Made by a program: the position numbers and the translations under genes. Shown here piece after piece: positions 1 through 64,000 of a stretch of DNA of 64,000 nucleotides. The notes under the pieces were generated by a model. The model saw nothing but the letters and a program-made list of their open reading frames with translations, did no database searches and was not told the origin of the DNA. The DNA is taken from NCBI GenBank assembly GCA_024679065.1, contig JAGIQG010000017.1, forward strand, positions 28,458,001-28,522,000, given 5' to 3'. Positions within the stretch are counted from its first letter, which is position 1, and every line of letters starts with the position of its first letter. The DNA is from Sphyrna mokarran. Taxonomy: Eukaryota.

Positions 1-13479: not shown

Positions 13480-13880
13480 TTAAATAGCACCTTTCACAAC
13501 CATAGGACATTCAAAGATGCTTTACAGCCAATTAAACACTTTTTGAAGTGTAGTTATTGCTATAATGCTCGGACTTCGGGCAGCCAATTGGCATATAGCA
13601 AGGTTTTTAAACAACAATGAGATACGTGATCAGGTAATCTGCTTTTTAGTAATATTGGTTGAAGGATAAAAATTAGCTAGAACATTGGGAAGAACTCTTT
13701 GCTGTTTTCTTATTATGCCATGGAATTCTTTGTATTTCTCTTGAGAAGGCAGACAGGATCTTTGTTTAGTATCAGATTCAAAGGACAGCGACTTGAATTT
13801 TTACTTCCCAGCACTGAGTAAATCATGTTTTGATGGCAAATTGGAGGCATGCAGAGCCACAATTTTAAACATAAACAAGT
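13480..13880 (-). mobile_element. Deu-domain SINE (SacSINE1/AmnSINE1-like)
   Basis: Reverse complement of the Deu core and tail (gatccca tggca; cacttcaaaa; ggctgtaaagc), also seen at 29520-29800 and 30780-30870. Confidence 0.75.
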
Positions 13881-16800
13881 TGATTGCTGATGAATCCATT
13901 TTCCCATGGTATTGCCATTTAATTGCCTGTTGCAAATGAACTTTTTCCTGACACTGATATTTCCATTGAGGTGGATGGATTCCTGAAAGCTGTGGGAACC
14001 GTTCCAGCTAAATCAGTTCATGAATCTTGAGGGATGGCTGCTTTGGAATCTGGAACTTTTGACAGGTAAGTTTAAAAGGTCTTGCCGACATCAAATGTCA
14101 AAAGGTAATGTTGTATGACCATTTTCAAATGTTTTCAATACTGTGAATGATCATAAGGCTCTGTCCTTAAAAGGTTAGTGTCCATTAAACTGACCAGCAT
14201 TGTCATAGTGTTTATGAGTTAAATTGGATAAAGTGCTCTTATGCATTCAATGTTATTGGGAATATAATTTAAATTGGTTATCTGAACAGTGGATTGAGTT
14301 TTATATTGATTTAAACCCCAGAGACCTGTTGAAACTTTGAAAAAAACTCAGCAGATGCTGTTTCTATGATTGAAACTCCACAGAACATTTAAAACAAGGA
14401 GCAGGTGGCTGATCATCTGGTCAAACCACTTAATCCAATACATTGAGCTTTGTAAAATCTGCTTATTCAACTGTGCAATGTAATCCAATTATGGGATATA
14501 TGGCTGATGGATTTGGCTCAGCAAGGGTTGTTGACACATCCGTGAAGGGAACCGTGTACTTTATTAGATTCAGTTTTGTGAACAGATAATAGGATTAGAT
14601 GTTTAGAACAGGCTTTGAATGGCTGTTTGTTTATTTTGACAAATTAATTTGTATTTATGATGGGATTTTGCTGTCAAGGTAAGTGGCAATGTATTTCATT
14701 GACAGTTTATGAACTTCAAAGGAGGACAATTTTTGGAACTATACTTTGGCTGATTTTGTTTTACATTTCCACTTTTAAAAATTTCCTGAACATTTCAAAG
14801 ACTTTATATGTTATTATATGGCTCATGAGTTCTAATTATAGTGTATATTGGCTGAATGGATCTGGGAAATGCATAGCCGGCATAGATAACATGATAGAAT
14901 GGAGAATACGTGAAGAATGGAAGGATCTTGGAGGATCACAGGACTGGGGTGAACAGCAAACAGACCTGCCAGCTCTGGCATTCATTCGCCTCTGTTCCCA
15001 TCATGGGGAGCCACGGCTCTGAATCCAACCTATCCCTGTTTCTGGAAGACTGAACTGACTTTCAGAAGTTGGGACATAATGTCAGGAAATGGTTTTACCC
15101 CCAATATGAGGGGTAAAATTCTGCCTACATATCTAACAGATTAACAAGTGCTGAACTGAACTGGCAACCTCAGTTATGCACAGACGTTTTTGCAGTGTGG
15201 GCCTGAATACACATTGCCTGACTTAAGAGGTGAGTGCCTTATCAGATCCAGCAAATGGATATTATCCAGTCTTTTAAATGTTAAACATTGTGGTCAATGT
15301 ACTTGCAAACAGATTACATAATTTAACCTGTGACTCCAAGACTTGTGCAAGTGCAAGAGTACAAAATTATGAATTATAAAATCTCTTTTCTTTCAAATTT
15401 ACCTGGATTGAATGATTACTATCAAAGTTAATTAAGAAAGAGATTGATGATTAGAGGAATATTTATAAGCATCTAATAACCTGTGGCTCTAGTCCTTTCC
15501 TAACATAGGGAAATAATCATAGGAATTCAATGACAGTCAAAGTTCGACTGGTATCATGGAATGTTTACTTCCTGATCCTGAATCATTTAAAAAGGATTTT
15601 AAGATTTCCCTTCTTTTAAAGATTCCTAAATGCATTTTACTTCTGTTAGAGGACTGAATAAATTAGAAAAATTCACAACAAAACTTACAAAAGCTGACTA
15701 GATCATGTCTACTCAAAGCCTTTTCTTTTTCAGATTTGGGTTTTATGCACTTACTATATAAACAGATAACCATGGCCTCCATGAGAAACATGAGATATTG
15801 GTAAAAGGAGAAAACATATAATTTGAACATACTTACGAATAAGGCAGTGTTGTAATTTAAAAATGTGGATTTACTATGAGATTAAGCACATTACTGTATT
15901 TCCATACATATAAAATTACAATTTGAACCAAACTCTTTTAAAAGTTTATAGTTCTCTTTATAGGTTTATTACAAATACAAAAGTTTCATCAGGTGACCAA
16001 CAAACTTGATTCTTCTAAATTGAATTTTCATTAATATTCTTCAAATTGTTTAAAACCCTTACATTAGAGACATATTGTTCCTTTTCACAATTAAACCACA
16101 TGTTATTTTTGAATATGCTAGATGTCCTTGTGGGTTACTTTTGTGTGCCTGCCGTTGTCATGTGTCACAATACATATATATTCATATGGCTCTTTGCTAT
16201 GCACAGTCTATTATATATTCAGGCATTACTATGTTTTGAATGTCACTGTGTATGATGATTCGGGTCGGCTGTATAGCTATCCTTTGGGGGCTTGGCTCTG
16301 TCTGTTTACAAGGAGCAAATCAAAGATGCATCTTATTTCTGGGCTTAAAAAGTGAGTCTAGGGAGCTATCGGATAACCTTGGTACATTCTAGACTCCCAC
16401 AGCAGCTGCTGCTTACAGCCTCTTAGTCATGTAATCACAAAATGAACACCATAAACATGCTGCATAATTAAATGGCCTAAGGACTCCAAGTAATACACAG
16501 AAAATCTACACTTGTACATACGTCATTTACAAATACAACTTCAACCGATAAATGGTATGTGGAACATTATTTTCAACATGAAACATATTTCCACTGATAT
16601 ATTAAGTATACACTAAAATTAACACACAAAACTTTAATTACAAAAAACATCTAGTTCACATCTATCTAACAATAATAAAAAATGTTCAAAATTGTTGTTT
16701 AAATAAAAATGAAAAAGAGAATTGACTAAAAATTGTCTGCCATAAAGTTATTATTGAGATAACTAAGTAATTTAGTAGATATGATTAAGGGCTATTTCAA

Positions 16801-17389
16801 CCACAGTTCTTCAAAATATCAACAATCATCCTGTACTGTCAAGAATCATTCCTAATGTGATGAAACCAGCATGACCCAAAAAATAACCTGGCGTTATATA
16901 CAGGTTGCAGCTAGACCTGTTTACAATTCCTTAGAAATTGTGTGTTAAGGTCTTCAACTGTATAACACATTTTAGAGATGTGCTACATTATGTGTGAAAT
17001 GGGTAAGGAAAAAATATGGAATTGTGACTGTTTCCCTCAGTTTGAAGAACCAAGTTATTAAAAAAAAGTTCACTTTATGGATGAAATGGAATTGTGAATT
17101 ACGTGTGGAAATACATTGAGAAAACATTTAATAGAAAGACTTCCCTACGATTCATAGTAAGACTTGTGGTTATGTAAAGGACTGGTATAAACAAGCAGTA
17201 AATGTTCATGCACTTTGTGGCATGAAATCTCTAGCCTAGCATGTAGGCTTACCTTGCTAAAATTTTTGAACTCTTCTGTTGTATATATCCTTTCTCAAGA
17301 CAGTGTACAAAGCACATTGTACTGTCTTCAGGAATGGTGTACTGCTGTGCTCTGGGAAAGCCGTGCTGAAGTGCAAGTCCATTCCTTTT

Positions 17390-18528
17390 AATCAGAAGAG
17401 AAATTGAGGGTTCTGTGCCAGCCCACATGAGTGTTGCAATTCTCCCATCACAAACTGCAACTTTTCTGCAGGTCGGAGCAGGAGATGCACATTGCCAGTC
17501 TTGTTCTGGGAGTTGCGCATGTGCCGAGAATACATACGCATCTCCCAGAGCCAGAGAACAGTCAGAGACCAGGCCATGCTGGAAACTGGCGAGAAGGCAA
17601 GTAATTCATATGAATCCTTTTTTTTAACATGTTTTAAATGTATTTTAAATGTAATTATTGGAAATTTAACAGTTCCTATTGAATCTCCCACCCCGCCAGG
17701 AGAACTTCATTCTGGTGGAGTTTAGAATAGCTCCTCACATTTGGGGAACAAGCAGGAGATCCTGCCGGAATGAAGGGGGAGAAATCAAGGCCCCCGGGGG
17801 TTTGGTGGTGGGTTTGGTGCTCCCTGGGCATGGGCACCCTAGCAGTGCCAGCCTACACCCTCTACACTGCCCAAGGGGCAAGGTGCCCATACCCAAGGAG
17901 CATCTTGGCACTGCCCATTGGGCATTGGGCAGCGCCAAAGGGATAGGGCCTATTTTGGATGGGGCCTAGGGGCAATTGGTGGGGCGAGGGAGTCCCACTG
18001 CCATTTTGCATGGATTTCAGATTGGTCTGGGTTGGAGGGAAGACAACAATTGGGGCAAGCTGTGGTGGGGGTGGGGGGTCTGCTGGAAAGGGGAGGGGGG
18101 GGTCTGCCAGGATGAGGGGTGGGGGGATCACACTGCTGGGGGGAGACAAGGTAGGCTGGACATTAGGGCGCTCTAGGGCAGGGGAGGGGGGCAGGGCTGG
18201 CCCTGGAATTGTCACGCTGCAATTGGACAGTGAGGGTGGCTCGAGGGACAATACTGCAGTGGTTTCAGGCTGGTCAGCAATCAAGCAGGCCAGTGATCAA
18301 ACTGGTGGAGGCTGACAAATTGGGACTACTGCGCATGCACAGAGTTCCAGAACTGTCAGACTCTGGCATGAATAAGCTCTGCCCCCTCTGGGTTTTTAAT
18401 GAGATTCATAATTGGGACCTCTGCAGTTCACAGGGAAAGGAGATTTGAGTGAGAAGTTGAACTGACCAAACAGTCATGATCTAGAACAGTTTTCCTGCTA
18501 ATTTAGCACTTTTGGGAGAATCGTCCTG
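17390..18528. mobile_element. GC-rich MITE-like element
   Basis: ggcactgccc and gggcagcgcc motifs, a G-rich interior, and right end gcacttttgggagaatcgtcc. Explains the overlapping Gly/Pro-rich ORFs here. Confidence 0.6.
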
Positions 18529-18705
18529 AAGCTTTCCCGAGCTACTGTTTGTCCTCAGCATCAATAATGATTAAATAAGCGAAACACAGTGTATTACGCC
18601 TTGCCAGCACTGTTTCTCTTCAAATTTAGGGAACATTTAGGTGCAATCTCAGGTTATAGAGCAGGCAAAGCATAATTTAAATGATCTCCAAAAGGATTAG
18701 ATTAC

Positions 18706-19577
18706 AGGGGCGTCTTTGTCAAAAACAATTCTGAGTGTTCAACAAGCATGAAGGTGGGAGAGAATCACACGTGCCCATTTTTACAGTGAGAGAAAAATTC
18801 AAATCTTACGCCACTTATAGAAATAAATGAGGAAAGTGTGATTCGCAACAGTACAGGAAGTGGATGGAGTCTTTTCACCCTGGAAGCTGGTTGCTGGCTA
18901 CTAGAAAGCAACAATGTACATGCATATGATCTTCCAATGCACTGTGTAAAGTGGACATAGTGCACTGGGAATCTGACACTCTCTCCATACCACTCCCCTC
19001 TGATCGTGCCCCCACTTACCTGATTGCAATCCACCTCCACCCAGCTGATCACTGCCCCCATTCATCCACCTCATGTTGTTCAGAACTCCTATTCAACCCA
19101 CCGGCTGATTGCTGCCTGCAGTTCCCCGCCACCAACCCCCCATTGTCGACTGCTGCTCCAGCAATCCCTGGTTGCAGAACGCACAGCTCCCCATGTGCAG
19201 CCTCCCCTTTAGGCTCTGCCCCATCCCTCAGGCCACTCCCTTTTTCCAAGGCACTTTCCTTTGGCACTGCCCAACCAGCTTTGGGGCTTCAATAGCCTCT
19301 AATCCCCCTGACAAAGCCTGTTGCTGGAAACCATGCGTGATCCTCGTCGGTAAGGACTTACTGTCCTGGGTCCACTAATGTATTTAAATGATGATTTAAA
19401 TATTTAAAGCTGTCTAGCATCCTTCCCAGGCATGAGGCTGATCACATTGGCAATCCAATGCTGGTGTCATCACGATAGGCAAGAAACCAGGCATAAACCT
19501 GGTTTTTCACTTCTTTCGTGATCGTATCTGCTCATCACACTGATCGCCCGGCATGACAAACTGGTAAGATTGCTCTC
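18706..19577. mobile_element. GC-rich MITE-like element, opposite orientation to its neighbour
   Basis: Left end ggggcgtctttgtcaaaaacaattctgagtg and right end ggtaagattgctctc; C-rich interior containing ttggcactgccc. Confidence 0.6.
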
Positions 19578-19829
19578 TACATCTCTCATGTACTCAATAT
19601 TATATTCCATATTTCCTTAGTCTGGACATTTTTCTTAAGTTGGTTATAGAAAGTTATCAGGTACTAGAAGAAGGCATTGTAAATGATATTTGATATTTTG
19701 CATGTATATTTAGTATAAAGAATGCATAGCACATTCCTGGAGTCCACATGTGGATCTCTGAAAGACAAACAGTTTTTCAGCGACAGGATATGTTAATTAA
19801 TTCAAGTATTTTCTAATTACAGGATTCTG

Positions 19830-20780
19830 CTCTAATCTCCTTGCTTGTCTATCGCCACCTCTTTGCCAGCCTCCTCTTTTTCCTTGATTTCTTTTAGTGT
19901 GTCTGGAACTCTATTGGTCTCATCATCATGTTTCATGCTCACGTTTCTTTTGATAGAAAAATTGTAGTGCTGCAGCATCTATTGATGATTTTAAAGATTG
20001 TTGTCGCACAGCAACTTTGCTGAATGCTCCAAACAATAGAACTGTTACTTCAGCATCGTCATGTTGTGTTGCATAGTAGCTTGGGTGATAGCTCCGATCT
20101 CAAATTCACTTATACTTGCTGCTGTGTGGGGTTATTAATTGAGGTCATCAAATGTGGCTGCAAAGGTGACTCTGGCTCCCTAACATCCATCCATTCATTG
20201 CCTCAGAAAATGCAAGTGATGCAGGCATTTTGGGATATGAATAATAAAAGCATCATGGGTGCTCCCCGGATAACAGGCATTAACATTCAGGATCACATTT
20301 CTGCGGTTTGAAGCCACCTGCACATTTATGGATTACTATTTCTTCCTGTTTACGTATGCATTTAGGTTGATGTGTGGGCCATATGGGTTCCATCATAATG
20401 CCCTGGACTCTTGGGAAGTCTACCAGGCAATACAAGTTCTGTGCCCTCTCCAGTGATGTATCATTTCGATTGGAAAAGTGATAGAAGTGTTTCCCCTGTC
20501 TGTTACTTGCTTTTTACAGAAGGTCTATGTAACAGATGTCTCTGTGGTGACCTGTCGAGTAGAAATGAAACTTAATGTTGCTGTGATCTTTATAGTCTTA
20601 GGGATAGTCTTTGAAGTTGTTGTAATCCCGTAATAGATGGTACAGCTCAGACACTTCTGCTCTGGGGTAAAGGCAACAAAGTTATGTTTCTTCTGACAGA
20701 TTCAACTGCAACAATGATCTTCAATAGTTAGTCAACTGCATTCTTTTCAGTATTCCAGTAAAACTTTAAATTCAATGGGT
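19830..20780 (-). mobile_element. PIF/Harbinger transposase fossil (HARBI1/DDE_Tnp_4-like), pseudogenised
   Basis: Minus-strand motifs in the correct order: FPRVQGI-DGTH (20383-20394), YVNRKK**SINVQV (~20339-20356 onward), NACYPGSTHDAFI (20249-20272), PLQPHLMT. Contains stops and frameshifts; absent from the ORF track. Confidence 0.85.
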
Positions 20781-21723
20781 GCGTTGCATCATCAGCATGT
20801 ATTTTATTGAAGAGTTTACGCAATTACCTTGTTCACAATTCGTATGTTTATTACAAACTTATAGGTCAGGTGGGTGAAGTACATTTTCAGTTCCACTTAA
20901 TCTCACAATGTTATTGATTTTTCCCTGAATAATTAAAGACATTTTACTAATGAAAACAAACAACTTATTAAATGAATGCATGCTTTCATATTTGTAAATT
21001 GAAAGACAATTATTTTTGGTCAAGTCTTCAAAACTCTTTTCTGATTTTTAGAAGCAGCGTGACCGAGGACATATGATATAACGACATGCTGATTAGTCAC
21101 TGACTGGCTTCTAAATATATTACTCAAACCTGTGATTAAAACAAAATCTTAATCTTGCTTATAAAACTATCAAACCAAAAAGAGATAATTTACAAATGGT
21201 ATTAGTGAATATATCAAGAACCTACTGAAAGTGACATAGTGTCAGGAGATTTCAGTGACATCCGCACATCTGAAACAGGTCCTTTTCTGGTGCTTGTTAA
21301 GGGATTTTGCTATTTTTAATTTGATGCTTATCAGTTTAACCACTGAAGATCTTTCAATATATGACCCAGTGATCCATCTCTTTATACTCCAATGCAATCT
21401 AACTGCTTTGTAGTCCAATATTCCAGGCCTTCGAAAACAACTTTTCTTTTATTCATTCGCTCACGCATGCAACTGCACAAAATAATATATGGTTTCATTT
21501 TAAACATAAGACACTTGTGGCTGGGCGCCTGAGTGCCTAAATCACCTATGACATTTAAGATCTTTTGAAATAGGGACATATCACTGTCCCATCCCGCCCA
21601 TCACCTGTTTGATTTTTTAATATGACCATGCATCTTGCCTCTCTTCATGTGTCCTGAACAAACAGACTGATCAAATTGTGTTCATTTAACCTTATTGAAG
21701 AAAGAAAACTGGTTAAAAATTGT

Positions 21724-21850
21724 AGGACTGATTTTTGAACGTATGCTCCAGGTGCCTTAATTGAAACAGATTGAATAGCTTAGAAAACGTGCCTGCAATT
21801 TCCCAATAAGCACACCTGATGGGTAAGCGTGCGTTTGGAAAATTGGCCCT
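21724..21850. mobile_element. Short decayed MITE
   Basis: Imperfect TIRs aggactgattttt / aaaattggccct, similar to those of 63054-63168. Confidence 0.4.
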
Positions 21851-23308
21851 TTTTTGTCATTACATTAGGTGAAATTGCACTATGTGGTACTCGTGTCTGA
21901 ACATGATGAAGTCTTTGTCTGCAATTTTAATGGAGGCTTTAACCCATTTGAAACAAACCTGTTAATACCACAAAAGTAGTGGACAGTTGAGCTTTACAGC
22001 ATGTTAGCACATTTGCATTCTAATATTAGACTGTAATTTAATTCTGATGATTCTTTGCACAACACATTAAACCATCAAACGCTATCCCATTATTTTGAGT
22101 TATTAATGTTTATGATGTACCATTAAAACCTTAAAATGTTTGAAAACTCATTTACAATGGAATGAATCTTAAAGAAAGGGGAACCAACAAAGTTATTTGA
22201 GGTTTGAGTTTATTTTTATTGTATAAATTATGTTACTTAATGAACACTGTATTCCATTGTAAGCAACAGAAAGCTATGCACTCTATTCCTTAATCAGTTT
22301 GCAAGAAATATATTAAAAACATAAGCTAAGGAAGAGAAAATAAATGCAGATATAAAATAAATCTGTCTGATGATTTTGAAATGAGTGTATAAGTTGAGTA
22401 GCACCTTTGTTGCTATGTCAGGAGTTGTGGCAGTTATTGGCCTGTACAGCTGAATCTGGGATATGTCATACATCAGCTCATTTTCATAGATGATCCATTG
22501 ATACAGATTGTGCATTAAACAGAGGTACTGTTTACAGATTAATGTATGTGCCTGAAGATTACAGCATCAGACTTGGAAGCAGGAGGTAAGATTCAAAGTG
22601 GATCACTTAGTTCCCTGTCCAGGTAGCTTCATTGAATGGCTCATGCTGCAGGAAGGTCATTAACCTGACTACACTAACTTGCTTATGAGAGGCAAATTCA
22701 TAAAAATAGGAACAGAGGTCATTGTACTTAATCTGTAGCTCCTAATTTCCAGTCTTCAAAATGTGTTAATGTCACCAATCAAGTGCACTGATTTCCATAT
22801 CCAATCTTTATTCCTGTAGAATAAGGTTCCACTGTGGGAGGTGCCAAATTGTACAATTTATCCCAAGGTTTGTGTCTATTTGAAACCCAAGAATGTTGAA
22901 ATCAAACTTGAGTCTACTGCCCAAGGCGGTTGTTATTGTCTGAACATCATAATACTTTCTGTAGACATTGGACCTTCTGCAAAATCACGATCAGTGGATT
23001 CGCCATTGGATATATCCCAAGTTCTTCAATAACTAAAACTGGTGAGACACAAGTAGTGTTTCTCTTTTAAATACAACTTCATGAACTCCAGGTCTCAGCA
23101 CTATGCAGCTCATGATGGATATCACGCACATGTGTTCACTGCTTCATTTGGTGACCCTAGCTCAAACTGAATTAATAAATCCTCTAAGATGGAGGCATAT
23201 GTGCTGGTACTTTGCTATAGAAAAAACTAACGATTCTGAGTGCTTTGAGGTAACTGCTTTGGAACTGCTACTTGTGTCTGTGACTTCTTCTTTGAGGACT
23301 TATATTAT

Positions 23309-26300
23309 TGTAGCCCGAGGTATAATGATGAGGAGGCCTTGAATCACAACAGTATTTTGTTGAAGGAAAGGTAAAGCTAATACGACCAAGCTCAGGAGAG
23401 TTACAGGTCTATTCTCACTGATTTTCGGGCTCACAATGAAGATTCCCTCCTAACAAGACCTGCATTTTAACACCCGATAGGTGGCGGATTGCACGCTCCT
23501 TCCTGATAGGTCTCAGGACAGTCATGTAATACAGGGACATCCTTAAAGGAGCCATGCTACAAATCCTATTCATCCTCCCAACTTTAAGTTCCTTTATAAT
23601 AATACAGATGTATATAACCAAACAAGAATTTTTAAAAAGGGACCATTCGACAAAGTTCACAAAGTCAGTTGTTCTAATGACTTTTGGAATCTTGTGGAGC
23701 TGTGCAACTCCACAATTGAGTTTTCCAAGCTGGGAATATTAGAGTCTACAATAGTGATAGTTGGGTCAAGATATTCTGATGTTGAATTAGGGCCAGCACC
23801 GCCTTCCTCTGCTTCCGTTGACAATCGAAATTCTTTTTAGAGGAACATTAGGTTCTGCTGGCACTGACTCAGCTGCTGATGCAATGGACTCTATTACTGA
23901 GTCCTGACAACTGGCAATGGAGCTGCAGCTTCCCACTGTCTGTTGTGATCAATGTACTTCCACACTTTGAGCCCTGCAAGTTAATGATGTAAGATACTGG
24001 ATCAGTCCTTCAAATTATCTTCCTGGGTACCCAAACTGGCTCCCCACTGCCAAAGTTCCAAACAAAAACCAAATCTTTCAGGTTCAATGACCTGCCTTCA
24101 CTGACTGAATCATAATATTCCTTCTGTGAAGCTTGCTTAGCCACCATCCTCCTTGTTATATTTGGGAAAATGAAATCAAGATAGGTTCTCAGCCGTTGAT
24201 CCATCAACAATTTCAGAAGGACCATGGTCTGTTGGACCACTCATTGATACTCATTGATACATTAAAAGTGCCCTTTCTGCCAAACCCCAGTGCCCTTTCT
24301 GCTAAACTATTGGAAGCAGGCTAGTTTGGGGTCATGCATGTGTTGGGTGCTATTCGTTCAGACAAAACTGCTGAAGTCTTCAGCTGTAAAAGCAGTGCCA
24401 TTGTCAGAAGCAATTACTTCTGGAATACCATGAATTGCAAAAATTTCTCACAACTGTCTACAGGGGATAACAATATTGTGGAACACATGATTTGCACATG
24501 ATGTGGGCTTCCATCAGGAACAAAAAATATCATCCTCATGAAAGGACCAGTGAAATCAATGTAGAGCCTTATCCATGGGGGGCCAGGCCATTCCCAGGAG
24601 AGTAAGTTTGCTGTGGGTGGAAGGATCTATTGTACTTGACAATGTTGGCATGAATTGATTGCAATTCCTGATCATTAAATTTAACTCCTGTCCAACATTT
24701 TCATCTTGGTCTGCCCAGGATGTATGCTGTGCAACTTCTAGAGGAGTAGCTGTCACCCTGGAAGTCGTACTATCACTTTGCTCCCCTATAAAAACACCCT
24801 GTCCTCCAGATTTCACCTTTATGCCTGTTCAGATTTGTCGGTTAAAACTATTCTTTTAATTTTCAAAAAGACTAGACTTTCTGGTCCACGTCTTGATGTG
24901 AGCCAATGAAATGGGTAGAGTGCCATAAAAGTCAAAGCAAGGAATATCTTCAGTGGAAGAGGGGGCAAAAATACCACTTGTGGAAATGAGAGCAAATGTA
25001 GGTCATCAGCATCAGCAGACTGTGTTCCTGTTATGTACTGAAATGTATAGCTGTAAGCAGTTAACAGTAAAGCCCATCTTTATACTCAGGTTGGCATGAT
25101 CAGCAGGATTGATTTATCTTCGCAGAATAGTTCTAACAATGGTTTATGGTCCAAGATGATAGTGAAAAGACAGCTGAACACATACTGATGAAACTTCTTG
25201 ACAGTGAACATAACTGCTAGATTTTCTTTATCAATCTGCGAGTACTTCTTTTTGACAGTAGACAAGGTCCTGAAAGCAAAAATGACAGACTGTTCCAGGC
25301 CATCTTCCATCATGGGAAAGTACAGACCCTATGCCATAAGGTGATGTGATGATGATATTATGCTATTAATATGTTTTATGGTTAATTGATGACTGCTTTA
25401 GGAGCCAGCGTTTGATACAAGCAGTCAGTTTGTTTGGCAGGAATGCAGCAGATGCTGAGAAAGTAAAATCATTACTCATATCAGCCATGTAAGTGTTTAT
25501 TTAGCAGAAGGCCTAATAGGATGTTTTTTGATTGAAGTAATAAGATGAGTTAGGTATACAAGGACAGAGTCTTGTGATAAGAGAAATAGAAGGAGCTCCT
25601 CGGGTAATGCCTCTATTATTCAGATATCCAGATACATAACTATTCCCCTGCAGAAGGCTTTCCATGATGCATGAAAGATAGTGCATGCAGATAAAATGCC
25701 AAAGGATAACCTCGGATATTGGCATAAGATCTTGTGCATTTAATGGTGACAAATTTCCTTGAGTCTTCATCTAGCTTAAACTTTTGCTACGCTTGACTTA
25801 ATTCCAATTTTGTATAACTGAGGTCTCCCGCTAGCTTAGTACAAAGATCTTCTACCCAAAGGATAGGATATATCTATTTGAGCAGCTCTATTTATGTTTG
25901 GTTTGTAATCACCACAAATCCTCAATGTGTGGGGATTATTGGCACAATCCACTTTGAGAACTGTACTGGTTTAATTATTCCTAGGTCTTCTAATCACTTC
26001 AACTCCTCCTCAGCTTTCGATGTAATGCATAAGGGACAGAAAGGACTCTAAAAATGTTGGCATTGACCCAGGATTCACAGAAATTTTAGCCTTTACTCCT
26101 CAAATGCACTTCAGCTCTCCCTTAAAGACTTCTTGATACAAAACTCTTGGAAAACCCCATCAGTGATATCGAATATTTCCAGTCAATTCAACTTGATTTA
26201 TTTCAGCCAATCTTGTCCCATAGTATAAGGTTTCTGTCCTTTCATTACCATCAGGGGTATCTCAGCAGTATGGTACTGGTAAGACACTGGTATTGATGTT

Positions 26301-27420
26301 GTGTCCAATATCCTCAGTGTCTCTCTCGTGTAGGTTGCCAACTTTGCTGGAGTATTGCTGAGCCTCATTGGTTGCAGACTTCCTTGAAAATACTTGTAGG
26401 TTTGTTCACCTACTACTGTGGCCAAAGCAACTGTGCTGACTTTCACAGTTAATAGACACCCATTAACCATAAGGGAGATTTTGATGGGAGGATGTCTTAT
26501 TTAACTTTACAATGTTGAGCTGATAAACTTCAGATTTGTCATCTGAACCTTCCTCTATCTTGTTCACTAGACTCCTCATTTTTCTTTCTGGAAACTAGGT
26601 GCAGACTATCTGACTCTGCATCTGGCTTGTATGTGGCCCTTCCATTCTTGCAGATGGTCTCCCCCATGATGGTAACACTTAACTCCTTATAGCTGACGAT
26701 TTCTCTTCTTTTTCCTGAACCTTCATTACTGGTATTCTGAGCAAGCCACTGTCTTCCACTAATGTTGTTCATCTCACCCTGCATGCCTTGCAGTTCAAAA
26801 GCTTTGTTCAGGGCTCTCTGTCACTTGAGCCAAGAGATATGATTTATCTATTTGAACAGCTCTGTTTATGGTCAGTTCATAATCTCCACAAATCCTCACT
26901 GGTCTGATTTTAGCACTAGGACTATTGGCACAGTCCACTCCAAGAACTTATACCAATTTACCAATTTAGTCATTCATAGGTCTTCCAATCACTTCAACTT
27001 CACTTCAACGTTTTGCTGTAAAGCGTAAGGCACAGACCGAGCCCTAAAAAATGTTGGCATTGATCCAGGGTTCACATAAATATTATAGTTTCTGCGAGCA
27101 GTTTCTTTTGAATGTTCCAACTGTTAATATCATATATGAGGCAATCACATAACACATCACTTAAGCATGGGCCAAATGCACAGTATTTCACCATTCTGTG
27201 AAGCCAAGTGACAGAAGCAGAAACTGTCTTCCCGAGTGGAATTTATATCACTGTATAATAATGGAGAGTCAGGAATTGTAGTGCTCACTTACTAGTGTGT
27301 CTAGCCAGTCAAATGATCTTGTGTTCAGTGCTTCTGAGTTGCAAAGTTTCTTACAAGCTTATAAACTGAGGGCTGCAGTGAATAAAATAACTTTCTGCTT
27401 TTCTTTGACAGTATTTCATA
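23309..27420 (-). mobile_element. Degenerate Ty3/Gypsy element (gag-PR-RT-RH-IN-3'LTR); 5' LTR not found
   Basis: LTR at 23309-23561 with TGTAGC...GCTACA termini and a purine tract upstream on the minus strand. Integrase SDNGTAFTAEDF at ~24375-24410, RNase H YSQIDKENLAVMFTVKKFHQY..DHKPL, protease-region VNG...LATYT...GQDWL. Confidence 0.9.
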
Positions 27421-27509
27421 GAATGGTCATTTGGCCCATCCTTAGGTGATGTGTTATGTGATCGTTTCATGTATGATATTAACAGTTGGAACATTCAAAA
27501 GAAACTGCC

Positions 27510-29050
27510 TTTATTCTCATTCTATTCATGTATTTGTCAGTCACTATTGGATCTGCTTCTACCTCCTTCCCCGGCAACAAGTTCCAGGCACTCACCACTG
27601 TCTGTGTACAAACCTTTAAACCTTGCCACTCATACCTTAGAACTGTGTCCTTAGAAACTGAACCTTCCATCCTGACTATCTACTCTGTCCATGTCTCTCA
27701 TAATTTCTTCTATGCTTCAGGGACTTTATTCCCTGAAGCATAGAAGAATGAGGGGAGATTTGATAGAGGTATATAAGATTTTTATGGGTATAGATAGAGT
27801 GAATACAAGCAGGATTTTTCCACTGAGGCTAGGGGAGAAAAAAAAAGCAGAGGGCATGGGTTAGGGGTGAAAGGAGAAAAATTTAAAGGGAATATTGTGG
27901 GGGAGGGGTGGGGAGGCTTCTTCACGCAGAGTGGAGGGAGTATGGAATGAGCTGCCAAATAAAATGGTAACTGCGGGGTTACTTTTAACATTTAAGAAAA
28001 ACTTGGATGGGTTCATGGATGAGAGGGCTATGGTCCATGTGCAGGTCAGTGCGACTAGGCAAAAAATGGTTTGGCGCAGACAAGAATGACCAAAAGGCCT
28101 GTTTCTGAGCTGTAATTTTCTATGGTTTCACAAAACCATGTTGCTTCTCACTAATACGTTGACTTATTTCCAAGTGGGAATAAATCCTGTGTTGAAGAAT
28201 CCTCTTCAATAATTTGCCTTTCACTGATGTAATTACCTGAATTATTCTTGCTATCCTTCTTAAAGAAAGAAACAACATTACTACTCTCCTACTGAAACAT
28301 CGATCAGCTGCCCAGGCTCATTCCCCAATAAAAGGCCCAATATGACCACTTCTATAGTTGGATTATCTACATACTGTTTCAAGAAGCCCTTCTGGGTGCT
28401 CGTTACAAACTCTGTCCCATCCACACCCCTAGCACTGAGTCCCAGTCAATACAGGGAAAGTTAAAATCTCCTACCACAACCCTGTTACTTTTACACATTA
28501 CCAAAATTTGCCTACATATTTGTTCCTCTATCTCCCACTAGCAATTGGATGTCCTACAATAAATCTCCAACATTGTGACTACACCCTTCCTAATTCCTGA
28601 GCTCTACCCATATTGCCTCACTGTCTGAGCCATCCAAGGTGTCCTTCCGCAGTACAGATGTGATATTCTCCTTAACCAGTAGAGCAAATTCCCTCTCTAT
28701 CCCACCTGAAACATCTGTATTCTGGAACGTCACGCTGCCAATTCTATCCTCCCCCTAACCAAATCTCTGTAGTGGCAACAACATCATAGTTCCTTGTGCT
28801 AATCCAAGCTTTAAGCTCATCTGCCTTATCTGTACACTTCCCGCATTGAAACAAATGCATTTCAATTCACCAGACCCGCTTTGATTAGCAACCCCACTCT
28901 GCCTGCTATTTCTCTGAGTCTTATTGGCCCTGTACTCCGGTTCCCCTTCAGCTAATTCAGCTTTGCTTTGATTCCCACTCCCCTGTCAAATTAATTTAAA
29001 TCCTCCTGTGTGACACTAGCAAACCTCCCAGCCAGAATATTTATGCCCTT
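27510..29050. mobile_element. Cluster of CR1 fragments (minus ~27510-27704; plus ~27724-28128; minus ~28135-29050)
   Basis: Plus copy encodes RRMRGDLIEVYK and RVEGVWNELP and ends in ttctatggtt. The minus pieces resemble CR1 3' and endonuclease regions. Confidence 0.75.
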
Positions 29051-29519
29051 GAATACTTGGAACATTTATCTCATACTGTGTGGTATCATTGTGACTTTCT
29101 GTAATTTAGGTGGTAATTTTCAACAATATAAGTGAATGAATGCAGCAAGTGGAGGAAAAATAAAATAGAAACAATGATTCTTGCTCTGTGTTTTTGGTGA
29201 GACCTCCACCTTTATCCTCAACCGCTCCTCCAATGTTCTTCAGCTTAACCATGACAAGCATTGACAGTTCACGTGAAGAGGCATTTAAAGAATGGGGAAA
29301 CTTGCTCCATGCTGTAACCATTTCCTCTATGACCAGCACAACATAATTAGTCTTTTAAGTAGCATCCGCAGCCTTTTTAGAGCTGATACTGCATGCTATA
29401 ACTCTGTCCTTCGATGTTAGTGAGCTCCTGCCTCAGGCTCGTTTCAGATGTGGTGTTGGGAAATGACATGAGGTCTAGCAGAATTGTCAATGTTGAGATC
29501 CTGTGTCGTGGTGTCAATT

Positions 29520-29800
29520 GTGGTTCAGGGCTATTACTTTCATTTCTGTCTGGACTATGCGGGCCAAGTTTCACTCCAGATCGGACCTGAGTACATATCT
29601 AGGCCAATGGTTTAGTACTGTATTGAGGAAGTGCTGCACTGTTCCACTACTGTCTTTTCGATGAGACATTAAATCAAGGTTTCATCTGCCCCTTTTAGGT
29701 GAAAATAAAAGATCCCATGGCACTATTTTGATGAAGATCGAGGAAATCCTTTGTGTCCTGACCAATACTCACTCCTCAGGCAACATACTAAAAATAAAAA
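29520..29800 (+). mobile_element. Deu-domain SINE
   Basis: gaggaagtgctgcactg...gatgagacattaaa...aaaagatcccatggcactattt...tgtcctgaccaata matches the DeuSINE core as I recall it. Confidence 0.85.
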
Positions 29801-30289
29801 ATAACTCATCAGGCCAGGGAGCATCTGTGGAGAGAGAAAAATGTTAATGGGCTTTCTGGCTCCTCAGCATTGTATTTGGGGGATGCCCCAAAGATGTGCT
29901 AAGGAATCCCTCTTGGAAGTTCCCATGTAAGTGTTTACTGGGTAATTGTCCAGAAGGGTTAACTCCTCTAGACTGCATCTGACAAAGTGAGTTAAATCAC
30001 TAACATTGGATGATTCTGCCAGTTTCACATGCAGAGTTGCTCCGTTAGAAGGAAAAAAATGCACTTCTAACTTCAGAGTAACTATTTTAAACACCCAAAC
30101 TTAGCCCTGCATGGAATACCCCTGAACCTCTCTATACGAACCCCACTAAGGAAGTATCTATTTCTCACCAGTCTGGGATTGCTTCTCCACCCCTCCTCCT
30201 CCCTCCCCCAGCTGATCTGACTGGGTCTGACCCCACACTTGACTGACAATCCCACCCATCCCAATACCTGAATGACACCCCTACAACCC

Positions 30290-30880
30290 ACCCCAGGACC
30301 TCAGCATAAAATTCAAGGCTGAGACTCCAGTGCAGTACTGAGGAAGTACTGGATACAAATAATTGTGTGATACAATTTTGAAAAAGAGCTGGAAAATCAT
30401 TCCTGGTGTCCTACCAATTTTATTCTCTCAATTAACATCACAAAACTAGATTATCTGGCCATTATTGTATAACTTCTTGTGGGACCTTACTGTGTGTACC
30501 TTGGCCACTGTGCTTTCTACTTTACATGTGGAGATGCTGATGTTGGACTGGGTAAACATGGTAAGAAGTCTCACAACACCAGGTTAAAATACAACAGGTT
30601 TATTTGGTACCAAAAACCACTAGCTTTTGGAGAGCTGCTCCTTACCTGATGAAGGTAAGGTAGCTCCTTACCTGATGAAGATAAGGAGCAGTGCTTCAAA
30701 AGCTAGTGGTTTTTGCTACCAAATAAACCTGTTGTACTTTAACCTGGTATTGTGAGACTTCTTACAGTCTTTCTACTTTACTACAGTGACTGCACTTTAA
30801 AAGTACTTCATTCACAGTAAAACAATTTGGGATGTCCTGTGATCATGAAAGACATTATATAAATGCATATCACCTTCTTC
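30290..30880 (+). mobile_element. Deu-domain SINE interrupted by the palindromic element
   Basis: ctccagtgcagtactgagg...gattatctggccatt... resumes after 30781 with acagtgactgcactttaaaagtacttca...tatataaatgca. Confidence 0.8.
30526..30768. mobile_element. Palindromic Penelope-derived short element, copy 1
   Basis: ~84-bp inverted arms (30561-30644 and 30682-30765). 13-bp TSD ctttctactttac at 30513-30525 and 30769-30781. Central CTGATGA motifs. Confidence 0.85.
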
Positions 30881-33779
30881 TTTTTCCTTCTTCTATTTTA
30901 TTTCAAATATCAAGCATTTGCAGTATTTTGCTTTTGTAATACTAAATGAATTCTGATCATTATCTTTTGTAGCACTCAATGTGCTCTGATTTGTTGCTGT
31001 CTTTCTGACATTACACTTCAAAAAATACTTCAATGACTAAAGTTCCAATGTACTTCATTGGCAATAAAGCAGTTTGGGGTGACTAGCAGTCATGAAGATA
31101 TTATATAACTATTCATTTTTCCTTCCTTCTGCTTAAATGCTGCAGCAGAAAAGTCTCCTATAATACTGGCGCTACACTGCTTTTGTTATTGTATTAACCA
31201 ACCGGTTAAAACAATATCAAAATATGTTATCCATGTCACAATGTTAAAAACATTCTGCTGACAGGAAAGAGCCAGGATGAATTGTTTTAATATTTTTTAC
31301 TGTTTAATATTAACCGGGAACAATGCTGATTCCAGAACACACTATTGAATTCCAATCAAGAATCAGGTAAGAATGACAACTGAATCAAGTTTGTAAAAAA
31401 TTACAAGTAACACTTTGAATTCAAATCAATAACTCAAGAACAGTCTCCCATCATAAAATCAGTTGATGATTTTCTCATCCAAATTTTATTTCTGAGATTG
31501 TAATTCCGTTGCGGCTGCTTCTAAACATGATTCTGAACTTTAAAATGATGAGAACCAATGTATATGCAAGAGATTAATTCAACTGAGATTATAACTGCAA
31601 AGGTTTTTTTTGCAATTGTGTAGCTCTGTGTCTGGGCATTTCTTTTCCAGGCCTATGTATTAGGAAATATCAATACTTCCTTAAGGACACAGATTCACCA
31701 TACAGAATTGCTTCTAATTCAGCAGTGATTTGCACTAAATTGGCCATTTCATTTGGAGAGGACAATCTGTTGTGGAAAATGCCACATTGACATTTCCTTG
31801 AAATGCATTCACTATTGAGGTGCTCCTACATTTGGTTTGGATTATATGATTGAACAGAAATCACTTTGCAAATTTTAATTTTTGTACACCTGGCCTGGGA
31901 GTGCTTGTTCCACAACTGGATGCTGCATGAAATGATTTCTAACACCCAGCACTAATGTACACAAAGTCACAAATAAATGCTAAATAGACAACTGAAGTTT
32001 CATGAAAATTTATGTATTTTGTATTTTCTGTACTTTTAAGTATAAATTGCCATACTATTTGAAATATTAGGAATACATTCAACAGTTAGAACACGTGATA
32101 GTGTGTAGCGTGTTCATCCATTGCCTGTCACGCTTCAGTTGATTGGAAGGCTATTCTGATAGATGCCATATTGCTTAGAAAGAATTACACTGCATTTTCA
32201 CTTAATTCAATGAATCAATTAATTGCTTCACTTTAGTGCAAACAAACCAGAAATTCTAACTGCACGGCTGTTAAACAGGGAGCAGACCGCATAGCTGCTT
32301 TTAGATTCAACATTTACATGTAATTATCTTCTTATATAATTAACTGCGCTCAGTTAATAAGCATCTTGCAAATGACAGCCTTGCTTTATAAATTAATGCT
32401 CAATTGCTCAGAACACTGAGTGAATAATTACCATTCAGTATATCTCCATTAATGGCAGTGATCTAAAATCATGAGTATTGAGAGGGGAAACAATAAGAGT
32501 GTTTGGAAACACTGCTGTGCAGTTTCATGCTTAGATCAAATAAAATGAATGAAGTGAGCATCCTTTAAACATATGTTACTTTGATAAAAGTATTTAAAAA
32601 TCAAATACTAAAACATCATTATTAATCCAGTAATTTACCACAGGCGATCCTTAATAGAGGCACCTGCTTTTTCTGAAGCAATTTCTCTTTACAATATAAT
32701 GACGCATCTTTTGAAGATAGTACAGCTGAATTAATTTCTTAAATTAATAAATGAACTGCAATTCTATTCTAGAACTAAGGCTGAAATACAAAAAAGAGAA
32801 GATGTTATATGGTTATATATTTTTTTCTAATGTCTTTGTCATAAAGTCAGAAGGTTTTCTTCATTATGCAGATTGTTGCTATGGAGACTACACAGATATT
32901 TGAGTAACAACAACATCTCAACAGTTCCAATAGCTGTCTTGACAATGTTCTTATCATTTACTAATCAAGATGAATTAATTCAAAAAAACTTTTATAGTCA
33001 CAGTTTGTCAATGAACTGCCAGTTACTTTTTATTATTTATACAGCCACTAATGAGAAAAAGCTCATCTGCAGGTGGTATAGTATGAAGTGCATGCTGTAG
33101 ATTTCTAAACTCAGCAAGAAATCATGAAAACACATATAATTTAGTTTATTTTTCATCTCTCTCGAGTTGAATTTTATCAGTGCTTTGGTGAGGTGCTGGG
33201 AGGTGGGAAGGCTGGTAAATTGACGTAGGAAGTTGTTGGGATGTGCCCAATATTATGTCACTTTGCTAGCACTAGGATAAGTGGCAGATTGGCTGCTTCC
33301 CAGAGCATGACTGAGCCATTTAAATGACCAATTAAGAATTACCTCCTGCCTCCAAAGACATTTTACCTTTGTCGGGCAGGTGGCTACCGCTGTATGGGGA
33401 GAGAAATCTGCAGAGAAATCTGGCAGCCTTCAATGGTCTCTGAGCACTGCCTGCTCCTCATGACTCCCTTACCCTCCCTCTCCTCATAACTGCAGACTTA
33501 GTAATAGTCACTATTAATGGTAGTGCTACTAATCTGCCAGTCCTCTGATCAGCTCAAGGACATGGGGTGTCATCTTTAATAAAGACGGCAGACTTGTGGG
33601 AGCCAGTTAATTAGCTATTAATTAGCTATTTCCGGGAAGATGCCCCCTTGGTCCTGCTGCCAGCCGAATTACAGCAGGATCTCTACAGCTGTGGCTATGG
33701 TGTGTAAATACTAATAGAAAAATATTATGCAATTTGAGAGTTGAACATTTTAAGAATAACTTGGGTTCCACATCAAAAG

Positions 33780-34330
33780 CACAGTGTCAGTTTTCACGTG
33801 TATGCTGATGACATCACAGCTCTAACTCTCTATTACCTTTCTTTGGCCCCTTCGAAGCATCTAAATTGTCAGATTGTTTGCCTGATATGTAGTGCTGGAT
33901 AAGCAAGAACTTCTTCTAATTAAGTATTGGGAAGACCAAAGCCATTGTCTTTGGTCCCCACCACAAACTCCATTCTCTAGCCATCAACTTCATGCACCTC
34001 CCTGACAGTTTGCAACCTTGGTGTTTATTTAGTTTCCAGCAATATATCTATGTCATCATTAAAGCCACCTTTTCCCACCTCCACAATGTTTCCAACTTCA
34101 TGCCTACATCATCTCAAACACATAAAAATCATTATCTATGTTTTTGTTACCTCTAACTTGTGTTTTCCAATACATACTCAATTATCTGTGAACTTGAGGT
34201 CATCCAAAACTCTGCTGCCCATGTCCAAACTCGCACTAGATCTAATTTACTCTTTAGTCCTCTGCTTGCTGATCAAAATTAGTCCTGATTAAGCAACACA
34301 TTGATTTTAAAATTCTCATCCACATCTTAA
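33780..34330 (+). mobile_element. L2-like LINE RT fragment, decayed
   Basis: gtcagttttcacgtgtatgctgatgac = VSFHVYADD, followed by WISKNFF*LSIGKTKAIVFG (L2-type NFLxLNxxKT). Confidence 0.75.
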
Positions 34331-36063
34331 TCTCTATAAATTTGAGGTCATCCTAACCTCTGTTTCCTGTGGCATAATTTCATGCTATCAGGTTTGTTGG
34401 CAGCATTCTACCTCTGGATTATTATAGCAGAGGTGGGATTGTGGACAGAGGATCATCTGCCCACAAATAGTGGGTAGTCAATTTAATTGATTAAAGTAAA
34501 TTATCAGAGGCTGCAGCGCTGGGAACAGGCTGGTGGCAGATCGGGAGATGTGCATAGCAGGCAGGCTTTGAGGCATTCTCACCTACCAGGCCATCCTGTG
34601 GGAGGATTCTTCCTTCACAATGATGACCCATCAGCTTTGGCCATCCTTTCATTGAAAATTGTATAAAATGCTGAAAGGGTGCATTTTTTTTTCCTTAGCT
34701 GCAAAGCAAGCTGTGGCACCTCTGGTACTGAATGGTCTCCTTTTTGCCTTCGAGCTTCAAAAGCTCTTTGTCCCCACTTGGATGATGAGCACAACTTCTA
34801 ATCATGGACTGACAAATTCAGGGAAAATCACTGCTGGATGACAGCTCACAAATCTGCAGAGAGTTGGGACCCAAATCTGATCCCAATGTCAGGGTTACAA
34901 TCCAAAAGGCAAAATTTTGTCCACTATTTTTTCCATTCTAAATAACACTATATTTTATATATTCATTTATACACATGTGATCTATTCAAACCAGGCCCTT
35001 GGCTCATTATCTGCTGATGTTTCACCTTGAGCCACTTTCTTAGCAGTTTTTGTCAGTGGTAGTTGGTCATTGCCTCCACTATCATGGGCAGGATGAGCAA
35101 GTAGGTCTCAAGTCTACCTCTGCTGGAACGGGAACTGAACCCACACCACTGACTTTGTCAGAACTGCCATCTAGCAAACTGGTCCCCAAATCACCCATAT
35201 ACTTGAGGTGATTGAATAAATTAGATTTTTTTTTAAATGTAAGAAGTCAAGTTAAGAATAGTGAATTCCTGAGAAGTATTTCATGTAACAGTTCTTTCTT
35301 CACATGAACTGAGCAAATTATTCATCATACAAAGTGCTTGAATAACTGGTCAAAATAGTTAAAAATTAGGACAAAGGATAATTAACAGCTTTGTGAGATA
35401 AGTTACCAGGGTGAAAAAAAAAGTGGAAGCAATCAGTACTTTCACTACCACTGGCCGAGAGTGGTCAATTGGCACAGAGAAGTGTAAATTCTCCTGCAGG
35501 AGATTGCACGGGTCTGTTATTGTTTGCTTGGAGAGACTGATCCACCTTACATATTGCTATAAGTGAATTCCTCATAACAATTCTGGGTTTATAAACCATA
35601 CATGGGGAACAGAATCACATATTCTGAAATTAATTCAGCATGCACTGCATTTATTTAAGTTTTATGAATAAAAGGACTTTTTATTTAAACTCAGCTCAGC
35701 GTATGATATGAAAACTTGCCTATAAACCTATGTTATGGTTAGTTCTGATTTCATTAATTTGTATTCCAGTTTCTACAAACAATGTTTTATATTGATGTAG
35801 CTCAATTTGAATGAAGATTCTGTTATTTTGTAAAGATACAGCATAGTGCATTAACTACAAGTTAGATAAGATGGATAGTTCTTGTGCATCAGTTATTTTG
35901 GAAGTACGTCAGCATTTAATTATACGGCCTTCTTTGTTTTATTAAATACTATTAATTTAATCCTGTGAGGGAAAACGCCAACTCTGATAGGTAAATTTTA
36001 ATTTTGAATTTGGTGAAACAAAGCAGAGAGGAAAGAGTTGAACAGCTTTTAAAATTTGATCAC

Positions 36064-36079
36064 AGCACCACCTGCTGGT
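36064..36079 (-). promoter_or_regulatory. Candidate CTCF binding site
   Basis: Minus strand ACCAGCAGGTGGTGCT fits the CTCF core CCASYAGRKGGCRS with one mismatch, in apparently non-repetitive DNA. Confidence 0.4.
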
Positions 36080-37229
36080 TCTGCATTACTTTCCATGGGA
36101 ATCAAATGATTTTTACATTTAGAAGTACTGGACTTTACAAAACAAAGTTGGATCACAGCTTCTAAAATGTTACGGATTTCAAAAAAACTATATATTTTAA
36201 ATTAAGGCTTCTCATAAGAAAATCTGTTTAAAATATACCCTCATTGAAGGAAATGTGCTGTGACAAAATGTTTCATAGCAGCATAGATAGAAATAAACTA
36301 TCATTCCGACTTTTAGGACTGGATTTTCACAGAGTCAAGAAGATTCCATGGACCTCTAAAATGGTGGGAAGGGCTTCAATGCAGAAGTCCTGACCCAATT
36401 CCAACTGATCCAATCTTTTGCTAGTAGTACATGGAGTAGGGCTTGCTTCATACAAGCCAGCAAATCAAACTCAACAATAAACATTTGAAATTAGTACCAA
36501 GTTCAAACAGAATCCATTTTGACTGTTGCAACAGCTTCAACCCACATTGTGGGAGTCACAAATTTGTGGAGTAGACATAAACACTCTTAGGCAGACAAAA
36601 TCAGTATAACTGTAATGATCTGAAATATTTATAGATTAAGAGAAACCAGAGTGTACGATCTGAAGATTTTTAAATCTTCCACTCCTTGAACTTGAAAAAT
36701 CCAGTTGCAGCTTTCAGTGCAAGTTTTAAAAAAAGCTCATTTGCTGCAGGTTGGAAAAGAAACAGCAGTATCTAGTCATGCAATTTCAATATAGTTCTCT
36801 GTTGACATTTCCCAAATGATGTTATGTCATTATGAATGCTTGGCTGTTGAAATGCTACAATTATCTCAGCAGGGCTTCTGAGTTCACTATTTGCTTAACA
36901 GTTTAAAAAAAACATTAAAGGGTTAACTGTCTATGATGTGGGGGTCTGAATACAAGTTTTATTTGATAAAAAAGCTAATAGACAGGATTTTATAGCCTCA
37001 TTTGACCAAAGATCGGAAAATCATGGTCAAAGTCAACAGACCTTCCCATTGTCTGACTCGTGCTCGCTCCGATTCCCAGAGCGGATGGGATGTTAGAATT
37101 CTGGTGAACTACTCGAGACTTAAAAGCTTTGAATGATTTTTTAATGAATGGGAGTTTTTCATCATCTGGTCTGTAGAAGTGAGAACTTTATTAGGTTGTT
37201 ATAAGTTTATTCTTTTTTCATCTCCACAT

Positions 37230-37780
37230 TGATCCATAATGGGAAGACTGCAGGAGAATGGATAAGTGGTAATTGAGTTGACATGTGTGTATGAGGGGCC
37301 ATAGAAGATAGGCCATGGGTACATCCTAATAGGACAAATCTTGACTGTGGAAGGTCTCTCAAAGGCAGAGATCCAAAGTTTATTGGCACCCACCAAATAG
37401 CCTCATTGGCTTGGTACATCTACAGGATGGAAGACGGATATATTCCAAGGGTATTTTGTGTGCCAATGCCCTTGTACGATGACTAGTTGGATTCCCAAAA
37501 CTCCAGGAATGCTTGTAAAGTGTGATTGAAGGTCCTAAATATTGATTATCCCACTAGGGTGGCACTAGCTGATGACAGAGGAAAATGGGTGATACCTCCA
37601 ATGGGTTGGTACGTATCACCATAATCATCAGTGGCAAACAATACTTGGAGATTCATGTATGGCACTTGTGACAGAATCTGCATTTGCTGCATGTCCATCA
37701 TCTTTTGTCAATGGGAGGATGCCAGAACAGGTGTATGGGTGGAATGCATGAGTTGGCATTGAATTCTCATGGAGGGAATA
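37230..37780 (+). mobile_element. RTE-clade LINE C-terminal fragment, decayed
   Basis: DK...VEGLSKAEIQSL...HWLG-IYRMEDGYIP resembles RTE WxDKIxNxEVL...LRWLGHxxRMEDxRIPK. Confidence 0.65.
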
Positions 37781-39684
37781 AGAGGCTATGGGAAAGTGGA
37801 TGAGGAAGACACGTGGAGTGAGGATCAGCAAGACTTAACTGCTTCTGAAACAATGGGATGAACTCCCAGATTGGTTGAGTCTTCGAACCAATCAGCCTCA
37901 GCATTTGTCTCCATTGCTGCTTATGCTCAGTGGACCCAACTCCTTCCTGCAACCCTCCTCACTGGAGCAAAATCGTGTGATTTGGAATACCTTTTATGAG
38001 GCACGTCGGGCAAATTGTGAAATTTCTCAACTTAAGCCACCACTTTAGTATCAAAACCTATACCTCAGTCTCATGTCATGTGATCCATGCATGGATGCAA
38101 GTTGGAAGCCAGGAAGGTGGTAGAATAGTGATGGAAAGCATGTGTATGTGAACAATGCACTTGCATGGATTCATCCGTGTCAAGGAAAAAAAAGAGGTAA
38201 ATATATTTGTTTACAAGAATGGAATATGAGATGGAAAATCGAGAGCACAAAACTAGGCCAGAAGCAATTAAGTACTACCAAAATGTTGTTTTGATATATC
38301 AAAGTAAAATTCAATAGTTTGGGACCAAGATCATGACAGTGATTAAATTTTTCAGTTATGGTGGGATTTATTTCTAGCAATTGATGTGACTCTAACTTAA
38401 ACAATCATTACAACTAACTAATAGTCAATCTTAAATATGTACTATGTTGCTTAGCAGTACTTAGAAACAGACCATTTAACAGTTAATTAATCAACTGCTC
38501 AGTAATTCCCTCCCAAATGCTCTATTCAGATTTTCCTTCTTGATGGGCTTCTCATATTCTTCTACCCAATGATCTGCTCAGAATATTCAACATTCATGTT
38601 TTTGCTCGGCCTAAAACTGTAATTCTAAACAGCAACGCCTTTGATGGGGATTGAGGAACTGGTAGCTATTTACTAGTATCACAATCAGTATGCTAGTCTT
38701 GGACTGAAAACTAATGGAACAAAAATAGCATATTCAGAGGCAGCATCTTGAAGATAAGAGTTTGAGCAGCAATTCACAGCTTTCTGTCCATTACCAGCAC
38801 TAAGAAACAATGTCAAATTTTATGTTTCAAATTGCCAGTGGCACTGATTAGAGAATAAGCCAGGATAATAGGCAGAGATCCATTTTAGCAGATCCCTGTA
38901 TGTCTGTGCAGTATAGCATTTTCCATTGGCTTAATGTGCTCTTACAAGAAATTATCCCATCTAGGGTGGTCAGAAAGAGAACCACGATTTGAGATGAAGC
39001 TCTGTAACAGGCAATAGCGTTTTGATTTAAATTTCTCCACTACATTTCAGTCTTGGTTTTTTCCTTCCACTATTTTCTCAGAGATTTTATATTGTTATCT
39101 ATTCATTTATTCATTCATTCCAGAATATCTAGAGAATGTTAATGTTGCAACTAGTGCCAAATATGAGCAAAATCACTAGAAAGCAAATTGTAATTGAAAC
39201 ATTTCCAAGCCTTCAGCAGAATAGGAATGACATTAACAAGGAAGGTGCATAGCAAGGGTCTAAAAAAAAGAAAAATTTGGATTTTTCCCAATCACAGGAT
39301 GTCTCAAAGCATATTTTGTACTGCAGGAAATGCAATACCAAAGAGCAATGTAATAATGAATAGGCAACGGTCCGAATCTTCTGTGTAGTGGCATTCTTGT
39401 TCGACAGGCACTCTGCTCCTTCTTTACCACCTTAGTCAGGATCTACATTTTTTTCACCCAAACATTTCACGCAAGTCTGAAATTGTACAGTAAATCGTTC
39501 TGAAGTGCAGGGCTGCAGCAATGGGAAAAGAAGGCAGGTTCCATTTTTATTGCAATAACTGATGAAAACCAGGAAGTTTCAAGATCCAAAAACAAAAATT
39601 GCTGGAAAATCTCAGCAGGTTTTACAGCATCTCTGGGGAGAGAATAATGTCAATGTTTCAAGTCTAGATGACACTTCTAGTGGC

Positions 39685-40160
39685 CAGGGATTTGGGGTTG
39701 AGAGAAATCAGGTGGTGATGCGTGTTGGGAGGGTGCAAAGCATTGGGTGGTTTAGGGGGGGGGGGGGGGGGGTCAGGTGGTCAGTTGGGGTGTAGAGAGT
39801 GTGGGGATGTTTGGGGGCCAGGGTGGGCAGCTGAGAGGGCTGTTCAAGTGCTTGAGAGGCTGGGAGGCAAATCATGGTGTAGGGAGGTCAGGAGATGGCA
39901 GGATACTTTGGCAGTCAGGGAGGTATTTGTGGGGTGGTGGTCACTTAGAGTGTGGGGGGTCAAGTGTTCAGTGTGGGGGTTTGGGGCAGGTGGCAGGGTG
40001 GAAGGGATTGGGTCAGTTGGGAATAGAGGGTGGGTAGTCAGGGAAGTGAGGAGGCTATGTGTTAGTTGGTTGCTTCATAGGGGAATTCAGGAGGTGGGGT
40101 GAGCATTGTTTGGGATGCAGGGTGTGGTGTTGAACACTGTCTGTGGTGGGGAAGGGGCTG
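39685..40160 (+). repeat. G-rich low-complexity tract including a G18 run (39755-39772)
   Basis: Dense GGG runs on the plus strand, following a Penelope-type terminal fragment (39590-39680). Confidence 0.8.
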
Positions 40161-40508
40161 AACATTACCTAGGATTCTGGAGTGCTTTGACACTCCAACT
40201 GATTTATCTAAGATTTTCATTGGTTTCATATCTGCTATGAAAATTCACATAAAGGCCAAATTAAGTACTTAGCCTAGTACTGGATGATTTTGGGCAATCG
40301 TACAGTAATCTGTACAAGGTAAAACTGAAAATAAGAAGTTTAAACTACCTGCTTAGTTAACAACACACATAGTTACCAAGAATGCACCTATGTCAGTACC
40401 TTCAATGAATCCCGTATGTATCTTTTGGGATACCCTGGTCTCCAACTGTCTGAAGACTTGAAAATCTGGGTTAGTCTGTTTTTGTGATTGAGATAGAGAT
40501 AAAAATTG

Positions 40509-40730
40509 GCTAGAGGATTTTTTTGTGTACTGTCATGGGATCCTTTACGCCCAGTTGAGTCAGTAGCTGGGGTCTTGGTTCAACTTCACACGCACTTTCA
40601 ACATATAAATCTACCTTGGAACTGCAAGGAGCATCAGCTTTGATTTTTATGTTCAAGATGTAGTGTGGGACTAGAATCCTGAACCTTGTGAATTTGAGGT
40701 GAGAGTGGGCCAATCTGAGCCACAGCTGAC
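40509..40730 (-). mobile_element. Deu-domain SINE fragment
   Basis: tgtcatgggatccttta is the reverse complement of the Deu core; the tRNA-like head ends ctgagccacagctgac. Confidence 0.65.
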
Positions 40731-41088
40731 ATGCATGTTACAATACGAACTTTTACAGGAATTCCGACCAGCACAAGGCACACTCTGTTGCTATCATCAT
40801 AGAGAAAATACCTCTTTGGATCAGATGGCATACAGCGAACTTACCTCACAAGAACATGCTATAATTGGCAGAGAAGTTCTTTGTTGCTGTCAACTTTTCT
40901 GCCATTGCCTCCTCCCAGGCAATAAGGATCATCAGCTGCATGATGAGGTATGTCAAACAAATGACTCACAATTATAAATATAGAAGACACTTAAGGTGCT
41001 TCACAAGGAATGTTGTCAAACAAAGTTTGATACTGAACTATAGAAGGCAAAACTATGATCAGATGATCAAAAACTTGTTCAAAGATTG

Positions 41089-42060
41089 ACAGCATGATCT
41101 TACCAAAAAATTTCTAAGTGACAAATGAACATGAAAACAGGAAAGAATCAAACTTTTAAATAGAATCTTACCTCATTCTGTCAAAAAAAGTGGCAAATCT
41201 GTTTTCCGCTAGCAGGGGGAAGGACAGGGCCTACATTCCCTGAAAGCTTGGAGAAACCAGCAGCAGATAACCACTGCGCATGCCAATTTCCTCCCTCTCC
41301 CATGCACCATGGCCAAAACAGAACATAGAACATAGAACACTACAGCACAGAACAGGCCCTTCGGCCTTCGATGTTGCGCCGACCAATATAAAAAGCAATG
41401 CCCCTCCAAACTAAACCATTCCCTTCTCTTCCATATACTTATCAACTAACCTCTTAAACGCCACCAAACTTGGCGCATCTACAACTGCTGCAGGCAGGGC
41501 ATTCCACTCCCGAACCACCCTTTGGGTAAAGAACCTACCTCTGACATCCGTCCTATAACTATCACCCCTTAATTTAAAGCTGTGTCCTCTCGTGCTAGCT
41601 TTCTCCATCCTAGGATGGAGAAAAATCCTAAAATGTCTTCCAGCTGCCAATTACAGCATGTTCTTGCGAGGTAAGTTCGCAAGGATCGGGCAATCGCTTT
41701 TGCGGAGCACGCAGCATTCACTTCCCACTCACTGTTGCAGAGTGCACAGCATGTGTCTCCCTCCAATCGTTGTTGCAAGTACGCAGTGTACCCCCGCCCC
41801 TCAAGCAATACCAGATGGCCCTGCCGAGTGACTGATGGGCATTGCCAGTGCACCAGTTGCCAGTGCACCAGGCAGGCACTGACAGGAAACCAGGCAGGCG
41901 ATGCCAAGCTGGCACTGCCCAAGGGGCACCCCCCTGCTTCCAATCTCCCAGGGAGAGGTGGCTCAATGGCCTCCAGTCCTACCAGGGAAGCCATCACGAC
42001 AGGTATGAATGGTCCTTGTAGGACTTTAAGGCCTTCTACCATGTCAAACATTTAAAAGCT
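41089..42060. mobile_element. GC-rich MITE-like element hosting a CR1 insertion
   Basis: Left end gcatgatcttaccaaaaaatttctaagtg; interior ggcactgcccaagggg is shared with the 17.8-17.9 kb element. Confidence 0.6.
41317..41615 (-). mobile_element. CR1 LINE 3' end, young family
   Basis: Near-identical to 50300-50598; (catagaa)n tail. Confidence 0.95.
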
Positions 42061-43873
42061 GATCTGATTTTTTTTAAACAAGAAACTAATTTATGAGTAT
42101 TAGATCATAGACTCTGTAAATCCTGAGTTGGGCAAGTGTTTCATTCTATTTTAACTGCTAAAACTCATACATTGCTATTTTAATTAATAAACAAAAACAT
42201 TGACTGAAAATCATTTTGATGCCAAGGGTTGTGATTTTATAGTCATAGATACCTCATTCCAAACACCAGTACTTCGAGCCAATTGTTAGGGCAGTGTGGA
42301 TTTTGCTAACACACTGTTGTCTTTTCTCCCTAGATTAAATTCCACCCTCTGGTATTTGGAGGTGATGTTAAATGTGTAATTGATCAAAGTTAGACCAATC
42401 TGATCTGAAATCTTTCTCTCTTTCCAAAATGTCGAAAGCTATGTCCAAGTTTATGAATCAAAATGGTTGTGTTAACCCAGGAGGTTTTCCTTTCCAAAGG
42501 CCAAAGAGTTTACACGTTCATCATTCTTTTTCTGGAATTGACTATTTCTGTTCAGATAAACAACTCCTACTTTTAGTTAGAACAATGGAATATTTAGCTA
42601 TAATTATATCAAATCATGTCTCTTTGAAAATGGACCTTTTCCATCAATTCTAGCTGGTCATTTTCTCTGAAGATTTAATTCTCTTTTACTCTCTGGTAAA
42701 ACTTTCTGAATCCATTATTCCATTTTTTGAACATTATAAAACTCATGAGGTTTCATTTTCTACTTTATAGGAGACTTAAAAGCTTTTCTGTGAGGCCAGA
42801 TAATTTCTTACTCATGCCACTAAGCAGTGCAAAATTAAGCAGTAGGAGTTAACATATTCTACTATTGTTATCAATAGTAAGCTGTCGCTTCGAAACATAT
42901 AAAAAGTGATTAGACTTTCAAACTCATTTTAACCTGTTGTTCACTGGCAGGGCTGAATATTTTCTGCTCCAATCTCATAATTCCTTTTGTGAGTATGTGG
43001 ATAAGACAAACAGGCTCCTCACACACCAACTCAGACTTAGAAGAGCCTTGCAACTCACAATTCAGATCAGTGACTCAGCAGGTAATTTCACTATTGATCC
43101 TGTTGCAGTAAAACTTTCTTTTTACTATTCTAACCTTTATGCTTCTTAATCCTTACTGAAAAATCAAATATGAATGCATGTTTTGAAAGTCTCAATATCC
43201 ATACAATTGATACCATGATTAGCCAAACTACAGATTGGTAACAGGAACTTGATAATCTAGCCCACAGCATAAGGTAGTTGCAGGGTGGGAAAATTCCAGG
43301 CCTGGACAATTATTCCATTAAGCTTACAAAGATTGCTGACCAGCTTGCCACCTTCCATCTATCTATGTTTGAGGAATCATTGCAACGTAGCTTCCTATGT
43401 CCCTCTCTACAGCTGATATCTATTACACTGCTGATTAAGTAGGATAAAGATCCTAATCAGTGTGAATCATACCAGCCCATCTCCTTCTTAACACAGATGT
43501 AAATGTGCTGGCTTGAGTTTTTGCATGTCGCTAAGAAACTGATCTCAAAATGGTAATATCTCAAGCTCAGGCAAGGTTTTTTAAGAAGTCATTCATTCAT
43601 TCTCAAATAAATAGACTTATCAATTTAATACATTCTCCATCAATATTGAAGGTTCCAGAGGTGATTATTTCTCTAGATCCTGAAAAAACATTGAATAAAA
43701 TAGAGTAGGAATAATTATTTACTGTTTTGACTAGATGTGGTTTTGGTGCTGAATTTATATCTTGTGTTTGCCTTCTTTATGCATCTCCTCAAGTATGTAT
43801 ATGTACTAATGTAAAGCATTCTGAATACTTCCCATTATCTCTAGGAACTTGTCTAGGTTGCCTCCTTTTCCTC

Positions 43874-46800
43874 TGTGGTAACACGGCCCCTTTAAGAGAC
43901 AATCCTTTGTGGGCCTTGTGACCGGGTCTGAAACAATCAAGCATGAGCATATGATCCTCAGCCAATCAGAAGTGAAGACATGCATCTCTGGAGCTGGAAG
44001 AAGGCAAATTGAATTGTTGGGAATAGACCTGTGTTGTTGTGTTGCAAATCCTTCAGTTGCAGATATTTTCTTTTTATTAAATATATCTTCTAGTTTTATA
44101 CCTGCCATATTGTGTCGCCTTGAGTTATCACAACGGGCAATGAGGACCAATCAGATCAGCTATTGAATCATGGAGGATTCCAGCATGGAAACAAGCCGTT
44201 TGGCCCAACTTGTCCATGCCACTTAGGTTTTACCATTAAGTTGGTCCCAATTGCCTATGTTTGGCCTATTTCCCTCTATACCAATCTTAGCTATGTAACT
44301 ATCTAAATGTTTTTAAAAGAAAAAATTGTACCCACTTCTACTATCAGCCATGGCAGCTCGTTTCAGACACTCACCACCCTCAGTGGAAAAATTGCCCCTC
44401 TGGATCTTAAATCTATGCCCTCTAGTTTTAGATTCCCCTACCTTTGGGAAAAGATATTGTTTATCTATCTTATCTATGCCTCGTTATTTTATGGATCTCT
44501 GTAAGATTAACTCTAAGCCAACTATGATCTTATCAATGTTTTGTACAACTTCAAGACGTCCCAACTCCTGTATTCAATGATCTGGCTAATGAAATAAAGC
44601 ATGCTGAATGTCCACCTGTGATTCCACTACTCTGTCCACCTGTGACTCCATTTTCAAGGAGCTATGAACCTGTACCTCTGGATCTCTTTGTTCTGTGACT
44701 CCCTCCAACACCTTACCATTAATTGAGTAAATCCTGCCCTGGTTTGATCAAAATGCATCACCTCACATTTATCTAAATTAAACTCCATCTACCATTGATC
44801 AGTCCACTGGCCCAACTGATCAAAATCCTAGATAACCTTTTTCATGATTCACTATGCCACCAATCTTGGTGTTACCTGCAAACTTACTAACCATGCCTCC
44901 TAAATTCTCACCCAAATCATTAACATAAATGACAAATAACAGTGGACCCAGTACCAATGGCTGAGGCATATCATTGGAAATAGGCCTCCAGTTTGAAAAA
45001 CAACTCTCTATAACCACCCTCACCAATTGGATCCCATGAGATTGTCAAAAGCACGCAATGCAGGGCTAGAAGGGGAGGAGAATAATCATTCAAAGTCCAG
45101 ACTTACTGTCTGGTGTGGAGTTTGATGTACCCAAAACTCAAGGCACAAAAACTTTTGACAAGTTTATCAATTTCATTAAGGATCGCACAAACACCAACTT
45201 TTCGTTATCATGCAGAGATACAAACTCCATTCTGCTAATTAGGGATCCAGGAATGATGGTCTCTGGGCTTTGATGACTGGCTGAGCACTGCTGCTTTGGG
45301 TCTTTGTTGGGAGACATATTGAAGGATGGTTTGGTTTGTGGAATCAACAGCCTCAATATCCACAAGAAACTGCTTGCTGAAACCAAGATTTCACTAGAAG
45401 AATCAATAGAGATGGTTCAATTGACTGAGTGCACTGAGCAAGGCATTTGTGAGCTGCAAAGTGTGCAGAATAAGATGAACCAGTTGTGGTGGGAAGTGGC
45501 TGCTGCCCAAAACAGCCCCAGTGTGGGCGCAGCAGGGTTTGAGAAAAGAGAGAAGAACTGTTCAACACAAGGGTCTGAGGCAAGTTTTTGGTGTGGGGAG
45601 ACCACTCCCAAGAGTTGTGCCAATGCAAGAATTTGCTTCAGATGCAGAAAGAAATGGTCACCTGCAAGCTAGATGTGAAGAGAAGCAGGCTGCACAGAAT
45701 GCTCAAGAAAAAAAATCTCCATGAGTAAACTGGTGGAAGAACCAAATGAGACATCTGAAACTTACACACTCAATAAAATCCATCTTAACAAAATTGTTTT
45801 AATGGTCAATAGCTACCCTGAAAATGGATGTTGACACTGGTGCAGTAGTCACTATCATAAGAGAAAACTCATACAGATATCTCCAGAAGGGGCTGTAACC
45901 CTTAAATTTTAGCCATTCTAAGGCCATATTGAAGATACTAAAAATAATGGGGACAATGTCTGTGCCTGTATCCGTAAAACCAGTCAGCTCAGCTAGCCAT
46001 CAGGGTGATTGAAGGTCAGAGGTCCAGTTTCATTGGATGCGATACAAATAAAATTGAACTGGCTGGGAATATTTAATTTGCAAGATGGCCGATTCCAACA
46101 AATCCTATGTAAATATCAGTGGTATTCCAGAGAGAACTGTGTCAGATAAAAGGAGTCAAAGCTATAATTTACCTAAACTCTGAGGTTGCACCTAAGTTCT
46201 TTTGAACTCACCTGCTGCCCTATGCATTACATAAGAAAGCAGACGTTAACCTGAAGAAGTTGGAAGAGCTGGGCATCATCAAGCTGCGCAGTTTTCTGAA
46301 TCGAGCTGTCCTAAAACCAGACTGCACCAAGGATTAAGAGGACTTACATTCTAATAGTAAAAGGGGAGCTCAGCTCAATCATTACCTTATTCTGAGGATA
46401 GAAGACTTCTAGGCTAAGTTAGTGGGGGCTTCAAATATGACAAGCTAGGCTTAGGTCATGCTTATCAACAACTGGAATTAGAAAAAGACTCCGGGACATT
46501 AGTTCCAATAAATATCTACAAGGGATTGCATTATTACACCCAATTGCCATTTAGTGTTTTGTCAGCCTGTACCATTTTTCAGCACGCCATGGAGAGCTAG
46601 CAGCAAGGAATCCTCAAAGTAGTGGTATACTTGGATGATGTCTTAGTTATAGATACGTCTGTTGAAGAATATGATGCAAACCTGAAGCAATTCCTCAAGA
46701 GATTTAAAGAAGCTGGTGTATGTTTAAAGTCTGAGAAATGTACCTTTAAAGCTGATGGAGTTATATACCTTGATTTCAAAGTGGATGCAAAAGGGTTACA

Positions 46801-48855
46801 TCCTCTTGAAAACGAATGTGAGAGAACTGAAGGTTTCTGTCTAACATATCAATAATTCTGGACCCCCTATACCAGCTTTAAAAAAAAAACCTGCATTGAA
46901 AATGGGGAGACATGCAGAAAAGGCTTTTGCACAAGTAAAGCAGGCTTTTACAATCATCTACAGTGCACGTTCACTTTGACCTGAATAAGCCATTAGTAGT
47001 TATGTGATACCTATTATCTCGCCCCCAGGGTGAAAAGGTGGGTCTTACTGCTAGCAGCACATAACTACATGTTCCAGTACAGGCCAAGAATACAGATCTT
47101 GAAGACAGATGCACTTAGTTGCCTCCCACTGTTCCAGGCCATACTGTCACCACCTGTTCCTCATGAGATAGTACTTCCTGGACAATCTGTCTCAGCATCC
47201 TAAGTTGTGGACAAATAGGGATCTATTACTGTTGATGGTCAAGAAAATAGTGCTGACAGGTTGACACTTTGACAAGGCAGAGCAAATGAAACTGTACTTG
47301 CAACACAAGGATAAGATAATCTCTGAAGCTATTTTTGGGGGCTTGTGTCATTAAAAAACCCATGAGGTAACGGACACTTCTCCAAGAGTTTCACGATGCC
47401 CATACAAGCCAGACCAAAATGAAAATGCTGGCCAGAAGCTATGTCTGGTGGTCTGGCTTTGATAGAGAAACTGGACAAATGGTTTGGTAGTGTGAAAGTT
47501 GTTAGACCCAGCAAACATAACTGCCAATTGTGAACCTGCAATCTTGGGAATGCCTGGCCTTCCGTGGTCTTGGTTTCACATAGATTTTGCTGGGCCTTTT
47601 ATGGGATAAATGCTCTGAATTCTAGCAGATGCCCACTCTAAGTGGCTGGACATTCAGATCGTGTGATCCAACACCGTTACATCTAACGTTGATAAACTGA
47701 GGCAGAACTTCACAATCCATGGATTTTCCAAAGTGTTGGTATCAGACAATGGAATGGAAATTACAGCTGATGAATTTTAGACTTTTGTCAAGTCTAATGG
47801 CATTCGTCATACCAGGTCAGTCCTCTACCATCCTGCCTCAAAATGCGTTGGCAGGTGAGTCATGCAGGCATTCGAGAGACCCATGAAAAAACAGGCTCAT
47901 AGGCTGTTGCCATTGCGACAGGAAAGTTTTTTGTTGTTCTACAATACCACGCCTCACACAAACACGAGGGTCACACCTGCAGAATTGCCAATGGGTTGAT
48001 GTCAATGTACTCATTTACACTTAGTTTGGGGAGGCTAGGCATCCCCTCAGAAACAGTGATATGACTCTCAGAAAGGGGACAGATTGTTTAATGTTGATAA
48101 CCTCATTTTGAGAAGAAATTTTGGTTGCAGAATGGCCAGGATGCTGGGAAGATTGAGGACAAGGTGTGTCAGTCTTGTATATGGTGGAGTCACATGGCTG
48201 ACAAATGAAAAAGCATGTTGACCACTTACGTAAGAGGATAAGAGTATCTCTGGGAAATCAGCAAATAATTTAATCTGTACCAACTTCTGAACTGAAGTTT
48301 TGATGCCCATGATTGGACCAAGGGCTTCAGTGACCAAGGTAGAAGAAGGAGTCAGCATCAATCAAACATCTATCTTCTCCTCATATATATCTTGTGTCTT
48401 TGACTGTTCAGGGGTTCCTCAGCAGTCAGTGTTCTGTCAGAGACTGGAATTCTCTGGACAGATTGACATTATGAACTAACCAGAACTCCCACCCACCCTG
48501 TCTTCCCACAGTAATCTTATTGCTTATATGTTTACGTGATTAACTATTCTTCTGCTCTGTTTTGTTATGGCTAACTCAAAACAGTTTTGGGGGAAGGCAT
48601 GTGGTATTGTGGCCCCTTTAAGAGGCAATCATTCATGGGTGGCCATATGACCGGGTTGGAACCAATGGAGTGTAAACATGTGAACTTGGCCAGATGGCAT
48701 GCATTCCTGGGCCTGGAAGTTGGCAGAACAAGTTGGGGAGTTGTTGGGAGTGGAACTGTATTATTGTGTTGCAAAGCTTTCAATTATAAATAATTTCTTC
48801 TTGTTGAATAAACCTTTTTGTTTTATACCTGCTATACCGAATTGCCTCATTCACA
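43874..48855 (+). mobile_element. Full-length degenerate Ty3/Gypsy LTR retrotransposon
   Basis: 5' LTR 43874-44132 and 3' LTR 48600-48855 (TGTG...CACA); TSD TCCTC at 43869-43873 and 48856-48860; PBS-like acgggcaatgag; PPT gggggaaggca. Gag LKDGLVCGI and CFRC, protease DVDTGA, RT VYLDDVLV, integrase VSDNG. Confidence 0.95.
44166..45040 (-). mobile_element. CR1 LINE fragment (older subfamily) nested in the Gypsy 5' region
   Basis: PQPLVLGPLLFVIYVNDL...SKFAGNTKIGG; homologous to 55735-56280. Confidence 0.9.
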
Positions 48856-50299
48856 TCCTCCTACCTTTTGCACTAGCAATTGAACTTTATTTATCACTCT
48901 AAAATCTTTGCTTTGTCTACTGAGTGTGCGCTGTGGGGATGTGGGGCATCGGGTCTCTTTATATGTTGATGAGCTTCTGCTATTCGTATCTGATTCTGTG
49001 GTTTGTGTGGTTTGTTGTAGATGTTTTAGAAAAATTTGGTTTGTTTTCTGGTTACAAACTAAATCTAAATAAAAATGAGTGCTTCTTAATTAATGATAGT
49101 GATTTGAATCTTGTCGTTTCCATCTAGCTAAATCAGGATTCACTTATTTGGGAATCAAAATGACTTATTTATTTCCTCTCTTTACCTCAAACTTTACATC
49201 ATTGATTACCCAAACAAAACTGGAATTTCAGAGAAGGTCTACTTTACCTCTTTCTCAAGCTAACAAAGTATAATCAGTGAAAATGAATACTCTATCTAGA
49301 TTTTTATATTTATTTCAGTGTCTTCCCATCTTTATTAATATTTTTTTTTTACTCTCAATTAATTTCTTTCTTCATCTGGTTGGGGTGAAGGCTTCCTAGT
49401 GTTTGTAAACAATTGCTACAAAAGCGCAGACTGACTCACTGGTTGACTTCCCAATTTTATGTTTTATTACTAGACTGCTAAAATCCATAAATTAACCTAT
49501 TTGCTTCATCCACCAAAACATTGTCTAGCGTCAATTTGAGGCACACTCCTACCATTTGTTCTCCCTCCCTGCCCTTGTTACTGCCTCTCTTCTTCTGACC
49601 TCCTTCCTCCACTATACTTCTAGTCCCATTGTACTTTCAATTCTTAAAATTTTATGTCAGTTTCGAATACACTTTAAATTGAAAACCTCTTTTGTTTTAG
49701 GACCACTTTTGGTAATCATCTACTTTCTTATATTTGCTTGATTCATATTTCTCTTATGGAAAAACTTTTGTTATGTTTTTGCCTTGTCAAAGGATATAGT
49801 TTGGCTGGATGTGCCCTACAACACCTTCTGTTTATTGCTGGATAAAAGACTCTATGTGTTATCTAAAATTTGAAAAAATAAAATGTACATTGAAGGGATC
49901 AATTGACAAATTTTTATTCTATTTGGCAATTTTTTATTACATCAAGAAATTAACAGTACCCCTATCTGATTAGAGGGTATGGGCTGTTCTTTGGATGACT
50001 GGGTACTAGACAAGGTGATAGAAGTTTGGAAATTTCTTATGCAAACAGCAATTGATGCTGGATCAATATCAATGCAAGATCAATTGTTAGATTTAAATCT
50101 GGAATTGTGATCTAATTTGCAGTAAAAAGGATAGTAACTGCATAGTTAAATTCTTCCAGCATTATGATATGTGATGAAAGCACATTAGTTGTGATGTTAG
50201 CAGTCTGCAGTCATGCTTAAAGCGCTGGCTTTTTGTGCGCAGAATCATGTTAGTTATTTTGAAAAAACTTTTGCTAATTTATGCCTGTTGTTTACTTGT

Positions 50300-51322
50300 A
50301 CATAGAACATAGAACATAGAACATTACAGCACAGAACAGGCCCTTCGGCCTTCGATGTTGTGCCGACCAAAATAAAAAGCAATGCCCCTCCAAACTAAAC
50401 CATTCCCTTCTCTTCCATATACTTATCAATTAACCTCTTAAACGCCACCAAACTTGGCGCATCTACAACAGCTGCAGGCAGGGCATTCCACTCCCTAATC
50501 ACTCTTTGAGTAAAGAACCTACCTCTGATATCCGTCCTATAACTCATACCCCTTAATTTAAAGCTGTGTCCCCTCGTGCTAGCTTTCTCCATCCTAGGAA
50601 AAAGGCTATCACTGTCCACCCTATCTAAACCTCTAATCATCTTATATGCTTCAATAAGATCCCCTCTTAGCCGCCTCCTTTCTAACGAAAACAACCTCAA
50701 ATCCTTCAACCTCTCTTCATAGGACCTGCCCTCCATACCAGGCAACATCCTGGTAAACCTCCTCTGTACCCTCTCCAATGCCTCCACATCTTTCTTATAA
50801 TGTGGGGACCAGAACTGCACACAATACTCCAAGTGCGGCCGCACTAGAGTTTTGTACAGTTGCAACATGATGCTGCGGCTCCTAAATTCAATCCCCCTAC
50901 CAATAAAAGCTAAGACTCCATATGCCTTCTTAACAACTTTATCCACTTGACTGCCTACTTTCAGGGATCTATTGACACATACACCAAGATCCTTCTGTTC
51001 CTCAACACTATTAAGAGCCCTACCATTAGCCCTATACTCTACACATTTATTGTTCCTGCCAAAGTGCATTACCTCACACTTTTCCACATTAAACTCCATT
51101 TGCCACCTCTCGGCCCAGCTCTGCAACTTGTCCAAGTCACTCTGTAAACTATAACACCCCTCTTCACTATCTACCACTCCACCGACTTTAGTGTCATCTG
51201 CAAATTTACTGATCCATCCCTCAATACCCTCATCCAGATCATTTATAAAAATTACAAACAGCAGGGGCCCCAAAACAGACCCCTGAGGCACACCACTTGT
51301 CACCGATCGCTTGTCACTTGTG
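50300..51322 (-). mobile_element. CR1 LINE, 5'-truncated (~1 kb), with an uninterrupted RT C-terminal frame
   Basis: SGVPQGSVLGPLLFVIFINDL, KFADDTKV, LYKTLVRPHLEYCVQFWSP; (catagaa)3 tail. The ORF's first ~36 aa come from flanking DNA. Confidence 0.97.
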
Positions 51323-52970
51323 CCAATGTAGCACTTAAATTCAAAGATTACCCTTGAGGAAAATCTCAAAAAGAGCCTTCGAAAAAATACCCAGATCCCT
51401 TGATCTGAAGAATAGAATTGATATGGAATCAAACAACTAGATTTGGCATCTTTGGCATATGTGTGAAAACTAATCCTTGCTGCTTATGGTAATTGATCAA
51501 GTCTCTAAAGTGGTAAAGAAGTTGAGGGCATGGGAAAACAACGAGTGACACTCATGGTGGTCCTTTGCACCTTGAATTAAATGGTCTCAGTATTGCGAAT
51601 GGGCCGAACCCCAGTTTGAAGAGTCAAACATAAGTAGACGAAATGGAAATATTCAGAAATTTTGGAGACAAGGGTTAGGCTGAGATGGTGTAATATATCA
51701 GATGATTAGAGGTGTTAATTATGAGCTTTTTAAGAAAGGATTAATGTAAGTGCTTTTCATATTAGTGAGGACAGTGTCAGATGATATTGAAGGAGAAACT
51801 GAGCACACAGAAGCTGGGTCAGGTGGCAATCAAAAGGTAGTCATCTTAAAGGCGAAGATGAGCTTATTAAGGGCATGAGAAAAGTGCAGAGTGCAGAGGA
51901 AATAGAAGGTTGAGAGAAGGTCAAATTTGCAGGTAAAAGAACATGTTTTTTATGCTTGCGTCTGCAACGCTCAGAAAAGGAGCAAAAGTAAACTATTTGG
52001 TCCTTTGAGCTTGCTCTGCTATCCAGTCAGATAAAGATTGATCATCTACCTCAACTCTACTTTTCTGCACTATCCTTAATTTTCCTCAAGACTGATATAT
52101 TTTTGGATACTAAGTTTTGAATATACTGAGCATCTAGAGTTCTCACAAATTCAGAATTCCAATGACTCATGAATTTTTAAGTGAAGAAATGTCATCACTG
52201 GGTACAAAAGAGTCAAGGCAGGAAGATTTGGGATGCTTTCCCCCAATCTTTGTAGCAGGAAACACTCCACATTCCTGCTCATCATGGGACTTAGTCTCCA
52301 AATGGGAGCATTTTTTCCGTAGTGTTGCTAAAAGGAGTAGAAGAAGTGAAAATAGAAATACTTATGAAGCTAATGCCTTTAAGTTATCTAGTTGAAAAAC
52401 ATTCACTATTTCAAAAACTGAATTTGGAAGCAGCAAAGAGAAGTGATCCCTGTGACATTTTAAAGTGTAAAGTATAGCACGTAAGACAGTAAGTGTCCAT
52501 ATTTTTGCAGTCATTACTTGTCTAATGTATATGAAAATAAGAAATACCAGCAGACCAGCTGCTCAATGTATCACTAGACAAGTATTCATTCACAGTATTT
52601 AGGATTGCAATTATTAAGTTAGAACCATAAAAGTTACAAACAATTTATCAGTGCCCTAAAAAAATATATTAAAATAATAAATTATCATTTTGTTCTTAAA
52701 TGACACTTTAAGGTAGAACTCTTTGAAACCAACATTTGATGAAAGAAACTTCTTTGCATGTATGTTTAATATGCCAGGAACATATATTATTTATTTTAAA
52801 GCACAAAATATTTTTATATTTTGTATTTCCCACATCAGATTTTCATTCTTCTGTATTACTTCTAACAAAACACACACACTGTTCTTAATAAGTGCTTAAA
52901 GAGCTGAATAACTCAATTACAGCTTACTAAATATGGATAAATATACAGCCCCTAAAAAGGGGCTGTATAT

Positions 52971-53160
52971 TTATATATTTAATAAGCTGCAATCGATCAT
53001 ACTTTCTGGACTTAACCCATCTTCTTCAGTTGGGTTACTGGAAGAATAAAATGTCGAATTATTGCAGTTGGACGACATTACTGCAAAATTCAACCTTTCT
53101 TCTATTTTGTAATCCTCCACTGTTTGAGAATGTCCCTTCTGAGCTATAAATTTATCTTGC
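52971..53160 (-). CDS. Candidate terminal coding exon of an unidentified host gene
   Basis: Acceptor ctgctcacAG|G, then 62 open codons QDKFIAQKGHSQTVEDYKIEERLNFAVMSSNCNNSTFYSSSNPTEEDGLSPESMIDCSLLNI*. CpGs are retained, the downstream region is AT-rich, and AATAAA lies at 52795-52790. No recognised homology. Confidence 0.4.
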
Positions 53161-53547
53161 CTGTGAGCAGCTTTGATGTATAAAATGCAGACCAAATCCA
53201 CAGGTCACAGGTTACCTCTGTAAGGGGTTCATGCCTGGTTCTGGTAACTAATTAAAGCTAATTTGAAACCACATAAATGTCTGTAATATACTTTGAAAAG
53301 GCATTATGTACAATCTATCTTCACTGTAAACAAGGTCCTTGGAAACAATTTTTTTTGTGTGTTTTGATAGGTAAAACATGATGTAGTAGGAAATGAAAAG
53401 AGAACTAAGATTTCTTTATTTCTACAGAAACCATGTCAGACGAAGAGCTTTCCAGTTATTTGATGTTATTGTATAGGGATTAAAAGGTGGCTAGGAACAT
53501 GCTACAATAATTATAGTAATAAGTAGAATGGATGGCATCACAAACCC

Positions 53548-54128
53548 TAGGGAACGTTTCCTACCAAGCTTGTTTCTTTGGCACAAAATTCTCATTGGGT
53601 GGACCATTTTCTAGGCTAAATCTCATGAAAATGTGACTGCTGCCAAAGCGGCAGCAAATGAATTGCCAAGGTACCCTAAAAGAAAGCAGGAATATGTCCT
53701 AATCTTTATTGCAATACTATTAGTCTTTGGGGGGAGGGGTGGATGATGATGTTGGAGCTTGCATGGACATGTCCAGGAGATCTGTGATTGGATGGGGTGG
53801 GGGGAGGGGAGGCATGGCTGGTGATGGGGGTAGCTCTGCTGGCCAGCAATTGAGCCGGCCAGTGATGGGAGGCCAGCACTGCGGGGCTACTACGCATGCG
53901 CCATCTCCACTATAACAGATCCACACATGCACAGTGGCCACTCAGCACCATGCTTCCGGCCTCTCCTGTAGGCTTCACCGACAGCTTTTTAATGATATTC
54001 ATGCTAGTGCGCTCTGCAGTGCACAAAGTATGGGGATTCATTTTGAAAGTTCTGCTGCAAAAAAAGTGGATTTACTCCAGTTTTTATGCGAATTCAACAC
54101 TTAGAATTTTTTTGACAGAATCCCATCC
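53548..54128. mobile_element. GC-rich MITE-like element
   Basis: Right end caacacttagaattttttt gacagaatccc is shared with 57244-57277. Confidence 0.6.
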
Positions 54129-55441
54129 AGATATTTTCAGTCAATCATCCTTCTCTAAACTTTTCCCAGTCTCTGCACAAAATAAGTAGTTAGCCATTTG
54201 TTTCTAAGAAAATGAATTCTTGGATATGTCATTGTGATTACTGGTTATATTAGAAGTTAGCAAATATTTATTAGCAAACATTTTACAAAAAGGTTTTCAC
54301 CATCTCTCTGGTCCCTATAGCTACAGTGCCACATTTAGCAAATTTTCAAGAAGTCTCTCTTTACACAATTTTTGCTTCTTCCTTGAACACCTATTCTACA
54401 CGCGTTGCTCTTTCTCTTTTGCTCTTTATTTCAGCTTAACTTTCACATCTGCTTCACATATGTTTACCTTACTCCCTCAGTTTGCTTTTCCTACATCTGC
54501 TCCATTATTTTTTTCTCTTTCCTATGAATATGCAACTCGTATGAATGTCATTCATTTCTTTCAAGAGCATTATATCAGACTTCCAATTACTTAACTGACT
54601 GGGTGGCAGCCATAAATTATTGATGTTGGGAAATAGGTGTAACCAGGATTCAGAATACACAGAGGTTTAGAAGAAGGAGCATTATGTTGGAGGAGAGCAA
54701 TTTGAGCCACATTTATATGTAGATATGTAATGTTTTGGGGAGTTTATTTTATTTGTTTATTATATGACTTTACTGGCATCTTGGCGTTCTATACATAATA
54801 AAAGTTACTACAGGATACATAACTCATAAACATTATAAATCAGATCGTCAGCATAGAAAAATAAAAGTATCAGCTGAATTGGAATGGAATGGGACTCAAA
54901 ATTTATGATAAATATGCACAAATTTTACTTCATAATTCAACTCAGAAATGTAATTTTTAAAATCTTCATAAATGTGATAGGTATGAATATAGAGTAAAAT
55001 GTAACAGATAAACTGAATACTATAAAAATTTTATGATCAGAAAACCTTCTTTCAAAGCATACCATCTGTGAAATATCTATGAACATGAAAATATAGACAG
55101 CTAGCTTTTTCCTTAAAAGTGGAGTACTATAAGATCCTTCATTTCAGGTTTATTATGCTTTCTATGTCTTTCCTCATTTTTCATCAGCTGCATTAAGTAT
55201 TGATATTGATTTCTTGTAAATGTACTAAAAGGATGGCTAGCAGTTTTTTGTTATTGTTCTGCGGTACTTGTATGTAATTTATTACTGCTGCAACCAATGC
55301 CTGATCTTAGTGCACAGTGTAAAACATCAGCTTTTTCTGATGCAATAACAATCAACAATTTGCTTTTGTTAAACACCAATCTAATTTATTGTGCAAAACA
55401 TAAATTACTGGTAACAATTTAATTCTGTTATTGTCACTTAC

Positions 55442-55471
55442 CATCTAACATTCAAATTTCCACATATGTAT
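55442..55471 (-). CDS. Candidate 30-nt internal exon (x-YICGNLNVR-W), in phase with 52971-53160
   Basis: Acceptor tatttgtttttaatAG and consensus donor G|GTAAGT. Only one frame is open (phase 2-2), and it joins the downstream exon in frame (TG+G = Trp). Confidence 0.35.
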
Positions 55472-55734
55472 CTATTAAAAACAAATAGCAAGATCACAAA
55501 ATAATATATTTAGTATATACAAAAAGGCCTTGAGAATGCACTGCAAATATTAGCATATGAATCCTTACAATGTATAGAATTATTTTGTCACCTTGACTCT
55601 ATGTGTATGCCAATGACAGAAGCATAGAGTTATTTTATGTTCCTATATATAAAATCAGGTTTGCAATATGTTATGTTTCCCATTGAGGCCAATAACTTTC
55701 AAAATTAAATTTGAACTTCCAGTTCTAACTAAAT

Positions 55735-56725
55735 GGTGACCAGAATTGCGCACAGTATTCCAAGTGTGGCCGTACCAATGTCTTGTACAACTTCAATAAG
55801 GTGTCCCAATTCCTGTATTCAATGTTCTGACTGATGAAACCAAGCATGCTGAATGCCTTCTTCACCACTCTGTCCACCCATGACTCCATCTATGACTCCA
55901 CTTTCAAGGAGCTATGAATATGTACTCCTAAGTGTCTTTGTTCTGTTACTCTCCCCAATGTCCTACGATTAACAGAGTAAGTTCTGCCCTGATTCAACAT
56001 ACAAAATGCATTATCTCGCATTTGTCTAAATTAAACTCCATCTGCCATTCGTCAGCCCTCTAGCCCAACTGATCAAGATCCCGCTGCTATTGGAGATAAC
56101 CTTTCTCATCGTCCACCATGCCACCAATCTTGGTGTCATCTGCAAACTTATCAACTATGCCCCCTATATTCTCATTCAAATCATTAATAAAAATGGCAAA
56201 ATAACAGTGGGCCCAGCACTGATCCCTGAGACACACCAATGGTGAGAAGCCTCCAGTTTGAAAAACAACTCCCTTTAGCCAACCTCTGGTTTCTGTCAAG
56301 AAGCCAATTTTGCATCCATTTAGAAACTCATCCTGGATCCCGTGAGATTTAACTTTATGCAACAACCTACCATGTGGTACCTTGTCAAAAGCCTTGCTAA
56401 AGTCCATGTCGACAACACCAACTGCACTGCCCTTCAAATAACTCAATCAAGTTTGTGAGACATGACTTTCCACTCACAAAGCCATGGTGACTGTCCTTAA
56501 GCAGTTCTTGCACCTCTAAATGCCTGTAGGTCCTATCTTCTCTTTGTTGCCCTTTTTAAACAAAAGCACAACATCTGCCACTCTCCAATCTTCAGGCATC
56601 TCTATCAATGACTATTGATGATTTAAATATCTTGGCTAGGGGACCCACAATTTCCTCTCTAGCCTCCCTCAATGTCCTGGGATATACCTCATCAGGTCCC
56701 ACAGATTTATCTACCCTGATGCATT
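55735..56725 (-). mobile_element. CR1 LINE RT fragment, decayed
   Basis: MDFSKAFDKVPHGRLL...FINDL...KFADDTKIGG, with frameshifts. Confidence 0.9.
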
Positions 56726-56739
56726 ATTTACTTCAGGCT

Positions 56740-57277
56740 TGAGCTGTTCCAAAATCCTGGGTCTCCAGTGGGTGTTGTTATGGCAGTATTGTCCATCTCC
56801 TTGGCAGTGCAGCTGAGTAAAAAACCTGCTTAATTCTCAACAGTTGGCAGCTCTTGGCAGACTAGATACCTCTAGGATGTAATCCTGCAGAATGACCTCT
56901 CAACTGCCTGATTGGTTCATGATTCAGCAAGCCTTCCCCAAAGGGAACAAAATGGGTCTCCACTTTACAGGCGAGACTCGGTCTCCTCCACAAGGTGGAG
57001 ATGGAGAAGTCCGGGACTGGCCAACAATTGAACTGCCCAGCAGTCAGGAGGCTGACAATGCGAAGTCACTGCGCATGTGCAGAGGCCTGCTGTTTTCAGT
57101 TTCCTGGGGGGGAATAGGCCCCCGCCCCTGAAATCTAATGATATTTGTGCTGGTGGCCTCTGTAGTGCACACACTGTGGGAGATTCTAGTCTAAACTCCC
57201 ACTTAATAAACCAGTGTGAATTACTCCAGTTTTCCCGTGAACTCAACACTTAGAATGTTTTGGGGAGAATTCTGTCC
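56740..57277. mobile_element. GC-rich MITE-like element
   Basis: ggaggctgacaa..cactgcgcatg and the right end are homologous to 18306-18528 and 53880-54128. Confidence 0.6.
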
Positions 57278-57809
57278 AACAATCTTACAAAACCCATAAT
57301 TGAAGCAATACGGCCTATGGACTGGAACTGGGTGTGGAGACTACAGGGTTTAGGCAAATACTCAATTCTAAGATCAAACATAAATAGCTTGGAACTCAAA
57401 GAGGCCCAAAATTAATGTGACAAGACTGGGGAAAGGGAATTGAAGAGTTTGAAGGCCTGCGTGTATGTTTATTTTTTATATGGGAACAATTATGCATGCT
57501 ATTAGTACAGCTAAACAATGCCATGTATATTTTTGGTTAGTATTGTTTGTTTTTAAACTGATGCAGGTTGTGAAAAGAAATCTCCTAGGCAACACATTAA
57601 CTAGATAGAAGCTCCAGTATTTTCAACTCATAAATGCAAATTAAATATGTTATGGAAACAATTGATTGCGTCTGCTGTAAGAGGGACCAGTGTGGAAATA
57701 CAATGAAGTTCTTTCATTCTAAAGTCCCTCTGTCTTCAAATTATATTAACAAATTTAAAATATTAGATTGATGTACAACAGTGCAATTTAAATTACAAAT
57801 TGCCTCCTT

Positions 57810-58195
57810 GCAATTAGCTTCAGTTTATTGGTAGCACTCTTACATCTGAAAAAAAGAGTTCAATCTCCACTAATTACTTGAGCAGACCCAAGATTGTTCT
57901 GCATTGCTGAGGTGCTGTCTTTTGGACATGAAATTAAGTTAAAATCTGTTTGATAGAGCAAAGACAGTTCATGGTATAATTCGAAGTAGTTTGTTCATTG
58001 TCATTTTTCCCTCTGCCAACACCTTAAAACAGATGATCTTGCATTCATTTAACAGTTAAGGGGACTTATTCCATACAAGTTGGCTGCCTGTGTGAGAAAA
58101 TAACTACATTTCAAACATAATCAATTGGTTGTGGTGATTGGGATATTCTGCCCATATGAGAAAGCACTGTACTTATAAAATGTTGTTCTTTCTTT
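57810..58195 (+). mobile_element. Deu-domain SINE, decayed
   Basis: Head ggtagcactcttacatctga, core gaggtgctgtcttttggacatga, tail ttggctgcc...actacatttcaaa. Confidence 0.6.
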
Positions 58196-61100
58196 CCAAT
58201 GATTGAAAGTTTTCAAGACACACAAAAAAACTATGTTTTGCAGTTTTATTGGTAACCTAAAGACATGCAAAATGTAGATTCCTTATGCACTTGACAGGGA
58301 TAAAGAATTTAAATGAGAGTTACTAATAACCAAGTTTTACAATGTCTAATGATATGGTTAAAGCTCCAAGCCCACCACTGTAGTTTATTAGTTGTAACTC
58401 TGATTTAGGAGTCACTTTCAGTTTTACAGTATTATTGGACTAGGTTTAGTTATACGGGGTTAAATTTTACTTAATTTGGGAAGTGCCAAAGTAAGTCAAA
58501 ATCAGTGGTTGAGATGTTGCTGGGGAAGAGACAAGGAGCAGATTTAACAAATTTATACTTTCAGACCACACTTTACAGAGCAGGAGAATATTGAGAACGT
58601 GGGAGCCACAGCCAATGAACACTTTATGATTTTCCCATCATCAGTCCTACACATCTCAAATTTGATTCGCCTTCAACATTTTGTAATTGCTACCACACTG
58701 TCAACTTGTAAACTACAGTCCATCCAGTTAGATCAGGCATTGTGTCTGAGGGCACATAATAAAGAGCTATCTTATGATAAGGATCCCTTTCTTTGTGAAA
58801 TTTTAGAACTTATTTTTAAAAGTGAGCTTTTGTCTTAATCACAGGAAAGATTGGGAGAAATTACTGAGAAATGAAGTAGGGCATGTTTTATTTATTGAGG
58901 TGACAAGTTAGCGTTTAGTTAATTCAACTGCATTAATTTGCGTTCATTTCTTTCTCTCTTTTGCACATCGAAGAATGCATAAGTTTATTTGTTGTGCATT
59001 TTCAGACCTGGCATGTTACATTTAGCAGCCAATCAGGGAAAAAAGCTATAATGACTGTGCAGAATCACCTATTAACTCCCTTGATAGACACGTAAACACT
59101 ATAAATAATACTTAATCTATCAATCCAGCTTTGGAACATATGGAGGCAATAAGGTGTAGAAAGTCTCTCATCGCTGATGAGGCAATATAAATCACTATGA
59201 ACACCACAGCCTAAATTTTCCAATTGGGATCATCTGATTTGTGACCACAGGGAGAAAGCGGGCCAATGTTCCTGTTCCTGCATCCGGGGCTACTGGTTTT
59301 CTTGCAAAGAGAAAATACAGGAAAATCAAGCAAAGTGGAACAAACACCCATAAGGGAGCCTATCCAATTTTCAGCCTATTTAAATTAAATTAATGGACAG
59401 AAAATCGATCAAGCTCCATTAGGGGTGTGTAATCTACCCACATCGATTTTTCATCTATTTAAATTATCAGACAGAAAACAGAGTTGGCTCCTTTAGAGGC
59501 ATGCACACTTCCCTGCTGCTATTCACTGACCCCAAGCCATCCAGCAGCATGAGGCACAGAAATACTGCTCCACAGACTACATTCATATGTATGTATTGTG
59601 ATGGCCATAGGGGTTCATCCATACATTTCCCCATGCATCTCATTGAATATGAGCACCCCTATTAGGTGAGTGAAGGTTCTCCCAATACAGAAGGAGCAGC
59701 TTGTGGTTTAAAACCAGCTGGCTCTACTGAGACAGCAATCAATAGACTTAGGATTCATCTGCACTATGTGGTGCTACACAGTGTTCAAATATCACTGTTA
59801 ATAAAAGGGTAATTATAACAGAAGACTGGCCTTGGCAAGATTATTAAACTGACGACGAGAAGTAAAGCAAGTTTATTCTTTCCTCTGGACCATCTTTACT
59901 ATCAAGACGAGTAATCCTCCAGTAAGAAACATGCCTCTTATTGGGAAACTTGAAGCCTATACTGCAAGCATCGAAAAGTGGGCCCAGTACAGAACGCACA
60001 CATGTAACTTTTTTTGAACCATAAGTATTGAGGGAGGCGAGAAGTAGAAAGTGATCCTATTAACAGCATATGAGGGTCTAACCTTCATCGTAATCGAAAG
60101 CCTGGCTTATCTGAATGCCCAGATGCCAAAACCTTTAATGATTTGGTGGAGTTTGTTAATAGCTGCCATGACTCTAAACCTTCCATAACACTCCAGTGAT
60201 ACCATTTAACATGGCAGGGTAAATCTGGGGGAACCTGTCACCGGATTTATGACCAGGCTGCGAAAACTGATAGAGCACTAAGTTCAGGCCATCTCTGGTG
60301 AGTGATGCAAAATAGTCTGATCTATATAATTAAGAAGGTGACAGTCCAAACAAGTTATTGGCAGAACCCAATTTGGATCAAAAGAGGGCTATTGAGATAG
60401 CTCTTTCGTTGGAAAACTGTTTTCAGGAACTACAAAGAATATCAGATAGCAATATTCCCCGATTGGGGAGAGGGGCCTCATGCAATGTCCATCCCTCAGC
60501 TGACAGCAAAGGTATCAGAAAAATATGCCTGGTAGTGGTGGAGCCCAGACAGTCAACGGAAGTGAGTGGTAGACTCCGAGGGAGTATATTCAAGAAGGTT
60601 ATAGATGCCAGATGCTGCAGAAGACCACAATTGAGGCTAAGAGGTACGAATAGTCAAAACATGTGCTATTTTGAGAAAAGGCCAAGTCTAATGGTGGACC
60701 ATACATTACAGATAGGCCACAGCCAAAGACAAAGCAATTAAATGGCATCTCTATGTCAAAAGTTGTCCCCATAATGGTGGGGTTGTTAGTAAATGGCCAT
60801 CCATTAAAAATGGAAGGGGCTACAGAAGCTGTAGTCTCATTATCAGGAGCATATTTATAATTGCCTCTGGGTTGATATTCAACTTCTGGCCACCTACGCA
60901 GGAAAACCACTGGAGATAAATGGACCACAGTGAATTATAGGCAGCAGTTGGCTCAACTTTTATTCATCATTGTATGGGGACAAGCCTTATGGTATTAGAT
61001 TGGCTCCAACGATTCAGACTGAACTGGCAAGAGATCTTTAGGCTAGGCGCAGGGGGACTGTACAAAGACATCAATAAGTATCCTGAGTCTTCCAAGAAGG

Positions 61101-63053
61101 GCTTGGGAAAATAAAGGTAGCCAAAGCTAAGATTTCCATTAACCACAATGCTACACCTAAGTACTTTATAGTGAAACCAATTCCACACTCCCTAATGGAA
61201 AAGATAGAATGAGAACTGCAAGGTCTGGAAAAGTTGGGCATAGTAAGCCCCATAGTTTACAGAATGGGCTGCACTTGTTCTTCCGTCCTTAAGCTGGATA
61301 AGTCAGTCAAATTTTGTGGAGATTATCAATTTACAGTTAATAGGGTTTCTAAACTTGACAGATATCCCATGCCCTGGAATTAAAACCTGTACGCCTGGTT
61401 AATTGGGGACCAAACATTTTCAAAGTTGGTCATAAGCCAAAGTACATCTCCAACTTGAATTGGACGAGCTTTCCCAAAAGTACGTAACAATCAATTACCC
61501 CATATGCAACAAACGAGCACATTCGTCTACCTTTGGGCTCTCATCTGCATGCATCATTTTTCAATGGATCATTGGGAATATGCTCTGAAGAATACCTCAG
61601 GTAACAGTTTACCTGGATGATTTCTTGATGACAGGAACTTTGGAGCATAAACACCTATATAAACCTGAACAAAATCTTACGGTGATTTTCAGATGTTGGA
61701 GTATGCGTTAAAAGGGAAAAATGTATCTTCCAGGTAAATGGATTGATCTACTGGGCTATCAGGTGGAAGGCAAAGGCTTTCATCTGGTGGAAGACAAGAT
61801 GAGGAAGCATTAATTCCTAAGAACCCCATTGAATTGATATCCTTCCTGGGATTAGTGAATTACTATGTAAAGTTTATTCCAAATCAGCTTCCTTGCTGGC
61901 CCACATGGATGTCCTACTATGGAAATATCTACAGTGGTCTTGGATGGTGTCACAGCTACAGGCTTTCAATAGATTAAACAGCAACCTTTGTCCTCTAATT
62001 TATTGATTCACTTTGACCTTAAGGTCTATAAAGGACTTTATCTTGACATGTGATGCCGCTCCTTAAGGGTTGGGGCAATACTAGTACATCACTGGAGAGA
62101 TGGGATAGAGAAGCCTATTGTGTATGTATCTAGAATCCTCTCAGATACTGAGTGGAAAGATATTCCAGATCGAGAAAGAGGGATTGGCAGTTGTTTTCAG
62201 CATTATAAAACTCCGTCAATCTTTCTACGGGAGATGGTTTTTCAGTGACTGATCGTAAACCAGTCTTGGGACATTTTAAGGAAGACAAGGTAATTGTCCC
62301 TACTGCCTTCATCCTGATACGGTGTTGGGTCTTGTTACTGGAGACTTATGAATGCCTCCTAGAGCATTAGCCCAGGATCTGGATAGCTAATACTGATGCA
62401 AAGAGTTGTTTGCATTGGTTGGAAGTCCAGCTTCACCATCAGCTATGGAAGAGCTTGTGATGACCCTCAATTTGTTAAACAGCATATGGGAATATGCGAA
62501 GCAAATCAAGGCCTGGGCACAAAAGAACCTAGTCCTGTCTAAATTAAAAAAAAACATAATACTGTATGGAGGATTCACAAGACAGCCCTCAGATGAAATG
62601 AAACATTACTGGATAAAGAAAAACGAGCTCATGTTGAGGGTGGTATCAACCTCTCTGGGATTTCTGCGTAGATGTCCATCACCAAGTGACATCCAATATT
62701 TATGGCACAACACATAGCCACTCTGGGATTTTAAAGATGCCAGCCAGGAGCAATGTACGATGGTGGCCCAGTCTTGATGCAAACATTAGTGACTTGGTTA
62801 GACAGTGTGAAACAGGCTAAGAAAATGAAAAACCCCCTCACTAAGCTTTCCTAAATCCATGGGAATGGCCTAGTAGGCCCAGGATGCAAGTACACATTGA
62901 CTTTGCTGTGCTTATTTTGGGCTCCACGTTCTTGATTATGTTCAACGTGATTCCCAAATGATTGGAGGTACATTGTATGAATTCCACCACTTTCACATAT
63001 TAACACTGAGAAACTGCACAAATTTTCTGCACTTACAGGATATCTAAAGTCTT

Positions 63054-63168
63054 GGGCCAGAATTTTACCCAAATTGAGGTGGGCTCACAGAAGGGAATTC
63101 TCCATTGGCCTTGGGCAGGGTTTTACGAGCCTGAGCATTGCCTGAGCAATGTTGCAAAATACTGGCCC
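63054..63168. mobile_element. 115-bp MITE inserted in the Gypsy integrase
   Basis: TIRs gggccagaatttt / aaaatactggccc (12 of 13 match); interrupts the integrase KVL|VSDN motif. Confidence 0.75.
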
Positions 63169-63575
63169 TGGTCTCTGATAATAGCATTGCCTTTACTAGT
63201 ATGGGTTTCAGAAGTTAATGCTTTCCAATGGAAGCAAACACATTAGGATACCACACTAACACCTGTCATCAAATGGGTTGGTTGAATGAGTAGTGCAGAC
63301 TTTTAAGCATAAAGATGCAAGGTCCATTGAGACCAAACTGGTGTGATTTTTTATTCAAGTACAGGATACCCCTCACGTAATGACAGGAACCGCCCTAGCA
63401 GAATTATTAATGAGATGATTAAACTTACTTTTCCTAAACCTGGCTCTTTGCCAGAAGAAAACTATGACTCTGTAAGAACATGATGTGGAGATGCTGGCGT
63501 TGGATTGGGGTAAACTCAGTAAGAAGTCTCACAACACCAGGTTGAAGTCCAACAAGTTTATTTGGTAGCAAAAGC

Positions 63576-63610
63576 CATTAGCTTTCAGAGCATTGCCTCT
63601 TCGTCAGATC
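63576..63610 (-). ncRNA. Minimal hammerhead ribozyme-like motif on the opposite strand
   Basis: CUGACGA-AGAG(GCAAUG)CUCU-GAAA-GCUA on the minus strand. Confidence 0.5.
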
Positions 63611-63619
63611 TTCGTCACA

Positions 63620-63655
63620 AACCTGATGAAGGGACAGCGCTCTGAAAGCTAGTGT
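63620..63655 (+). ncRNA. Minimal type I hammerhead ribozyme-like motif
   Basis: CUGAUGA-AGGG(ACAGCG)CUCU-GAAA-GCUA: catalytic boxes, a 4-bp stem II and a palindromic AGCU helix III. Stem I is weak in this copy. Confidence 0.55.
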
Positions 63656-64000
63656 CTTTTGCAACCAAATAAACCTGTTGGACTTTAACCTGGTGTTGTG
63701 AGGCTTCTCACTCTGTAAGAATAGACAGACCATTCAAAACTGGCAATCCAGTCCATGTGAGGAACTTCGGGGATAGCCTCAGTTGGCTTTCCAGAATTAT
63801 AACAGAAAATGGGACCCATATACAAAGTTCAAGTACGGAGCAAGATTGTCAGAAAACACCTGGACCATTTCTGGAGTAGGGAGTCTGTGCCAATGCATGC
63901 CTCATGAGCAGCCACAGCTTGACCATTGCTAGCCTCAAGCCACAAGTGATGTCAAGTCTTTGCAGGCCCCTTTGGATAAAGTAAAGTACGTTTATTTATT

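Follow-up and report, generated by a model that had tools for sequence, protein, structure and literature searches.

Penelope-like elements (PLEs) are the closest relatives of the telomerase reverse transcriptase (RT). An inverted 5'-truncated copy with a one-sided tail of 30-40 bp is a layout that has been described for them (PMC8557442, Figure 2; Pen2a_Av, PMC3846280; Penelope of D. virilis, PMC2377424), and how they make their inverted and tandem ends is called unexplained in the available text of PMC8557442. As far as these sources are accessible, the complex insertions of endonuclease-bearing (EN+) PLEs comprise head-to-head arms, a tail at one end, a target-site duplication (TSD), a pseudo-LTR (pLTR) tail that extends to the ORF start and variable 5' truncation. 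Metazoan PLEs also carry minimal type-I hammerhead ribozymes with a CUGANGA box, an unpaired nucleotide before helix II, a G10.1-C11.1 pair, a palindromic helix III and a 4-bp helix I, in many covarying sub-lineages, and pairs of minimal hammerheads on opposite strands, 100-700 bp apart, were reported in 2014 (Cervera and De la Pena, PMC4209133). For Poseidon of Anolis carolinensis (PAc), the accessible part of Frangieh et al. (2024; PMC11167929) describes two internal sites of RT initiation in vitro, between which the tail lies, cleavage and extension of both strands, uncut RNA as template and a predicted dimer. Animal non-LTR retrozymes are small, non-coding and related to pLTRs, with a type-I hammerhead and TSDs of more than 4 bp; in the available text they consist of head-to-tail repeats with same-strand hammerheads from which circular RNA is released (PMC7229834; bioRxiv 10.64898/2026.07.22.740005).

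The window, i.e., the whole stretch of 64,000 nucleotides of Sphyrna mokarran DNA that was analysed, contains two elements with all the listed properties of EN+ complex insertions, except that neither arm extends beyond the leader. Their hammerhead is of the metazoan PLE type, whereas helix I is truncated and the cores appear sequestered in both copies. The ORF of PAc starts inside the hammerhead and its RT sites lie 111-118 nt into the ORF; here, in contrast, the ATG is found about 100 nt past the hammerhead, at the end of the tail. Unlike retrozymes, the window copies are arranged head-to-head and are not amplified as a unit. With leader coordinates counted backward from the last base of the tail (= 0), the features are as follows.

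30513-30525, plus strand: left TSD of copy 1, 13 bp
30526-30768: copy 1, flanked by 13-bp direct repeats
30526-30643, minus strand: tailed arm of copy 1, leader -122 to about -4, ending short of the CUGANGA box
30644-30682, no strand: centre of copy 1, with a direct duplication of about 17 nt
30667-30768, plus strand: untailed arm of copy 1, GAAA box decayed to AAAA
30769-30781, plus strand: right TSD of copy 1, 13 bp
62054-64000 (bounds approximate), plus strand: host of copy 2, resembling a decayed LTR-retrotransposon pol with RNase H and integrase remnants (weak Pfam matches)
63467-63478, plus strand: left TSD of copy 2, ACTCTGTAAGAA, 12 bp
63479-63709: copy 2, flanked by 12-bp direct repeats
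63479-63607, minus strand: tailed arm of copy 2, leader -128 to the ORF start codon
63479-63517, minus strand: Penelope tail of about 40 nt, in the tailed arm of copy 2 only
63579-63607, minus strand: minimal hammerhead core of copy 2, helix II decayed and 5' strand of helix I missing
63608-63620, no strand: junction filler of copy 2, with an 8-nt duplication of the adjoining arm end
63621-63709, plus strand: untailed arm of copy 2, leader about -130 to about -40
63623-63651, plus strand: minimal hammerhead core of copy 2, helix I down to 2 bp
63710-63721, plus strand: right TSD of copy 2, ACTCTGTAAGAA, 12 bp

A preliminary description had reported two elements of about 240 bp with a common left end, a hairpin fold and flanking direct repeats of 12-13 bp, and these observations hold. 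Both copies begin with ATGTGGAGATGCTG; the CAT of copy 2 (63479-63481) is the ATG of the ORF read on the minus strand. The inverted arms measure 90 nt (87% identity) in copy 2 and 107 nt (86%) in copy 1, and the predicted fold of copy 2 has an energy of -139.4 kcal/mol (z -14.8; 0/200 shuffles as good). The same description had placed the copies in a SINE and a Gypsy integrase. For the host of copy 2, the Pfam matches to Integrase_H2C2 and RT_RNaseH are weak, below the cut-offs, and consistent with a decayed LTR-retrotransposon pol; the host of copy 1 is repetitive sequence, an assignment that goes no further than repeat. Beside the window, a third palindrome of 240 bp (G000:C738, block position 22324) carries a central direct duplication like that of copy 1 and belongs to a different sub-lineage.

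Each element is a head-to-head pair of 5' leaders (pLTRs) from an abundant PLE that encodes an RT and a GIY-YIG endonuclease. A first-look search of the 2.77-Gb genome yielded 6,966 candidates, of which 40 were scored (80-86% identity), and the centres visibly differ among 30 fetched loci. When 30 loci were chosen by the sequence just upstream of the hammerhead, the stretch that they have in common upstream ran from 2 to about 1,380 nt and entered an ORF with an RT, a CX4CxxC linker and a GIY-YIG domain. One locus (L170) combines RVT_1 (E 1.6e-4) and GIY-YIG (E 1.8e-4), both below the Pfam cut-offs, in a single frame of 477 aa followed by a homologous leader. On the downstream side, the ORF starts at the last ATG of the tail: a common N-terminus follows in most of 30 loci, and three of the 30 (L273, L285 and L288) continue for about 1.3 kb to the RT region. 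The terminal sequence, as in a pLTR, recurs at the ORF start. Since the upstream sequence leads into the ORF and the ATG of the tail opens the same ORF, the arms represent the element's 5' leader, and the Penelope origin that had been suggested earlier is supported.

The clade is likely Neptune, judging from the linker and from vertebrate occurrence. The linker between RT and endonuclease (CHSNLCKTC) follows the zinc-finger-like CX2-5CxxC pattern, a Neptune feature that also occurs in Nematis and that Poseidon lacks. Two cysteines are located between the GIY and YIG parts (VVYLIRCKKGCPEAWYIG in L169 and L170), as in the CCHH motif defined for Neptune and Nematis PLEs (PMC8557442, available text). 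Neptune is favoured over Nematis because the accessible part of a survey (bioRxiv 10.64898/2026.07.22.740005) gives Neptune and Poseidon as the only clades detected in vertebrates. The family is abundant: a piece of the RT gives 23,618 first-look candidates genome-wide, and 24 clusters in 424 kb of contiguous DNA extrapolate to a rough 1.6e5 loci. A young sub-lineage (L162-L170; 94-98% alike) differs in the sequences of helices I and II and lacks a TATA-like box, and several of its copies are long head-to-head pairs with open frames of 460-480 aa. Loose contig ends from four other organisms cluster on one locus (L285:1512-1554) at the end of the tail and some 40 nt further in; from these, the two fixed outer ends appear common to related genomes.

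For a census of two-armed insertions, the first 160 loci listed from 2,125 and 725 exact leader-motif matches were taken and one duplicate was dropped, leaving 159 arms; this sample favours well-preserved copies on three contigs. An inverted partner was found for 106 of the 159 anchored arms and not for the other 53. Exactly one arm is tailed in 98 of the 106 pairs, neither in six and both in two (the counts of 106 and 98 still contain one segmental duplicate). Lengths and TSDs were scored in 112 two-armed, one-tailed insertions from anchored loci and contiguous blocks. A TSD of at least 8 bp occurs in 69 of these, 61 of them being 11-15 bp, and none was found in 43; a control with mismatched flanks gave 0/331. 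The inverted 5'-truncated copy with a one-sided tail and a TSD is thus the layout of the family (98/106; 69/112). Insertion lengths extend from under 120 bp to over 1.2 kb (59 below 225 nt, 20 at 225-255 nt, four at 255-300 nt and 29 of at least 300 nt), with arms of about 35 to about 1,900 nt that reach into the RT/endonuclease ORF. Heterogeneous ends, named in the preliminary description as a sign of mere truncation products of Penelope insertions, are indeed present at the inner side, where the arms stop at variable positions; the outer ends are fixed and follow the described Penelope tail pattern. The earlier proposal that Penelope machinery mobilised the copies is supported as well.

We consider it probable, at roughly 80%, that a PLE with an endonuclease gave rise to each element in one minimal insertion, consisting of two head-to-head copies of its leader with the hammerhead, for which likely both cut DNA ends primed RT and which likely both ran off near the RNA start. 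A staggered cut of about 11-15 nt left the TSD. Reverse transcription would begin at the two positions where the arms end, the ATG of the ORF and about 40 nt upstream of it, which may be the counterparts of the two internal RT start sites of the anole element. The two primings would be independent and would use either two RNAs or two copies of the leader within one tandem RNA, rather than a fold-back of the first cDNA. If the RNA starts at the A at -134, within the pile-up of arm ends at -127..-145, two run-off arms would amount to about 230-250 bp, and host end-joining would account for the short fillers and duplications at the joint. At the joints the gap ranges between -14 and about 60 nt, and short duplications are found there in both window copies. 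The product is likely inert debris, with a hammerhead that would have been copied uncut and is now truncated and sequestered. In L1 twin priming, both target strands prime as well and the arms are joined by microhomology or filler; the L1 arms, however, copy different parts of one RNA, whereas here the same sequence is copied from two fixed starts.

The pile-up is formed by 47 of the 97 arms that reach the zone from -127 to -145 and stop there. The density is 47 ends per 1367 nt at risk compared to 39/4644 and 8/2034 (p 2e-13), or 0.034 ends per nt in the peak versus 0.008 on its 3' side and 0.004 on its 5' side; the location had been predicted from a first batch, while the exact bounds were fixed after all arm ends had been seen. 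On its own, the second batch yields p 3e-8. The peak spans 19 nt; it is less pronounced in the partner arms, where it holds 22 of 50 arms at risk (0.023 per nt, with 0.015-0.017 in the neighbouring bins). An alignment artefact was considered as its cause and ruled out: none of 106 long arms was miscalled, and among 420 synthetic truncations 78 were called inside the peak window for 81 true ones. No excess of ends occurs at the hammerhead cleavage site (four ends per 621 nt at risk, p 0.78). Spliced copies, which would account for the peak by an intron ending at -142, are absent from the fetched loci and number 0 genome-wide for the one join tested; an intron may exist nonetheless.

The pile-up suggests run-off at the 5' end of the RNA, a reading that we prefer at roughly even odds with arrest at the hammerhead's edge. 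Read by core-promoter rules, the peak would place the transcription start at the A at -134, which is kept in 47 of 52 long arms and, in 46, forms part of an initiator-like hexamer. In 20 of the 52 arms, a TATA-like box lies at -163/-164, 29-30 nt upstream of this A; it is absent in 26, including those of the young sub-lineage. A TATA-less internal promoter is described for Penelope of D. virilis (PMC2377424, available text). With filler added, the roughly 230 nt of two run-off arms reach the size of both window copies, which would explain the class of about 240 bp. Against run-off, many arms extend past -134, so that a second template with upstream sequence would be needed. No description of the run-off idea was found in the openly accessible literature that was searched, and the accessible parts of PMC8557442, PMC3846280 and PMC2377424 contain none of a comparable pile-up in EN+ complex insertions.

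Tentatively, and at somewhat less than even chance, the palindromes of about 240 bp may be double 'strong-stop' products: a paired RT-endonuclease would prime both target strands at two fixed leader sites, both cDNAs would run off the capped 5' end near -134, the hammerhead at the mRNA start being copied in its uncut state, and the partial tandems known as pseudo-LTRs would arise when run-off cDNAs jump to another template. If true, this would explain the origin of these tandems. In ten loci (L280, L294, L296, L271, L275, L282, L289, L293, L295 and L300), a leader with its ATG and 60-160 nt of ORF start is joined to a second 5'-truncated leader in the same direction, which looks like a template jump making short partial tandems. 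In one of these (L294), two hammerheads lie on the same strand at a distance of about 190 nt, the nearest to a retrozyme-like dimer that was seen.

A plausible though somewhat less likely alternative retains the Penelope origin and attributes the pile-up to an RT halted by the hammerhead at its 5' edge or by a bound protein, or to joining at a TCA-NN-TGA near-palindrome. The peak does coincide with the 5' strand of helix I, and some joints are symmetric about -128 (e.g., L020 and L149). An RT moving 3' to 5' should nonetheless stall near -95, where it enters the structure, and no excess is found there. By eye, about 30 of 48 listed arms join a far-ending partner or flanking DNA, and matched microhomology therefore fails for most arms.

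It is unlikely that the inverted arm arose by fold-back self-priming, a route proposed for an antisense template in the available text of PMC3846280, or that the short palindromes are longer ones of which the centre was later lost. The two arms do share a sub-lineage: within one insertion they are 86% alike compared to 77% between insertions (0/5000 permutations; 43 insertions). The two arm lengths correlate (rho 0.40) and near-symmetric joints make up 13 of 98, features that could also result from later central deletion or fold-back, and one joint (L134) is centred on the helix III palindrome. Fold-back requires the tailed arm to be longer, however, while the arm reaching further 5' is the untailed one in 52 of 98 insertions, the tailed one in 33, with equality within 3 nt in 13, a pattern that fold-back of a tailed cDNA in its simple form could not produce. 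Random central deletion, in turn, would not give a peak at -134.

Direct double priming is likewise preferred over the non-autonomous, retrozyme- or MITE-like unit of the preliminary description, a palindromic master of about 240 bp that would be transcribed, self-cleave and be re-inserted by Penelope proteins: despite the recurrent size class (20/112 at 225-255 nt, four at 255-300 nt), the fixed outer ends with TSDs and the relation of animal retrozymes to pLTRs (bioRxiv 10.64898/2026.07.22.740005, available text), this reading is highly improbable given unique window centres, sizes that run continuously into the ORF, a head-to-head arrangement and cores that are truncated or buried. The centre of each window copy has one match genome-wide at up to two mismatches, so that there is no master palindrome, and the copies are independent insertions, as had been proposed. 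The sole repeated arm-end pair among 98 is a segmental duplicate; inverted segmental duplications of at least 2-3 kb span insertion and flanks in L132/L133 and L224/L225. The window elements are not a retrozyme. Two defining features were looked for: neither copy has head-to-tail repeats with a same-strand hammerhead per unit, and amplification as a unit from a master copy was not seen. A small re-mobilised sub-lineage is possible beyond the sample of about 110 of an estimated 1e5 loci.

The family itself has a genuine minimal type-I hammerhead. In 79 parsed cores, of which the boxes were required by the search, pairs 1-4 of helix II are paired in 77, 72, 75 and 61 cores, with exchanges between G-C, A-U and C-G, and those of helix I in 67, 74, 69 and 60, with an A-U to G-C exchange at pair 2; position 17 is a G in only two of the 79. 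Helices I and II, for which a lack of covariation had been raised as an objection, do covary: among 31 aligned rows, pairing holds in 85% of cells, and double changes number 21 versus 8.3 after shuffling, although the number of covarying pairs is no higher than in shuffled rows, the 31 rows being related to one another. The window copies differ from this state. Of the cores reported on both strands, those of copy 2 exist, with CUGANGA, helix II, GAAA and GCUA on either strand facing outward and the family cleavage site falling just after 63651 in the plus-strand core, while both strands of copy 1 lack an intact core. When the window is compared with Rfam, no hammerhead family is found at E<=5. 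The 5' strand of helix I was lost at the joint of copy 2, whose helix II has decayed, and opening a core there is predicted to cost 30-35 kcal/mol; a helix I together with an accessible core is found in neither copy. As the cores of copy 2 lie on opposite strands, they cannot dimerise on one RNA. With helix I lost at the junction and the core buried as well, the self-cleavage proposed for whichever strand is transcribed is improbable in these copies. According to the available texts, minimal hammerheads cleave poorly even as dimers (PMC4209133), and eight of nine frog retrozyme dimers did not cleave (bioRxiv 10.64898/2026.07.22.740005). Transcription of the locus, if it occurs, would yield long dsRNA.

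As an element this is nothing unusual, being the shortest form of an insertion layout already known for a known class, and its value lies in the footprint of run-off and double priming. A genome with in the order of 1e5 loci makes double priming, the RNA start and the in vivo use of the hammerhead testable by counting. In annotation, such palindromes should be filed as Penelope fragments and not as MITEs, microRNA hairpins or retrozymes. The window also contains a MITE-like inverted repeat of 81 nt (27098-27508; 93% identity, 249-nt spacer), unrelated to both palindromes, and, close to it, a near-perfect hairpin of about 56 nt (27690-27762). Another dispersed repeat is present in three copies with 88-95% identity and in both orientations (3671-4171, 41320-41615 and 50304-50804).
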